A stretch of 64,000 bases of DNA from a bacterium (GTDB lineage Bacteria; UBA8248). How positions within the stretch are numbered: the first letter of the stretch is position 1; the number at the start of each line of letters is the position of its first letter. The stretch spans positions 2,528,001-2,592,000 of the forward strand of contig CBDBEV010000001.1 of NCBI GenBank assembly GCA_965204535.1. Reading direction: 5' to 3'. The notes below the pieces were generated by a model. The model was not told the origin of the DNA. It searched no databases and saw nothing but the letters and a program-made list of their open reading frames with translations. This document shows, piece after piece, positions 1-64,000 of the stretch. The translations under genes were made by a program, and so were the position numbers.

Positions 1-1695
1 GGCGGCATCCAGGTATGGGGCTCGACCCAGCAGCCCTTCCTGGTGCGGCAGAACGTCGCCCGCATACTGGGGCTACGGGGCGAGAGCTCGGTCCGTTTCG
101 TCCAGACGACCACCGGCGGGGCTTTCGGCGGAAAGAGCGAGGCGAGCCTCGACGTGTGCCTGCGCGCCGCCGTCCTCGCCCGCGCCGCCGGCAGGCCGGT
201 GAAGCTCGTTTATTCGCGCGAGGAGAGCATGATCGCCTCCACCAAGCGCCACGCGGCGTTCATCCGCTCCAGAACCGGGGCGACGAAGGACGGACGCCTG
301 GTGGCCGTCGAGGTGGAGGTCTGGCTCGACAAGGGGGCGTACGTGGCCAACGGGGGGGACAACCCGCCCGCGTTCAAGCGCGCGACCTACCATGCCGCGG
401 GCCCCTACCAGGCGCCCAACGTGAAGGTGGACGTCCACTGCGTGCACACGAACCACCCCTACGGGGGCCAGATGCGCGGTCCGGGATGTCCCCAGGTGCA
501 CTTCGCGGGCGAGCAGCAGATGGACGCGCTCGCCAGGGCGCTTGAGATGGACCCCATCGAGATCAGGCGCGTCAACGGGCTTCGGGTCGGAACACGGACG
601 GCCTGGAACCAGCACCTGCCGGAGAGCGTCGGTTTTCTCGATACGCTGAGCGAGGTGGAGCGGGCCTCTTCCTGGGGGCGGAACGGCGAGGGAAACGGAA
701 GAGCCGCAGACGGCCGCTTGCGCGGGCGCGGCGTGGCGAGTTGCCTCTACGGGACGGGCAACGCGTATTCCCCGGCGGAGGCGCACGTCTTCCTGACAGC
801 CGACGGCAAGGTGCAGGTGGCCGCAGGCGTCGTGGATTTCGGCCAGGGGAGCAAGACGGTGCTTTGCCAGATCGCCGCCGAGACGCTGGACATCCCGTAT
901 CCTGAGTTCCTGATGGATAGCGTGGACACCGCCATCGACCCCTTCGGCGGCACGAGTTCGAGTTCGCGCATCACCATGCAGGGCGGCAAGGCGGTCTACA
1001 ACGCCGCTCTCAAGGCGCGGGAGGAGTTGTTGCGCCTGGGAGGCATTCTGCTGGAGGCGGACCCCCAGGACCTGGAGCTTCGCGGCGGCGTGGTCCGCTC
1101 GCGCTCGCATGAGGAAACCCGAGTCACGCTCGCCGAGATCGCGGGCGCCTTCGTCGCCGATGAACTCAAGCAGATCGGCGCCGCGGACAGCATCCCGCCG
1201 CCCGCCAAAACCGACAAGGAGACCGGCCAGGGCGAGCCGTATGAGATCTACGGCTTCGGCAGCCAGGTGGCCGAGGTGCTCGTGGACGAGGAGACGGGCG
1301 AGGTGGAGGTCACCGGCGTCTGGGCCGCCCACGACGTGGGCCGGGCCATCAGCCCCATGGGTGTGGAGCAGCAGATCGAGGGCGGCGTCTACATGGGTAT
1401 CGGATTCTGCATGATGGAGGAAGTCGTTCAGCGCGAGGGCCTGATGCAGAACCCCGACATGCACGGCTACCTCGCTCCCACGGTCGAAGACGTGCCGGAC
1501 CGGGTGGCGTCCCTCATCGTGGAGGATGCCTACTCGAACGGCCCGTACGGGGCGAAGGGGGTCGGAGAGCAGGTGACCGTGCCCACGGCGGCGGCCATCG
1601 CCAACGCGATCTACGACGCCACGGGCGTGCGGTTCCACGACCTGCCCCTGACGCCGGACAGGGTCGCGATGGCGCTCCTGAAGGCGAGGTCGTGA
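1..1695 (+). CDS. Xanthine dehydrogenase family molybdopterin-binding subunit (5' truncated by window edge)
   Basis: Open frame from base 1 (GGIQVWGSTQQPF...). Motifs GGAFGGK, MRGPGCPQ, DFGQG, GPYGAKGVGE are typical of XDH/CoxL-type large subunits. Confidence 0.9.
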   Translation, partial: GGIQVWGSTQQPFLVRQNVARILGLRGESSVRFVQTTTGGAFGGKSEASLDVCLRAAVLARAAGRPVKLVYSREESMIASTKRHAAFIRSRTGATKDGRLVAVEVEVWLDKGAYVANGGDNPPAFKRATYHAAGPYQAPNVKVDVHCVHTNHPYGGQMRGPGCPQVHFAGEQQMDALARALEMDPIEIRRVNGLRVGTRTAWNQHLPESVGFLDTLSEVERASSWGRNGEGNGRAADGRLRGRGVASCLYGTGNAYSPAEAHVFLTADGKVQVAAGVVDFGQGSKTVLCQIAAETLDIPYPEFLMDSVDTAIDPFGGTSSSSRITMQGGKAVYNAALKAREELLRLGGILLEADPQDLELRGGVVRSRSHEETRVTLAEIAGAFVADELKQIGAADSIPPPAKTDKETGQGEPYEIYGFGSQVAEVLVDEETGEVEVTGVWAAHDVGRAISPMGVEQQIEGGVYMGIGFCMMEEVVQREGLMQNPDMHGYLAPTVEDVPDRVASLIVEDAYSNGPYGAKGVGEQVTVPTAAAIANAIYDATGVRFHDLPLTPDRVAMALLKARS

Positions 1696-1714
1696 TTCCG
1701 GAACGCGTTGGTCC

Positions 1715-1819
1715 GTAGGGGTGGTCGAACTTCCCCGAGGAGGGGGAGTTCGACTGTGCCCGCCGGATTCAAGTAGTTCGTCAATCCGGTTGCAGGGGTC
1801 GTTCGCGAACGACCCCTAC
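1715..1819. repeat. GTAG-tagged REP pair (REPIN-like)
   Basis: GTAG at 1715 followed by a hairpin; perfect 24-bp palindrome AGGGGTCGTTCGCGAACGACCCCT at 1794-1817 ending in CTAC. Confidence 0.7.
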
Positions 1820-1848
1820 GGAAACTCGCGGTTCTCGCCCTGAAAACC

Positions 1849-1990
1849 AACCCCCCCTACCCCCCCTTGTCAGGGGGGCAAAAAAAGAGAACCCCACTGA
1901 CAAGGGGGCAAGAAAAAACAAAAGCCCCTTTACTGTCGGCGGGTGTTGCCTTTTCATACCCCCCTGACAAGGGGGGGTAGGGGGGGGTTG
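1849..1990. repeat. Palindromic repeat family A
   Basis: AACCCCCCCTACCCCCCCTTGTCAGGGGG...CCCCCCTGACAAGGGGGGGTAGGGGGGGGTT. Other copies at 33170, 46326, 56975, 59664, 63076. Confidence 0.85.
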
Positions 1991-2051
1991 CCTTTATTTC
2001 CTGAGGAGAGGGACTTTTTCAACAGCCTCGACAAGGGGATTGGGGGGTTCC

Positions 2052-2133
2052 GTAGGTCGGACATATATGTCCGACATACATGCGGCCCTTGTAGTGGGCG
2101 AAAAAATCAGGGTCGCATATATGCGACCCCTAC
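2052..2133. repeat. GTAG-tagged REP pair (REPIN-like)
   Basis: GTAGGTCGGACATATATGTCCGAC...GGGTCGCATATATGCGACCCCTAC. An inverted counterpart is at 39087-39169. Confidence 0.8.
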
Positions 2134-2173
2134 AGTCCCTTCACGTCGCGCGGGCGAGACGAGCGCGCCCCCG

Positions 2174-4461
2174 TCAATCCTTCCGGTCGAGGGCCATCAG
2201 CAGGGTCGGCAGAAGCAGGAAATCGGCGAGCAGCGCGAAGGAGATCGTGATCGCCACCATCAGGCCGAGCGCCCAACTGACCTCGAACCCCGATGAGGCG
2301 AACACCAGAAAACCGAGTGACAAGACAGCGGTCGTGGTCCACAGCGCGTGGCCCACGGTGCGGAATACGGCGCGTACGGACTCGGTCGCGGAGAGGCCCT
2401 CGCGGCGGAATCTCAGATACTTGCTGAGGAAGTGGATCGTGTCGTCCACGATGATCCCGAACGCGATGGCGGTCATCACGGAGCCGGCGAGACCCAGGCG
2501 GCCGACGAGATGGCCCCAGAGGCCGAAGGTCATGGCGGCGGGAATGAAGTTCGGCACGAGGCTGATGAGGCCGATGCGCACGTTCTTGAAGACCAGGATC
2601 AGAATGAGCGAAATGAGCGCCATGGCGATGATCGTGCCGCGCAGCATGCTGTGGATGTTGCGCAGCGTGAGGTGGGCGAAGACCATGGTGATGCCCGACG
2701 CCTCGGCCGCGAACTCGGGTATGTTGGCGCGGAGCCAGGCTTGCGCGTGTTCGCGAAATCGCGCTGGTCCTTGGAGGATAGGCTGCGGATCACGACGGTC
2801 ATGCGCGTCGTGGATTTGGCGACGTCGATGCGGTTGTTCAGGTCCATGCCGAAGGGGAGCGAAAACTCGTAGAGCAGCAGATATTGCGCGGCGAGCCTGG
2901 GGTCGTCGGGGATTTTGTAAAAGGCCGGGTCGTCGCCGTGCATGTTCTTGTTCAGGCGCTTCATGACGTCCGGGAAGGCCCGCACGTGGCTCACCTTGGG
3001 CTGCTTCCGGCACCATTCGGCGAAGGCTTCGACTTTGCGCAGATACGCGGGGTCGGTGATGCCCCCTTCGCGCCCCGATTTGAGCGAGTATTCCAGCGAA
3101 TCCAGGCCGGTCAGGTTCTCGAACACGAAATCCGTATCGCGGCGGAACTCGTAGCGCTCGTCGAAGTAGTGCGCCCACCGCTCGGTGAGCTCGTTGCGGG
3201 GAATGCCGCTGATGAGAATGAGCGTCAAAACCGCGACGAACGAGAGCAGGTATACGCGGCGTTCGACGACGAAGGCGCCGAGACGATCGAAAACGGAGGA
3301 TTTCTCGGGCGGAATCCGGCGCGCGCGCAGTGGGAGGATCGAAAGCAGCGCCGGCAGCAGCGTCATGGCGTAGACGAAAGAAAACAGCACGCCCAGCGCC
3401 ACGAGATTGCCCAGGACGTGGAAGGGCGGCGAATCGGACGTGTTCAGGCTCAGGAAGCCGATGGCGGTTGTGAGCGAGGTCAGGAACACCGGCCAGGCGT
3501 TGTTCCGAAGCGATTCGGCGATCGACGCGTTCTTGTCGAGCCCGCGCCCCATGCCCAGCAGGGTGGCCGTGACGATGTGGACCGAGTTCGCGACGGAGAT
3601 CGCCATGATGATGATCGGCACGCCGGAATTGGTGGGGCTGAACACCGCCCCGATCCAGCCTGCGATCCCCAGCGTGTTCATCAGGATGAATACGATGGAG
3701 ACGACGATGGCCAGCGTGCCCAGCACCGAGCGCAAAAGGAGCGCGGTCGTGATGATGATCATGAGAAAGACGAGCGGCATGAGCGTTTCCAGCTCTTCTT
3801 TCGTCACGTCGGCGAAGGCGCGGTGCATGATGACGTCGCCGGTCAGGTAAAAGGAGATGTCCGGGTATTTCGCGCGGGCCTTCTGGAGAACGCCGTTCAG
3901 ATAATCGCTTATCTCGATCACCGCGGCGTCGAGGTCGTCAGGAAGGATGAAAGTGATCGCCAGCCCGCCCACGCGCCCGTCCTTCGAGACGAGGCGTCCG
4001 GCGATTTCCTTGGCGCCCAGCGCGATTTTCCGGATTCGCGCGACCTCCGCTTCGCTCAGCGCGCTCGCGTCGTCGACGAGCGGCTCGACGAGCAGGTCGT
4101 CCCCCTCCGCGCGGCTGTGGTTGTAGTTGGTGAGGGAGTCGACGCGGCTCGAATGAGGCGCCTTCCACCCGGCTTCGGTCAACTCCTCGAGCGCGCCGAG
4201 CGCTTCCCTGGTGAACACCGAACCGCTCTTGGGCGCGACGGCGATGAGCGCGGTGTCGGACGTGGAGAAGGTTTTCTCCAGCACCCGGAAGGCGGCGAGC
4301 TGGGGGTTGTCTTCGCCGAACATGATGCGGTAGTCGTTCGTGGTCTTGATGAAGCGCCCGCCCGCTCCCGTGATGAGCAGGATCACGACGGCCAGCGCGA
4401 CGACCAGCCACCGCCGGCGCAGAACGGCGTCGATATAGCGATCCAGTTGCACGGGGGTTAT
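2174..4461 (-). pseudogene. MMPL/RND family transporter, frameshifted (1-nt deletion near 2753)
   Basis: Two overlapping ORFs (2599..4587 and 2174..3178) together align end to end with the intact paralog 6059..8347. TTC GC GAA here versus CTC GAC GAG in the paralog. The paralog's ATG aligns to ATA at 4461; GTG at 4452 is an alternative start. Confidence 0.85.
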
Positions 4462-4528
4462 CGTTTCCTCGTCACGGCCGGGCGCGTAGCGGGCTGGTTT
4501 TTCTGTGTGCGCCGAATCACCGGGTCTC

Positions 4529-5692
4529 TTACCATTTGCTTGATTCCGACGCTTTGACGCGGTCGGGCATCCGGTAGCTGATTCCACCCTCGTCGTACAC
4601 GGAAATCTGCAAAAGCTGCGAAAAATTTTGGGATTTGACGAGCTGTTTGCTGTTCAAGAATCGCAGGACGCGTTGTTTTATCCGGAAACTGTAGAGCGTA
4701 ATCATCGTGTTGAGGCGGGAGTGCTTCGGATACCCGAACTGCTCCGCGAGTTCCTGGCCTATCAGCGCTCTCGAAAGGCGGTAGGCCAGATCCGTCAAAT
4801 CTTCTTGCTCCTTCGGGTCCGTCACGCCGGCGACCGGCGCGATGGCCTTGATCAGCGCGTTCGACATGGCCACCGAATCTTCGCCGGGCGGCGGTTCGCA
4901 CATGTAGGCGATGTTGTGTTTTCTTTCTGCATCCGCGCCGTCGGTGTAGAGGATGGTCTCGGGTATCCCCATGAGGTAGCCCGCGTAGCGCCAGACGGCG
5001 AGAACGCTCTCTTGTTCCTCGATGCTGAAGCTCGTCCCGACGAGTTTCGAGTATCTGAGCAGTTGCATCGAGAAGATAGCGATGGCCAGGCCTAAGTTCG
5101 CCGCGCTCAGCGGCGCGCCCCAGGTTGCCTGGTCCCAGTCGCCTGATTGCGTCAGCAGTTGCCTGATGCGCGCGTGCACGAAACGGACGCGCATGGATAG
5201 TTTCCAGCCGTCCCCATCTCTCCTAAGGCCGCCGGGGTAGAATATCTCCATCAGCTGGCGGTTATTCTGCATGAGGCGCCTGGGAGTCGCCGCCACCCGC
5301 CCGGTCGTGTTGAAGGACTTGGCGATGAGCGTCGAGAAACCCTCCACCAGCACCCCCGTCACGAATGCGACGAGCATGAGGTCGACGTTTACGTTGAAAC
5401 AGCGGGTCCCCGGCTTGAAGGCTTCGTAATCGAGCCAGGAAGGCTCTTCGAAATTCCAGAAGAAATCGCGCAGGGGTTGCGGCGCTTCCTGCAGAACACT
5501 GTCATGCCCTTCGATGCCGGCCTCGATGAACGCGTGCAGGTCATAGACCGGGATGGAGGATATCTCCTCCATGATCGGGTCGAGAACGGGGTCGCCGATG
5601 GTGGCGTGCCGGATGTAGATATCCGCCAGTTCCTGGTCGTGGAGACGGGCCTTGTTCTCATAGCCTTCAACGTATGCGGATGGTATTTCCAT
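4529..5692 (-). CDS. DUF2236 / MpaB-Lcp-like heme oxygenase family protein
   Basis: Motifs GDPVLD, VRFVHARIR (His heme-ligand position of Lcp-like proteins), WGAPLS, WRYAGYLMGIP. GAGGAG precedes ATG 5692; ATG 5719 is an alternative start. Confidence 0.8.
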   Translation of the reverse strand: MEIPSAYVEGYENKARLHDQELADIYIRHATIGDPVLDPIMEEISSIPVYDLHAFIEAGIEGHDSVLQEAPQPLRDFFWNFEEPSWLDYEAFKPGTRCFNVNVDLMLVAFVTGVLVEGFSTLIAKSFNTTGRVAATPRRLMQNNRQLMEIFYPGGLRRDGDGWKLSMRVRFVHARIRQLLTQSGDWDQATWGAPLSAANLGLAIAIFSMQLLRYSKLVGTSFSIEEQESVLAVWRYAGYLMGIPETILYTDGADAERKHNIAYMCEPPPGEDSVAMSNALIKAIAPVAGVTDPKEQEDLTDLAYRLSRALIGQELAEQFGYPKHSRLNTMITLYSFRIKQRVLRFLNSKQLVKSQNFSQLLQISVYDEGGISYRMPDRVKASESSKW

Positions 5693-5908
5693 CGCCGCAA
5701 GGTCTCCTCGAAAGTTCATTCAGCGTTTTCACAAATCTCCGGTGAGACGAAAAATGATCCCAACCCATAGAAACCATGCCTGTCTACTTATTGGGTCCCG
5801 CCGACACGGCGATAAGTAAACTTTCGAAAAACCGTTAAGACACCCCTTTGAATCCTCACCCTCAACTATTTGTTTCAGTTTCCTTTATGGTTTCTTCATA
5901 ACTTCTTG

Positions 5909-5938
5909 AATATACTGTTAAATCCATCCACCGCGCAA
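5909..5938 (-). promoter_or_regulatory. Possible sigma70 promoter for the oxygenase gene
   Basis: Minus strand TTGCGC-N18-TATATT in an AT-rich spacer. Confidence 0.3.
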
Positions 5939-6058
5939 GAGACATTTCAGCCGATTCAGGGTGCGGCTTCTGAGCCTTTATTTATTCCAAATCCCCAAGA
6001 CGAGGATTCACCGGCGTTCTTGAGCCCTTTATCTCTCGGGTGAGATGAACGCACGGCG

Positions 6059-8347
6059 TTACTCCTTCCGATCGATGGCTATTAGAAGGGTCGGAAGAAG
6101 CAGGAAATCGGCCAGGAGCGCGAAGACGAGCGTGATCGCGACCATCAGGCCGAGCGTCTTGCTGCCATGGAATCCCGATGTGGCGAACACCAGGAAGCTC
6201 AGCGACAAAACCGCCGTCGTCGTCCATAGCGCCTGACCCACGATTCGAAAGGCGGCGCGCACGGCCTCGGGTGCCGGGAGGCCCATCCGGCGGGCTTTCA
6301 GATATCGACTCATAAAGTGGATCGTATCGTCCACGATGATTCCGAACGCGATGGCGGTCATCAACGAGCCGGCAAAGTCCACCTGGCCGACCAGGTAGCC
6401 CCACAGGCCGAAGGTCATGGCGGCGGGGATGAAGTTGGGCACGAGGCTGATGAGGCCCAGCCGAACGCTTTTGAAAACCAGGATGAGAAGAAACGAGATC
6501 AGCAGCATGGCGATGATCGTGCCGCGCAGCATACTGTGGATGTTGCGCAGGGAAAGATGCGCGAAGATCATGGTGATGCCCGACGCTTCGGTCGCAAACT
6601 CGGGTATGTTGGCGCGGAGCCAGGCTTTGGCGCGCTCGTCGAGTTCGCGCTGGTCCCTGGAGGAGCGGTTGCGAACCATGACGCTCATTCGCGTCGTGGA
6701 TTTGGCGACGTCGATGCGGTCGTTGAGGTCCATGCCGAAGGGGAGCGATAACTCATAGAGCAGGAGATACTGCGCGGCGAGCTTGGGATCCTGAGGGAGC
6801 TTGTAGAAAGCCGGGTCGTCACCGTGCAAGTTCTTGTTCAAACGCTTCATGATGTCCGAAAAAGCCTGGACGTGGCTCACTTCCGGCTGGGCGCGGAACC
6901 ATTCGGCGAAGGTCTCGACTTTTTTCAGGTATTCGGGATCGGTGATGCCGCCTTCGCGCCCCGCTTTCAGTGCGTATTCCAGGAAGTTCATGCTGTTCAG
7001 GTTATCAAAGATGAAATCCGAATCGCGCCGGAACCGGTAGCGCTCGTCGAAATAGTGCGCCCATCTGTCGGTCAACTCGTTGCGGGGAATGCCTGTGATG
7101 AGAACAGCCGTCAGAACAGCGACGAAACAGAGCAGAAACGCATGGCGCTTGACCACGAAAGCGCCGAAGCGGACGAAAAAAGGGGGTTTGCCGGAGGGTA
7201 TTCGGCGCGCGCGCAACGGCAGAATCGAGAGGACGGCCGGCAGCAGGGTCATCGAGTAGACGAAGGCCCAGAGCACGCCGAGCGCCACGAGATTTCCCAG
7301 AATACGGGCGGGAGGCGAATCCGAGGAGTTCAGGCTCAGGAATCCGATTGCGGTCGTGATCGAGGTCAGAAACACCGGCCAGGCGTTGGTCCGAAGCGAT
7401 TCGGCAACCGCCTTGCCCTTGTCCAGCCCATGGCCCATGCCCAGCAGGGTGGTCGTGATGATGTGGATCGAGTGGGCGACGCATGTCGCCATGACGATGG
7501 TCGGTACGCCGGCGTTGACGGGGCTGAACACCGTGCCGAGCCAGCCCGCAATCCCCATCGTGTTGAAGATGACGAACCCGATCACGACAATGATGGAAAA
7601 CGTGCCGAGAAACGAGCGCAGGAGAAGTGTGCTGATGACGATGATCATGACGAACACGATTGGAGCCAGGAAGACGAAATCATTGTAAGTCGCCACGGAG
7701 AAAGTGCGGTTACTGATCACGTCGCCGCTCAGGTAATAGGCGATCTCCGGGTATCTCGCACCGGCTTTCTTCAACAGAGCGTTCAGGTGGTCGTTTATCG
7801 AGACCACCGCAGCATCCATGTCGTCGGGCAGGACGAAAGTGATCACCAGCCCGGCCACATGCCCCTTCCGGGAGACGAGACGACCAGGCAGATCGCGCGA
7901 CTCAAGCGCGATTTTCCTGATTCGCGCGAGATCGGCATTGCTCAGCGAGTGCGCGTCATCGACGAGCGGCTCGACGATCAGTTCATCTCCCTGCGCCCGG
8001 CTGTGGAGGTAGTTCGTAAGGGAGTCGACTCGTCTGGAGTGGGGCGTTCGCCAAGCGGCTTCCGTCAATTCCTCGAGCGCGCCGAGCGCCTCGCGGGTGA
8101 AAACGGAACCTCCCCGGGGCGCGATGGCGATGAACGCCATGTTGGATGTGGAAAAAATGTTCTCGAGCGCCTGGAAATCGACATACTGTGGATTCTCTTC
8201 GCTGAACATGATGCGGTAGTCGTTCGTGACGCCGATGAGGCGCGACCCCGCTCCCGTGATCAGCGTGAGCAATGTGGCGAGTGTGATCACCAGCCACCGG
8301 TATCGAAGAATCATCTCGATATAACGGTCCAGCAGTAGAGATATCAT
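6059..8347 (-). CDS. MMPL/RND family transporter (intact)
   Basis: 762 aa with two MMPL halves. Motifs LTSITTAIGFLSL and GIIVDDTIHF. Confidence 0.9.
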   Translation of the reverse strand: MISLLLDRYIEMILRYRWLVITLATLLTLITGAGSRLIGVTNDYRIMFSEENPQYVDFQALENIFSTSNMAFIAIAPRGGSVFTREALGALEELTEAAWRTPHSRRVDSLTNYLHSRAQGDELIVEPLVDDAHSLSNADLARIRKIALESRDLPGRLVSRKGHVAGLVITFVLPDDMDAAVVSINDHLNALLKKAGARYPEIAYYLSGDVISNRTFSVATYNDFVFLAPIVFVMIIVISTLLLRSFLGTFSIIVVIGFVIFNTMGIAGWLGTVFSPVNAGVPTIVMATCVAHSIHIITTTLLGMGHGLDKGKAVAESLRTNAWPVFLTSITTAIGFLSLNSSDSPPARILGNLVALGVLWAFVYSMTLLPAVLSILPLRARRIPSGKPPFFVRFGAFVVKRHAFLLCFVAVLTAVLITGIPRNELTDRWAHYFDERYRFRRDSDFIFDNLNSMNFLEYALKAGREGGITDPEYLKKVETFAEWFRAQPEVSHVQAFSDIMKRLNKNLHGDDPAFYKLPQDPKLAAQYLLLYELSLPFGMDLNDRIDVAKSTTRMSVMVRNRSSRDQRELDERAKAWLRANIPEFATEASGITMIFAHLSLRNIHSMLRGTIIAMLLISFLLILVFKSVRLGLISLVPNFIPAAMTFGLWGYLVGQVDFAGSLMTAIAFGIIVDDTIHFMSRYLKARRMGLPAPEAVRAAFRIVGQALWTTTAVLSLSFLVFATSGFHGSKTLGLMVAITLVFALLADFLLLPTLLIAIDRKE

Positions 8348-8578
8348 CGTCCTGGCATCGCTGTCGGGTGTGGCGGCGGGTTTGTCGATTCAGGCCACGG
8401 CGCTGTCGTCGCGACCTGGTTTCTTCGGGTGATGTGGAGAGGAGCACCAGGGTCGGAACTCATTTCCCTGTACGAAACCTGGAGAACCCTCCTTGGAAGG
8501 GTCTCTTCATTCGTTGCTCGGCTTCCACCACAACGACACGAGAATACGATGAAAGGGCTCTGTTGTGCGAGGGTTTTT

Positions 8579-9289
<711 letters not shown>

Positions 9290-9290
9290 G

Positions 9291-10046
9291 TCACTCCGCC
9301 TTTCCGAGATAGATTTCCTGCACCCTGGGGTCGTTGCGGATGTCTTCGCTGGGTCCTTCGGCGAGCACCTCACCGTAGTGCAGAACGCTGATGTGGGAGA
9401 CAACCTCGAATATCACGTCCAGATCGTGTTCGATCAGAAGAATGGCGATTCCGGGGTCGAGTGATTTCAGGAAATCAGCCATCTCGTGGGATTCGCCCGT
9501 GGCCAGGCCGGCGGAGGGTTCGTCGAGGAGCAACACTTTGGGGTCGCTCGCCAGAGCCAGGACGATCTCGAGTTGGCGCTGCTCACCGTGGGAGAGGTTG
9601 CGGACTTCCTGATCCCTCAAGTGCCAGAAGTTCACGTCGGTGAGCAGTTTTTCGGCTTTTTCGTATACGTCCTTGTACTTGAACAGCGGCTTGAGCATCA
9701 TCATCTTCATCTTACGCAGGCCCTGCACGGCGAGAAGGACGTTCTCGAGCACAGTGAGCTTGGGAAACAGGCTGGTGATCTGGAAGGTGCGCGCCATCCC
9801 CAAAGCCACGCGCTTATGCGTGGGCCATCCCGAGACGTCCTGCCCGAAAAGGCGGATGCGGCCCGAGGTGAGCGGGAGCACGCCCGTTATCAGGTGAAAC
9901 AGCGTGGTTTTGCCTGCTCCGTTCGGCCCCAGGATTCCCCGCCGTTCGCCGAGGTTCAGGCGCAGGTTCACGTCCTCGACGGCGTGCAGGCCGCCGAAAT
10001 GCTTGGTGACGCTCTCCAGCTCCAGCCCTTGTTGCGCGTTCGTCAA
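9291..10046 (-). CDS. livG: Branched-chain amino acid-type ABC transporter ATP-binding protein
   Basis: GPNGAGKT, LSHGEQRQLE, DEPSAG, C-terminal VQEIYLG. Confidence 0.9.
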   Translation of the reverse strand: MTNAQQGLELESVTKHFGGLHAVEDVNLRLNLGERRGILGPNGAGKTTLFHLITGVLPLTSGRIRLFGQDVSGWPTHKRVALGMARTFQITSLFPKLTVLENVLLAVQGLRKMKMMMLKPLFKYKDVYEKAEKLLTDVNFWHLRDQEVRNLSHGEQRQLEIVLALASDPKVLLLDEPSAGLATGESHEMADFLKSLDPGIAILLIEHDLDVIFEVVSHISVLHYGEVLAEGPSEDIRNDPRVQEIYLGKAE

Positions 10047-10128
10047 AACCTGGTTGCTCCTTCGAAAAGTCTGCCGGCGCGAATCCGCCGCCCGGACCGT
10101 GAAGCCCGGACGGCGGGAAAAGTCGCCC

Positions 10129-11382
10129 TTACTTACAATGCGGGCACGGCGGGTACTTCTTGCTGTACACGGGTTGTTTCAGGAATTCCTTCGCCGGCCA
10201 CTTCCAGAACTGACCCACCGCGGGGTAGGTCTTTATCACGAGGTTCCAGAGCGAATTCGACTTCACGCCCAGACCCAGGCGATCGCCCTTCACGCGCGTC
10301 ACCCGGCGGATGTAGCTGTTGTGCACCGGGTTTCCGTAAGCGTCCAGATACACCGGCCCTCTGATGGCGTTGATGCGGATGGTCTTGAACGCCTTGAGGA
10401 ACGCATCGGTGTCGTCCGGCTTGTAGCCGATCTTCTTGAGCGTGAGGTCCACCCACTGACCCGTGGTGTAGCAGGACTCCGAGTAGTAGGAGGCCATCTT
10501 TCCGTAGCGCTGCTGATACTCCTTGACGAACGCCTTGTTCTTGTCCGTCGTGAGAGCGGCGCTGTACTGCGAGGCCGTCACGTAGCCGAGCGCTTCATCG
10601 CCCATGCTGGGCAGGATGAACTCGTCCGCGCTCGTCACGCCGCCGAGCATCGGCATCTTGAAGCCCGCGGCGCGGAACTGCTTCGGGAAGGCCAGGGACA
10701 TGGGGCCGACCATCAGCGTGAAGATGGCGTCGGCGTCCTTGGGGATCTGCGGCAGATAGGGACCGAAGTCCTTCGTGCCGAGTTTCGCCCAGATCTTCTT
10801 GACGATCTTGCCGCCGCGCGCCTCAAAGGCCTTGTGGAAGCCGCCCACGGTCTCGTAGCCGAACGCGTAGTCAGCACCGATGGTGACCACGTTGCGGTAG
10901 CCCTGGTCGTAGGCCCACTCGGCGAGGGGATGGCTGTTCTGGCTGCTCGTGAAGCCGCTGCGCAGGAAGTGTTTGAAGAGCTTGCGCTGTGTGAGGTCGT
11001 CCGCCGCCGGCACGGGCGAGATATAGGGCACCTTGAAGCGGTTGGACACCGGCGCGAGCGCATACCCGGTGCTGGCGAGCAGGCCGCCGATGAACATGTG
11101 CACCTTGTCGCGCTTGATGAGCTTGAGCGCCTTGCGCACGTTCACGGCCGGCTTGCCGGTCGAGTCCTCGAGGATGAACTTGACGTCCAGGGGACCCATC
11201 TTGTTCTTCGTGTGCGCCAGGTACATCTTGAAGCCGTTGCTCATGTCCTTGCCGATCTGGGCGAAGATGCCCGTCATCGGCGCGATGAACCCGATGCGCA
11301 CCTCGGCGGCCTGAGCGCTGCCGGATCCGGCGGCGAAGGCGATGCCGAGCGCTGCGATGATGGTGATCAGTTTCCGTTTCAT
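10129..11382 (-). CDS. Liv-family (PBP1) ABC substrate-binding protein
   Basis: Signal peptide; IGFIAPMTG, ADYAFGYE motifs; lies within the liv operon. Confidence 0.88.
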   Translation of the reverse strand: MKRKLITIIAALGIAFAAGSGSAQAAEVRIGFIAPMTGIFAQIGKDMSNGFKMYLAHTKNKMGPLDVKFILEDSTGKPAVNVRKALKLIKRDKVHMFIGGLLASTGYALAPVSNRFKVPYISPVPAADDLTQRKLFKHFLRSGFTSSQNSHPLAEWAYDQGYRNVVTIGADYAFGYETVGGFHKAFEARGGKIVKKIWAKLGTKDFGPYLPQIPKDADAIFTLMVGPMSLAFPKQFRAAGFKMPMLGGVTSADEFILPSMGDEALGYVTASQYSAALTTDKNKAFVKEYQQRYGKMASYYSESCYTTGQWVDLTLKKIGYKPDDTDAFLKAFKTIRINAIRGPVYLDAYGNPVHNSYIRRVTRVKGDRLGLGVKSNSLWNLVIKTYPAVGQFWKWPAKEFLKQPVYSKKYPPCPHCK

Positions 11383-11435
11383 GTTTTTTCCTCCCTCGTT
11401 TCGTCTCGCTCAGGAGACGCGGTGCCGCGCCGTCC

Positions 11436-12461
11436 TCAACCCTTCGGGGTTTCAGGCGAAGCGGCGGGTTTTCGAAACTTGCTGAACAATCCGAGAATTC
11501 CCTCGACGCCGTAGAGGCGTCCCAACATGATGGTGATGATGTAGATGGCGCCCAGAATCAGCGGCCAGCGTTCCACGTAGATGCTGATGAATTGCTGCAG
11601 CGACCGGATGATGGCCGAGCCGATCACCGGGCCGACCAGCGTGGCGGGGCCGCCCAGCGCGACCATGAAAAGCGCCTCGGCCGAGGTGATGAGTTCGATG
11701 TCCGGCGGACTCACGAAGAGGTTGAACAGCGTCCACAAGACGCCCGAGACGCCGCTGAAAACGCCGGCGATGATGAACGCGAGGTATTTGTGGAGCCAGA
11801 TGTTGTAGCCGAGCATTTGCATGCGCTCCTCGCGCTCCCTGATGCCGACCAGCGTTTTTCCAAAGGGGCTTCTCACGAACATGTACATCAGGCCCAGGCA
11901 GATGAGGAACACCGCGAGCGTGAAGTAGAAGAACGGAATTTCCGATTCCAGCGATATGCCGAACAGGGACGGTCTCCCCAGCACGTTGATGCCGTTGTCC
12001 CCTTCGGTTACGGCGCTCCAGCGATACGCTAGGCCCCAGATGACCATGGCGAGAGAGAGGGTGATCATCAGGAAGTACACCCCCACGGCGCGGATGGCCA
12101 GAAAACCGAAAAACGCGGCGAAGGCGAGGGCCACGACCAGCGCGAATATGAAGATGTAGAAAAGGCCCAGCCCCAGCGAGTCCGCCCACTGGAAGGCGGC
12201 GAAGGTCCACGTCCAGTCTTCTTTCGTCATGATGATGGCCGTGGTGTAGGAGGCGACGCCGAAATAGGCGGCGTGTCCGAGAGAGGCCAGCCCGGTAAAG
12301 CCGAGCAGGAGGTCCAGGCTCATGGCCAGGATGCCGAAGACGAGGATCTCCGTCACCAGGCTCTGCATGAAAAGGTCGAGAAACGGCGTGACGACGCCGA
12401 GAGCGACGAAGGCGCCCAGCACGATGATCACCCTTCTTTTTTCCGCCAGGTTCTCCACCAA
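11436..12461 (-). CDS. livM: Branched-chain amino acid ABC transporter permease
   Basis: GLASLGHAAYFG, IRE-x-EER, GGPATLVGPVIG. Confidence 0.88.
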   Translation of the reverse strand: MVENLAEKRRVIIVLGAFVALGVVTPFLDLFMQSLVTEILVFGILAMSLDLLLGFTGLASLGHAAYFGVASYTTAIIMTKEDWTWTFAAFQWADSLGLGLFYIFIFALVVALAFAAFFGFLAIRAVGVYFLMITLSLAMVIWGLAYRWSAVTEGDNGINVLGRPSLFGISLESEIPFFYFTLAVFLICLGLMYMFVRSPFGKTLVGIREREERMQMLGYNIWLHKYLAFIIAGVFSGVSGVLWTLFNLFVSPPDIELITSAEALFMVALGGPATLVGPVIGSAIIRSLQQFISIYVERWPLILGAIYIITIMLGRLYGVEGILGLFSKFRKPAASPETPKG

Positions 12462-12464
12462 GGC

Positions 12465-13562
12465 TCAACCCTTTCCGAACAGGCCGGTCGGCTTGATCGC
12501 CAGAATGATGGCCATGGGCGCGAAGAGCGCGAAATAGGAGAGTTCGGGAAACAGCGCGGTCCCGAAGTTCTCGATGAAGCCGACCACGATGCTGCCGAGG
12601 ACGGCGCCGCCCAGGCTGCCGAGCCCCCCGATGATCACCACGGCGAACGCGTAGGGGAGGATCTCGAAGTCGAGCCCCGGGTAGACGCCGAAGAACGCGC
12701 CGCCCACCACGCCGCCCGTGGCGGCCAGCAGCGCTCCGATGGCGAATATCGCCATTTGCACGACGTTGGTGTTGATGCCAATGCCGCGCGCCATCTCGGG
12801 GTCGTCCACCGCCGCGCGCATGATGGCGCCGAGGCGGGTGCGCTCTATCCCCAGGAACAGGGCCGCGGCCACCACGACGGCGATGACGATCATGAAGGCG
12901 CGGTACTGGGGCAGCGAAAGGCCCCAGACGACGGCGCTGAAATTGAGGGGCCAGGGCTGTTTGAGCATGAAGTTGTCCCCGCCCCAGGTGTAGAGCGAGC
13001 CGTCTTGCAGGATGAACGCGAAGCCGATTGTCACCAGCACCTGGGAGAGCGTGTCCTGCCCGAGGCGGCGCAGAAAAAAGCGCTCGATGAACATTCCGCA
13101 CAATGCCGCAATGGCGAGGGCGACGACGATGGCGGCCAACATGCCCGGGAAATTGATCCTGTCGACCGGTTTGACGGGAACGTGCGGAAAGAAGAGTTCG
13201 AAGAATCTGAAGCCCCATACCAGGCTGCACAAGGTTTCCATTACGACGTAAGTGAGCAGCAGAGCCAACGCGGCGTGTCTGGGAGCGACGTACAAGTTGA
13301 GTCCCCGCCATGCGAAATAGAGCAGTGTCCACGAGACGAGTTGGATGATCCGGGGCATCAGGCTCAGGGAGCCGAAAATGATGTTGTAGAATTCCAGGGC
13401 GAGATAGCCGGCGAAGAGGAAAAAAGCGGCGTGCGCGAGGTTCACGATGCGCATCACGCCGAAGATGAGCGAGAGCCCGCTCGCCAGAAGAAACAGAATC
13501 GCGGCGTAGGAGAGGGAGTTAAAACTGAGAACGACAATGTTCGTGAAGCTTAGGGTGGTCAT
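12465..13562 (-). CDS. livH: Branched-chain amino acid ABC transporter permease with N-proximal hydrophobic insertion
   Basis: GLSLIFGVMRIVNLAH, IIGGLGS, KPTGLFG. Confidence 0.88.
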   Translation of the reverse strand: MTTLSFTNIVVLSFNSLSYAAILFLLASGLSLIFGVMRIVNLAHAAFFLFAGYLALEFYNIIFGSLSLMPRIIQLVSWTLLYFAWRGLNLYVAPRHAALALLLTYVVMETLCSLVWGFRFFELFFPHVPVKPVDRINFPGMLAAIVVALAIAALCGMFIERFFLRRLGQDTLSQVLVTIGFAFILQDGSLYTWGGDNFMLKQPWPLNFSAVVWGLSLPQYRAFMIVIAVVVAAALFLGIERTRLGAIMRAAVDDPEMARGIGINTNVVQMAIFAIGALLAATGGVVGGAFFGVYPGLDFEILPYAFAVVIIGGLGSLGGAVLGSIVVGFIENFGTALFPELSYFALFAPMAIILAIKPTGLFGKG

Positions 13563-13865
13563 TCATGTCTCTCTTTTATCCGCAAAAGGCGCGTCTCAAA
13601 AACAAATCCCCCACTGCGCGTTGCCGGGTCGTAAATCCGCACGGAAACACTTATGCAATATGAGCCTGAGCCTTTCATTATGTTCCCGATTCGAGGTATG
13701 GGTCAAGTTGATGCGAAACGGGGTTTTTCTCGACATCTTCTTTTTCGGTGGCGAAAACCGGCGCGGAAAGATAGAGTTCGTAATGTCGAAGACATCCATT
13801 TTGCGAGTATGGGCGGTGCGCGTTTCGTTTCTGTTAGGGTGATATTTCATTCCGGTTAAATAGCC

Positions 13866-15128
13866 ATGCGTGCAGAGACTCCCGAGGATAGAATTTTCAG
13901 GAATGCCAGAATTGGCTCTCAAGACGCATTGGTGGATTTTTGCGTCACTGAAGGCCTTTTTTCGAGAATTTCACCGGGTCTGGGCAACGATGCCGGCTGT
14001 GAAGAAGTCGATTTGGACGGCCGCGTCGTGCTGCCGACGTTCGTGGAGAGCCACATCCATCTCGACAAGGCGTTTTTGGAAGAACGCGAGCCCAATCGTT
14101 CCGGTACGCTCGAAGACGCCATTTCCATCACGCTGGCGCTCAAAAAAGGCGTAACGGAACAAGACATCATGGAGCGCGCCGAGCGCACGCTGCGCATGTG
14201 CATCCGGCACGGCGCCACGTGGTTTCGCGCGCAGGTGGAGGTCGACCCCATCGTCGGCCTCAAGGGAATGGAAGTCGCTCTGGCGCTCAGGGAGAAATAC
14301 GCAGGTCTTGCAGATTTTCAACTCGTCGTTTTCCCGCAAGAAGGCATCGAGCAGCAGCCGGGAACGGAGGATTTGATGCGCGAGGCGATGCGGATGGGAG
14401 GGGACCTCGTGGGCGCAATCCCGTACAACGACCTGGACGCTGAGCGGCATCTGGACATCGTTTTCGGAATGGCCGAGGCGTTCGGCTGCGGGCTGGATTT
14501 TCACCTCGATTTCGCGGACGACCCCCGGGTGAGGAATATCGAATCCGTGGCCGCCCGCACGATGGCCGCAGGTTTGCAGGGCCGAGTGGCCGTCGGCCAT
14601 CTCACCTCACTGGGCGCCATGGCGCCGGATGATGCCGCGCGGGTCATCGAGAAGATTTTCGAAGCGGGCATCTCCGTCCTGCCCTTGCCTGCGACGGATT
14701 TGTTCCTGGGCGGCAGGGGGGAAGAGCCGCCTCGTTTCAGGAGCCTCGCCCCCGTCAAAGACCTCCTGAGTGCGGGCGTCAACGTCGCCATTTCATCGAA
14801 CAACATCCGCAACGCCTTTACGCCATCGGGACGCGGCGATTTGCTGGAAATTGGCCTTCTCCTCGTCCATGCGCTCCACATGAGCGGCGCATCGGACAGA
14901 AGTCATGTCCCTGAGCTTTTCACGACCAACGGCGCAAAGGCGCTGGGGGTGGAGGATGGTTACGGCTTACGATCCGGTTGTGCGGCCGATTTCGTGGTTC
15001 TCGATTCTGTGAATTTCGACGATATCCTCATCGATCAACCCGAGAAGCGATTCGTGGTGAAAGGCGGGCGCATCGTCGTGGAGAACGTCTCGGAGACGAC
15101 CTGGCGGGAGGGGACTGGATGGGCGTGA
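13866..15128 (+). CDS. Amidohydrolase family, cytosine/creatinine deaminase-like
   Basis: HIHLDK metal motif, FPQEG, DFHLD, VGH. Divergent from the liv operon. Confidence 0.85.
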   Translation: MRAETPEDRIFRNARIGSQDALVDFCVTEGLFSRISPGLGNDAGCEEVDLDGRVVLPTFVESHIHLDKAFLEEREPNRSGTLEDAISITLALKKGVTEQDIMERAERTLRMCIRHGATWFRAQVEVDPIVGLKGMEVALALREKYAGLADFQLVVFPQEGIEQQPGTEDLMREAMRMGGDLVGAIPYNDLDAERHLDIVFGMAEAFGCGLDFHLDFADDPRVRNIESVAARTMAAGLQGRVAVGHLTSLGAMAPDDAARVIEKIFEAGISVLPLPATDLFLGGRGEEPPRFRSLAPVKDLLSAGVNVAISSNNIRNAFTPSGRGDLLEIGLLLVHALHMSGASDRSHVPELFTTNGAKALGVEDGYGLRSGCAADFVVLDSVNFDDILIDQPEKRFVVKGGRIVVENVSETTWREGTGWA

Positions 15129-16369
15129 TCACGAACGCGAACGCAGAGGCGTTCTCCCGCATCACCGAAGCCGACCCCGTCCTGGTGGACGTACGCCCGG
15201 CGGGCGAGGTGATACCGGGTCTGGAGGAGGGCGTTCTCCTGCACGCCGGCCCCCCGATCGAGTGGGCGCGGATGTGCGGCCCCCTGCGCGGGGCGATTGC
15301 GGGGGCGGTCGTCCTGGAGAGCTGGGCGGGAGATTTGGCCTCGGGCGAGGCGCTCGCCGCCTCGGGCGTCGTCGCCTTCCACCCCAATCATCATTTCGAC
15401 GCCGTCGGCCCCATGACGGGCATCACCACGCGCTCGATGCCGGTGATGATCGTTGAGAACAGAAAATTCGGAAACCGCGCCTATTGCACCCTGAACGAAG
15501 GTCTAGGGAAGGTAATGCGCTTCGGCGGAAACGACGAGGAGGTGCTGAACCGGCTTCGCTGGCTGGCGGAGCGCCTGGCGCCCGCGTTGTCCGAAGCCCT
15601 TAAGGCCGCGGGCGGGCTGCCGCTCAAGAGCATCGTCGCGCGGGGGCTTTCGATGGGAGACGAGATGCACCAGCGCAACGTGGCCTGCACGAGCCTCTTC
15701 ATGCGCGAGGCGGCGCCCGCGCTGGCGCGCGTCATGAGTGATGGCAAGGCGCTGGAGGATGTATTGTCCTTCATCGGCGGCAACGATCAGTTCTTCTTGA
15801 ACGTCGCGATGGCGACCGGCAAGGCGGTGATGGACCCGGTTCGAGGTATCGGGGCGTCCAGCATCGTTACGGCGATGTGCCGCAACGGAACGGACTTCGG
15901 GGTCCGGGTGAGTGCGACAGGGGATGAATGGTTCACGGCGCCGGTGGAGATGCCCGAGGGGTTGTATTTCCCCGGTTTCGGCGAGGACGACGCCAATCCG
16001 GACATGGGCGATTCCACGATCATCGAGACGATGGGGCTGGGCGGATTCGCCATGGCTGCAGCACCCGCCGTCGTCGGTTTCGTGGGTGCGGGAAGCGCGG
16101 CTGATGCGCTGAATTATTCGCGCGCCATGTACGAGATCACCCAGGGCCGAAACCCGGAGTGGACGATTCCCGCCCTTGATTTTGAGGGCGTTCCCACAGG
16201 GATAGACGTCACCAAGGTGGTGAAGCTGGGCGTCACGCCCGTCATCAACACAGGCATCGCGCATAAAGAACCGGGCGTCGGCCAGGTGGGCGCGGGCGTG
16301 GTTCGCGCACCGCTCGCCTGTTTCGAGCAGGCCTTGGAAGCCTATGGCGAGAAGATGGGCGTGGTCTGA
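15119..16369 (+). CDS. DUF1116 (YlbE/YahG-like) protein
   Basis: LHAGPPI, MGDEMHQRN, DMGDS, INTGIAHK motifs. ATG overlaps the end of the deaminase gene. Confidence 0.85.
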   Translation: MGVITNANAEAFSRITEADPVLVDVRPAGEVIPGLEEGVLLHAGPPIEWARMCGPLRGAIAGAVVLESWAGDLASGEALAASGVVAFHPNHHFDAVGPMTGITTRSMPVMIVENRKFGNRAYCTLNEGLGKVMRFGGNDEEVLNRLRWLAERLAPALSEALKAAGGLPLKSIVARGLSMGDEMHQRNVACTSLFMREAAPALARVMSDGKALEDVLSFIGGNDQFFLNVAMATGKAVMDPVRGIGASSIVTAMCRNGTDFGVRVSATGDEWFTAPVEMPEGLYFPGFGEDDANPDMGDSTIIETMGLGGFAMAAAPAVVGFVGAGSAADALNYSRAMYEITQGRNPEWTIPALDFEGVPTGIDVTKVVKLGVTPVINTGIAHKEPGVGQVGAGVVRAPLACFEQALEAYGEKMGVV

Positions 16370-16375
16370 GCCCCT

Positions 16376-18049
16376 TTAGTTCTCCAGGCGTTCGTATTCG
16401 ATGTGGGCGTCGATCAGGTACGGCTTGCCGCCCGCCAGCCCTTTCCCCACGGCCTCTTTGAATTCGGCAGGTGTTTTCGCCCGGATGGCGCTCACGCCCA
16501 TGGATTGGGCCATCTGGATGAAATCGAGTTCGGGCTCCTTGAAATCCATGGCGACGAATTGCCGGTGCTCCTGCGTTTTGCCGTCGAGTCTCAGGACCCG
16601 CTCTTTGAGAATCCGGTAGCTCTTGTTGTTGAGGATCACGAACAATGCGTCGAGATCATATTTCGCGGCGCTCCAGAGCGCCTGGATGGCGTACATCGCG
16701 GAACCGTCTCCCGAGAGGCAGACCACGGGCGTATCGGGCAAAGCCTTTTTGACGCCCAGCGCACTGGGCAGCCCGAGACCGATGCCGCCTCCCTTCATGC
16801 CGAAGATGGAATCTATCTTGTCGGCGATCGCGCTCTTGAGGCCTCCGCCGTGCCCCATGGTGAGGGATTCATCCACCAGCGCCGTTCCCTGGGGCAGGGC
16901 CTCTCCGAAAGCGGCCTGGAAAGTCTCTTTCGTCAAGGGGCCACTATCGTCGCCCGCCTTGGGGGCGATCTCCCTTCTCGAGGCCGCCAGTTCCTTCTCG
17001 ATCCACACACGGCGCTCGGCAGCACTTTGCAGGCCCGCTTCGCCCATTTTCTTCTCCACCGCCCCGGTGAGTTCTGTGAGCGTGGTCTTGGGGTCTCCCA
17101 GCATGGCGACGTCGACGGGGAAGTTCTTGCCGATCTCCCAGGGGTCCAGGTCCAGATGAATGATTTGGGCGCCGCGCGGCGCAAGCGGCCCCTCCGGCGG
17201 GAAGGAGAAAGTGTAGGTCTCCGTGCCGATGAAGAACACGACGTCCGCGTCTTCTATCTGATCCAGCAGCGGCTCGATTGTGTTCAGGAGTTCTCCCGCA
17301 TACAGGGGATGGGTGAGGGAGACCGAGAGGGAGTTCGGGCGGTTGTCGGAAAACACCTTCGCCCCGATGCGCTCCGCCAGCCGGGTGACTTCGCCCACCG
17401 CGCCCGAGCGGGTGACGCGCGAGCCGGTGACGATGTAGGGGTTCTCGGCTTCTGCGAGGGTCTGCGCCGCGCGGTCGATGGATTCCGCAGGTGCTGAAAA
17501 CGCGCTCGAAAGCCGCGTGGGGCGGCCCGTAAGCCCTCCCGTCTCGGCGAGCATGACGTCGCCGGGAAGCGAGAGGAAGACCGGACCCGTGGGCGGCGTG
17601 AGCGCGTATTTGATCGCCCGGCGGACGCTTTGCTCCAGATCCTCCACCCGGCGGACCTCGTAGGACCATTTGGTGAGCGGCTCCGCCATGCGCGGCAGAT
17701 CGTCCCAGAGTACGGGTTCCGAGAGTTGGCCGCGCTGTCCCTGGTTGCCCGCCGTGACGATGAGTGGCGTGCCGGCCCGCTTGATGTTGTAGAGCATTCC
17801 CATGGCGTTGCCGAGGCCGGGCGCGACGTGGAGGTTCACCACGCCCACGCCGCCCGTGGCGTAGGCGTAGCCCTCCGCCGCGCCGATGGTGACGGACTCC
17901 TGGAGGCAGAGGATGTAATCGAGCCTGCTCTCGTTCACCAGCGCGTCCATGAGGGGCAGCTCGGTGGTGCCCGGGTTGCCGAACATGCAGTCGACGCCCT
18001 CGTCGATGAGTGTTTCCAGGAACAGGTCCGAGCCGTTGCCTCTGTTCAT
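16376..18049 (-). CDS. ThDP-dependent enzyme, benzoylformate decarboxylase-like
   Basis: FGNPGTTELP, VVNLHVAPGLGNAMG, GDGS-X-NN ThDP motif. Confidence 0.85.
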   Translation of the reverse strand: MNRGNGSDLFLETLIDEGVDCMFGNPGTTELPLMDALVNESRLDYILCLQESVTIGAAEGYAYATGGVGVVNLHVAPGLGNAMGMLYNIKRAGTPLIVTAGNQGQRGQLSEPVLWDDLPRMAEPLTKWSYEVRRVEDLEQSVRRAIKYALTPPTGPVFLSLPGDVMLAETGGLTGRPTRLSSAFSAPAESIDRAAQTLAEAENPYIVTGSRVTRSGAVGEVTRLAERIGAKVFSDNRPNSLSVSLTHPLYAGELLNTIEPLLDQIEDADVVFFIGTETYTFSFPPEGPLAPRGAQIIHLDLDPWEIGKNFPVDVAMLGDPKTTLTELTGAVEKKMGEAGLQSAAERRVWIEKELAASRREIAPKAGDDSGPLTKETFQAAFGEALPQGTALVDESLTMGHGGGLKSAIADKIDSIFGMKGGGIGLGLPSALGVKKALPDTPVVCLSGDGSAMYAIQALWSAAKYDLDALFVILNNKSYRILKERVLRLDGKTQEHRQFVAMDFKEPELDFIQMAQSMGVSAIRAKTPAEFKEAVGKGLAGGKPYLIDAHIEYERLEN

Positions 18050-18082
18050 GTGTTCTCCCTCGCGAGAAATTTTTAGACCAGG

Positions 18083-19258
18083 TTAGAAGATGGATGCCGC
18101 CTCATTCTGACTCAAAACGAAGTTCGACGCCATTTGCAGGCACTTCTCCGTGCTGGGCGGCATCACCAGCGCGGCCCTGGCGTCGCGATGGAACCGCTGG
18201 AGCGGCTTGTCGTTCAACAGGCCGGGGCCTCCCGCGATTTTGAGCGCCTTTTCCGTCATGGAGGCCGCGGCTTCGGAGGCGGTGTATTTCGCCTCGTTGA
18301 TGAAGGGAATGGCCTTGGCCGCCCCCTCGGTTTCCAGCACCCAGGCGGCTTTCTGGATCATGATGAGCGCGGTCTCATAAGCGATTTTCATCTCCCCGAT
18401 CTGGCGCTGAATCGCCGGGTAGCTCGCAATGGGCACGTTGTCGGGTAGGAGTTTGCGCTTGAGCGCGTAGTCCACAATCCAGTCCAGCGCAGCGGCGCCC
18501 GCGCCCAGGTAGACGGCGGCGTAGCCCAGTCCGAACCTCGGCACGAAGTCTGGCTGGAGGATGCCCTCGCCCGTGCCCACGATGTTGCGCGCCGGAACCC
18601 GCACGTCCTCATAGGCAAGCGCGTGGCTGGCCGTGCCCCGCATGGCGAAGGCGTCCCAGCGGCTGGGGATGGTGATGCCGCCCAAGTTCTTGTCCAGTAC
18701 CGCCCAGCGCAGGCCGGCCTGGAGTTCCTCGACGCCTTCGAGCAGACACCAGAGCACATAATAATCCGCCTCACCGGCCATGGAGCAAAAATACTTCTGA
18801 CCGTTGATGAGGTATTCATTACCCTCTTTGCGCGCGCGCGTGGTGATGGTGCGGTTCCACTGGGGGCTGGAGGCCGCCTCGCCCGCGTGGCTGCCAAAGA
18901 TGGCCCCGTTCTGGGCTGCCTCGGCGAATCGGCTTTTTTGTTCTTCATTCGAGAGCGTGAGGAGAAAGTAGAGAATCGAGCTGTGCATGTGGAGGGTCAT
19001 GGCGGTGTTCGTGCAGCCCTTGCTCAGTTCGTGGAACACCATGGTGTAGCAGACCGGGTCGCTCCAGAGCGCCCGGCCCCCGTGGGATTCGGGCAGCGTG
19101 AGGCGCGTGAAGCCCGCCCGGATCAATGCGTCGAAGCTCTCTCTCGGAAAGCGTTGCTCCTGATCGCATTCGTCCGCGTAGGTAGCCAGTACGTCTCGGG
19201 CGATATCTGCGGCCTTGTCGATCAGAGCCTCGTTTTCCGGGTTTATGCGTAGGTCCAT
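18083..19258 (-). CDS. Acyl-CoA dehydrogenase-fold flavoprotein
   Basis: INGQKYFCS, MRGTAS, LQRFHRDAR. The canonical C-terminal catalytic Glu is absent. Confidence 0.85.
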   Translation of the reverse strand: MDLRINPENEALIDKAADIARDVLATYADECDQEQRFPRESFDALIRAGFTRLTLPESHGGRALWSDPVCYTMVFHELSKGCTNTAMTLHMHSSILYFLLTLSNEEQKSRFAEAAQNGAIFGSHAGEAASSPQWNRTITTRARKEGNEYLINGQKYFCSMAGEADYYVLWCLLEGVEELQAGLRWAVLDKNLGGITIPSRWDAFAMRGTASHALAYEDVRVPARNIVGTGEGILQPDFVPRFGLGYAAVYLGAGAAALDWIVDYALKRKLLPDNVPIASYPAIQRQIGEMKIAYETALIMIQKAAWVLETEGAAKAIPFINEAKYTASEAAASMTEKALKIAGGPGLLNDKPLQRFHRDARAALVMPPSTEKCLQMASNFVLSQNEAASIF

Positions 19259-19294
19259 GAATTCTCGTAGTAGTGCTCGATAATGAAAATGGTT

Positions 19295-20866
19295 TTACGT
19301 TTTCTCTTTCAGCAAACGGCGCAGTATTTTCCCGCTTCCCGACTTCGGGATGACGTCGATGAAGGCCACCGCTCGAATGTGTTTGTAGCCCGCAACTTTT
19401 TCGTTCACGAATTCCATCAGGGCCTCTTCGTCGACCTGTACGCCTTCTTTGGGCACCACGAAGGCCATGGGGACCTCACCGGCTTCGGGATCCTCACGGG
19501 GGACGACGGCCGCGTCCGCGACGTCGGGGTGTAGGTGCAGACACGCTTCCAACTCGGCGGGCGCGACGGCGAAGCCCTTATATTTGATCATCTCCTTTTT
19601 CCTGTCCATCAGATAGACGTAGCCCCCCTCGTCCACCCGCCCGATGTCGCCCGTATGGAGCCAGCCGTCGCGCAGCGCCTCGGCGGTGGCCTCGGGCGCG
19701 TTCCAGTAGCCTTTCATGATGTGGGGCCCCTTGATGATCAACTCGCCCGCCTCGCCCACGGGCAGTTCCTTGGTTCCCGTTTCCACGTCGACGATTTTCT
19801 GCTCCTGATCGGAGACGGGAGGCCCCACGGATTCCTCCCGGATCAGCGCTTCCTCCGGCGGATTCATGTGCGTGAGCGGCGAGGCTTCGGTGAGGCCGTA
19901 GCCCATGAAGGTGAGCACGCCCGTCCTCTCCTGCACGACGCGCCTCACCTCGGGCGGCAGGGGTGCTGCGCCGCTCATGATGTATCTCAAGGAGGAAAGG
20001 TCGTAGTCGCCCAGGTTTTCATGGTGCGCGATGGCCAGGAGCGCGGGCGGTACGCCATAGAAGAGCGTGAGTTTGTATTCTTCCACGAGGCGCAGGGCGT
20101 CGGGCACGGTGAAGCGTTTCATCAGCACGTGGGTGGCGCCGGCGAGAATCAACGCACCCATGATCAGCGCGCCGTAGATGTGATAGAGCGGCAGGAACAG
20201 GAGGCCCGAATCTTGGTCGGTGATGTGATGGTTCGCCACGCACTGGTGGTAATTCGACACCAGATTCCTGTGGGTGAGCATCACGCCTTTCGGGAGGCCC
20301 GTCGTGCCGCTCGAATAGGGCAGGGCGATTAAGTCCTCCGCGGTGTCGATTTGCGGTTCGGGGAGGTTCTCGGTGGAATGCGCGCCTATCCATTCCTCGA
20401 AGCGGGCGTCTCCTTCGTCGCCGTCCGTGACGATGATGGCTTCGAGCGCCGGGAGTTGCTTTTGCACTTCCCGAACCACGGCGGCACCCTCGGCCGTCGT
20501 GATCAGAATCTTCGCACCCGAATCGTTTAGCTGGTACGCGGCTTCGGCTTCCTTGTAGGCGGGGTTCATCGGCGTGAAGACGGCGCCTATCTTCGATGCG
20601 CCGAAAGCGGCGATTTCGAATTCGGCCGAATTGGGCAGGAACAGGCCGACGCGGTCCCCGACCCCGATGCCCGATGCGAGCATGGCGTGGGTGCAGGCGT
20701 TCGAGAGCACGTCGAGTTCGCGAAAACTCATGTGGATATCACCGTCCACCAGGGCGACGGCGTCCGGGCGGCGAGCGCACGCCGTCTTGAGCAGACCGTG
20801 GAACGCGTAATCGGGATATTCGAGCGGGGGACGGAAATAGGGAGGAAGGTTTGCGCTTTCACTCAT
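19295..20866 (-). CDS. AMP-dependent CoA ligase (4-coumarate/long-chain acyl-CoA ligase-like)
   Basis: PYSSGTTGLPKG, GYGLTE, WLHTGD, SGKILRR. Confidence 0.9.
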   Translation of the reverse strand: MSESANLPPYFRPPLEYPDYAFHGLLKTACARRPDAVALVDGDIHMSFRELDVLSNACTHAMLASGIGVGDRVGLFLPNSAEFEIAAFGASKIGAVFTPMNPAYKEAEAAYQLNDSGAKILITTAEGAAVVREVQKQLPALEAIIVTDGDEGDARFEEWIGAHSTENLPEPQIDTAEDLIALPYSSGTTGLPKGVMLTHRNLVSNYHQCVANHHITDQDSGLLFLPLYHIYGALIMGALILAGATHVLMKRFTVPDALRLVEEYKLTLFYGVPPALLAIAHHENLGDYDLSSLRYIMSGAAPLPPEVRRVVQERTGVLTFMGYGLTEASPLTHMNPPEEALIREESVGPPVSDQEQKIVDVETGTKELPVGEAGELIIKGPHIMKGYWNAPEATAEALRDGWLHTGDIGRVDEGGYVYLMDRKKEMIKYKGFAVAPAELEACLHLHPDVADAAVVPREDPEAGEVPMAFVVPKEGVQVDEEALMEFVNEKVAGYKHIRAVAFIDVIPKSGSGKILRRLLKEKT

Positions 20867-20886
20867 CGGTGTTGTTCCTCCATCCG

Positions 20887-22062
20887 TTATGAGCCCAGCA
20901 CGTTCGCGCTGCCTTCCAGCACGGTTTTGGCGGTGAGTTCCAGGCATTTTTCCGTGTTGGGCGGCATGATGAGGCCCGCTCTCGCCTCGCGGTGGAAGCG
21001 CTGGAGCGGATTGTGCCGGAACAGTCCCGGGCCGCCGGCCACCTTGATCGCCTTTTCCGTGATGAACGCGGAGGCTTCCGCGCAAACGTATTTCGCCTCG
21101 TTGATGGCGCCGTACGCCTTGTCCGCGCCGTGGGCGTTGATCATCCAGCCCGCCCTCTGGAGCATGAGTATCGCGCCCTCAAGCGCGATTTTCATCTCCC
21201 CGATCTGGCGCTGAATGGCGGGATATGAAGCGATGGGCACGTTGTCGGGCATGAGTTTTCGGTTTTGGGCGTAGTTGACCACCCAGTCGAAGGCGCCTCC
21301 GCCTGCGCCCAGGTAGACGGCGGAATAGCCGAACCCGAACTTGGGCAGAACGTCGGGGCGAATCGGGTCTCCGCCACGGCCCACGAGATCCTCCACCGGT
21401 ATCTTCACGTCGTCGTATATCATCGAGTGGCTCACCGTTCCGCGCATGGCGAAGGAGTTCCACTCCTGGTCTATCTTGAAGCCGGGGTTGTCCGAGGGCG
21501 CGATGAGAAGCCCCAGGCTTTTCGTGAGGTCTTCCTCGTCTTCGAGCTGCACCCAGAGGACGTAATAATCCGCCTCGCCGGCCATGGAGCAGAAGTATTT
21601 CCTGCCGTTGATCCGGTAGACGTCGCCGTCCCGAATCGCCTTCGTCTCCATGCGCCACACGCCGTGGAGGCTGGATGTGTTCTCGCTCGCGTAGCTCGCG
21701 ATGATCTTTCCGCTTCTTATGATTTCGCCGTACCTGCGCTTTTGCTCGTCCGTTCCCAGGTAGGTGATGACGTGGGAGATGGAACTGTGCATGTGGAAGA
21801 GCATGGCCGTGTTCGTGCAGCCCTTGGAAAGCTCGTAGAGGACCATCGAATAGGTGGCGGTGTCCTCGTAGAGATCTCTGCCGCCCTGGTCTTTCGGAAG
21901 CGTCAGGGAGGTGAATCCTTCTTTGGCCAGATCGTTGAAATTCTCGCGGGGGAAAATTCCTTCCTGGTCGATTTTCTCGGCTCTCGGGGCCAGGATTTCC
22001 TTCGCGTAGATTTTCGCGCGTTCGAGCAAATCTTCATTTTCAGGGTTGATACGAAAATCCAC
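20887..22062 (-). CDS. Acyl-CoA dehydrogenase-fold flavoprotein (paralog of 18083..19258)
   Basis: Shares long identical blocks with the paralog, e.g. KYFCSMAGEADYY and PDNVPIASYPAIQRQIGEMKIA. Confidence 0.85.
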   Translation of the reverse strand: MDFRINPENEDLLERAKIYAKEILAPRAEKIDQEGIFPRENFNDLAKEGFTSLTLPKDQGGRDLYEDTATYSMVLYELSKGCTNTAMLFHMHSSISHVITYLGTDEQKRRYGEIIRSGKIIASYASENTSSLHGVWRMETKAIRDGDVYRINGRKYFCSMAGEADYYVLWVQLEDEEDLTKSLGLLIAPSDNPGFKIDQEWNSFAMRGTVSHSMIYDDVKIPVEDLVGRGGDPIRPDVLPKFGFGYSAVYLGAGGGAFDWVVNYAQNRKLMPDNVPIASYPAIQRQIGEMKIALEGAILMLQRAGWMINAHGADKAYGAINEAKYVCAEASAFITEKAIKVAGGPGLFRHNPLQRFHREARAGLIMPPNTEKCLELTAKTVLEGSANVLGS

Positions 22063-22094
22063 CTGCCGGTTCCTTACCGTTCACGAAATGGAAT

Positions 22095-23252
22095 CTACGC
22101 GCCGCCGATGTTCCAGCCCCGTCCCTCGTCGCCGTAGCCAACCGACCCGTCTTCGGTGACGACCACCGTGTCCTCGAGTTTCACGAAGCCGACCTCGGGG
22201 TTTTTCATATCGGTTTCGATGGACACCACCATTCCGGGTTCGAGACCCCTGGTTTCATAGGTGGCGGGGTAGGGCACGACGCCCGAGGAGGTGAGGTGCG
22301 GTGCTTCGTGCTGGATGATGCCCATGCCGTGCGCAAGGAAGACCATCTGGTCGTCGTGTTCGCACTTGGCCTGCTCGGCGTGGGCGGCTTCATAGATTTC
22401 CTGTCCCGTGACTCCCGGGCGTACGACCGCGCGCGCGGCCGTCTGCACCGCTTGGATTTCGCCGAGTAAATCCTCCATGAGCGGCGTGGGCTCGCCCATG
22501 ACGGCCATGCGGCACAGATCGCCCAGGTATCCCTGCTTGTTCCCGCCCGAATCGAGCGAGAGAATGTTTCCCTCATCCCAGGTGGCGTTCGAGGGGGCGC
22601 GGTTGTAGCTGGGCCCCGTGCAGGTGAGGCAGTACTCGAAATCGAGTCCCCTTTGGGTCTCGAGTTTTTTCATCTCGTCGGCGACCTCGTACATGGTGGT
22701 TCCCGGAGGCGTGCTCTTCATGACGTCGAGCATGCACTCGACGATGACTTCTGAGGCTTCTTTGAGGAGAGTGAGCTCGTGGGGCTGCTTCACGGCCCGG
22801 AGTTCTTCGAGCAGGTAGACGGCGTCGATGAATTTGGCGTCGGGCAACTCCTCCTGAAGCGCCTCGTATGAATCCGCCGGCAGAAAGCATTTCTCCACCG
22901 CCACTGTGCCTTTCTCGTGGCCGAGCCTGCGGATGAAATCGGCCGCGTCCTTGCCGGCCTGATCGGTGTGCCACTGGTTGTTTCGCTTCTCGGGCACCCA
23001 CAGGGGTTCGACTTCCTGCTGCCAGCCTTCCATGATGTTCCCGATGTAGAACGCCTTGTCGGGCGCGCCCTTCGGGAGGCCCACTATCGGCTGGTAGCGG
23101 CTGACGCCGATGGCGTCCTTGTGGGCGAAGAAAAAGAATTGATAGCCGCCGAGCAGGTAGCGGACGTTTTCCTTCGAAGTGGCGAGAACAACGTCCGCTC
23201 CCTGGTCTTCCATCAAGGCGCTGAGCTTGTTGTCGTCAAAGGGCAGGTTCAT
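22095..23252 (-). CDS. M24 (Xaa-Pro peptidase/creatinase fold) family protein
   Basis: Metal ligands D..D (LDSG...GDLCR), HGMG, SIET, LEDT. Confidence 0.85.
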   Translation of the reverse strand: MNLPFDDNKLSALMEDQGADVVLATSKENVRYLLGGYQFFFFAHKDAIGVSRYQPIVGLPKGAPDKAFYIGNIMEGWQQEVEPLWVPEKRNNQWHTDQAGKDAADFIRRLGHEKGTVAVEKCFLPADSYEALQEELPDAKFIDAVYLLEELRAVKQPHELTLLKEASEVIVECMLDVMKSTPPGTTMYEVADEMKKLETQRGLDFEYCLTCTGPSYNRAPSNATWDEGNILSLDSGGNKQGYLGDLCRMAVMGEPTPLMEDLLGEIQAVQTAARAVVRPGVTGQEIYEAAHAEQAKCEHDDQMVFLAHGMGIIQHEAPHLTSSGVVPYPATYETRGLEPGMVVSIETDMKNPEVGFVKLEDTVVVTEDGSVGYGDEGRGWNIGGA

Positions 23253-23517
23253 GGCGGTTTCCTCTCGAATATGGGATATCCCGGATTCGGTTTTCATTAT
23301 TTAGGTCGAGAACATGCGGTACTCATCTCCACGAAATCGAATAGGCGGCAGAAAATGCGCTGTCTCGACCATCGCTCGAACAATGACTCATGAACCGAAA
23401 AAGGGTGTCATGCAGGGCGGAAAAATGCAAGCGGAGCGTTGGAGCGAGCAGCGTTTCAACCGATGTGCGCCAAAGGAAAGGAATGACGATGCGCGGGCTT
23501 TTTTCCTTTGACAAGAA

Positions 23518-24267
23518 TCAACCTCCCATGGCGATGCCGCCGTTCACGTCCAGGCAGATGCCCGTGATGTATTCCGCCTCGTCCGAGGCGAGGAAGAGCG
23601 CGGCATTGGCCACGTCCAGCGGCCTGCCCACGCGGCCAAGCGGAATCTGCTTGACTATCTCATCCTGGCGGGCGGGGAGCCATTCGTCGGTGAGCGGCGT
23701 GGTCGTGGGGCCAGGTGCTATGGCGTTCACGGTGACGCCGTAGGGCCCAAGCGTCTTGGCGAGCGAGCGCGTGAGGCCGATGACGCCCGCTTTCGCCGAG
23801 GTGTAGGGAATCCCGCCCGCGAAGCCGCCCGAACGCCATGCGGAGGAGGAGAGGTTGACGATGCGGCCATAGCGCCTCTCCATCATGTGCTCGGAGACGG
23901 CGCGGGCGCAGAGGTATTCTCCTTTCAGGTTCACGTCGATCACGGCGTCCCAGTCATCTTCGGTGTATTCGAGATATTCCTTCTTGGGGGAAATCCCTGC
24001 GTTGTTGACGAGGATGTCGATTCTGCCGAACGCTTCCAGGCAGGATTCGGCCATCTCCCCCACGGCGGCGGAATCCGAAACGTCGGCCTCGCAAGCCAGT
24101 ACGCCGGATGCGCCCGTGGAGAGTTCGTTCGAGAGGGCTTCCACAGCTTCTGCGTTTCGATCGCAGACGAGCAAAGACGCGCCCTCCGCCACGAAACGCC
24201 TGGCGATGGCCTCGCCCAAGCCGCTTCCCGCTCCCGTGATGATGGCCGCCTTGTCCTTCAGCCGCAT
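23518..24267 (-). CDS. SDR oxidoreductase (FabG-like)
   Basis: TGAGSGLG, NNAG, YTSAK. Confidence 0.9.
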   Translation of the reverse strand: MRLKDKAAIITGAGSGLGEAIARRFVAEGASLLVCDRNAEAVEALSNELSTGASGVLACEADVSDSAAVGEMAESCLEAFGRIDILVNNAGISPKKEYLEYTEDDWDAVIDVNLKGEYLCARAVSEHMMERRYGRIVNLSSSAWRSGGFAGGIPYTSAKAGVIGLTRSLAKTLGPYGVTVNAIAPGPTTTPLTDEWLPARQDEIVKQIPLGRVGRPLDVANAALFLASDEAEYITGICLDVNGGIAMGG

Positions 24268-24280
24268 GCGGGTCTCCTGT

Positions 24281-25057
24281 TTAGAATTGAACGAAGCCGC
24301 CGTCCACGTTGATGGCTTGGCCGGTGATGCCGCCCGAGTCCTCACACGCCAGAAGAAGCGCGAGCGGAGCGCATTCTTCCGATTCGATAAAACGCTTCAT
24401 CGGCACCCTGTTGCGCAACTCCTCCGCCTGTTCCTCAAAAGTCTTGCCCGTCTCGTCGGCCCATTTCTGGATGCTCTCCTCGAACATGCCGGTGGAGACG
24501 AAAGTGGGGCAGATGCAGTTCGCCGTGACCCCAAACGGGGCGACTTCTGCGGAGAGTGCTTTGGTGAGGCCCAGAACGGCGTGTTTTGACGCCGCGTAGG
24601 CGCTCCGGTAGGCTAGGCCGATTTTGCCCGAAACCGAGGCGACGTTGATGATTTTTCCGGATTTGCGCTCGAGCATCGAGGGCAGGACTTCGCGGATCGC
24701 CGTGAATGGCGCCTTCGCGTTGATTTGCATGGTGCGCTCCCACACCTCGTCGGGGAGTTGGTGGACCGCCTCAAAACTCACGATACCCGCATTGTTCACG
24801 AGGATGTCGACCGGACCGAGCATGTCGACCGTCTTGCGCAGCGAATCGAGAATGTCTTCGTCCTTCATGACGTCGCACGGGCAGACGAGCGCCTTTCGCC
24901 CCATGGACTCGATTTCTTTTGCGAGCGCTTCCAGTTTATCCACGGAGCGGGCGGCCAGGGCGAGGTTCGCTCCCTCGCTGGCGTAGGTGCGCGCAATCGC
25001 GCCGCCGATGCCTCCGGATGCGCCCGTGATGAATGCGACTTTGCCTTCGAGTTTCAT
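24281..25057 (-). CDS. SDR oxidoreductase (3-hydroxybutyrate dehydrogenase-like)
   Basis: TGASGGIG, NNAG, YAASK. Confidence 0.9.
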   Translation of the reverse strand: MKLEGKVAFITGASGGIGGAIARTYASEGANLALAARSVDKLEALAKEIESMGRKALVCPCDVMKDEDILDSLRKTVDMLGPVDILVNNAGIVSFEAVHQLPDEVWERTMQINAKAPFTAIREVLPSMLERKSGKIINVASVSGKIGLAYRSAYAASKHAVLGLTKALSAEVAPFGVTANCICPTFVSTGMFEESIQKWADETGKTFEEQAEELRNRVPMKRFIESEECAPLALLLACEDSGGITGQAINVDGGFVQF

Positions 25058-25120
25058 GTTCTCTCCTATTTCATGAATAATTCCGATGCTTCGTGCGTGT
25101 TTCGCCCCAACGACGCTCTC

Positions 25121-26383
25121 TCAGCAGACTTCCCGGATAATAGCCTCGAACTCCTCGTTTCCCAGCTGCCGCTTGCGCCAGCGGATCTCCGCGCGGACCC
25201 GCTCGACCACGTCTTTTTCCTTCTCCTGCGGAAGATTGAGACCCAGTTCCCGTGCCTTCGTGCGTATGGCCCACTCGCCCGAATAATGACCCAGCAGGTT
25301 GTGCATGCCGTTTCCGAACATTCCGGGTTTCATGCACGAATACGCCCAGAAGCCCTCTTCCGTATCGGGCACGCAGTAGTGCACCTCGACCAGGTGGGAG
25401 AACGCCGTCTTGCCGACGAAGGGCATGGTGTCCGTCATGGGCCACTTCATGATGTCGGAGACGAGTCTGGAGAGTTCATACATTTTCTCGAGTTTGATCC
25501 CGCAGTCGATGCCGTAGTAGAGCTGAATCACGGCGGCGACTTCGGCGAGAGGCGCAATGTGCGCGCGCTCGCCCAAGCCGTTCACGCAGGCGTCGATGAG
25601 TTCGGCGCCGCCCTCCAGCCCTGCATACAAGGCGGCGCAGGCCAGGCCGATGTCATTGTGGGTGTGGAGGCCGATTTGCGTGCCGGGTAGCAGGCGCTTC
25701 ATCTCGCGAACGACATAGGTGTATACCGGCGTGATCGCCATGCCGTTGATGTCGTCGAGCTTGATCATGTCCGCGCCCGAGTCCACGAGTTTGCCGCATA
25801 CTTCGGCAAGGCGTTCGATAGGTATGCGCGTGCAGTCTTGGATCAGGCAGCCCACCTTCCTCTCGGGGCCCGATTTCTCCCGGGCGTAGGCCACCGAACC
25901 GCAGGCGCGCTCGATGGCCTGCTCGATGGTGATGTCCGGGTCGCCCGCCATCGATTCGAACAGGCACATCTGGTTCGGGGAGAAGGAAAAGCAAAGGGTC
26001 GTGTAGTCAGCACCATGCTCCACGTTCATATCCACTTCCACCTTGGCGAGTTCGGGATTGAGCACGGCGGTGGGATGCACGAGCGCCTCCACGATGAGGT
26101 CGGGGTGGCGTTTTTTGACTTCTTCCATCTCCAGCGGGTCGTCGTGGTGCATCTGCACCATGCTCACGCCTGCGTCGACGAGCGCATCGGCGATGCGGAT
26201 CACCTCATCCCGCCGCAGGGACACGCCGGGCAGCTGCCTGCCTTCCCTCAGGGTGATGTCGCAAAGCTGGAATTTCTCCGGCAGCGTCATCTGCGAGCGG
26301 ATTTCGTCTGAGAAACAATGCTGCGAAATCCGCCAGTTCTCGGTGGTGGGTTCCAGATTGCTGTTCACGGGATAGCCTGGCAT
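25121..26383 (-). CDS. DRE-TIM metallolyase (LeuA/homocitrate synthase-like)
   Basis: DITLREGRQ, HTHND, GLGERA. Confidence 0.85.
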   Translation of the reverse strand: MPGYPVNSNLEPTTENWRISQHCFSDEIRSQMTLPEKFQLCDITLREGRQLPGVSLRRDEVIRIADALVDAGVSMVQMHHDDPLEMEEVKKRHPDLIVEALVHPTAVLNPELAKVEVDMNVEHGADYTTLCFSFSPNQMCLFESMAGDPDITIEQAIERACGSVAYAREKSGPERKVGCLIQDCTRIPIERLAEVCGKLVDSGADMIKLDDINGMAITPVYTYVVREMKRLLPGTQIGLHTHNDIGLACAALYAGLEGGAELIDACVNGLGERAHIAPLAEVAAVIQLYYGIDCGIKLEKMYELSRLVSDIMKWPMTDTMPFVGKTAFSHLVEVHYCVPDTEEGFWAYSCMKPGMFGNGMHNLLGHYSGEWAIRTKARELGLNLPQEKEKDVVERVRAEIRWRKRQLGNEEFEAIIREVC

Positions 26384-26501
26384 TACAACCTCCTTTTACG
26401 GGATTTCATCGCCGATGCGGGATCGGAAAAAAGAGAACTTCAATTCACTCTCAGCTTTATGCCTTCTCAAAAGACATACCAATGTTTGTTTTTTCCGCCT
26501 C

Positions 26502-27593
26502 TCAGGGGTCGGGCAAGATCACAGGCGCCACGTCCTCGAGCAGCGGCAGAACCTCGCGACCGAAAATCTGTGCTTCCTCCAGATAAGGCCAGCCGTGCAT
26601 GATGAAATGCGTCACGCCGGCGTCGACGTATTCGCGGAACTGATTCGCCACCATCTCCGGCGTGCCCACGAAGGTGGTGGCCCCGCCGGCGCGCACCTTG
26701 TTCACGCCCATCCAGATGGTGTCGGTGAGCCAGAGGGATTCTCTTGAGGCCATCTCGTTGATGCGCGACTGGCTCGTGGATTCGCTCAGGCGAACCGAAT
26801 CCGCCCAGGTGGCGGTATTGCCGATGTCGCTGTCGTTCAGCCAGCCCTCCACGGTGCGCCTCGCCTCTTGTTTCGTCTCCCGCACGCAGACGCAGTGGCG
26901 CACTCCGAATTCGAGAGGGGCCTCGCGCTCGAACTCATTTTCCAGCTTTATGACCTCTTGAATTTCCTTCGCCACGGTTTCCGGTTCATAGGCAAAAAAG
27001 ACGTGGACGTCGCCATAGCGCGCGGCGACGCGCTTTCCCCCCGGAGAGCTGCCCGCCAGAAAGATGGTGGGGTGGGGGTTTGAATAACGCTTCGGCCAGA
27101 TGTGGGCGTCTTCCACGTGGAAAAAGCGGCCCTTGTAATTCACGGGTCCATCTTCCCGCCAGAGGCGGTGCACGACCTCGAGAAATTCCTCGGTCACTTC
27201 GTATCTTTCATCATGAAGCGCGTGGTAGCCGTAACGCCTCAAGTCCGCTGAGTTCGCGCCCGAGACGACGTTGAGTGATAAGCGGCCTTTCGTGAAGTAG
27301 TCCAGCGTGTTCGCCTGCTGGGCGGCGTAGACCGGACTCACCAGACCGGGGCGGAAGGCGACCAGAAACTTGATTTTCTTCGTTTGGGTCGCCAGGGAGG
27401 ATGCCGTCTGCCAGGCATCGACGCAATGCGTGCCCGTCGGCACAAGAATGTTGACGCACCCGGCGTCTTCGGCCGCCTGAGTGACCCGGGCCAGATAATC
27501 CAGCGTGGCAGGACGCTCAGGCACGGCGGGATTGATTTGGTGGCCGTCGCCCGCGTTGAACGAGCACAATGCCCAATGAAACTGAACAGCCAA
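26502..27593 (-). CDS. LLM-class flavin-dependent monooxygenase (SsuD-like)
   Basis: KFLVAFRPG, LNVVSG, AGSS, GWPYLEE. AGGAG RBS before the TTG start. Confidence 0.85.
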   Translation of the reverse strand: MAVQFHWALCSFNAGDGHQINPAVPERPATLDYLARVTQAAEDAGCVNILVPTGTHCVDAWQTASSLATQTKKIKFLVAFRPGLVSPVYAAQQANTLDYFTKGRLSLNVVSGANSADLRRYGYHALHDERYEVTEEFLEVVHRLWREDGPVNYKGRFFHVEDAHIWPKRYSNPHPTIFLAGSSPGGKRVAARYGDVHVFFAYEPETVAKEIQEVIKLENEFEREAPLEFGVRHCVCVRETKQEARRTVEGWLNDSDIGNTATWADSVRLSESTSQSRINEMASRESLWLTDTIWMGVNKVRAGGATTFVGTPEMVANQFREYVDAGVTHFIMHGWPYLEEAQIFGREVLPLLEDVAPVILPDP

Positions 27594-27823
27594 GTCTTCT
27601 CCTGCATTTTGAATGCGCGTCCGGTTTGCACTTGCTTAGAATCGGAATGGCCCGCTTCAAGAACGAACCCAGTGCCTTTTGTCTGGATATTACACTATCG
27701 ATGATCCCCGAAAAATGCGCGAAGAACTCGAAACGATCAAAGCGCGCGGCTGTGCGCTCGACAAGGGAGATTTCAGAGAGGATGCCTGCGGCGTAAGCGC
27801 TCCTTGATTCCTTTTGAGCAGAT

Positions 27824-29029
27824 TCACCATCGCCTGGGATGAGCATCAGGGATAGGGCCGCTCAAGGTGCCGCGGCCCGATTTTTGTCTGATGTAGACGG
27901 TCTTGTTGTGATCGTCGGGAATTTCTCCATGTAGTGCTTTTTTAAGCCAATCCACGGCCCAGGGGTTCAGGTCCAGGTTGCCGAGTCCCTGCATTCCCCA
28001 CACTCTGTGGAACTCGTTTTCCAGTACCCACAATTCCTTGGGCGCCGCGATCTCCTCGAAAAAGCGGAAAGCGTCTTCCAGGTGGCTCAGCGGGTCGAAT
28101 TCTCCCGTGGCCAATAGCGTCGGGCAGGAGATTTTCGCCCCACAGCCTTTGAGCGTCATCTTTGCGGCCATCTCGTCGAAAGCCTCTTCGTCGGTGTATC
28201 CGGCCATGTACATGAAGATTTGCTTGAAACGCGGAGAAGCTTCGCCGAAGATCACGTGCTTGTCCGAAAAGGTAGCGCTGCCTCCCGCGCAGGCCTTGAT
28301 CCTCTCGTCCATCGCTGCGGCGAGCGGTGCCCAGTAAGAACCCATGCTGATGCCGAATACGCCGATTTTATCCGGGTCGATTTCCTCGCGGGTCACCAGA
28401 TAATCGATCACCGCCGAAACGGCGCGCTCATAATTGTTTTCGGTCACGCGGATTTTGCGCATGTTGGAGACGCCTTGCCCGGGGCCGTCGATGGCGCAGG
28501 CGTGCATGCCCCGCCGAATCATGTCGTTCTGCAGGATGTAGGGATAAAACTCCTTCGTCTGGTCCATGCCGGGAATGTAGATGATGCAAGGGGCTTTTCT
28601 CCTGCCCGGCAAGAGGTGGAGAATGATTTGAATCTCCCGGCCCTCGAAGGGGACTTCGATCCGCTCCACCGGATAATCGGCCAGGGCAATCGCCCGGTCA
28701 TAGCATCGGGTCAACCCGGCGTGAAGTTTGAGCTTCTGCGGATGATCATCTTCAAAAATGACGTGTTGTCCTTTGCGGTATGATTCCGACGCCTGGATGT
28801 AGAGCTCGAGCGCCGTTTCCCGCATCCCGGCCTCTTCCGCCGCCCGGGCGATTTCTTCCTTGTGCTGCGCATCCTCGCCCTGGAGCTTGCTGATCATCTT
28901 GTAGTTCTTCACGCCCTTGGGAAGCTCGAACTTGTCGTCTTCGAAGTTCTGGACCATTCCGGCCGTCTTGGCGATGTAATCCAGTATCCATTGCTGGTTG
29001 TCGCGGCGGCGAACGTGTTTCAGAGACAT
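27824..29029 (-). CDS. Alpha/beta hydrolase (2,6-dihydroxypseudooxynicotine hydrolase/FrsA-like)
   Basis: PGMD, DGPGQG, nucleophile motif GISMG, GEFD. Confidence 0.82.
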   Translation of the reverse strand: MSLKHVRRRDNQQWILDYIAKTAGMVQNFEDDKFELPKGVKNYKMISKLQGEDAQHKEEIARAAEEAGMRETALELYIQASESYRKGQHVIFEDDHPQKLKLHAGLTRCYDRAIALADYPVERIEVPFEGREIQIILHLLPGRRKAPCIIYIPGMDQTKEFYPYILQNDMIRRGMHACAIDGPGQGVSNMRKIRVTENNYERAVSAVIDYLVTREEIDPDKIGVFGISMGSYWAPLAAAMDERIKACAGGSATFSDKHVIFGEASPRFKQIFMYMAGYTDEEAFDEMAAKMTLKGCGAKISCPTLLATGEFDPLSHLEDAFRFFEEIAAPKELWVLENEFHRVWGMQGLGNLDLNPWAVDWLKKALHGEIPDDHNKTVYIRQKSGRGTLSGPIPDAHPRRW

Positions 29030-29090
29030 ATATTTATCCTCGCTTGATCAGGTTGTATGAGCGCTCATTTTTATCAGGATATCGCGAAGC

Positions 29091-30191
29091 TCAGCATCCG
29101 CTTTTTCCGTCGTTCGGGATGGTGAGAATTTCCGCCGATTTCAGCACTTCGTTGTCGGTTGCGCCCCCTGCGATGAGAACCCGCCCTCCCCCGAGGGAAG
29201 TGGCCGTATGGAGGCGTCTGGGAAATTTCATTTCGACGCCCACGGACCAGAAGCATCCTTTCCCGGGCTCATACACTTCCGCGTCGGCCAGGGTCCGTCC
29301 CTCACCGCCCCAGCCGCCGATCAGGACGACTCTGCCGTCAGGCATCAGCGTGGCGGTGTGCTGCTGGCGGTTGACGCGCAGTTCGTCTTTCAGCGGCGTG
29401 AATTTTTCCGTCGCCGGGTCGTAGATTTCAGCGCTGGCGAGTGTTTTTTCCTTGCCCAGACCGCCTGCGATGAGCACCCTCCCGTCCAGAAGCCTTGTGG
29501 CGGTGTGGCGGCTCCTTTGCGCCGTCAGGCTTCGGACCAGCCGCGTTATTCCCTGAGAGGGCAGGTAAAGCTCCGCGTAGCGCGCCCCCTTTCCTTCCGC
29601 GCCGCCCAGGATGAGGATGTTGCCCCCGGATAGCGCGGTGGCGCTGTGCTGCTGGCGCGCCATGAGCATGGGCCTCCGCGCCGGGAGGAAGCGCTTTTTG
29701 CCGGACACGTATATTTCCAGATGGCGAATGGCGCGCTTCCCGTTGTTGCCGCCGGCGATGAGCACGTCTTCGGCGGGCAGCTTGGTCATCGTGTGATCAT
29801 AGCGCCCGTATTTCATCAAGGCCCGTGCGCGGACTCCACCGCCGGGTTGTATGAGGAAAGAGTCTCTGAGCGCCTCCCCTCCATTCGTCCAGCCGCCGGT
29901 AATCAGCACCCCACCCTTGAGTAGAATCGCCTTGTGCCAGCCGCGCGCCCGCAGGCCTTGAATCTTGTGGGGCTTGAAGGTTCCCCGCGCCGGGTCGTAT
30001 ATCTCGAAATCACCGAGCGGAGAGGTTTTCGTGAGACCCGCGGCGATGAGAATTTCGCCGGTTTCGAGTTTTGTGGCCGTATGCCCGTGCCGGGGGGCGT
30101 TCATATTCCCCGACGGGGAGAAATCCCCCTCACCGCCGCAGGCGGCCAGGGCCATGCCGAACAGCAAACAAATTATCGTTCGTATCCCCAT
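29091..30191 (-). CDS. Kelch-repeat lipoprotein
   Basis: Lipobox LAAC; about six R-x-x-H-T-A-T...LIxGG...EIYD repeats. Confidence 0.85.
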   Translation of the reverse strand: MGIRTIICLLFGMALAACGGEGDFSPSGNMNAPRHGHTATKLETGEILIAAGLTKTSPLGDFEIYDPARGTFKPHKIQGLRARGWHKAILLKGGVLITGGWTNGGEALRDSFLIQPGGGVRARALMKYGRYDHTMTKLPAEDVLIAGGNNGKRAIRHLEIYVSGKKRFLPARRPMLMARQQHSATALSGGNILILGGAEGKGARYAELYLPSQGITRLVRSLTAQRSRHTATRLLDGRVLIAGGLGKEKTLASAEIYDPATEKFTPLKDELRVNRQQHTATLMPDGRVVLIGGWGGEGRTLADAEVYEPGKGCFWSVGVEMKFPRRLHTATSLGGGRVLIAGGATDNEVLKSAEILTIPNDGKSGC

Positions 30192-30312
30192 CCATTCTCC
30201 CCTGGGCTTCACAATTCAGGCAGGAGGCCTCCGTAAGACCTCATGGCCTCGAAAACCCGCCTGTGGTACATTTTCGCCCATACCTCGAGACCATTCCATA
30301 CCGGGAGCCATT

Positions 30313-31263
30313 ATGCGCGAGACGGGCGATATCCGAAACGTCGCTGTCATCGGGGGTGGATATGTGGGCCGGGGCGTGGCGCTGCAGTTCGCCCTCGCGG
30401 ATTTTCGCGTCTTGATGTTCAACCGAAGCCCCGAAAGCGCTGCGCGCGCGCGCGCTGAAATCGAAAAAAGCCTTGATATTCTCGTCGATGCGGACGTGCT
30501 GGAAGAAGAAGGCGCGCGCGGTGTTTCAGAGCGCATCGCCCTGACGCAGGATTTGAAAGAAGCCGTGAGTGGCGGCGATTTCGTCGTCGAGGCGGTGAGT
30601 GAAATTTTATCGCTCAAACAGGATGTTTTCGAGAAGATGGACGCGATAGCCCCGCCCGACGTGATACTGGCGAGCGAGACCTCGGGGCTGGGCATGACGG
30701 ATATTTCCGCGCGGACGAAGCATCCCGGGCGCTGCATCGTCACCCACAACTACACCCCCCCTCATCTCATACCCGTCGTGGAGGTGGCGGCGGGCCGCCG
30801 GACGAGCCCGGATACGACGCGGATCACCTGCGAGTTGCTCGAAAAAGCAGGCAAGGAGCCCATCGTCTGCCGGGAGGTGCCCGGACACATCGGGGTGAGG
30901 CTCACGACGGCGCTCAGGCGCGAGGCTTACCACATCGTGGAAAAAGGCTACGCGCGTCCCGAGGACGTCGACGCCGTGTGGCGCTCTATCGCCCCGCTCT
31001 TCCCGGCGCTGGGGCTGTGCAAGCTCAACGATTTCTCGGGCATGGACGTGCTGCGCGACGTGCACCGCAATATCCAGCCCACGCTCGATCACCGGGGGGA
31101 ACCCGGTCCCCTGATGGACGAGATGGTGGAGAAGAACCTGCTTGGGGTCAAGAGCGGCGAGGGGTTTTACAGGTGGACGGCGGAATCGGCCCGCGAGGCG
31201 GCGCGCCTGCGGGATGAGGCATTGATTCGGTTGTACCGGGATCGAAAAAACGAGGTTTCGTGA
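30313..31263 (+). CDS. 3-hydroxyacyl-CoA dehydrogenase family protein
   Basis: GGGYVG Rossmann motif, EAVSE, LASETS, H...PPHLIPVVE. Confidence 0.87.
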   Translation: MRETGDIRNVAVIGGGYVGRGVALQFALADFRVLMFNRSPESAARARAEIEKSLDILVDADVLEEEGARGVSERIALTQDLKEAVSGGDFVVEAVSEILSLKQDVFEKMDAIAPPDVILASETSGLGMTDISARTKHPGRCIVTHNYTPPHLIPVVEVAAGRRTSPDTTRITCELLEKAGKEPIVCREVPGHIGVRLTTALRREAYHIVEKGYARPEDVDAVWRSIAPLFPALGLCKLNDFSGMDVLRDVHRNIQPTLDHRGEPGPLMDEMVEKNLLGVKSGEGFYRWTAESAREAARLRDEALIRLYRDRKNEVS

Positions 31264-31314
31264 CGGAAACGGAGCGGAATTCAGGTTCGTGAACCTTCAT
31301 GCGGAGGAGCCGAC

Positions 31315-32532
31315 ATGGTGGATTACATTCTGGACGACGAACTGAAAGCCTGGCAGGGCAAGATCGCCGAATTCTCGAAAAACGAGTTGAGGCCGTACGC
31401 GGCCGAGTGGGACCGCCAAAACGGAATCGACCCGACGAGTTCTTTTCCCATGGACGCGCTCAGGAAAGCCTCCGCGGCGGGCATCCGGACGCTCACGACG
31501 CCGAAGGAGATGGGCGGGGAGGGTTTCGGCATTTTCGCGCACGTGGTCCTGCTGGAGGAGCTGTTCCAGGGCGAGGCGGGCTTCGCCTCCGTCATCCACC
31601 AGAACTGGAAGCTCGCCAAGATGCTCTGCCACTTCACCACCGAGGAGCAGCGCGCGGAGTTCCTGCCCCGCTACATGGACGTGGACACCTCCACCATGGC
31701 CATCGGCATGACGGAGCCCCAGGCGGGCACGGACAACATCATGCCCGCCACGAACGTCGACGGCGGCGCGCGGCTCTCCGCCGTGAGGCAGGGCGATACC
31801 TGGATACTGAACGGCAAGAAGCACTTCATCGCCTGCGCGTCGATGAGCAACATCAATTTCATCGTGGCGAGAACCAACCCGGACGTCCCCGTGAACGAGG
31901 GGACCACCATGTTCATCATGACGGACGAGATACCCGGCTTCCGGCACGGGATCATCCACGGAAAACTCGGCGCGCGCCTTCTGATGAACGGGGAACTCAT
32001 CTTCGAGAACGCCGAAGTGCCTGAAAAATGGCGGCTCAGCGAGGTGGACGGCGGCCTGCCCTACATGGCCCGCGTCTTCTCGCGCCACTCGCCGACCACG
32101 GCCACCTTCGGTATCGGCATCGCGCGCGCCGCCTTCGAGGACGCCCGCGCCTATGCCAGAGAGCGCGTCCAGGGCGGCAAGCCCATCATCGAGCACGCGC
32201 GGATACGCGAGATTCTCGCCGACATGTACGTGAGCATCACCGTCGCGCGCGACGCCGTCTGGCGCGCCGCCTGGCACGCGGATACGGCGGGGGACGACGA
32301 ATACGACCACAAGGAGGGCATGCGCGCCGCCCTGTTCGCCTCCGAGATGGCGCCCCAGGTCTGCATCAAGGGGATGAACATCTTCGGCGGCAACGGCTAC
32401 ATGGACACCCACCCGGCGGAACGCCACCTGCGCGACGCGATGATGTGCTACCACATCGACGGGCTGAACGACACGACGCGCTTGAAGCTCGGCGGCCTGC
32501 TGGCGGGAGAGGCCTTCGCGGGCGCGCTCTAG
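31315..32532 (+). CDS. Acyl-CoA dehydrogenase family protein
   Basis: GMTEPQAGTD, LNGKKHFI, RVQGGKPI, FGGNGY. Confidence 0.88.
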   Translation: MVDYILDDELKAWQGKIAEFSKNELRPYAAEWDRQNGIDPTSSFPMDALRKASAAGIRTLTTPKEMGGEGFGIFAHVVLLEELFQGEAGFASVIHQNWKLAKMLCHFTTEEQRAEFLPRYMDVDTSTMAIGMTEPQAGTDNIMPATNVDGGARLSAVRQGDTWILNGKKHFIACASMSNINFIVARTNPDVPVNEGTTMFIMTDEIPGFRHGIIHGKLGARLLMNGELIFENAEVPEKWRLSEVDGGLPYMARVFSRHSPTTATFGIGIARAAFEDARAYARERVQGGKPIIEHARIREILADMYVSITVARDAVWRAAWHADTAGDDEYDHKEGMRAALFASEMAPQVCIKGMNIFGGNGYMDTHPAERHLRDAMMCYHIDGLNDTTRLKLGGLLAGEAFAGAL

Positions 32533-33169
32533 GGGCCCTGCGCCAAGGGCGGATGCGGGCAAGTGCGGGGGTCAAAGCCGATTGATGAATGAGGCTTTGC
32601 CGGCGTGATGCGGTACGGGAGGAAATGCGGGCAGTTGCGGGGAAATGCGCGGGTTCCTGAAAAACTTTTTTTATCGCTTTATTTGAGTGTCCTGCGCTCA
32701 GATTTAAATGATAACTCTTTTTATTACAATCGGTTAAGTGATCAGAAATTGTCATCTATTTATCGAAAAACCCCGTGAATTTATCGCATTTTTCAGGAAT
32801 TCCCGAGGCGGCCCGAGAGATGTGCCCGTGCGCCCCCGGGCGGGCGCCGGGAATCGCCGGGGAACCGGCTCGTTTCATGGCGTCCTCCCGTTCGGTGACG
32901 ACGCGCCGGCCCGGCCCGGAGGTCGCCTGGAATCTTCTCCGCCGGAGTCGCATGGTTTCGGATACCCCCCCTTTCGCCGGGTGCGCCGTCTCGCTCCCGG
33001 CCTGAAAAACCCGGCCCTTTCCCGGGGCGCGGGCCGTGGTGTATTCTGGGCGCTGCGCGGGACCGGCGCGACGCGCAAATGCGGGCAAATGCCTGGTCGA
33101 ACGCGAGTGGGGGGTTCGGAGGAAATCACGCTTCACTCGCCCTGTTCGCCATCCTTCGGCTTGAAAAGC

Positions 33170-33337
33170 AACCCCCCCTACCCCCCCTTGTCAGGGGGGT
33201 ATAAAAAGGCAACGCCCCCCGCCGAGGGGTGGAAGAAAAGCCCCCCTTGTCGGGGGGTATGAAAAGGCGATGCCCGCCGCCGGAAGAGGGGTTTTGTTTT
33301 TTCTTGCCCCCCTGTTAAGGGGGGGTAGGGGGGGTTG
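33170..33337. repeat. Palindromic repeat family A
   Basis: Same terminal inverted arms as 1849-1990, with an internal partial duplication. Confidence 0.85.
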
Positions 33338-33392
33338 ACTGAATGGTGTTTCCCTTTCAGGGGAACAAAACCCAAGCCCCCGGGAGTATGAC

Positions 33393-33806
33393 ATGCTCAT
33401 CGTGAACGAGAGGCTCAAAATCCCGCTGCGCGAAATCCACTTCCAGTTCGCGCGCGCGGGCGGCCCCGGCGGGCAGAACGTCAACAAGGTCTCGACCAAG
33501 GCGGTGCTGCGCTGGAACATGGCGGCGTCTTCGAGCGCGCCCGAGGACGTGAAGGCGAGGCTCAGGACGCTCCACCCGCGCCGCGTGACGCGGGAGGGCG
33601 AGGTCGTCATCGCGAGCAGCCGCTTTCGCGATCAGGGCCGGAACGTCGCCGACTGCCTCGAAAAGCTCCGCGCCGCCCTGGCCGCCGCCGCCGACCCGCC
33701 CAAGCCGCGCCGCCCCACGCGCCCCACCCGCGCATCGGCCGAGAAGCGCTTGAAGGACAAGCGCCAACGCAGCGAGAAGAAGAGGATGAGGGGGAAGGTA
33801 GGGTAG
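33393..33806 (+). CDS. arfB: Alternative ribosome rescue peptidyl-tRNA hydrolase ArfB (YaeJ)
   Basis: GGPGGQNVNK motif and basic C-terminal tail (PRRPTRPT...KKRMR). Confidence 0.93.
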   Translation: MLIVNERLKIPLREIHFQFARAGGPGGQNVNKVSTKAVLRWNMAASSSAPEDVKARLRTLHPRRVTREGEVVIASSRFRDQGRNVADCLEKLRAALAAAADPPKPRRPTRPTRASAEKRLKDKRQRSEKKRMRGKVG

Positions 33807-33892
33807 GGGGGAGCTTTTTCTCTTGATTGGTTCGACCCTCAACAGATAGACTTCCGCAACATTCAGGCTCGTGTTGATTTGCATTTGCTTCT

Positions 33893-33916
33893 GTAGGGGA
33901 CGCTCGTGAACGGCCC
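33893..33916 (+). repeat. Single GTAG-REP (degenerate)
   Basis: GTAGGGGACGCTCGTGAACGGCCC, the inverted counterpart of 37049-37072. Confidence 0.65.
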
Positions 33917-33951
33917 GCATTGGATGAGGATTTTTGGAATTGAGGTGATTC

Positions 33952-35175
33952 ATGCAAGACCGAATTGATGAAGGAGTTCGAAATAACATCCGTCGTCGAG
34001 ATATTCTCCCGCAAGACAAACTTCCACCTGAACTCACTAAATGGCGTCGGCGCTTTCTCCGTATTGCCCGAATCGTGATGTTTCTAGCAATTTTATACAT
34101 CGTTATTATTTGTATTCAAATTATTTGGTTTCCAGATTCGGTTCCTGAATGTATTTGTTGGCCTTACCTTGCGTTAGCGGGATTTTTATCGGGGTTGGTT
34201 TCTGATTTCTTCATTCGACATTGGGTGCGTGTCCATGAATCTCGAAAAGAAGATCGAAGCGAGATTGAAGCACTAATCCAGGAAGCGAAAAACATTCAAC
34301 CAAGATTACTTGAACCAGAGAGGCCCGCGGGATTCGAAGTCAAGCATCAGCAGGTGCAGAAAGAGGTAGAACGGCTTACAGAAGAAGTGGGTCTCGAAGG
34401 ATGGACAGAGTTTCAGGTCCTCATCTTAGACCGCATGTTGATTGATTTCCTGCCGCTAGAGGACCTTAAAGCACGCGCACGATCTAGCCTGGATGAGCTT
34501 AGGGAATATGCATATGGAGAGGCATTTTCTTACAATGATAACTTTTATCGTAATTGGGAAGACAAAATTAACACCAACATAAACGACCTAGAGGAACTAG
34601 ACAAAGAAGTTGGTGAGGATGATGATCGTGCACAAAAAATAGATGATAAAGCTGAGGCCTTGCGTGCAAATCTTAGAGCGGTACGTGAACATGTAGCTGA
34701 ATATCGAGCCAAATGGGCAGAAGGCTCAACTATAGTTTGGGGCATCATATTTTGTGGATTAGCTTCAGTAGTTGTTTTCACTTTAATGGGAATTCTTCCC
34801 CTATTTTATCCAATACAGGATTGTTCCCCTTTATGTAACTATCGTTTGGGCATCCTTAACTGGGGGTTTCTAGGGATAGCGGGAGCAATAGCCATTGCAC
34901 TGCTTGATCTTCGCAACGCCAAGGAAGTTGAAGTTGCTGATACGGCTGGAAAGCAAGAACTATCGAGAGTATTGTTAAGTGCCCCACTTGGTCTTCTAGC
35001 TGGTGTTTTAGTTTTTTCAATTATTGCAGGGGAACTCATCAATAGTGGCTCTGCAGTTCCTAATTTGAGGAAATCTGAATTTAAGGATGCTTACCTTTCT
35101 ATCGCATGGGCGGTAGTTGCAGGTATGGGATTTGAAGGTGTATTTCAGCGTGTACGTCGTGCTGTGGAGTCCTAA
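33952..35175 (+). CDS. Hypothetical multi-pass membrane protein (2 N-terminal and about 4 C-terminal TM helices, helical soluble linker)
   Basis: 407-aa ORF in visibly AT-richer DNA; GAGGTG RBS; clear hydrophobic segments. Confidence 0.8.
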   Translation: MQDRIDEGVRNNIRRRDILPQDKLPPELTKWRRRFLRIARIVMFLAILYIVIICIQIIWFPDSVPECICWPYLALAGFLSGLVSDFFIRHWVRVHESRKEDRSEIEALIQEAKNIQPRLLEPERPAGFEVKHQQVQKEVERLTEEVGLEGWTEFQVLILDRMLIDFLPLEDLKARARSSLDELREYAYGEAFSYNDNFYRNWEDKINTNINDLEELDKEVGEDDDRAQKIDDKAEALRANLRAVREHVAEYRAKWAEGSTIVWGIIFCGLASVVVFTLMGILPLFYPIQDCSPLCNYRLGILNWGFLGIAGAIAIALLDLRNAKEVEVADTAGKQELSRVLLSAPLGLLAGVLVFSIIAGELINSGSAVPNLRKSEFKDAYLSIAWAVVAGMGFEGVFQRVRRAVES

Positions 35176-35256
35176 ATGAATCTAGTGCCGAGTAGCCCGG
35201 TTACGCATAGGACCCATAATGCTGTAGACGGGAGTGTAGAAAGGGCGGATAGCAGC

Positions 35257-35640
35257 ATGTCCGATCGACGAGCATATGGTTTTGAACTTATCCTTGACCT
35301 GCACGGATGTAAAACCGAGTTGTTCAACCGCGACTACATCGACAATTTTTTCTCCGATCTTTGCGAACTGATCGAAATGGAAAAGTGTGAAGTGCACTTC
35401 TGGGACGATGTAGGTGTTCCTGAGGAGCAGCAGCAGACGCTACCGCACACCAAAGGCACATCAGCCGTCTGTTTCATTTTGACGAGTACAATTGTCATTC
35501 ATACGCTGGATATTCTCGGCGCTGTTTACGTGAACATTTTTTCCTGCAAGCCCTTTGAACCAGACGTCGCGGCGGAATTTACGAGCAAACGCTTTAGGGC
35601 GGTAACCTTCAAAAAGACATTTATTGAACGCACATTGTGA
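35257..35640 (+). CDS. Pyruvoyl-dependent S-adenosylmethionine decarboxylase-like proenzyme (divergent)
   Basis: YGxELILDLHGC, GTSAVCFILTSTIVIHT, VYVNIFSCKPF match the SpeD/AdoMetDC class 1B pattern. ATG 35176 is an alternative start. Confidence 0.78.
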   Translation: MSDRRAYGFELILDLHGCKTELFNRDYIDNFFSDLCELIEMEKCEVHFWDDVGVPEEQQQTLPHTKGTSAVCFILTSTIVIHTLDILGAVYVNIFSCKPFEPDVAAEFTSKRFRAVTFKKTFIERTL

Positions 35641-35662
35641 TAAGTAGTGTAAGGAGAATGAA

Positions 35663-37033
35663 TTGCTTTTGAGAGAGTTGGAACTTGAACTGCCAATAGC
35701 ACTTGATAGGCAAAATGCGCTTTCACAAATTCGAGAAGCCGCACGTTTTCGGTTAACTGCTAATACCGCACCTCTCAGATTCGCGATTACGAAGTCAAAT
35801 GGTGGCCATGTCAGTTGTGCGATCAGCAGCTTAGAAACGTCGTCTGAATTAAACGAACTATCAGATATCTCCATATTCGATTTTGCACCGCGCAAGCATG
35901 AGAACACGAACCAGTTTAATGTCGCATTTTTGATTCCAACGGGTATAGGTGCCGAAATTGGTGGCCACGCGGGTGATGCGACGCCGACCGCAAGGCTGAT
36001 TGCCGAGACCTGCGATACATTGATTTTGCATCCCAACGTGGTCAACGCATCCGATATAAACGAGATGCTGGCAAATTCTCTATATGTCGAAGGTAGCGTA
36101 ATCGCTCGGTTGTTGATGGGCACTGTCGGTCTCGTTGCAACACGAGCCAACCGAGTGCTGGTCATTATTGATGCCCACAAAGACGATCTGTTCGTGAACG
36201 CCGCCATTAACGCAGTGAGTGCGGCGCGCTCATCCTACGGCTTGGTTTGTCCCGAAGTGATTAAACTTTCACCGCCACTGAAGATGAGGTCCGAGTTTAC
36301 CGAATTTGGTACCGCCGCTGGCGAAATCCGTGGTCTTGAACGGGTCTTTGCGGTGCTCGAAGAGCAAGAAGGGGAATACGATGCGGTGGCTATTTCCTCA
36401 GTAATCTCGGTTCCCGAGGAGTTCCACCAAGGATACTTCAATGCCGCAGGAGAAATGGTGAATCCTTGGGGCGGTGTGGAAGCTATGCTCACTCATGCCG
36501 TATCAAGTCGATTCAATATGCCCTCGGCCCATTCGCCGATGTTCGAAACCCAAGATATAGCGAATCGGGATCCAGGCGTGGTGGATCCGCGCATGGCAGC
36601 GGAAGCAATTTCCCTTACATTTTTCGAGAGTGTTTTGAAGGGGCTTCACAAAAGCCCAAGGATCGTTACCGATTCATCTCAGATGTCAGAGCCCGGCGTC
36701 ATATCGGCGGCTGACGTTTCGTGTTTGGTGATTCCTGATGGTTGCATTGGCTTGCCAACTCTCGCTGCGTTGGATCAGGGCATCAAGGTAATAGCCGTGC
36801 GAGAAAATAAGAACCTGATGGAAAATGATCTGACCATGCTTCCCTGGCGCTCCGACCAACTCCACATCGTCGAGAATTATTGGGAAGCGGCAGGCCTGCT
36901 CTGCGCGATTCGTGGCGGGATTGCTCCTGAGTCCGTTCGGCGGCCACTCAGTCACACTCGGGTCACGACACGGGAGTTTAACGAAACGGAGAGTGAACAG
37001 CTTCCAACGGAGAGGGCAAAGCATTTCGGCTAA
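35663..37033 (+). CDS. DUF3326 domain protein with N-terminal extension
   Basis: IPTGIGAEIGGHAGDA, LHPNVVNAS, NPWGGVEAMLTH, VDPRMAAEAIS, NYWEAAG. AAGGAG RBS before TTG. Confidence 0.82.
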   Translation: MLLRELELELPIALDRQNALSQIREAARFRLTANTAPLRFAITKSNGGHVSCAISSLETSSELNELSDISIFDFAPRKHENTNQFNVAFLIPTGIGAEIGGHAGDATPTARLIAETCDTLILHPNVVNASDINEMLANSLYVEGSVIARLLMGTVGLVATRANRVLVIIDAHKDDLFVNAAINAVSAARSSYGLVCPEVIKLSPPLKMRSEFTEFGTAAGEIRGLERVFAVLEEQEGEYDAVAISSVISVPEEFHQGYFNAAGEMVNPWGGVEAMLTHAVSSRFNMPSAHSPMFETQDIANRDPGVVDPRMAAEAISLTFFESVLKGLHKSPRIVTDSSQMSEPGVISAADVSCLVIPDGCIGLPTLAALDQGIKVIAVRENKNLMENDLTMLPWRSDQLHIVENYWEAAGLLCAIRGGIAPESVRRPLSHTRVTTREFNETESEQLPTERAKHFG

Positions 37034-37048
37034 ACAAATAAATCATCT

Positions 37049-37072
37049 GGGCCGCTCGCGAGCGGCCCCTAC
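37049..37072 (-). repeat. GTAG-REP
   Basis: GGGCCGCTCGCGAGCGGCCCCTAC. Same-orientation copy at 37304-37327; half copies at 37571-37586 and 39605-39620. Confidence 0.8.
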
Positions 37073-37221
37073 AGGTTGTCCAACCCCTCTCGCACCTGCT
37101 CCCCCGGCCTCTCGCTCGCGGCTTTCAGGAAATCCTCATCGACCGGGCGCTTGATGGCGTCAAGCCAGGCCCAATCATCTGGTTTCGGTTCGGGGGCGTC
37201 TTTCTCTTTTTCGGCTTCCAT
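37069..37221 (-). CDS. Small protein resembling the C-terminal half of a VapB/VagC antitoxin
   Basis: EPKPDDWAWLDAIKRPVDEDFLKAASERPGEQVR resembles VapB C-terminal regions. No AbrB-like N-terminal domain and no adjacent vapC. Confidence 0.55.
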   Translation of the reverse strand: MEAEKEKDAPEPKPDDWAWLDAIKRPVDEDFLKAASERPGEQVREGLDNL

Positions 37222-37348
37222 GTTCTTGCCTTCTATGTAAAGCGGCTTTCGATATGCTGAAGGGATACATCGCATGGATGGCCGGATGAATCAACAGGGC
37301 TGTGGGCCGCTCACGAGCGGCCCCTACGGAACCGGCGAGTTGCGGAAT

Positions 37349-37511
37349 CACTCCCCCCTTGAGGGGGAGTCGAAGGGGCCGAGCGTTTTTTGCGAAGGCC
37401 GATTCGGTGGGGGGTAAATCGCGTTTTTCGCCCACTCCGAATTATACCCCCCACCGGTTCGCTTGCGGGCTTGCGCCCTTACCTCACCGACTCCCCCTCA
37501 AGGGGGGAGTG
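37349..37511. repeat. Palindromic repeat family B
   Basis: CACTCCCCCCTTGAGGGGGAGTCG...CGACTCCCCCTCAAGGGGGGAGTG with internal GGTGGGGGG/CCCCCCACC arms. Confidence 0.9.
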
Positions 37512-37623
37512 ATTCTTGCACTTTCATTGGTCGCGTTAAACCCCCGTTCATTAGGATTTTTAAACAACCCCGCGAGCGGCCCCTACAACAGCACCTCCCC
37601 TATGTAACATTCCTCCCCAACCC

Positions 37624-37808
37624 TGAATAACGCACCCCCTTATTCAACTTATCCCCCATAAAGCTGAATAGCCTGCTCCACAAGCCATTTTCACCCCGCC
37701 TCTCCCGCTTCCCCATCCCCGTTATTCATTTTTACGAATGAACACTTAATAGCATTTCCTTTTATTCAGTTTTATGCTATATCTCTTAATAGTGATTCGG
37801 CTTATTCA
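37624..37808 (+). promoter_or_regulatory. Periodic 7-9-7 inverted-repeat array upstream of fic (putative operator array)
   Basis: T(G/T)AATA(A/G)-N9-TTATTCA. Left halves at 37624, 37665, 37746, 37786; right halves at 37640, 37722, 37762, 37802. Confidence 0.7.
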
Positions 37809-37844
37809 GCTTTCGCTTCATAACGCTTCATCAGGAGGTTCGCG

Positions 37845-39005
37845 GTGAGACGCGCAGAGACGGGCGCATACGAGACGACGACGTTCGGCGGCGAGGCCGT
37901 GCGCGCGTTCGTGCCCGCCCGCCTGCCGCCCAGGCCGCCGCTCGATCTGGCGGCCCTGAACGAGGAACTCGAGCGGGCGTCGCTCTCGCTGGGCCGCCTC
38001 GACAGCCTGGCCGCGCTTCTGCCCGACCCCCACGTCTTCCTCTACACCTACGTGCGAAAGGAGGCCGTGCTCTCCTCCCAGATCGAGGGTACGCAGTCCT
38101 CGCTCTCCGATCTGCTCATGTTCGAGGTGGAGGGGGCGCCGGGCGCGCCGGTTGACGACGTGGTCGAGGTATCGAACTACGTGGCGGCGCTCGAACACGG
38201 CTTAGCAAGGATGCGGGGGGATGATTTCCCGCTCTCGGCGCGCCTCATCTGCGAGATCCACGGCCGGCTGCTCGCGCGGGGCCGCGGCGCGGGCAAGAGC
38301 CCGGGCGAGTTCCGGCGCTCCCAGAACTGGATCGGCGGGAGCAGGCCGGGCGCGGCGCACTTCGTGCCCCCGCCGCCCCACCGGGTCGGCGAGTGCATGT
38401 CGGACCTGGAGCGCTTCTGGCACGCGGAGGACCTGAGGCTGTCGGCCTTGCTCCGCGCGGGTCTCGCGCACGTCCAGTTCGAGACCATCCACCCGTTCCT
38501 GGACGGGAACGGGCGCGTCGGGCGGCTGCTCATCACGCTCCTGCTCTGGCGCGAGGGCGCGCTCCGGGAGCCGATGCTGTACCTGAGCCTCTTCTTCAAG
38601 CAGCGCCGGGCGGATTACTACGCGCTCCTGGACGAGGTGCGCAAGAGCGGCGACTGGGAGGCGTGGCTCCTCTTCTTCCTGGAAGGCGTGGCCGAGACTT
38701 CCGATGCGGCCGTGGCGGCCGCGCACCGGGTGCTGGCGCTGTTCGATGCGGATCAGCTCCGGGCCGCGCAGACGGGCCGCGTGGCCGGTTCGGCGCTCCG
38801 CGTCTACCGGGCGCTCAAGGAGCGGCCCATCGCCTCGCTCGCACACGCGGTCGAGCATTCGGGCCTCTCGTTCCCGGCGGCGTCGAGCGGGATGCGGGCG
38901 CTCGAGCGGCTGGGGATCGTCCGCGAGCTCACGGGCAAGAGGCGCAACCGCCTGTTCGGCTACGAGGCGTACCTCTCGATCCTGAACGAGGGAACGGAGG
39001 TTTAA
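37845..39005 (+). CDS. Fic family protein (class II, N-terminal inhibitory motif, C-terminal winged HTH)
   Basis: Catalytic HPFLDGNGRVGR; inhibitory SSQIEG; AGGAGG RBS. Confidence 0.92.
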   Translation: MRRAETGAYETTTFGGEAVRAFVPARLPPRPPLDLAALNEELERASLSLGRLDSLAALLPDPHVFLYTYVRKEAVLSSQIEGTQSSLSDLLMFEVEGAPGAPVDDVVEVSNYVAALEHGLARMRGDDFPLSARLICEIHGRLLARGRGAGKSPGEFRRSQNWIGGSRPGAAHFVPPPPHRVGECMSDLERFWHAEDLRLSALLRAGLAHVQFETIHPFLDGNGRVGRLLITLLLWREGALREPMLYLSLFFKQRRADYYALLDEVRKSGDWEAWLLFFLEGVAETSDAAVAAAHRVLALFDADQLRAAQTGRVAGSALRVYRALKERPIASLAHAVEHSGLSFPAASSGMRALERLGIVRELTGKRRNRLFGYEAYLSILNEGTEV

Positions 39006-39038
39006 GGGGGGACCCGCAGTTTTGGGTCCCCCTTTGTT
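39004..39038 (+). terminator. Hairpin, possible intrinsic terminator after fic
   Basis: AAGGGGGGACCC-loop-GGGTCCCCCTT followed by TGTT. Confidence 0.45.
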
Positions 39039-39086
39039 AAAAGAGGGGCCGTTCACGAACGGCCCCGAAGAGGGAAGGTTTGGTCT

Positions 39087-39343
39087 GTAGGGGCCGCATA
39101 TATGCGGCCCGTGGCGGGCGGCGAAAAAGGCTGGGTCGCATATATGTCGGACATATATGTCCGACCTACACTCCCTTCGGCAAGGCGGAATCCCACCGCC
39201 GTCATTCCGGCGGATGCCGGAATCCAGAGCCGATGAGGTTCAAGGTGATCCGGTCTTTCATACCCTCATCCCTCGGATAGGAAGAGGCGAAGAGCAAAGG
39301 CGAAAGACAAAATCCCTGGATTCCGGCATGCGCCGGAATGACG
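39087..39343. repeat. Composite of a GTAG-REP pair and a CGTC-tagged palindrome pair (family D)
   Basis: GTAG pair at 39087-39169; CGTCATTCCGGC..GCCGGAATCCAG and CTGGATTCCGGC..GCCGGAATGACG at 39200-39343. Confidence 0.8.
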
Positions 39344-39363
39344 GCCGATGAGTGAGCAAGATA

Positions 39364-39544
39364 CACTCCCCCCTTGAGGGTCTGGCTTCCCGAGGGGAAA
39401 GCCCGACAGAGGCCGAGCGTTTTTTGCGAAGGCCGATTCGGTGGGGGGTAAATCGCGTTTTTCGCCAGTCCGAATTATACCCCCCACCAGTTCGCTTGCG
39501 GGCTTGCGCCCTTAGCTCACTGACTCCCCCTCAAGGGGGGAGTG
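39364..39544. repeat. Palindromic repeat family B (hairpin-insert subfamily)
   Basis: Near-identical to 37349-37511, plus the insert TCTGGCTTCCCGAGGGGAAAGCCCGAC. Confidence 0.9.
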
Positions 39545-39645
39545 GTTCTTACACTTTCATTGGTTGCGTTAAACCCTCGTTCATCAAAATTTTTTCAACA
39601 ACCCCGCGAGCGGCCCCTGCTCCTGAAAAAGCTGCCACGCTCCCA

Positions 39646-39757
39646 TTATTAAGATTTAACTCATAACCCTTAATAATGAAAACCCTTATTAAGCGTTCGT
39701 GCCATATGACTGAAAAACGGGCTTCGTTATTAAGTTTTTAGGCTTAAGTCTTAATAG
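39646..39757 (+). promoter_or_regulatory. Second 7-9-7 inverted-repeat array with no downstream gene
   Basis: Left halves at 39670, 39711, 39751; right halves (TTATTAA) at 39646, 39686, 39727. Same 9-nt spacer and 40-41 bp period as the first array. Confidence 0.65.
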
Positions 39758-39794
39758 TGGATTTTCTCAACTTTGGCGAATAAGCCTTGCTTCC

Positions 39795-40685
39795 CTAATA
39801 CCGCTCAGGCACGAAGGTCTGCTCGCTCATGGGGGGGCGCACGTAGGCCTTCGAATCGCGGCGCGGGGGGAGTTCGATGGGCGCGGGCGTCAAGTCCTCG
39901 TAGGGGATGAGGGAGAGCAGGTGGCTGATGCAGTTGAGCCGCGCGCGGCGCTTGGAATCCGCGTCCACCACGTACCAGGGGGCTTGCTTGATGTCGGTGT
40001 GGGCGAACATCTCGTCCTTCGCCTTGGAGTACTCCACCCAGCGGGTGCGGGATTCGAGATCCATCGGCGAGAGCTTCCAGCGCCTCGTCCTGTCCTCGAT
40101 GCGCGCATGAAAGCGGCGCTCCTGTTCCTCGTCGCTCACCGAGAACCAGTACTTGATCAGGATGATGCCCGAGCGCACGAGCATCCGCTCGAACGTGGGG
40201 CAGGAGTGCAGGAACTCGCGGTATTCCTGGTCCGTGCAGAAGCCCATCACCCGCTCGACGCCCGCGCGGTTGTACCAGGAGCGGTCGAAGAGCGCCATCT
40301 CGCCCGCGGCGGGCAGGTGCGGCACGTAGCGCTGGAAATACCACTGCGTCTGCTCGCGCTCGGTGGGGGCGGCCAGCGCCACGACGCGGCAGACCCTCGG
40401 GTTGAGCCTCAAGGTGATGCGCTTGATGACGCCGCCCTTGCCGGCGGCGTCGCGCCCCTCGAAGATGACGACGACCTTGAGGCCCTGATCCTTTATCCAC
40501 TCCTGCAGCTTCACGAGTTCTTCCTGGAGCCGCACGAGTTCGGCCTCGTACACCCTTTTGGTCAGCTTCCGGCGCGGGGCTTTCCGGGCGTCTCCCGCCC
40601 GGGTGAAGGCGGAGGCGGCATCGCCCCCGCGCCCGACGCCGTCGCCATCGGGTGCGGTCGTATCGGATGCGCCTTCCGGGTCCAT
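39795..40685 (-). CDS. ppk2: Polyphosphate kinase 2
   Basis: FEGRDAAGKGG, FDRSWYNRAGVERVMGF, WKLSPMD. Confidence 0.95.
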   Translation of the reverse strand: MDPEGASDTTAPDGDGVGRGGDAASAFTRAGDARKAPRRKLTKRVYEAELVRLQEELVKLQEWIKDQGLKVVVIFEGRDAAGKGGVIKRITLRLNPRVCRVVALAAPTEREQTQWYFQRYVPHLPAAGEMALFDRSWYNRAGVERVMGFCTDQEYREFLHSCPTFERMLVRSGIILIKYWFSVSDEEQERRFHARIEDRTRRWKLSPMDLESRTRWVEYSKAKDEMFAHTDIKQAPWYVVDADSKRRARLNCISHLLSLIPYEDLTPAPIELPPRRDSKAYVRPPMSEQTFVPERY

Positions 40686-40975
40686 GATGCGCCTCCTCGT
40701 TTGTGTCGGTTGTCCCGATTATGAACGCAGGCGGGGGGCCGCGCAAGGGAAAAAGGGGTTGTTGAAAAAGCCACTATACGGCCCCTACGAAGATCGCTTT
40801 TCACCGACGAGAATATCAAATCAACTCCCCCCTTGAGGGGGAGTCGATGAAGCCGAGCGGTTTGTGCGAAGGCTGAATCGGTGGGGGGTAAAATGCGTTT
40901 TATCGCCAGTCCGAATTATACCCCTCACCGAATCGCTTTCGGGCTTACGCCCTCAGCTCTTCGACTCCCCCTCAA

Positions 40976-42493
40976 AGGGCCTGTTGAAAAACCCCTGGTT
41001 TTGTGATCGTATGGATGTATTCCCCCTCGCCCGAGATGGGAGTTCCGGAGATGTTGGACCGCAAGAGGCGCGAGCAGATGGACTTGTTCGTGGCCGGCCC
41101 GCTGGAGAAGTTGATTCCCGAAGATCACATATTGCGCCAGGTGGACCGCGTACTGGATTTGAGTTGGCTTCGCGAGGAAGTGGCGGAGTGCTATTGCGCG
41201 GACAACGGTCGACCGGGGATCGACCCGGAAGTGGTGATCCGGTTGATGCTGGCGGGCCTGCTGCTGGGCTACGCGGAGGATCGCCGCCTGCTGCGCGAGG
41301 CGCAGGCGCATCTGGCGGTCCGGTGGTTCATCGGGTACAGGCTGGACGAGGATTTGCCGGATCATTCGAGCCTGACGCGTATCCGTCAACGCTGGGGGGA
41401 GGAGCGGTTCAAGGAGATATTTCGGCGCACGGTTCAGTCTTGCGTGGAGGCGAAGGTGGCGAAGGGAGAGGTGGTTCACATGGACGCGTCTTTGATACGC
41501 GCGGACGTGAGCTGGGAGAGTCTGGCGGAGCGCCACGCGGAGAAGGTGGTGCGGGAGAACGACTCGGAGGATGAGACGGGGAAGAAGGGCGGCGGCGGGG
41601 GTTCGGGTCCGGTGAGCCGAACGGACCCCGACGCGCGCCTGGCGCGCAAGAGCGCTCGGGCGGGGTTCGAGCCGAGCTATAAGCACCACGCGGTGGTGGA
41701 CGACGAGCGTGGGGTGGTTCTCGACGTAGAGGTGACGGAGGGGACGTTGAACGAGCGGGAGATGATGGAGCCGCAGTTGGATGCGGTTTGCGAGCTCACG
41801 GGTCGCGCGCCCGCGGTGGTGACGGCGGATAGTGGCTATGCGTATTCGAAGGTGTACGGCGCATTGGAGCGTCGGGGGGTCGCCGCGCTGATACCGGCGA
41901 AGAAGGAACCCACCCAGAGCCGGGTGCCGCTGCAACTGTTCCGCTACGACGAGCGGAATGAGGTGGTGAAGTGTCCGGGTGGCAAGACGCTGCGCCCCCG
42001 GAAGGAGACGGAGCGGGGGCGCTGGTATGTATCGAGGACCCGCGATTGCGCGGGGTGCGCGCTCAAGGCCGATTGTCTGTCGGCGTCTCGCACGAGCAGG
42101 GCGGTTCTGATTCCGCACGAGTATCCGGCGCTGTTGCGCGCGCGCCGTCGCCACGCGCGCCGTGGGGAGGAGGAGGGCCGGCTGTGGCGGCGCCACATGG
42201 GTCGCTCGGAGGGCTATCACGGCGAGGCGAAGAGTCGGCACGGACTGGCGCGGGCGGTACGCCGGGGTCTTGCGAACGTGAAGATCCAGGCCTACCTGAC
42301 GGCGACTGCGGTGAACCTCAAGCGGCTCGCCGCCGCTGTGGCCGCGGGTTTATTCGCTCTGTGGCGGGCCTGGGCCGCCCGGAAACGCCGAATGAGCGCA
42401 TATCGCGGCCTCACGCGCCGATTGGGCTTCCTCTCCCAGGCCGCGTGAGCCGCCATACATCCCGCTTCAAAACGGGGTTTTTCAACAGCCCCC
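40976..42493 (+). mobile_element. IS1182-family insertion sequence
   Basis: Terminal IRs AGGGCCTGTTGAAAAACCCC and GGGGTTTTTCAACAGCCCCC (18/20 match); flanking duplication TCAA (or CTCAA). Confidence 0.88.
41051..42448 (+). CDS. IS1182-family DDE transposase
   Basis: N-terminal DUF772-like region (IPEDH, GRPGIDP, PDHSSL); DDE candidates MDAS, ADSGY, SEG; C-terminal AVNLKRL. Confidence 0.9.
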   Translation: MLDRKRREQMDLFVAGPLEKLIPEDHILRQVDRVLDLSWLREEVAECYCADNGRPGIDPEVVIRLMLAGLLLGYAEDRRLLREAQAHLAVRWFIGYRLDEDLPDHSSLTRIRQRWGEERFKEIFRRTVQSCVEAKVAKGEVVHMDASLIRADVSWESLAERHAEKVVRENDSEDETGKKGGGGGSGPVSRTDPDARLARKSARAGFEPSYKHHAVVDDERGVVLDVEVTEGTLNEREMMEPQLDAVCELTGRAPAVVTADSGYAYSKVYGALERRGVAALIPAKKEPTQSRVPLQLFRYDERNEVVKCPGGKTLRPRKETERGRWYVSRTRDCAGCALKADCLSASRTSRAVLIPHEYPALLRARRRHARRGEEEGRLWRRHMGRSEGYHGEAKSRHGLARAVRRGLANVKIQAYLTATAVNLKRLAAAVAAGLFALWRAWAARKRRMSAYRGLTRRLGFLSQAA

Positions 42494-42713
42494 TCAAGGG
42501 GGGAGTGATTCTCTTCTTTCTCGTCGGGTTGGCAATGTGTTCGAGGGAGAAATCCGCAGCCGCGCCAGCGGTGGTCGATACCGAGAGAGAAGGGACTTTT
42601 TCAACACCCCCCTTGAGGAGTGAGTTGCATGATCGTTTGGTTCGGCATTCGCCGGAATGACAGACAAAAGCTTGCGGAAACACACGGACATTCCAGGTTG
42701 GAATGCTATTCCT

Positions 42714-43391
42714 TCATAAACGCTCCGCCGCCTCTTTGACGGCCGCTTCCCGCTCGTTCTGGCGCGCGGCGGCGCCCTCCCGCACGGCGGCCACCATCGC
42801 CGGGTCCGCCCGCTCGGGGCTGCCCGCATCATATGGCGGCTTGGGGTCGTACTCCATGCCGAGTTGTATCTTGCGCGCGGCCTCGGCGCCCAACACCTCT
42901 CCCGCCACCGTCAGGGCGAAATCGATGCCGGCCGTCACCCCGCCGCCGGTGATCAGGTTGCCGTCGACGACCACGCGCTCTGCCACCGGTTCGCAGCCGA
43001 AGGCGGCGAGCATCGCGTGCGACATCCAGTGCGAAGTCGCGCGCTTGCCTTTCAAGAGACCTGCCGCGCCCAGCACCAAGGATCCTGTGCACACGGAGGT
43101 GACGTAGCGCGCCCCCGCCGCCTGGCGACGCACGAAGTCGAGCGTCTCCTCATCGTTCAAGAGCGCGTTCATGCCCGCCCCACCCGGCACGCAGATGAGG
43201 TCGAGCTGCGGGCAATCGGCGAACGTGGTGCTCGGCAAAAGCTGCATGCCACCGCCCGCTTTGACCGGTTCCAGCGTCTTCCAGACGAGATGGACGTCCG
43301 AGTCGGGGAACTTGGTGAAGACCTCGTAGGGGCCGGTCATGTCGAGTTGTGTGAGGTTCGGGAATAGGAGAAGGCCGATCTGGAATCGCAT
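42714..43391 (-). CDS. DJ-1/PfpI family protein (isonitrile hydratase-like)
   Basis: TQLDMTGP, SVCTGS, GGGVTAGID, EYDPKPPY. Confidence 0.9.
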   Translation of the reverse strand: MRFQIGLLLFPNLTQLDMTGPYEVFTKFPDSDVHLVWKTLEPVKAGGGMQLLPSTTFADCPQLDLICVPGGAGMNALLNDEETLDFVRRQAAGARYVTSVCTGSLVLGAAGLLKGKRATSHWMSHAMLAAFGCEPVAERVVVDGNLITGGGVTAGIDFALTVAGEVLGAEAARKIQLGMEYDPKPPYDAGSPERADPAMVAAVREGAAARQNEREAAVKEAAERL

Positions 43392-43572
43392 GGCGTCTCG
43401 ATGCCTCCGCTGTTGGGGTAGGCGATCAGGTTATGGGCCGGCCTGATAGGTGTCAAGGCGGGCGTATGGCGGGTCATGCGGCAATGAAACGTTATGCGGA
43501 ATTACTCCCCCCTTGGGAGCTGTTGAAAAAGTCCCGTGGAACGATTTTGGTTGAGCGCACGCTTTTGAATTT

Positions 43573-43755
43573 CACTCCCCCCTTGAGGGGGAGTCGAAGA
43601 GCTAAGGGCGTAAGCCCGTAAGCGATTCGGTGGGGGGTATATCCGGAATGGCGATAAAACGCATTTCACCCCCCACCGCATCAGCCTTCGCAAAAAACGC
43701 TCGGCTTCTGTCGGGCTTTCCCCTCGGGAAGCCCGACCCCCTCAAGAGGGAAGTG
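43573..43755. repeat. Palindromic repeat family B (reverse orientation, hairpin-insert subfamily)
   Basis: Terminal arms and internal arms as in the other copies. Confidence 0.85.
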
Positions 43756-43841
43756 AATCGGGTTACGTCCTGCTCCTCCGTCTCACCCATGCTATACTAC
43801 TCCTATACCGACATCCCCCCTCCCGTTCATGAAGGCCGCCA

Positions 43842-45056
43842 TTGGAATATCTCTCCTTCGCGTGGAAAAACCGCCGCTTTCTGGCATTCGGGCTTCTGCT
43901 CACGTTTTTCTCGTGCTTCGGGCAGTCCTATTTCATCGCCGTGTTCAACACCGACATCCGCGCCGCCTTCTCGCTCTCCCACGGGCAGTTCGGCCTCGCC
44001 TACGCCGTCGCCACCGTCTCGAGCGCGATGTGCCTGATATGGATCGGCAAGATGATCGACAGGACGAGACTGAAACTTTTCGCCCTGTGCGTCTGCTGCG
44101 GCCTCATCGCCTCCTGCGTCCTGATGGCGGCGGCGCCCGTCTTTCCGGCGCTGCTCTTCGCCCTGTTCGCGCTCAGGCTCACGGGCCAGGGATTGATGGT
44201 CCACACCTCGGTGACGAGCATCGGGCGGCATTTCACCGCCGAGCGCGGGCGCGCCGTCAGCATCATCTCGATGGGCGGACCCTCGGGCCAGGCGGTGATG
44301 GCGCTCGCCGCGGTGGGCTTGAGCGCGTGGCTCTACTGGCGGCAGATCTGGCTGGTGATGGCGGCGGTCTGCGCCCTCGTGCTGATTCCCGCCGTCGCCT
44401 GGCTGCTCAGGGGCCATGAAGACGAACATTTGGGGCGCAAGATGCGCGCGCAGGAGGCGTCCGCCCCCGGTTCCCAAGGGGTGTGGGGGAGAAGGGAGGT
44501 GCTCAGGGACCTGCGCTTTTATCTCATCATGCCCGTTTCACTCGCCCCCTCGTTCATCGCCACGGGCTTTTTCTTCCACATGGGGCATCTGGTGGAGGCC
44601 AAGGGGTGGACGCTCGCGTTTTTCACGGGCGCGTATACGCTCTACACGCTTTTCTCCATCTCGTTGACGCTGCTCACCGGCCCCGTCGTGGACCGCGTCG
44701 GCGCGGTCCGGATTCTCCCCTGGCATCTGGCGCCCTTGTGCCTGGGTCTCGTGGCGCTTGCGGTTTCCGACCACTGGTTCGCGGCCATCCTCTACATGGG
44801 CCTGACGGGGATAACGGTCGGCGTGCGCATCACCATCGGCGGGGCCATCTGGGCGGAGATCTACGGGGTGGAGAACCTCGGCGCCATCCGCTCCCTCGCC
44901 ACCTCGTTCATGGTGGTATCGACGGCGCTCTCGCCCGTCGTCTTCGGCTGGCTGATCGACTTCGATGTGAGCGTGGAGAGCCTCGCCCTCATGTGCCTGG
45001 CCTACGGCGTCGGGTCGTCCGTCCTGAGCGGCGCGTCGCTCGGGATGCGGCGTTAG
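43842..45056 (+). CDS. MFS transporter
   Basis: About 12 hydrophobic helices; GKMIDR and GPVVDRVG MFS loop motifs. Confidence 0.9.
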   Translation: MEYLSFAWKNRRFLAFGLLLTFFSCFGQSYFIAVFNTDIRAAFSLSHGQFGLAYAVATVSSAMCLIWIGKMIDRTRLKLFALCVCCGLIASCVLMAAAPVFPALLFALFALRLTGQGLMVHTSVTSIGRHFTAERGRAVSIISMGGPSGQAVMALAAVGLSAWLYWRQIWLVMAAVCALVLIPAVAWLLRGHEDEHLGRKMRAQEASAPGSQGVWGRREVLRDLRFYLIMPVSLAPSFIATGFFFHMGHLVEAKGWTLAFFTGAYTLYTLFSISLTLLTGPVVDRVGAVRILPWHLAPLCLGLVALAVSDHWFAAILYMGLTGITVGVRITIGGAIWAEIYGVENLGAIRSLATSFMVVSTALSPVVFGWLIDFDVSVESLALMCLAYGVGSSVLSGASLGMRR

Positions 45057-45090
45057 TTGGATGGGACGGTCTGCGAATAGCCCCTATTGC

Positions 45091-45360
45091 TTACTCGAAT
45101 AAATCCGAATGCGTACCCGTACGGATGAGAGTGACCGAGTCCTCGTCCTCCTCCCAGATGAGGAGCCAGTCTGGTTCTACATGACATTCTTGGCAGGGTG
45201 ACCATTCACCGGACAAGCGATGAGGTCTGTTTTGTGGATCGAGCGATTCGCCAGCGAGTAACTTATCGACGATGCGATTGAGTTTTTCGACGTTCTTGCC
45301 GCGTCTGCGGGTTCTTCTGAGATCTCTTTTGAACTGCGTAGTCGCGCGGAGTTCACGCAT
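45091..45360 (-). CDS. yafQ: Type II toxin, YafQ family mRNA interferase
   Basis: TTQFKRD, H-x-L-S-G, ECHVEPDWLLI, RTGTHSDLF. Confidence 0.9.
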   Translation of the reverse strand: MRELRATTQFKRDLRRTRRRGKNVEKLNRIVDKLLAGESLDPQNRPHRLSGEWSPCQECHVEPDWLLIWEEDEDSVTLIRTGTHSDLFE

Positions 45361-45634
45361 CGTCGAGTTCGGCGATCAACTCCTCGACGCCGCCGTATGT
45401 ACTCAATCCTTCCCCGGCGCGCGCCTGCCGAATGGCTTCGCGGGTCTCCTCGTTGGGAATCTGCTGCGGCGGCAGACCGTGATGCGTGGCGAGCAATTCA
45501 TAGAACAAGGGCATTGCCTTATAAAACAAGGTGATCGCTTCGGTCGGCGAGAGACCGAGTGCAGAGAATATTTTTTCGGCTTCTTGCTTTAACTCAGTAT
45601 CCATTGGCGTGCGTATGATTTCCGTGTCGGCCAT
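45353..45634 (-). CDS. dinJ: Type II antitoxin, RelB/DinJ family
   Basis: ELKQEAEKIFSALGLSPTEAI, GLP, IPNEET. Overlaps the toxin start; AGGAGG RBS. Confidence 0.85.
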   Translation of the reverse strand: MADTEIIRTPMDTELKQEAEKIFSALGLSPTEAITLFYKAMPLFYELLATHHGLPPQQIPNEETREAIRQARAGEGLSTYGGVEELIAELDDA

Positions 45635-45700
45635 GGTGCGCCTCCTTTTCTTAAAAATAATCGCAATCCCGGAGCAGGTCAACATGCCTCCAACTCCACA

Positions 45701-45766
45701 ATGTGCCTGGCCTACGGGGTCGGGTCGTCCGTCCTGAGCGGCGCGTCGCTCGGGATGCGGCGGTAA
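45701..45766 (+). repeat. Direct-repeat copy of the last 66 nt of the MFS gene (44991-45056)
   Basis: 63/66 identical, 710 bp apart, bracketing dinJ-yafQ. Confidence 0.92.
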
Positions 45767-45802
45767 GAGGAAAGGATTGTGGTTTGTGAGAGATTTTTAT
45801 CT

Positions 45803-45830
45803 GTAGGGACAGGTCGCGACCTGTCCCTAC
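45803..45830. repeat. Perfect 28-bp GTAG...CTAC palindrome (REP)
   Basis: GTAGGGACAGGTCGCGACCTGTCCCTAC. Confidence 0.8.
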
Positions 45831-45845
45831 GGTATGCTCGTACCC

Positions 45846-46175
45846 TCAACGCCCCCGGCGCTTCGTAGGCGCGAAGCGCCGCCGCCAGCTCGCCGTCTGC
45901 GAGCGCGTGATGCGGTAGAGCATGAAACCGCCCGCCGTCACCGAGACCAGGATGAGCGCGAAGCCTATCGTCATCGTCTTTTGAAACGGCGTGGCGCGCC
46001 TGGTTTTCTCCGCCGCCGCGCCGGCTGCCTTTTCGCCTGCCGCGGGAGGCTTCTCCGGCGGGGCGACGTCGGGCAGCCAGACGAAGGGAATCGCCACCAT
46101 CCCCGCCACGAACAGGATGGGCAGTATCAGGCGCGTGAAGTAGAGTCGAAACACTGTCCGGCAAACCTCCGTCAT
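45846..46175 (-). CDS. Small hypothetical 2-TM membrane protein
   Basis: Two hydrophobic helices separated by a Pro/Ala/Lys-rich linker; host-like codon usage. Confidence 0.55.
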   Translation of the reverse strand: MTEVCRTVFRLYFTRLILPILFVAGMVAIPFVWLPDVAPPEKPPAAGEKAAGAAAEKTRRATPFQKTMTIGFALILVSVTAGGFMLYRITRSQTASWRRRFAPTKRRGR

Positions 46176-46351
46176 CGCCACGAAGCGCGTGGCCGGCGCC
46201 GGGAGGGAGAGGTGTGGATGGTGCAAAGCCTCATGGAACCTCCCGAACCGGAATATAAAGGGCCGGGCCGCGGGAATCCACCCCTGCGCTGCTCGGCGGC
46301 GGCGCAGGCTCTCGAATGGAAAACCAACCCCCCCCTACCCCCCCCTGACAA

Positions 46352-46631
46352 GGGGCTGTTGAAAAATCCCTGATATCGTGATTTGGCGTATGGAGATGAC
46401 CGAGCAGGGAGGAGACTTCACTCCCCCCCTTGAGGGTCTGGCTTCCCGAGGGGAAAGCCAGACGATGAAGCCGAGCGTTTTGTGCGAAGGCTGAATCGGT
46501 GGGGGGAGGTTTACTCTGTGGCATGTCCCCCCACCGGCGCGACTTCGGGCTTCGCCCTCGTCTTGCCGACTCCCCCTCAAGGGGGGAGTGAAAAGCAGCG
46601 CGCTCCCTCAAGGGACTTTTTCAACAGGTCC
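46352..46631. mobile_element. MITE-like element with IS1182-type ends carrying a family B palindrome, inserted in a family A arm
   Basis: GGGGCTGTTGAAAAATCCC...GGGACTTTTTCAACAGGTCC with GACAA duplicated on both sides; family B copy inside at 46419-46590. Confidence 0.75.
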
Positions 46632-46828
46632 GACAAGGGAGGCTTTCCCAGCGACCCTCATCCGCCTGGGCACGGCCGCATGGCGCGTTTTTGGTCATTG
46701 GGGCGCGTGCGGTTTTCGTTTCGCCCGAAATGTGGTGATATTCAGTTTCGCCCCTGATGCGCGGCTGCACGCGCTTTTAATGTTTTTCATTTGTCTTTCC
46801 ATGATCATGGCAAGGGAGGCGGCAACGA

Positions 46829-47599
46829 ATGAAACGGCCGAGAATCGGAATCACCTGCGACGTGGGCAAGCGGAATTTCCCCGAAGACCCCAAGGTGCGT
46901 CCCCGACACGTGCTCATGGACGCCTATGTGGAATCCGTGGTCAAGGCGGGCGGCGCGCCCCTGCTGCTCCCCGCGGTGGAGGATGAGCGGGCGAGCATGG
47001 CGTTGCTCCTGGGCATCGACGGCCTCATCATCTCGGGCGGCGGGCACGACATCGACCCCATGCTCTACGGCGAGGAGCGCTTGCCCGAGTGCAGCCCCAC
47101 GAACCCCAAGCGCGAGACGGCGGAGATGGCCGCCTGCCGGGGGGCGATGTCGCGCGACATGCCCGTGCTCGGCATCTGCGGCGGCATGCAGGTCATCAAC
47201 ATCGCGGCGGGCGGCACGCTCTACCAGGACATCCCCTCCCAGGTGCCGGGCGCGCTCACGCACCGGCCCGAGAACACGGACGAGAACACCTACACGTTCC
47301 ACGAGATAGAGATCGGCGATTCCATCCTGGGCGAAGTGCTGGGTGCTTCGTCGGTGGTGAACAGCCACCACCACCAGAGCGCGCGCGAGGTCGGGCCGGG
47401 CGTGCGCGTATCGGCCAAGACCGAAGACGGCGTCATCGAGGCCATCGAGTCTCCCTCGCACCAGTTCGTCGTGGGCGTGCAGTGGCACCCCGAATCCATG
47501 TCGGCCTACGGCTACGCCGACATGGACGGGGCCGCGCAGCTCTTCTCCCGCTTCGTGGACGAGGCCCGCGCCTACGCGGAAGACCCGGTCGCGAAGTAA
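46829..47599 (+). CDS. Peptidase C26 / gamma-glutamyl-gamma-aminobutyrate hydrolase (PuuD-like)
   Basis: GICGGMQ, VNSHHHQ, GVQWHPE. Confidence 0.9.
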   Translation: MKRPRIGITCDVGKRNFPEDPKVRPRHVLMDAYVESVVKAGGAPLLLPAVEDERASMALLLGIDGLIISGGGHDIDPMLYGEERLPECSPTNPKRETAEMAACRGAMSRDMPVLGICGGMQVINIAAGGTLYQDIPSQVPGALTHRPENTDENTYTFHEIEIGDSILGEVLGASSVVNSHHHQSAREVGPGVRVSAKTEDGVIEAIESPSHQFVVGVQWHPESMSAYGYADMDGAAQLFSRFVDEARAYAEDPVAK

Positions 47600-47684
47600 G
47601 CGGCGCGTTTTCTTTTCGAAATTAGCTTTCTCATCCGCCCATCATTTGTCCTGTGCGCGTTGTGAATAACCCAAGGGATAGGTA

Positions 47685-49181
47685 ATGCGAGTTCAGCCGC
47701 TTGAAATCGAGGTGCCCGAAGACGATCCGTTCAAGAATGATCTGCTCGGGCGTCGTGAGACGGTGCAGGTGCTTACCAGCATCGTCGGTTCCATCGAGGG
47801 GCCGTGTGTTTTGTCGGTCGATGCTGCATGGGGGGCGGGGAAAACCACGTTCCTTAAGATGTGGGCGCAACACCTGCGAAACGAGGATTTCCCCGTCGTC
47901 GAGTTCAATGCTTGGGAGACGGACTTCTCCGAGGAGCCTTTCATCGCTCTTTCCACCGAATTGACGGAAGGCCTTAAAGAGTACGCTAATGGATCGATGT
48001 CGGGAAAGATCGACAATATAAAAGGGAAGGCAAAGGAGGTTGCTCGATCACTCATTCCGGGAATCATTAAGGCTGCCGCCGCTGGCATTCCGTTAGTTGG
48101 AGGTGAATTGGGCCTAGCACTCGCTTCCTTGGCTGAAGAAAAGGTGAATGTATACGAGGAAGCACGGGAATCGATCAAATCGTTTCGTTCTACTCTGCAA
48201 GACATGGCTAACACTTTGTCGAAATCAAAGGATGGTCGCCCGCTGGTCGTGGTGATTGATGAGCTGGACAGATGCCGCCCTTCTTACGCCGTCGAGCTTC
48301 TTGAAGTCGCCAAACACATTTTCGCCGTCGATCATGTTGTATTCGTGCTTGGAGTCAACCGCTCCCAGCTCGCGCATTCTGTGAAGGCGCTTTACGGGGA
48401 TGAGTTTGACGCCTTGGGTTATCTGGGCCGTTTCTTCGATTTGGACTTCCGGCTTCCTGAACCCGGCAGGGTAGAGTTTATTAACGCGATGCTCCAGGAG
48501 GCAGGAATTAACGATTGCCTAGAGCGACCGCAAGAACGACATAGATCAATAGAAATGGAAAAAGAAACGGAAGTAGCCCGAAACTTTTTGCAGGCGTTCT
48601 TTGTCACGCCAGACTTAAGCCTTCGCCAGATCGGGCAGGCCATCCACCGACTGGGGCTGGTATTCGCGTCGTTGCGCGAAGAGCAACCGTTGTTCGCCAG
48701 AATGACGATCGTGATGTTTATTCTTCGGGTGCTCGACTTCGAGCTTTATCAACAGTTTGTCGGTGGTGAGGTTTCCGACCTTGAAGTTGCTGATGCAGTG
48801 TTTAATCTGCCAAGAATTAAGGAACTTCGAGGGACAGATTTAGGCGATCAGTTTGAAGCCACGCTCATTGTGGCAATTCATGAAAAGGCCTCACCTGAAA
48901 TTAAGAGTCAGATGGACAATTCAGAAATCTTGCGTGAGTTGGATAACAAGGGCAAACCCAGCCGCCATGATGAAATGCGTAAACTGGCTTATTACATACT
49001 GTTGGAAAATGAAAAGTTGTATGGCACTAACATGATTGCATTCAAAGAATCGATTCAACGGATTGAATTGCTCTCAACCATTCTTCCGGAAGATGTACAA
49101 TCGCATCTTAAATACAAAGCAATTCTGAATCAAACTTTTGGATTGGTGGATGCTCAAGCCTCCCTCAAGGACACTCCCTGA
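47685..49181 (+). CDS. KAP family P-loop NTPase
   Basis: DAAWGAGKT Walker A, FNAW, VVVIDELDRCRP, LGRFFD. Confidence 0.88.
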   Translation: MRVQPLEIEVPEDDPFKNDLLGRRETVQVLTSIVGSIEGPCVLSVDAAWGAGKTTFLKMWAQHLRNEDFPVVEFNAWETDFSEEPFIALSTELTEGLKEYANGSMSGKIDNIKGKAKEVARSLIPGIIKAAAAGIPLVGGELGLALASLAEEKVNVYEEARESIKSFRSTLQDMANTLSKSKDGRPLVVVIDELDRCRPSYAVELLEVAKHIFAVDHVVFVLGVNRSQLAHSVKALYGDEFDALGYLGRFFDLDFRLPEPGRVEFINAMLQEAGINDCLERPQERHRSIEMEKETEVARNFLQAFFVTPDLSLRQIGQAIHRLGLVFASLREEQPLFARMTIVMFILRVLDFELYQQFVGGEVSDLEVADAVFNLPRIKELRGTDLGDQFEATLIVAIHEKASPEIKSQMDNSEILRELDNKGKPSRHDEMRKLAYYILLENEKLYGTNMIAFKESIQRIELLSTILPEDVQSHLKYKAILNQTFGLVDAQASLKDTP

Positions 49182-51406
49182 TGGACAAGCGACTGGACCC
49201 CTACCGCTTCGACGTGGGAGGCGCCCGCGTGGAGCCCGAAACCCCCATCGTGGCGGGGGCGTTCTTCACCCGGCGGGTCATCTTCACGGCGGGCAGGTAC
49301 GGGGTGGACGAGGGCGCGCAGATACTCGTGTGCAAGCGCCTCTCGAGCGACATGGAGATCCCCCAGTTCGATGATCCTGCGGCGTCGGGCTACGTGAGCG
49401 TAACGTGTTCGAACCCCGAGGTGGGCTTGGCACTCTCCTATCAGGAGCAGGGCTATCTCGACGATTGGCGCTCCGGCGTCGCTATCCGTATCGCGCGGGG
49501 TTTCTTGTGCGAGGGAGATGAGGTCACGCTCGTCCTGGGCGATACCGCAGGCGGGGGGCCGGGCATCCGCGCGCAGACGTTCCCCGAGACGCGCCACACC
49601 TTCAAGATCGTCGTGGACACCTTCAACAGAAAGCATTTCTATGAGCTCGAGAACGACCCGGAAATCCGCGTCGTGGGCGGCGCGCCCGAGACGTGGCATC
49701 TCGCCTGTTCCCAGACGCCACCGCGCGGGGAGGAATTCTCCGCCATCGTGCGCGGCGTGGACAGCTGGGGGAACCCGGCGGAGGAATTCACCGGCGAGGT
49801 GTCGGTCAACAAGAGCCTTAGAAGCTGGCGCGAAGAAGATGAGGCGCCGGGCCGGGTGGAATTTTCAGCTGATGACGGCGGCGTCAAGCGCGCCGGCGGC
49901 GCGCGGTTGACGGGGGAGGGCCCCTACCGTTTAAGGCTTGAGGACCCGGCGGGGCTGGTGTCTCTCAGTCCGCCGATTCTGCCCAGAGCGCCTGACGATC
50001 CCTACTCCCTCTTCTGGGGGGACATCCACGGCCAGACGCGCTCCACGGTCGGCACGGGCACGGTGGAGGAATACTTCCGCTTCGCGCGGGATAAGGCCGG
50101 CGTGGACGTCGCCGCGTGGCAGGGCAACGATTTCCGCGTCCGCAAGGAGGACTGGGCGGAGGTCGTTCGCGAGTGCAAGGCGTTCAACGAGCCGGGCCGC
50201 TTCGTCACCCTCCTGGGCTATGAGTGGTCGGGTACGCGTTCAGGCGGGGGTGATTACAACATCTACTACGCGGGCGATGCGGGCACCATCCACAGAAGTT
50301 CTCATGCGGGCGTGGACGATCTCTCGGACGTCGCCGACGACAGGTTCCCCATCTCGGCGCTCTGGGAGACATTCCGGGGCCGTGAGGACGTGATGAGCGT
50401 CGCCCACGTGGGGGGCCGGGCGTGCAACCTCGATTTCTTCGACCCCGAATTCGTTCACCTCGCGGAAATCCATTCCCACCACGGCACCTTCGAGTGGTTC
50501 GCTGAAGAAGCGCTCGCGCGCGGCTTCCGCGTCGGCTTCACCGGAGGCAGCGACGACCACACGGGCCGACAGGGGCTGGTCTACCCGAACAGGCGTTCCA
50601 ACAACGTCGTCACCTTCGACGTGAAGGGCGGCCTGATGGGCCTGTATGCGGCGGAACTCACGCGCGAGGCCGTCTGGGAGGCGATGCGCGCGCGCAGGAC
50701 CTACGCCACGAATGGCGAGCGCATCTATCTCAAGACCGCCTGCGGCGAGAGCCTCATGGGCGAGGAGGTGGAAGTCCAAGGCTCGCCCACGGTCCGCGTG
50801 GAAGTCCACGGCACCGCACCCTTGCTGGATGTGGAACTCAAGCGCGGCGCCGAAACCATCCACCGCCACCCGGTGAGCGCGCCCGACGGCGGCGGCCGCG
50901 TTCGGCGAATCCGCGTGCAGTGGAGCGGGGTGACCCAGAAAAGCGGGCGCGACAAAAAGGTCGAATGGCGCGGCGGAATCGCGCTGGATAGGGGCGCAAT
51001 GCTCGCGCACACGCCCTACGCGCTCGATCAGTACGACGACGCCGTCACCCGCGTTTCGAACAAGCTGCTACGCTTCGCCACCGCCACATCGGGCGATCCC
51101 GACGGCGTGCTGATCGACGTGGACGCCTCCGACGACGCGCGGCTTTCCTTCTTCAGCAACGTCAAGAGTTTCGATATTCCCTTGGGCGATATTTCCGAGG
51201 TTCCCACCATCATCGAGGCCGGCGGCGTGAACATCCGCGTTCTCGTCGCGCAAGTCGGGACGACCCTCAAGGACTGGAGCGCGCGCTTTCAGTTCACCGA
51301 CGAGGACGCCTCACCCGATGCCGTGAACCCCTACTGGGTGCGCGTCCTGCAAGTCGACGGCGGCCAGGCCTGGTCGAGTCCGCTCTATGTGAGCAGGGTG
51401 GGGTGA
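49181..51406 (+). CDS. DUF3604 / PHP-like metallohydrolase domain protein
   Basis: WGDIHGQ, GYEWSG, GGSDDH, YATNG, AWSSP. Confidence 0.8.
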   Translation: MDKRLDPYRFDVGGARVEPETPIVAGAFFTRRVIFTAGRYGVDEGAQILVCKRLSSDMEIPQFDDPAASGYVSVTCSNPEVGLALSYQEQGYLDDWRSGVAIRIARGFLCEGDEVTLVLGDTAGGGPGIRAQTFPETRHTFKIVVDTFNRKHFYELENDPEIRVVGGAPETWHLACSQTPPRGEEFSAIVRGVDSWGNPAEEFTGEVSVNKSLRSWREEDEAPGRVEFSADDGGVKRAGGARLTGEGPYRLRLEDPAGLVSLSPPILPRAPDDPYSLFWGDIHGQTRSTVGTGTVEEYFRFARDKAGVDVAAWQGNDFRVRKEDWAEVVRECKAFNEPGRFVTLLGYEWSGTRSGGGDYNIYYAGDAGTIHRSSHAGVDDLSDVADDRFPISALWETFRGREDVMSVAHVGGRACNLDFFDPEFVHLAEIHSHHGTFEWFAEEALARGFRVGFTGGSDDHTGRQGLVYPNRRSNNVVTFDVKGGLMGLYAAELTREAVWEAMRARRTYATNGERIYLKTACGESLMGEEVEVQGSPTVRVEVHGTAPLLDVELKRGAETIHRHPVSAPDGGGRVRRIRVQWSGVTQKSGRDKKVEWRGGIALDRGAMLAHTPYALDQYDDAVTRVSNKLLRFATATSGDPDGVLIDVDASDDARLSFFSNVKSFDIPLGDISEVPTIIEAGGVNIRVLVAQVGTTLKDWSARFQFTDEDASPDAVNPYWVRVLQVDGGQAWSSPLYVSRVG

Positions 51407-51477
51407 GAGGAGCTTTTGGTTTTATGTGTCGAGTTAACGCATTTTGGAAGACTGATTTCATGGAGGTGGAAAGCTAG

Positions 51478-52575
51478 ATGCTTGATGATGAAGCGAATGG
51501 AACGACTCAGACTCCTGAGACGGTAGACCCGGCCACAGAAGTTGAAATCCAACGCCGCGTCAATGAAGTCAGGCGTGAGATGCTTGATCTCCAAGCAGGA
51601 CGGCTCAACCGATGGATGACCGCAATCGCTATATTTCTTGGTATCTCAGGTATTATCGGCTTCGCCGTATTTTCGAAACTCGAAAGTGATGCGCGAAGGA
51701 GTGTGGATACATTGCAGCGAATTGTTGTCGGCGCGGAAACAAGCGCAGGGGAGGCGAAAAAAACTGTCTATAAGGCGATAGAGAGTGCCAAGAAAGCCGA
51801 CCAAATTGCCAAGGGAGCCGAACAAAGTGCCAAGAAGGCCAAAGAACTTCTTGCAAGTATGGAGAATGATCGAGAGACAGCAAAAAAGATTCTCGTAGAG
51901 CTTGTCAACATTTTTTCTCTACAAATCCAAGGGCAGAAAGCCGATGTTATTGAAGCATGGCAGAACATCGCGAAGATTGCTGAGAGAAGCGACAATAATC
52001 TAGCGGCCATTGCCTGGTTTGCTGTCGGTTCTCTACTTGATCAACAAGGGAAACATAAAAAAGCGATCAAAGCCTATAACGAAGCTATCCGTCTGGACTC
52101 AACCCTGAGCCAGGCCCACAACAATCGAGGCAATGCGAAGGCCGAACTTGGTCAGTACGATGCAGCCATTAAAGATTACGACGAAGCGCTCTTCCAGAAG
52201 CCCACCTATACCATAGCATACTATAATAGGGGCACTGCGAAGCGTAAGCTAAAACAATATGCAGCCGCCATTGCGGATTTCGATGAAGCGATCGACCTGA
52301 AACCGGATCATGCAGGAGCCCATAACAACCGGGGTGCTGCGAAGTTTGATCTTGGCCAATACGAAACCGCTATTGAGGATTATAAAAAGGCGCTCCGCCT
52401 AGGGTTCGATAAAGCCAAAGCCTACTATAACCTAGGTGAAGCGAAGGCCAAGTTGGGTCGAAAGAGTGAAGCAAGATCAGATTTCACAACCGCGATCAAT
52501 CTGACGCGTCAGAAAGGCAATCAGGAAATCATAAAATTGGCGGAGCAGGAGCTTCAAAAACTCGACAAAAAATAA
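51478..52575 (+). CDS. Membrane-anchored tetratricopeptide repeat protein
   Basis: N-terminal TM helix, coiled coil, then about five TPRs (A-x-x-NRG...AI-x-DY/F-D-x-A). Lower GC than neighbours. Confidence 0.87.
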   Translation: MLDDEANGTTQTPETVDPATEVEIQRRVNEVRREMLDLQAGRLNRWMTAIAIFLGISGIIGFAVFSKLESDARRSVDTLQRIVVGAETSAGEAKKTVYKAIESAKKADQIAKGAEQSAKKAKELLASMENDRETAKKILVELVNIFSLQIQGQKADVIEAWQNIAKIAERSDNNLAAIAWFAVGSLLDQQGKHKKAIKAYNEAIRLDSTLSQAHNNRGNAKAELGQYDAAIKDYDEALFQKPTYTIAYYNRGTAKRKLKQYAAAIADFDEAIDLKPDHAGAHNNRGAAKFDLGQYETAIEDYKKALRLGFDKAKAYYNLGEAKAKLGRKSEARSDFTTAINLTRQKGNQEIIKLAEQELQKLDKK

Positions 52576-52733
52576 GACACAATACGTTGCATCACAAAAC
52601 ATGCCCGGCCAATCCCCCTCTCTTCGGGAAAGGCAATATTTCCTTCCTCGGGGAAGCTCGACGGTAAGACGAGTCAAACAAGAACCATTCCCTCCTTGAG
52701 ATACCAGCCGGTAAGACGAGTAGAGGCGAGAAC

Positions 52734-52904
52734 CACTCCCCCTTGAGGGTTTGGCTTCCCGAGGGGAAAGCCAGACGATGAGCTAAGGGCGTACGCCCGA
52801 AAGCGAATCGGTGGGGGGAGATTTTTTCTGTTGCATGTCCCCCTACCAAATCGGCCTTCGCCCTAGGGCTCGGCCTCTTTGACTCCCCCTCAAGGGGGGA
52901 AGTG
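52734..52904. repeat. Palindromic repeat family B (hairpin-insert subfamily)
   Basis: Terminal CACTCCCCCTTGAGGG and CCCCCTCAAGGGGGGAAGTG. Confidence 0.85.
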
Positions 52905-52943
52905 AATTTGAACCTCGTCTGAAGAGGAAAGCCTGACCCTCAA

Positions 52944-53162
52944 GGGGTTGTTGAAAAACCCCTCTCCGCCTCATCCTGAGTAGCGGCGGAGCCGCGTACC
53001 GAAGGTCAATCGCGATTGATGAATGAGCGTTTGCTCTCGCCCGGCGCGAGGCGTTCGACCCCCCTCGCCCTTCGATACGCCGCCTTCGGCGGCTACTCAG
53101 GGTGAGGCAGAGAGGCGTTGGCCGTTTGCGTGGGTCGCAGACGGGACTTTTTCAACAACCCC
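52944..53162. mobile_element. IS1182-type end pair enclosing a family E palindrome pair
   Basis: GGGGTTGTTGAAAAACCCC...GGGACTTTTTCAACAACCCC. Inside: CCTCATCCTGAGTAGCGGCG..CGAAGG and CCCTTCGATACGCC..GCTACTCAGGGTGAGG (about 52969-53107). Confidence 0.65.
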
Positions 53163-53202
53163 ATGCGCGCCGCTCACAAGATGAAAAATCGCCTCCAGCC
53201 TG

Positions 53203-53248
53203 TTGACAAGGGGGCCTGCGGGCTGGTAGTGGTCATACCATCTGACCA
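53203..53248 (+). promoter_or_regulatory. -35 hexamer and FadR/GntR-type operator
   Basis: TTGACA at 53203; TGGTCATACCATCTGACCA at 53230-53248 matches the FadR-subfamily TxGT-N3-ACxA pattern upstream of the regulator gene. Confidence 0.6.
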
Positions 53249-53338
53249 GGAAGTTTTCAGGTTGATAATTACAGGGATAATCCCCGCGTGGTTTTCCTTC
53301 ATCGCTCGGGATGGCTTGCGTCCCCGGGAGGCGGTTTC

Positions 53339-54073
53339 TTGCTCAGGCCGGTGAGAAAAACGAGGCTCTATGAAGACGTGGTCGAGCAGATCCAGCAGCT
53401 CATCCGCAAGCGCAAGCTCACGCCAGGCGACAGGCTGCCCTCTGAGCGCGAACTCGCAGCGACGCTCGGCATCGGTCGCCCCTCGGTGCGCGAGGCCCTG
53501 CGCGCCCTCGACACCACGGGGCTGATTGAAGTCAGGAGCGGGCAGGGCGCGTATCTCCGCAACCTCACGGTCGACCCCTATCTCGCCACGGTGCGCGAGA
53601 GTCTGGCATTTCTGCTCGACGTGAAAGAAGACACCCTGCTCGAACTCTGGGAGGTGCGGCAGGGACTCGAAGAACAGATCGCGCGCCTCACGGCCGAGCG
53701 CCGGACGCAAGCACAGATCGAACGCCTGCGCGGCCACACCGAGGAGATGCGAAAGCGCATCGCGAGACCCGAAGCCTTCGTGCGCGCGGGCGTCGCCTGG
53801 CACCGCGCGCTGTGCGAAGCGGCGGAGAACGCCGTCCTGCGGACGGTGTGGGAGGCCATCGCGGGGCTGATCGAGAAGAGCCAGCGGCGGATCATCGGAA
53901 CGCCCGGCCAGCCGGTCGAGGCGCTGCGCCAGCACGAAAAACTCTTGGCGGCCGTCGAGGCGGGCGAGCCCGAATGCGCCGCGCTCGCCATGCGCGAGCA
54001 CATGGCGGCCGAAGGCGCGCGGCTGAAAGAAGCGCTGGCCGTATCGCGAAACGGAGGTGCAGTGCGCGTCTGA
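53339..54073 (+). CDS. FadR/GntR family transcriptional regulator
   Basis: PGDRLPSERELA...RPSVREAL wHTH plus FCD domain. Confidence 0.92.
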   Translation: MLRPVRKTRLYEDVVEQIQQLIRKRKLTPGDRLPSERELAATLGIGRPSVREALRALDTTGLIEVRSGQGAYLRNLTVDPYLATVRESLAFLLDVKEDTLLELWEVRQGLEEQIARLTAERRTQAQIERLRGHTEEMRKRIARPEAFVRAGVAWHRALCEAAENAVLRTVWEAIAGLIEKSQRRIIGTPGQPVEALRQHEKLLAAVEAGEPECAALAMREHMAAEGARLKEALAVSRNGGAVRV

Positions 54074-54168
54074 GGAGTAGCGGGCGCGCTTCATGGTTGG
54101 TCTCAATTCAGGATGTTTTTTACTGTCGTTTTTGTAACGCTTCACCCAAATTTCTAGGAGGAATTTTC

Positions 54169-55518
54169 ATGGTGGAAATGAGCAAACAGGGCATGCCGAT
54201 GGACTTTCTGCAGAAAGAGCACTACCAGTCCCCCCGGCGCGTCTATAGCCAGACGGGTAGCGATTGGCAGCGCCGCGTCGACTTCGACCAGATGCGCAAA
54301 GATCGTCTCGCCCGCGCCAAGGCGATGATGGAAAAGCACGACATGGACGCCATCATCATGTACAAGGGCGAGAACGTCCGTTACACCGCGTCGGTCTTCC
54401 AGGGCAACTGGAAGAACAACATCTTCATCCGCTACGCCGTGCTCTGTCGGGGTGCTGAGACGCCGGTGCTCTTCGAGACGGCGGGCTCCGACTATGAGTG
54501 CGCCAAGATCGACGCGCCCTGGCTGAAGGGCAACATCCGCCCCGCCATCACCTGGAAGTGGTCCGAGACCGCCGAGCAGATGATGGTGAACCGCATGGCG
54601 GATTCGGTCATCGACGTCCTCAAGGAGAACGACATTCCGCTGAACGGCCGGATCGGCATCGACATCATGGACATGCAGGCCTACAGCGCCTTCACCGAGA
54701 AGGGCGTGAACCTCGTGAACGCGTGGCCGGCGATGAGCGAGGCGCGCGTCATCAAGACGCCCGAGGAGATCGAGTGCCTGAAGATAAGCTCCACCATCGG
54801 CGACACCTGCATGTGGAAGATCAGGAACGAGTGGTTAAAGCCCGGCATCCGCGAGTGCGACCTCACCGCGTGGGTGAATAACCTGCTCTATGAAGAGGGC
54901 TTCGACTTCGTCTACGACATCATCGTCGCCTCGGGCGGAAACACCAGCCCCTACCGCCGCTGGCACACCGACAAGATGATCAGGGACGGCGACCTCGTCG
55001 TCGTCGACATCAACGCCATCGGCCCGGGCGGATACTTCGTCGATTACGTGCGCTGCTTCAAGTGCGGCGGCGGCTGGACGAAAAAGGAAAAAGAGCTCTA
55101 CCGGGAGGTCTACGACACGATGTATGCGGGCATGACCCAGCTCGTGCCGGGCAAGACCTCCAAGGACGTGGCCGAGCAGTTCCCCGTCTACGCCGATGAC
55201 AAGTACGGCACGGTAACGCTCCAGCAGTTCGCCCACTCCATCGGCCTCGATCTTTACGAGGGTATGTGGATCAGCCGCGCCTACAGCCTGGATTACCCCG
55301 TCGAGATCAAGGAGAACATGTACTTCGCCATCGAGACGTTCGCCGGCCATCCGGGGCTTCCCCAGACGGTGCGCCTGGAAGAGAACGTGCTCGTCGGCCC
55401 CGACGGCCCCGTCGTCTTCACCGGCTCCTCGCACTACGACGAGTGCATCGAGGATTCGCCCTACTTCGACTTCTCGGCGAAGTCGCGCGGCGAGCCCCGC
55501 TTCGAGTTGCCCGAATAG
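54169..55518 (+). CDS. M24 family protein (Xaa-Pro peptidase fold)
   Basis: D..D (VDIN...VDYVR), HSIG, AIET, LEEN. AGGAGG RBS. Confidence 0.87.
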   Translation: MVEMSKQGMPMDFLQKEHYQSPRRVYSQTGSDWQRRVDFDQMRKDRLARAKAMMEKHDMDAIIMYKGENVRYTASVFQGNWKNNIFIRYAVLCRGAETPVLFETAGSDYECAKIDAPWLKGNIRPAITWKWSETAEQMMVNRMADSVIDVLKENDIPLNGRIGIDIMDMQAYSAFTEKGVNLVNAWPAMSEARVIKTPEEIECLKISSTIGDTCMWKIRNEWLKPGIRECDLTAWVNNLLYEEGFDFVYDIIVASGGNTSPYRRWHTDKMIRDGDLVVVDINAIGPGGYFVDYVRCFKCGGGWTKKEKELYREVYDTMYAGMTQLVPGKTSKDVAEQFPVYADDKYGTVTLQQFAHSIGLDLYEGMWISRAYSLDYPVEIKENMYFAIETFAGHPGLPQTVRLEENVLVGPDGPVVFTGSSHYDECIEDSPYFDFSAKSRGEPRFELPE

Positions 55519-55632
55519 CGGTTGTTGCCTCCCGTCCGTGTCCCCGCCGCCTGGGGCGCGGGCGGGAGCGTTTTTCATATTCGCAGTGCAGGGGAAATCG
55601 CCTCCCGAAAAGGCGAATAGGAGAATCATGAG

Positions 55633-56853
55633 ATGAGCGAACCCTGGAACACTGATATGTGGTTCACCAGCCCGTGGAATTTCGAGGGCGAGGTGACCGC
55701 CGATATCAATTTCGACCCCAACCCCAAGATCCACGACGTGACGCTCCGGGACGGGGAGCAGCAGGCGGGCGTCATGTTCAACAAGGACGAGAAGATCAGA
55801 ATCGCCGAAGCCCTCGCCGAGACGGGCGTGCACCGCATCGAGGCCGGCATGCCGGTGGTCTCGCCCTCAGACGAAGCCGCGATCCGCGAGATCGTCAAGC
55901 GCTTGGAAGGCACGGACACAGAGGTGTTCAGCTTCGCGCGCTGCATGGCGGACGACGTGAAGCGCTCCGCCGACACGGGCGTCAAGGGCGTCGTGATGGA
56001 AGTGCCGAGTTCCACGCACATGATCGAGCGCGCCTACAAGTGGGAGCTCGACAAGGCCATCGATACCTCCGTCAAGGCCACGCAGGTGGCGAAGGAATGC
56101 GGCCTCTACACCGTGTTCTTCCCCATCGACTTCTCCCGCGCCCCGCTCGACTGGGTGCTGGGTCTGTTAAAGAAAGTGGCGACCGAAGGCCACATGGACG
56201 CGCTGGCCATCGTCGACACGTTCGGCGTGCTGAGCCCGCACACCGTGCCCTACGTCATCAAGAAGATGCGCGAGGTGTTCCCGGACGAGCCCTTCGAGCC
56301 CCACTTCCACGACGACTACGGGATGGGCGTCGCGAATACGCTCATGGCGATGGCCGAGGGCTGCCAGGTGGCGCAGACTTCCGTGAGCGGCATCGGCGAG
56401 CGCGCGGGCAACGCGGCCTATGAGGAACTCGCTCTCGCGATGCTCACCATGTACGACGTGGATATGGGTCTCAAGACCGAGAAGTTCACCGAGGTCTCCC
56501 GCCTCGTGCAGGAGTGCGGGCGCATCAGCCTCGCGCCCAACCGCTGCGTCGTGGGCGACAACCTCTACGACATCGAGAGCGGCATCATCGTGAGCTGGCT
56601 CAAGAACTGCGAGAAGGATTTCCCGACCGAACTCGTGCCCTTCCGCGCCGGCCTCGTCGGCCAGAGCGAACCGGAACCCGTCATCGGCAAGGGGAGCGGC
56701 ATCGACTCCATCAACCTCTTCCTCGAGCAGTTGGGCATCACGGCGTCGGAAGAAGAGAAGATGGCGCTCCTGATGGACGTGAAGGAGAAATCCCTGAGCC
56801 TCCATCGCCTGCTCACGATGGACGAGTTCAAGGAGCTTGCGGGCGCGAAGTAG
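55633..56853 (+). CDS. DRE-TIM metallolyase (LeuA/homocitrate synthase-like)
   Basis: HDVTLRDGEQ, HFHDD, GIGERAGN. Confidence 0.87.
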   Translation: MSEPWNTDMWFTSPWNFEGEVTADINFDPNPKIHDVTLRDGEQQAGVMFNKDEKIRIAEALAETGVHRIEAGMPVVSPSDEAAIREIVKRLEGTDTEVFSFARCMADDVKRSADTGVKGVVMEVPSSTHMIERAYKWELDKAIDTSVKATQVAKECGLYTVFFPIDFSRAPLDWVLGLLKKVATEGHMDALAIVDTFGVLSPHTVPYVIKKMREVFPDEPFEPHFHDDYGMGVANTLMAMAEGCQVAQTSVSGIGERAGNAAYEELALAMLTMYDVDMGLKTEKFTEVSRLVQECGRISLAPNRCVVGDNLYDIESGIIVSWLKNCEKDFPTELVPFRAGLVGQSEPEPVIGKGSGIDSINLFLEQLGITASEEEKMALLMDVKEKSLSLHRLLTMDEFKELAGAK

Positions 56854-56913
56854 GTTTCCCGCTTCAGAAGGCGCGGGCTGGTTTTCTTCCCGCGCACGGC
56901 AGTAATAGAAATG

Positions 56914-56944
56914 AAAGGGCGGCTCTCTCGGGCCGCCTTTTTTT
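56914..56944 (+). terminator. Intrinsic terminator
   Basis: AAAGGGCGGCTC-TCTC-GGGCCGCCTTT followed by a T run. Confidence 0.6.
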
Positions 56945-56974
56945 CCTCAACCCCCCTTGTTCGGGGACAAAACC

Positions 56975-57403
56975 AACCCCCCCTACCCCCCCTTGACAGG
57001 GGGGTATAAAAAGGCGATTCGCCCCCGCCGGGCTGAGAGGGGTTTGCTTTTTCTTGCCCCCTGACAAGGGCTGTTGAAAAAGCCCCAGAAGGAGTGTGCT
57101 AAATTTCACTCCCCCCCTTGAGGGGGAGTCGACGAGGTAAGGGCGAAGCCCGCAAGCGAGTCGGTGGGGGGAGCTTTTAATTTAGAATCGTCCCCCCACC
57201 GAATCGGCCTTCGCACAAACCGCTCGGCTTCATCGTCTGGCTTTCCCCTCGGGAAGCCAGACCCTCAAGGGGGGAGTTGATTTGAAATTCTCCTTGGTGG
57301 TGAGAGATCTCCGCAGGGGTCGCTTGCCAGGTTTTTCATACCCCCCTGACAAGGGGGGGTAGGGAGGGTTGCTCCTTTGACAAAGACCTTTTTCAACAAC
57401 CCC
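56975..57403. repeat. Nested repeat block: family A, IS1182-type ends (57068, 57403), family B (57107-57278)
   Basis: Arms recognisable by identity to the other copies. Confidence 0.8.
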
Positions 57404-57500
57404 TGTTCGCGCGATTCCAGGACGATAGACTTGTCATCCCTCCTTCCTTTATCATTTCCCCATCAAACAGATTCCGACTCCCCGCACCGGAGGACATCCC

Positions 57501-58223
57501 ATGACGGATTGGAAGAAAAAGCTCGGCTTCATCGTCCCATCCTGGAACACGGTGATGGAGTACGAATGCCAGCGCATGGCGCCTGCGGGCGTATCGGTCC
57601 ACTTCACGCGCATCGCCCACACCGACGACGAGGAGGAAACCCTCCTGCACATGATAGAGGTGGTGCCCGAGCTCGCCGACCTGCTCGGCCACGCGAGTCT
57701 CGACGCCATCTGCTTCGGCTGCACCGGCGGCAGCTTCGTGCGTCCGGGCATGGATGCGGACATCATCGCGGTGATCGAGGAGCGGACGGGCATCCCCGCC
57801 ACGACGACCTCCACCGCCCTCACCGAGGCCATGCGCGAGATGGGCGTCGCGAAGGTCGCGCTCGCTTCGCCCTATCCCGAATGGCTGAACGAGCGGCTCA
57901 CGGTGTTCCTCAAGGACAAGGGAATCGAGGTGGTGGCCGAGCGGGGCCAGAACGTCGAGTGCCCCGCCTTCCTGCCGCCCGAGAACTCGGAAGCCCTGGC
58001 GCGCGAGGTGGATTGTCCCGAAGCGGACGGGGTCTTCATCAGCTGCACGAACTTCCGCTCGCTCGAATCGGTCGATAAACTCGAAGCCGCCCTCGGAAAG
58101 CCCGTGCTCACGAGCAACACCACTGCCATGTGGCACACGCTTCGCGCGGCTGGTTTCGAGGGAGAAGCCTCCGCAGGCGGCGCGCTCATGCGCGAGCATC
58201 TGGCGCCCGCCCGCCGCGCTTAG
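57501..58223 (+). CDS. Maleate cis-trans isomerase / Asp-Glu racemase family protein
   Basis: IVPSWNTVME, GCTGG, SPY, ISCTN (both catalytic Cys present). Confidence 0.87.
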   Translation: MTDWKKKLGFIVPSWNTVMEYECQRMAPAGVSVHFTRIAHTDDEEETLLHMIEVVPELADLLGHASLDAICFGCTGGSFVRPGMDADIIAVIEERTGIPATTTSTALTEAMREMGVAKVALASPYPEWLNERLTVFLKDKGIEVVAERGQNVECPAFLPPENSEALAREVDCPEADGVFISCTNFRSLESVDKLEAALGKPVLTSNTTAMWHTLRAAGFEGEASAGGALMREHLAPARRA

Positions 58224-58231
58224 GTTTTAAC

Positions 58232-59395
58232 GTGAGCGACAGGAGCCGCCGCGGCCAGCAGTGGGTGACCGAGGAGTTCTACAAGGTTCACGACGTCTAC
58301 GCCTTCCGCTCGGTGATGTACGTGGAGTGGGGCTTCCGGCCCGCCGACGTGCGGAGGACCACCGAGCGCATCAAGTTGCCCGGCTCCGTGCCCAAGGAGT
58401 GGGCGCGCACCGCCGCCCAGGAAGAAGCGCTCGCGAGGGAGGCCGAGGCCGCCGGCCACCTTGAGTCGGCGGCGGAGTTCTACCACCGCGCGGCGCTTTA
58501 TTACGGCCCCGCCTGCGGCGTCATCCACAAGAACACGCCCCAGAAGCTCGAACTCTACGCGAAGATGATCGCCTGCTACGAGAAGTTCATCGAGCTTTTC
58601 GACGAAGCGCCCGTCGAGCGTGTGGAGATTCCCTTCGAGAACGGGAAGACGATTCCGGGCATCCTGCAGACCGTGCCGGGGGTTCCGAACGCTCCATGCG
58701 TCATCATCGTGCCGGGGATGGATACCATCAAGGAGTTTCTCCCCAACCCCTACCACAACCACTTCCGGCGGCGCGGCCTCGCCACGCTCAGCATCGACGG
58801 TCCCGGCCAGGGGGAGAGCAACACGCGCGAGACCTGGGTGACGCTGGACAACTTCGAGCGCGCGGGCTCCGCGGCGATAGATTTCCTGGAATCCCGCCCC
58901 GAGGTGGACGCCGAGCGAATCGGCCTCTACGGCTGGAGCATGGGCAGCTACTGGGGGCCGCGCGTGGCGGCGCACGATAAGCGTCTCAAGGCCTGCGTGG
59001 GCGCGATGGGCGTCTATCTCCAGAAAGACTCCATCTTCAAGAGCGGAAAGCCCGCCTACCGGGCGAACTACCAGTACATGTCCAACATCCATGACGAGGA
59101 CGAGTTCGACGCCATGGCCGGGCAGATGACGCTGGAGCACATCGCGGGCGGCATCAAGTGTCCGACGCTTCTCGCCATGGGCGAGTTCGACGAGTTGTGT
59201 CCCCTGGAGGACGCCGAGCGGCTCTTCGACCTCCTGGGCGGCCCGAAGGAGCTTTGGGTGTATGAGAACGAGGCCCACACGATGGGCGGGCGCCTGCCCG
59301 ATTTCTACCTCATGGTGGCCGACTGGCTGCGCGACGCCATAGGCGGCCAGTTCAGTCCCGACCACGCCGTGCGCCGCTTCTTCGAGGCGAGGTGA
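58232..59395 (+). CDS. Alpha/beta hydrolase (paralog of 27824..29029)
   Basis: PGMD, DGPGQGES, GWSMGSYW, GEFD. Confidence 0.83.
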   Translation: MSDRSRRGQQWVTEEFYKVHDVYAFRSVMYVEWGFRPADVRRTTERIKLPGSVPKEWARTAAQEEALAREAEAAGHLESAAEFYHRAALYYGPACGVIHKNTPQKLELYAKMIACYEKFIELFDEAPVERVEIPFENGKTIPGILQTVPGVPNAPCVIIVPGMDTIKEFLPNPYHNHFRRRGLATLSIDGPGQGESNTRETWVTLDNFERAGSAAIDFLESRPEVDAERIGLYGWSMGSYWGPRVAAHDKRLKACVGAMGVYLQKDSIFKSGKPAYRANYQYMSNIHDEDEFDAMAGQMTLEHIAGGIKCPTLLAMGEFDELCPLEDAERLFDLLGGPKELWVYENEAHTMGGRLPDFYLMVADWLRDAIGGQFSPDHAVRRFFEAR

Positions 59396-59429
59396 GAACG
59401 GTGTTTCTTCACTCGGTATTGACCACCGC

Positions 59430-59615
59430 CGTCATTCCGGCGCATGCCGGAATCCAGAGCAGGCGGGGATACCGAATCGCAGGAAGGCCAAGAAAAACGA
59501 TAAAGCGAAAAGGCAAATTCAAAAACAAAGTCCCTGGATTCCGGCATGCGCCGGAATGACGGCAATGGGATTCCGCCTTGCTGAAGGGAGTGTAGGGGCC
59601 GCATATATGCGGCCC
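59430..59615. repeat. Composite of a CGTC palindrome pair (family D) and a GTAG-REP
   Basis: Inverted relative to 39087-39343 and shares the linker GGGATTCCGCCTTGCxGAAGGGAGT. Confidence 0.8.
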
Positions 59616-59732
59616 TTTTTTTTCGCCGTCGAAACACGGGCCGCAGGCTCTCGCCCTGAAACCAACCCCCCTACCCCCCCTTGACAGGGGGGTATGAAAA
59701 AGCGACGCCCGCTGTCGAGGTGAACGCAAATT

Positions 59733-59895
59733 CACTCCCCCCTTGAGGGGGAGTCGAGGAAGCCGAGCGGTTTGTGCGAAGGCTGACTCGGTGGGGGGTA
59801 AAATGCGCATTATCGCCAGTCCGAATTATACCCCCCACCGAATCGCTTTCGGGCTTACGCCCTCAGCTCTTCGACTCCCCCTCAAGGGGGGAGTG
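59733..59895. repeat. Palindromic repeat family B
   Basis: Nearly identical to the copy reconstructed at 40823-42507. Confidence 0.9.
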
Positions 59896-60044
59896 ATTCA
59901 CTTCCCTTCGAGTTGTTTCAACAGCCTAAAAAGGAAGGGCTTTCTCCGGCCGCGCTTTTCCTGATAGGCGCGATGCCGTATTCTTGGGGCTTTGGCGATT
60001 CCAATTTTCCCTGAAACGCATCTCGTGTTCCGACGGAGAATTTC

Positions 60045-61073
60045 ATGAAAGCGGCTTTGCTTGAAAAAACGCGGGTGATGAGCGTGGGCGATCAGCCCGA
60101 CCCCGGCCTGCCCGCCGATCACGCGCTGGTGCGGGTGGCGACTTCGGCCATCTGCGGCACGGACGTATCCATCTGGGCGGGAAAGATGCCCGCGCGCATC
60201 CCGCTCATCCCCGGCCATGAGTGCACGGGCAGGGTGGAGCAGGTCGGCGATAGCGTGACGAGGCTCAAAGTGGGCGACCGGGTGGTGCTGAACCCGCTTT
60301 CGAGTTGCGGGAAGTGCTTCTACTGCGTGCGCGGGCTGACGAACCTCTGCCTGTACGGCGGCCTCAGGGGACGCGAGGTGCCGGGCACCTTCGCCGAGTA
60401 CATCGCCGTGCGCGAGACCGAAGCGTTCGCATTCCCCGAACACGTGAGCTTCGCCGTGGCGACGAACTTCGTGGGCCTTTACACGGTCGTCTACAGCCAG
60501 AGAAAGGCGCCCTACATCGCGGGCGCGCGCGTGGCGGTTCTCGGGCAGGGGAGCAGCGGCCTGCTCCACACGCAGTTGGCGAAGGTCTCGGGTGCGGCGT
60601 CCGTCATCGCCGTGACGAGGAGCAAGTGGAAGCTCGAGGTGGCGAAAGAGATGGGGGCGGATGAAATCGTGCCCGCCGGCGAGGTGGACCCCGTCGAAGC
60701 CGTGCGCGGCCTCACCGACGGCCTCGGCGCCGACGTCGTGATCGAGACGGCGGGCGCCGCCGAGACCATGGTGCAGGCCTACGAGATGGTGCGGCCCGGA
60801 GGCGCGATTCTCCAGTTCGGCATCGGGCCGGCCGCGGTCGACGGCGTGCCGGGCCAGGCCTATTACTTCAAGGATCTGACCGTCATCGGCTCTCGCGCGG
60901 GTCTGCCGGAGGATTTCGAGAGCGCCATCCGCCTGGTGGCGACCGGGCAAATCGACCTGGAGCCCCTCGTCACCCACCACTTCGCGCTCGACGACATCCA
61001 GGCGGGCTTCGAGTTCGTCGACTCAGGCGGAGACGGCGGCACGCTCCGGGCGGTGATCGAGATAGCGAACTGA
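60045..61073 (+). CDS. Zn-dependent alcohol dehydrogenase (MDR family)
   Basis: ICGTD, GHE, structural Zn motif CxxCxxC-x7-C, GQGSSG. Confidence 0.9.
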   Translation: MKAALLEKTRVMSVGDQPDPGLPADHALVRVATSAICGTDVSIWAGKMPARIPLIPGHECTGRVEQVGDSVTRLKVGDRVVLNPLSSCGKCFYCVRGLTNLCLYGGLRGREVPGTFAEYIAVRETEAFAFPEHVSFAVATNFVGLYTVVYSQRKAPYIAGARVAVLGQGSSGLLHTQLAKVSGAASVIAVTRSKWKLEVAKEMGADEIVPAGEVDPVEAVRGLTDGLGADVVIETAGAAETMVQAYEMVRPGGAILQFGIGPAAVDGVPGQAYYFKDLTVIGSRAGLPEDFESAIRLVATGQIDLEPLVTHHFALDDIQAGFEFVDSGGDGGTLRAVIEIAN

Positions 61074-61121
61074 CGCCCGCAGACCACCGCGGGCCTGTCT
61101 CCGGAAAAGGAGGAGGTCGTC

Positions 61122-61994
61122 ATGTCTTTTGAACACCCATTCATTCGCATCGCAAACGTCACGCCCGAGAAACTGGACGAGAAAGAGGGCTGGAGCGTCT
61201 CCGATTTCCGTGTCGTCGTCAGCGGGAAGGAGGGGTCTTCTTCCATCATGTACCACGCCACGCTGGCCCCGGGTGATCGCCACCACAAGCACCGCTACGA
61301 GAACTGCCAGATGCAGTATTACGTCGTGAGCGGCCACGGCCTCGCCGGAGCGGGGGAGGACCGCGTGGAGGTGCACGTGGGCCACTTCCACCTGATCCCC
61401 AAGGGCGTGGAGCACTGGCTCGTGAACCTGGGCAGGCACGACCCGCTCATCATCATCGGGTTCTACGACCGCGTTCCCTATTTCAGGGACACCGGCCACG
61501 TCTATCTCGGCGATATCACCGAGGCCGACATCGCCGCACCGCGGGCGCTGAGCGCCGCTGCTCTCAAGCATCCGCTCGTGCACAACGACGAGGTTCCCCA
61601 CGTCAAGGTGTCGCATGAGGAGGGCTGGACGCAGGACTACTTCAACGAGCCGCTGAACCGCAGCGTCGGCGCGGGCTCGTGCTGGATGCAGGGCTACTTC
61701 GGCCCCCACACCGTGCACATGAAGCACCGCCACAACAACTGCGAGGAGATATGCTACATCCTGAAGGGCCGCGGCCTGGCGGGCATCGGGCGCGACCGCG
61801 GGGAAGTCTTCGCGGGCGACGTGAACTACATCCCCGCCGGGGCGGAGCACTGGCTCGCGAACATCGACGACACCGAAGACCTCTCCGCACCCGGCTGGTA
61901 CATCGGCGTGGGCGGGCTGGATGAGAGCGGCTTCGAGTACCTGGGGCCGGTGACGGACGAGGACCTGAAACAGCGGACGGGCGTGGTCGAATAG
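61122..61994 (+). CDS. Bicupin (two cupin domains)
   Basis: KHRYENCQ...IPKGVEHW and KHRHNNCEE...IPAGAEHW. Confidence 0.85.
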   Translation: MSFEHPFIRIANVTPEKLDEKEGWSVSDFRVVVSGKEGSSSIMYHATLAPGDRHHKHRYENCQMQYYVVSGHGLAGAGEDRVEVHVGHFHLIPKGVEHWLVNLGRHDPLIIIGFYDRVPYFRDTGHVYLGDITEADIAAPRALSAAALKHPLVHNDEVPHVKVSHEEGWTQDYFNEPLNRSVGAGSCWMQGYFGPHTVHMKHRHNNCEEICYILKGRGLAGIGRDRGEVFAGDVNYIPAGAEHWLANIDDTEDLSAPGWYIGVGGLDESGFEYLGPVTDEDLKQRTGVVE

Positions 61995-62033
61995 CGCTTC
62001 TTGTAAGAACAACCAATTTGTGAGGAATGATAC

Positions 62034-62891
62034 ATGCCGCTTCAATACCCCCTGGTGCACGTAGACGACATCGCGCCCGAGAAGATGGAGGAGAAGGAAG
62101 GCTGGGCGATCTCGGAGTTCCGGCTGCCCATCACCGGGGCGCACGGAAGCTCGACGACGGCCTTTCACTCCATCTTCCGGCCCGGCTCCACGCACGCGAA
62201 GCACTCCCATTCCGAGTGCGAGGAAATCGCGGTGTATCTCAAGGGCCACGGCGTGGTCGGCCAGGGTGAGGAGCGCGCCGAGGTGCGCGAGGGCCACTGC
62301 CGCCTCATGCCGAAGGGCTCGACGCATTTCTTCTACAACGAGACGAAGGACGAAGAGGCGATGGTGGTCGGCTTCTACCTCGGCGCGCCGAGCGTGGCGG
62401 GCACGGGCTATGCGTTTCACGGCGACGTGACGAAAGAAGACCTCGACATGCCGCGCGAAGGCATTTCCGACGGCATCCTCGTGCATCTGGACGACGTGCA
62501 GCCCGAGAACATGAACGAGGGTGAGGGCTGGTCGATCACCGACTTCAGGCTCCCTCTGGGAGGGCACAACGGCAGCGATACGACGCTGTTCCGCGCGCGC
62601 TTTTTCCCGGGCGCGGTGCACAAGAAGCACAGGCACGACAACTGCGAGGAGATCTACTACATCATCAGCGGCCACGGGCTGGCGGGGGCGGGACCGGACC
62701 GCGTCGAGGTGCGCGGCGGGCACTTCCACTACATCCCCAAAGGGGTGGAGCACTGGCTCCACAACCTGAGCGATACCGACCCCATCGAGGCGGTGGGCAT
62801 CTACATCGGCAGCGGGAGCGTGGCGGAGACGGGCTACGTCTACATGGGCGACGTGACCGAAGCGGACATCCAGGCGCGGACGCCGCTCTAG
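62034..62891 (+). CDS. Bicupin, paralog of the upstream gene
   Basis: KHSHSECEE...MPKGSTHF and KHRHDNCEE...IPKGVEHW. Confidence 0.85.
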   Translation: MPLQYPLVHVDDIAPEKMEEKEGWAISEFRLPITGAHGSSTTAFHSIFRPGSTHAKHSHSECEEIAVYLKGHGVVGQGEERAEVREGHCRLMPKGSTHFFYNETKDEEAMVVGFYLGAPSVAGTGYAFHGDVTKEDLDMPREGISDGILVHLDDVQPENMNEGEGWSITDFRLPLGGHNGSDTTLFRARFFPGAVHKKHRHDNCEEIYYIISGHGLAGAGPDRVEVRGGHFHYIPKGVEHWLHNLSDTDPIEAVGIYIGSGSVAETGYVYMGDVTEADIQARTPL

Positions 62892-62939
62892 CGGCGCATC
62901 GACTTTAAGCGGTGTTCGGCCTCCACCGGGGGCGGCGTC

Positions 62940-63019
62940 GTAATCGGACAGGCCCCCGTGCCTGTCCGACGTGGGACAACCACAGGGGGCAGGACAACCC
63001 GGAAAGGTTGTCCTGCTAC
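62940..63019. repeat. Degenerate GTAG-class REP pair
   Basis: GGACAGGCCCCCGTGCCTGTCC...GCAGGACAACC-x-GGTTGTCCTGCTAC. Confidence 0.55.
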
Positions 63020-63043
63020 GAGTCAATTTTTTCTTTCCTCTTC

Positions 63044-63252
63044 GGGGCTGTTGAAAAAGCCCTCGTCGAAAGGCAACCCCCCCTACCCCCCCTTGTCAGG
63101 GGGGTATAAAAAGGCGATGCGTTCCCGCCGGGCTGAGAGGGGTTTGCTTTTTCTTGCCCCCCTGACAAGGGGGGGTAGGGGGGGTTGGTTTTATGGGATT
63201 TCCCTTTCAAGGGAGTTGCCATTACCCTCTCAGGGGTTTTTTCAACAACCCC
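63044..63252. mobile_element. IS1182-type end pair enclosing a family A palindrome (63076-63187)
   Basis: GGGGCTGTTGAAAAAGCCC...GGGGTTTTTTCAACAACCCC. Confidence 0.65.
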
Positions 63253-63412
63253 CTCAAGGGAGGGATGATGTCATTCCCCTTCACGCCTGGAACACGGAAC
63301 CCCATGAAGATAATTCCCTTTTCTTTCTTTTGCCTTTCGCGCGCGTCGTGATATGCTTGTAAGGCGTGTGGGAGTAATCAGCATTCCAGGATAAAAATAA
63401 TGGAGCAAAGCC

Positions 63413-63961
63413 ATGAAGATAACCGAGGCGGCGGCGGATAAAGTCAAGGAAATCATGGAGCAAAACGGCGGCGGTTTCGCCGGCATCCTGATCAGCTTCG
63501 AGGGCGGCTACAAGCTCGACCTGGTGCGGGATGAGGATACGGACCAGTACATCCGCGTGGAGAACCCCCTGCTGGGCGTCTTCGCCTCGTCCGAGCACGT
63601 CGACAGGGCGGAGAAGGCCCAGATCGAGTTCGTCACCGAAGGCCCGACGAGCGGGTTCAAGGTGACCCGCGAGATGACCGACGGCGATACGTCCCTCCTG
63701 GAGCAGATTCAGGAGATCATCGACACGGAGATCAACCCGGCGGTGGCGTCCCACGGCGGCTACATCAGCCTGCTGGACGTGGAGGAGAAGCGCGTGTTCG
63801 TGCAGATGGGCGGCGGCTGCGCGGGCTGCGGCATGGCGGACGTGACGCTCAAGTCAGGCGTCGAGGCCAGGCTTCAGCAGCTCGACCCCGAGATACAGGT
63901 GGTCGACACCACCGACCACGCGGCGGGCACGAACCCCTACTACGCGCCGACGCAAAAATAA
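63413..63961 (+). CDS. nfuA: NfuA-like Fe-S cluster carrier
   Basis: Degenerate A-type N-domain (KITEAA) plus NifU C-domain INPAVASHGG...GGGCAGC, DH..G.NPYY. Confidence 0.85.
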   Translation: MKITEAAADKVKEIMEQNGGGFAGILISFEGGYKLDLVRDEDTDQYIRVENPLLGVFASSEHVDRAEKAQIEFVTEGPTSGFKVTREMTDGDTSLLEQIQEIIDTEINPAVASHGGYISLLDVEEKRVFVQMGGGCAGCGMADVTLKSGVEARLQQLDPEIQVVDTTDHAAGTNPYYAPTQK

Positions 63962-64000
63962 GTTTTAAGCTGAAAGAATGAAGGGCCGGCCGTCTGGCCG

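What the first reader, a model, noticed from the sequence alone, without database searches (positions are those of the whole stretch)
33952..37033. Foreign three-gene operon: multi-pass membrane protein + atypical pyruvoyl decarboxylase + DUF3326
Seen: three co-oriented, tightly spaced genes in DNA visibly more AT-rich than the host, placed right after arfB, with no spermidine synthase, integrase or regulator nearby. Known: AdoMetDC-fold enzymes normally serve polyamine synthesis, some homologues decarboxylate Arg or Orn instead, and DUF3326 is a function-unknown family best known from cyanobacteria and plants. Inference: this may be an undescribed module, either small-molecule synthesis or modification coupled to a membrane effector (possibly anti-phage, given the nearby Fic, TA and KAP genes) or an amine/cofactor pathway. 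It could also give a first contextual clue to DUF3326 function.
Basis: partly seen in the sequence, partly recalled or inferred. Interest (0 to 1): 0.78.

Follow-up and report, generated by a model that had tools for sequence, protein, structure and literature searches.

The report
Polyamine-making cassette in phage-defence hotspot
Three linked foreign genes (a membrane protein, a decarboxylase and an unstudied DUF3326 enzyme) sit where related bacteria keep anti-phage genes; the two enzymes likely make a polyamine, which may control the membrane protein as an undescribed kind of phage defence.

Summary
In detail: three tight, AT-rich, conserved genes inserted between arfB and fic, with a second copy in the genome and close copies in records titled as three other lineages.

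The fixed core is decarboxylase + DUF3326. Of 96 cellular DUF3326 loci, 60 have the SpeD-like gene, 30 an unrelated NspC-like decarboxylase, none both. Of 65 viral loci, 50 have SpeD-like and 9 a third, PSD-like type. PavB, the only genetically studied DUF3326 I found (2026 preprint), builds a triamine with an NspC-like partner, so polyamine synthesis is likely (about 0.75).

The membrane gene fills a swappable slot, held elsewhere by PtuAB, an HD-like protein, an MFS transporter or glutathionylspermidine synthase. It was not found in viral contigs. At this arfB site 10 of 20 genus loci carry PADLOC-matched genes, three behind the same promoter-like motif.

Defence is plausible but untested; export is the rival. 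The scan noted this module before on other DNA, including this genome's second copy.

The parts
33393..33806 (+). arfB (host gene); its 3' side is a variable insertion site in this genus
   Evidence: RF-1 domain; 20 arfB loci of 17 same-genus genomes carry different downstream cargo
33823..33852 (+). 30-bp promoter-like motif (TTGA..18 nt..TAGACT); promoter role inferred
   Evidence: Also upstream of the cassette in L002, L003, L004, L012, of Dsr1-like genes in L265 and L273, and of type IIG R-M genes in L274 and L286; not called by the consensus scan
33891..33916 (+). REP-like hairpin in the leader; genome-wide repeat, not specific to the cassette
   Evidence: 94 matches of a generic pattern in the genome
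33952..35175 (+). 407-aa membrane protein of an unnamed family: two N-terminal hydrophobic helices, a soluble helical bundle (about 90-255), four C-terminal helices of which three pass the hydropathy cut; occupant of the variable slot
   Evidence: No Pfam or NCBIfam hit over a cut-off and no PADLOC hit below E 0.03; model pLDDT 80.7; hydropathy; 98 homologues, 215 representatives at 50% identity; no significant fold match
35176..35640 (+). SpeD-fold decarboxylase, predicted pyruvoyl-dependent (S104, H109, C124), of a subfamily near the SpeDC ornithine decarboxylases with a WDD acidic insertion
   Evidence: PF02675; S/H/C invariant in 56 of 56 cellular and 47 of 47 viral partners; aligned to T. 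maritima S63/H68/C83
35663..37033 (+). DUF3326 protein, long form with an extra ~85-aa N-terminal domain; predicted condensing enzyme
   Evidence: PF11805 4.5e-90; model pLDDT 81.2; middle domain resembles lumazine synthase only weakly, Z 9.5-10.0, rmsd about 4 A over 132-134 residues; 57 positions at least 95% conserved in 158 homologues
37050..37074 (-). REP-like hairpin just after the cassette, opposite in orientation to the leader copy
37845..39005 (+). Fic protein; follows arfB directly in relative L277, which marks an empty site

Best explanation
The cassette is a mobile unit in a defence hotspot whose DUF3326 enzyme likely joins a basic amino acid and a diamine into a carboxy-polyamine, whose self-cleaving SpeD-like enzyme likely removes the carboxyl group to give a triamine, and whose membrane protein would act as an anti-phage effector controlled by that amine. 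Shown here: the three genes, their linkage, foreign origin and purifying selection; exchange of three unrelated decarboxylase folds beside DUF3326; exchange of the upstream partner; occupancy of a site where relatives hold defence genes. Inferred: amine product (about 0.75); DUF3326 first and decarboxylase second (about 0.55); a defence role for this form (about 0.5); control of the membrane protein by the amine, most simply a guard in which constant product keeps it silent and depletion during infection releases it (about 0.35).
For: Core chemistry: 90 of 96 cellular loci have exactly one decarboxylase within 1.5 kb (60 SpeD-like, 30 NspC-like, 0 both). Four of the 6 without are cut by a contig end within 1 kb; L007 and L085 have room and lack one. 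Viral loci: 48 of 65 SpeD-like within 1.5 kb, 2 more at 1.8 kb, 9 PSD-like. The decarboxylase label changes 10 times on a 158-sequence tree (shuffles at least 30). PavA and PavB are both needed for a C5-C5 triamine although cadaverine was present in all strains (preprint section 7); from this I infer that the decarboxylase acts after DUF3326. The NspC-like partner matches solved carboxynorspermidine decarboxylases at 4e-76 against 4e-12 for DAP decarboxylases. Four genomes with it have no Sacchrp_dh_C match over cut-off and no second nspC-like gene. GSP-synthase-family genes adjoin in 14 of 96 loci, as hss and gss do elsewhere (PMC9992855 section 7). Defence: 10 of 11 scanned arfB loci (of 20) have a PADLOC match at E<=1e-12, one of them weak. 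The promoter-like motif precedes Dsr1 or type IIG R-M genes in all 4 non-cassette places with a readable next gene. PtuA/PtuB adjoin the core in 16 of 96 loci, 14-22 nt from the SpeD-like start in three checked. The second copy lies between type I R-M and PtuAB; L002 adjoins a SIR2 gene and L283 a type I HsdR. All 8 membrane-gene copies found by whole-genome search precede an intact core, and 2 of the 8 are themselves broken. No viral DUF3326 locus carries the membrane gene or PtuAB (0 of 65).
Against: No activity data exist for any of the three proteins. None matches PADLOC. The slot also holds non-defence genes: GSP synthase 14, c6 8, glutamine-synthetase-like 4, MFS 4 of 96. An MFS or ligase partner fits export or conjugation. 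Membrane-gene loci L284, L061, L079, L051 and L060 showed no PADLOC hit among the one or two neighbours scanned at each, and L003, L004 and L005 neighbours missed the 1e-25 cut. The SpeD-like family carries SpeDC (ornithine decarboxylase) marks, and 19 of 80 viral SpeD-like loci with at least 2.5 kb of flank lack DUF3326, which fits a simple amino-acid decarboxylase acting first. The DUF3326 fold gives no mechanism. The PtuA copies are only 30-46% identical between most loci, so repeated co-location in islands is not excluded; I ran no background control for it. The metagenome set is the best 80 of 564 matches and contains near-duplicates.
Confidence: 0.5

Rival explanations
1. Same amine-making core, but the membrane protein is an exporter or anchor, and the cassette is a stress or symbiosis trait that merely shares insertion hotspots with defence genes.
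For: MFS transporters, ATP-grasp ligases and GSP synthase with PspA fill the same slot. The protein is polytopic. PavAB makes a specialised metabolite in plant symbionts.
Against: No transporter family or fold match. Most loci have no transporter in the slot. Nucleases and an HD-like protein fill it in operon-tight fashion. The membrane gene is lost or broken while the core is kept.
Confidence: 0.27
2. Order reversed (a rival on chemistry only): the SpeD-like enzyme is an ornithine or lysine decarboxylase that makes a diamine, and DUF3326 is a third, non-homologous homospermidine-synthase-like enzyme that joins two diamines.
For: The family has the SpeDC-type Gln (38 of 56 cellular, 46 of 47 viral), Thr and Tyr. 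A SpeD homologue with ornithine decarboxylase activity clusters with HSS (PMC10407285 Results). 19 of 80 viral SpeD-like loci stand without DUF3326. An arginase-family gene lies near DUF3326 in L139.
Against: The window enzyme has Cys for Gln and no Phe after the His. It is exchanged for an NspC-like enzyme. Loss of pavA abolished the triamine despite host cadaverine.
Confidence: 0.3
3. Chemical defence without an effector: the amine itself accumulates and hinders phage DNA replication, and the slot genes are independent passengers.
For: High intracellular polyamines inhibit phage genome replication in P. aeruginosa (PMC9992862 abstract). Two-gene cores with no recognised partner exist.
Against: Phages carry the same core beside portal, terminase and capsid genes, so the product is unlikely to be generally anti-phage. 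The membrane gene was never found without the core (8 of 8).
Confidence: 0.1
4. An ordinary spare spermidine pathway (true AdoMetDC) that hitch-hikes with unrelated genes.
For: PF02675 match.
Against: TIGR03330 score 28.7 against a cut-off of 75.65. T. maritima E62, W70, P71, E72 align to T, L, D, I. No spermidine synthase was seen among the annotated neighbours. The host has its own speD-speE.
Confidence: 0.04

Closest known systems
PavA/PavB of the pavABC pavettamine cluster (Burkholderia s.l.; bioRxiv 10.64898/2026.06.12.731819; abstract, passages and sections 7-9 and 10 part 1 read; figures and supplements not seen)
   Same: DUF3326 protein encoded beside a decarboxylase; horizontally spread; both genes needed for a triamine
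   Different: The window has a pyruvoyl SpeD-fold enzyme, not a PLP NspC-like domain. It has no Rieske or JmjC hydroxylase, so nothing suggests pavettamine. It adds a membrane gene and lies at a defence site. Identity to PavB was not measured because no PavB sequence was retrieved.
SpeDC / SpeDA neofunctionalised AdoMetDC homologues (Li et al. 2023, PMC10407285; abstract, Results part 1 of 3 and section 7 read; Fig. 8 not seen)
   Same: SpeD fold, processing Ser/His/Cys, no adjacent SpeE, Thr and Tyr marks (Gln in most family members)
   Different: Cys for Gln in the window enzyme, no diagnostic Phe, a WDD acidic insertion, coupling to DUF3326 rather than HSS, SpeY or SpeE; substrate untested
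CASDH/CASDC carboxy(nor)spermidine pathway
   Same: Condense-then-decarboxylate logic is inferred; 30 of 96 relatives use an NspC-like enzyme
   Different: No CASDH-type domain in the cassette or in five genomes tested; DUF3326 would replace it; the NspC-like partners score below the TIGR01047 cut-off (282-293 against 409)
Signal-synthase plus variable-effector defence systems (CBASS, Pycsar, retron-PtuAB; general architecture recalled, not from a call)
   Same: Fixed enzymatic core with an exchangeable membrane, nuclease or hydrolase partner; defence-island location; PtuAB used as a partner
   Different: The core has no nucleotide cyclase or reverse transcriptase; the predicted product is an amine; no PADLOC model matches; no activity shown
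hss-gss clusters and yjf-type operons (PMC9992855 section 7 read)
   Same: In 14 of 96 relatives the core sits beside a GSP-synthase-family gene, as hss does
   Different: The window copy has no ligase; the synthase is DUF3326

Membership tests
Class 1b AdoMetDC (SpeD/SpeH) | SpeD fold with processing Ser, His, Cys (T. maritima S63/H68/C83) | tested here: met
   PF02675; S104/H109/C124
Class 1b AdoMetDC (SpeD/SpeH) | Equivalog score TIGR03330 at or above 75.65 | tested here: not met
   28.7 bits
Class 1b AdoMetDC (SpeD/SpeH) | Proline conserved in bona fide AdoMetDCs (Li 2023) | tested here: inconclusive
   T. maritima P71 aligns to D112, but its identity with the paper's marked Pro is my inference; the figure is not held
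Class 1b AdoMetDC (SpeD/SpeH) | Linked spermidine synthase | tested here: not met
   Host speD-speE lies elsewhere
SpeDC ornithine decarboxylase | Diagnostic Gln, Thr, Phe, Tyr | tested here: inconclusive
   Thr103 and Tyr118 present; Cys99 where the family has Gln; no Phe after His109; positions inferred without Fig. 8
SpeDC ornithine decarboxylase | Activity on L-ornithine | not testable with these tools
   Needs an assay
pavABC pavettamine cluster | DUF3326 gene beside a decarboxylase | tested here: met
pavABC pavettamine cluster | Rieske-PLP decarboxylase fusion (PavA) and JmjC hydroxylase (PavC) | tested here: not met
   Neither domain in the three ORFs or the scanned flanks
pavABC pavettamine cluster | High identity to PavB | not tested
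   No PavB sequence retrieved; plasmid and phage collections had no DUF3326 match
CASDH/CASDC pathway | Saccharopine-dehydrogenase-like CASDH | tested here: not met
   0 of 5 genomes over the PF16653 cut-off, controls ring
HSS / DHS-type triamine synthases | Sequence family match | tested here: not met
   Only PF11805 matches ORF3; no PF01916 in the genome
HSS / DHS-type triamine synthases | Shared fold | tested here: inconclusive
   Listed fold matches cover residues about 130-350 only; the split N/C domain was barely tested
Catalogued anti-phage systems (PADLOC 2.0) | Profile match of the components | tested here: not met
   No match below E 0.03
Core plus variable-effector defence architecture | Exchangeable partner in a fixed slot, in defence loci | tested here: met
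Core plus variable-effector defence architecture | Phage protection and small-molecule control of the effector | not testable with these tools
   Needs experiments

The most novel reading that the evidence does not exclude
A class of anti-phage systems gated by a polyamine rather than a nucleotide. A DUF3326 synthase and a convergently recruited carboxy-polyamine decarboxylase (three unrelated folds) make an unusual triamine that controls swappable effectors (this membrane protein, PtuAB, an HD-like hydrolase). Phages carry the bare two-gene core to supply the amine for themselves and keep the effector silent.
Probability: 0.33. Interest if true: 0.92.

Novelty: new variant of a known kind. 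Interest (0 to 1): 0.74.

Why it matters
At the least it points to a widespread, undescribed route to triamines in uncultured bacteria and phages, and gives a two-gene, hydroxylase-free system in which the reaction of DUF3326 can be worked out directly. It would also add new activities to two pyruvoyl folds (SpeD-like and PSD-like). If the membrane protein is an effector gated by the amine, polyamines join nucleotides as dedicated immune signals, and the phage-borne core becomes a candidate counter-defence.

Tried and rejected
- Complex prediction DUF3326 + membrane protein: no answer, score 0.00, neither for nor against.
- Fold searches: DUF3326 had no Foldseek match at E<=0.001 in PDB or BFVD; HSS, DHS and CASDH are not in the listed VIA rows, which is inconclusive. 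The membrane protein gave only generic helical-bundle matches, best Z 11.3. Sequence search of PDB with ORF3 was empty.
- Atlas: a membrane homologue matched only unnamed clusters (801, 327 and 67 members); a DUF3326 homologue gave no usable hit outside PF11805.
- Range of the membrane gene: not found in 401 genomes of G059's phylum, 401 of G065's phylum, or 300 further genomes of G062's phylum. The context of its distant relatives is therefore untested.
- DUF3326 was not found in the plasmid or cultured-phage collections.
- REP-like inverted pair as element ends: rejected, the repeat is genome-wide.
- Consensus promoter and terminator scan: at chance level.
- Fic, TA and KAP genes as evidence of defence: weak; Fic is at the empty site too, and the others are 8-12 kb away.
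- DUF3326 as the host's only triamine route: rejected for this host (speD-speE present) and for 3 of 4 NspC-type genomes with a spermidine-synthase match; DHS absent in 4 of 4; HSS could not be searched as its own family.
- Cluster look-up of 10 membrane homologues gave no names.
- Literature: 'DUF3326' 3 papers, 'PF11805' 0, polyamine + anti-phage defense + decarboxylase + effector 0, Septu + PtuA + polyamine 0, pavettamine + biosynthesis 6. The library is open-access only.
Full report
Observation. The three ORFs, their spacing and the low GC are as described. ORF2 is AdoMet_dc and ORF3 is DUF3326; ORF1 has no family in Pfam, NCBIfam or PADLOC. All three are under purifying selection against four other copies (dN/dS 0.10-0.31).

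Mobility. The genome has a second copy on C1 (58%, 79% and 92% protein identity), behind an arfB fragment and between type I R-M genes and PtuAB. DUF3326 occurs in 3 of 22 other same-genus genomes and 7 of 51 in the phylum. The three-gene stretch aligns at 76-80% nucleotide identity to L002 (titled Nitrospirales), L003/L004 (two copies in one genome) and L005 (titled Ca. Entotheonella). DUF3326 alone aligns at 79% to L007 (titled Ca. Marinacidobacterales). None of 20 arfB loci from 17 same-genus genomes has the cassette there, and in L277 fic follows arfB directly. The cassette is therefore an insertion at a variable site.

The site is a defence hotspot. I scanned the next genes at 11 of those 20 loci. 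Ten match PADLOC at E<=1e-12: type II REase three times, Dsr1 twice, QatC, PDC-S37/Hhe, HEC-02, type IIG R-M, and one weak Schlafen-type match; L275 had none. The other nine were not scanned; by sequence two resemble the Schlafen-type gene, two go straight to fic or ppk2, and the rest are host-like, short or cut. A 30-bp promoter-like motif at 33823-33852 also precedes the cassette in L002, L003, L004 and L012, Dsr1-like genes in L265 and L273, and type IIG R-M genes in L274 and at C1:537390; L269 has it at a contig end. Its promoter role is inferred.

The fixed core is decarboxylase + DUF3326. I surveyed 16 genome loci (window included, duplicates dropped), the best 80 of 564 metagenome matches, and all 65 viral matches. 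Of 96 cellular loci, 60 have the SpeD-like gene within 1.5 kb, 30 an NspC-like PLP enzyme, none both and 6 neither, four of these cut by contig ends. Of 65 viral loci, 48 have SpeD-like within 1.5 kb and 2 at 1.8 kb, 9 have a phosphatidylserine-decarboxylase-like gene with a conserved GSQ motif, 3 an ornithine-cyclodeaminase-family gene and 3 none. Several lie beside portal, terminase or capsid genes. On a tree of 158 DUF3326 proteins the decarboxylase type changes 10 times (shuffles at least 30), so partners cluster by lineage yet were swapped repeatedly; I make no claim on direction. The link is looser in reverse: 52 of 80 viral SpeD-like loci have DUF3326 within 6 kb, 19 lack it with room and 9 are short, and the query alignment was built from linked genes.

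What the core makes. The only functional data on DUF3326 I found is PavB (bioRxiv 10.64898/2026.06.12.731819; figures and supplements unseen). PavA, annotated with a carboxynorspermidine decarboxylase part, and PavB are both needed for N-(5-aminopentyl)pentane-1,5-diamine, while cadaverine was present in all strains. I infer that the decarboxylase acts on a product of DUF3326. The NspC-like partners are far closer to carboxynorspermidine decarboxylases than to DAP decarboxylases, and four genomes carrying them have no CASDH-type domain over cut-off. GSP-synthase-family genes adjoin the core in 14 of 96 loci, as gss adjoins hss elsewhere. The SpeD-like enzyme keeps S104, H109 and C124 but differs from T. 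maritima AdoMetDC at E62, W70, P71 and E72. It shares some SpeDC marks of Li et al. 2023 but not all, which keeps the reverse order alive (diamine first, HSS-like joining second). The DUF3326 model (pLDDT 81) has a middle domain weakly like lumazine synthase and a glycine-rich motif at 92-105; this gives no mechanism. A short cyanobacterial context (fed3, DUF650, DUF3326) is reported without a decarboxylase (PMC4284462, one passage), so the inference may not cover the whole family. The host has its own speD-speE, so the product is probably not plain spermidine.

The variable slot. Among 96 cellular loci the adjoining partner is this membrane protein in 16 (14 with SpeD-like, 2 with NspC-like), PtuA and/or PtuB in 16 (one spurious row, L085, dropped; L012 has both), GSP synthase in 14, an unknown 500-aa protein in 8, glutamine-synthetase-like in 4, MFS in 4 and a cyclase in 2. 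A roughly 620-aa protein with HD-like motifs by my reading (no Pfam hit) fills it in 4. The slot label changes 14 times over 63 labelled tips (shuffles at least 29). All 8 membrane-gene copies found by whole-genome search precede the core; one is frameshifted (L003) and one internally deleted (L284), while the core is intact. Also, 34 of 98 membrane homologues share a longest-contig length with one of the top 120 DUF3326 hits, which is indirect support. Viral loci never showed the membrane gene or PtuAB. This pattern fits a toxic effector kept silent by the core's product, but it also fits a dispensable exporter.

Verdict. The feature is real and I found it described nowhere in the searches listed, apart from the PavAB precedent. 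An amine-making role is likely (about 0.75); a defence role for this three-gene form is about even; amine gating of the membrane protein is a bold but open reading (about 0.33). I formed this reading before opening earlier scan notes. Several of them report the same module on other DNA, including this genome's second copy, and I do not count them as support. What this locus adds is the direct exchange with known defence genes at one site behind one motif, and the third, PSD-like decarboxylase partner.

Noticed in passing
window 33806-37845 and L263-L282: The 3' side of arfB is a genus-wide variable site holding R-M, Dsr1, QatC, HEC-02, helicase and Schlafen-type genes; unscanned occupants (L267 second ORF, L275, L280) are candidate new defence genes.
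   Followed up: partly
L033:2783-7365, L039:1487-7353, L054:1511-7347, L085:146-3510: A longer operon recurs: LPG_synthase_C (GNAT-like) gene (seen in L039, L054, L085), MfnB-like 4-HFC-P synthase, PtuA, PtuB, SpeD-like, DUF3326; L085 lacks the middle three. It hints at a more elaborate small molecule tied to Septu.
   Followed up: partly
L105, L110, L111, L115, L121-L123, L139, L149: Large AT-rich viral contigs pair DUF3326 with soluble phosphatidylserine-decarboxylase-like proteins (GSQ motif); L139 also has an arginase-family gene and L110 a separate AdoMetDC.
   Followed up: partly
L106, L135, L163: An ornithine cyclodeaminase/mu-crystallin gene lies just upstream of DUF3326 where no decarboxylase was found.
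   Followed up: no
L007:7037-9188: A CAP12/Pycsar TIR gene sits directly before a 5'-truncated DUF3326 that has lost its decarboxylase, near IS remnants.
   Followed up: no
L084:3407-4780, L092:3413-4786: MFS transporter + circularly permuted ATP-grasp-like gene (weak Pfam match) + NspC-like + DUF3326: a possible amine-conjugate biosynthesis and export cluster.
   Followed up: no
L008-L011: In Dehalococcoidia records the core is followed by an unknown 500-aa protein, a K+ channel with TrkA domain and a SecA paralogue, at host-like GC.
   Followed up: partly
L064:3924-7377: Tandem arrangement PtuA-PtuB-DUF3326-SpeD-like-DUF3326 with two DUF3326 genes.
   Followed up: no
window 33891-33916, 37050-37074, 37305-37329: REP-like GTAG hairpins; 94 matches to a generic pattern genome-wide. 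No associated transposase was sought.
   Followed up: partly
window 41003-42448, 45094-45685, 47685-49178: IS DDE transposase, YafQ/RelB toxin-antitoxin pair and an AT-rich KAP NTPase gene.
   Followed up: no
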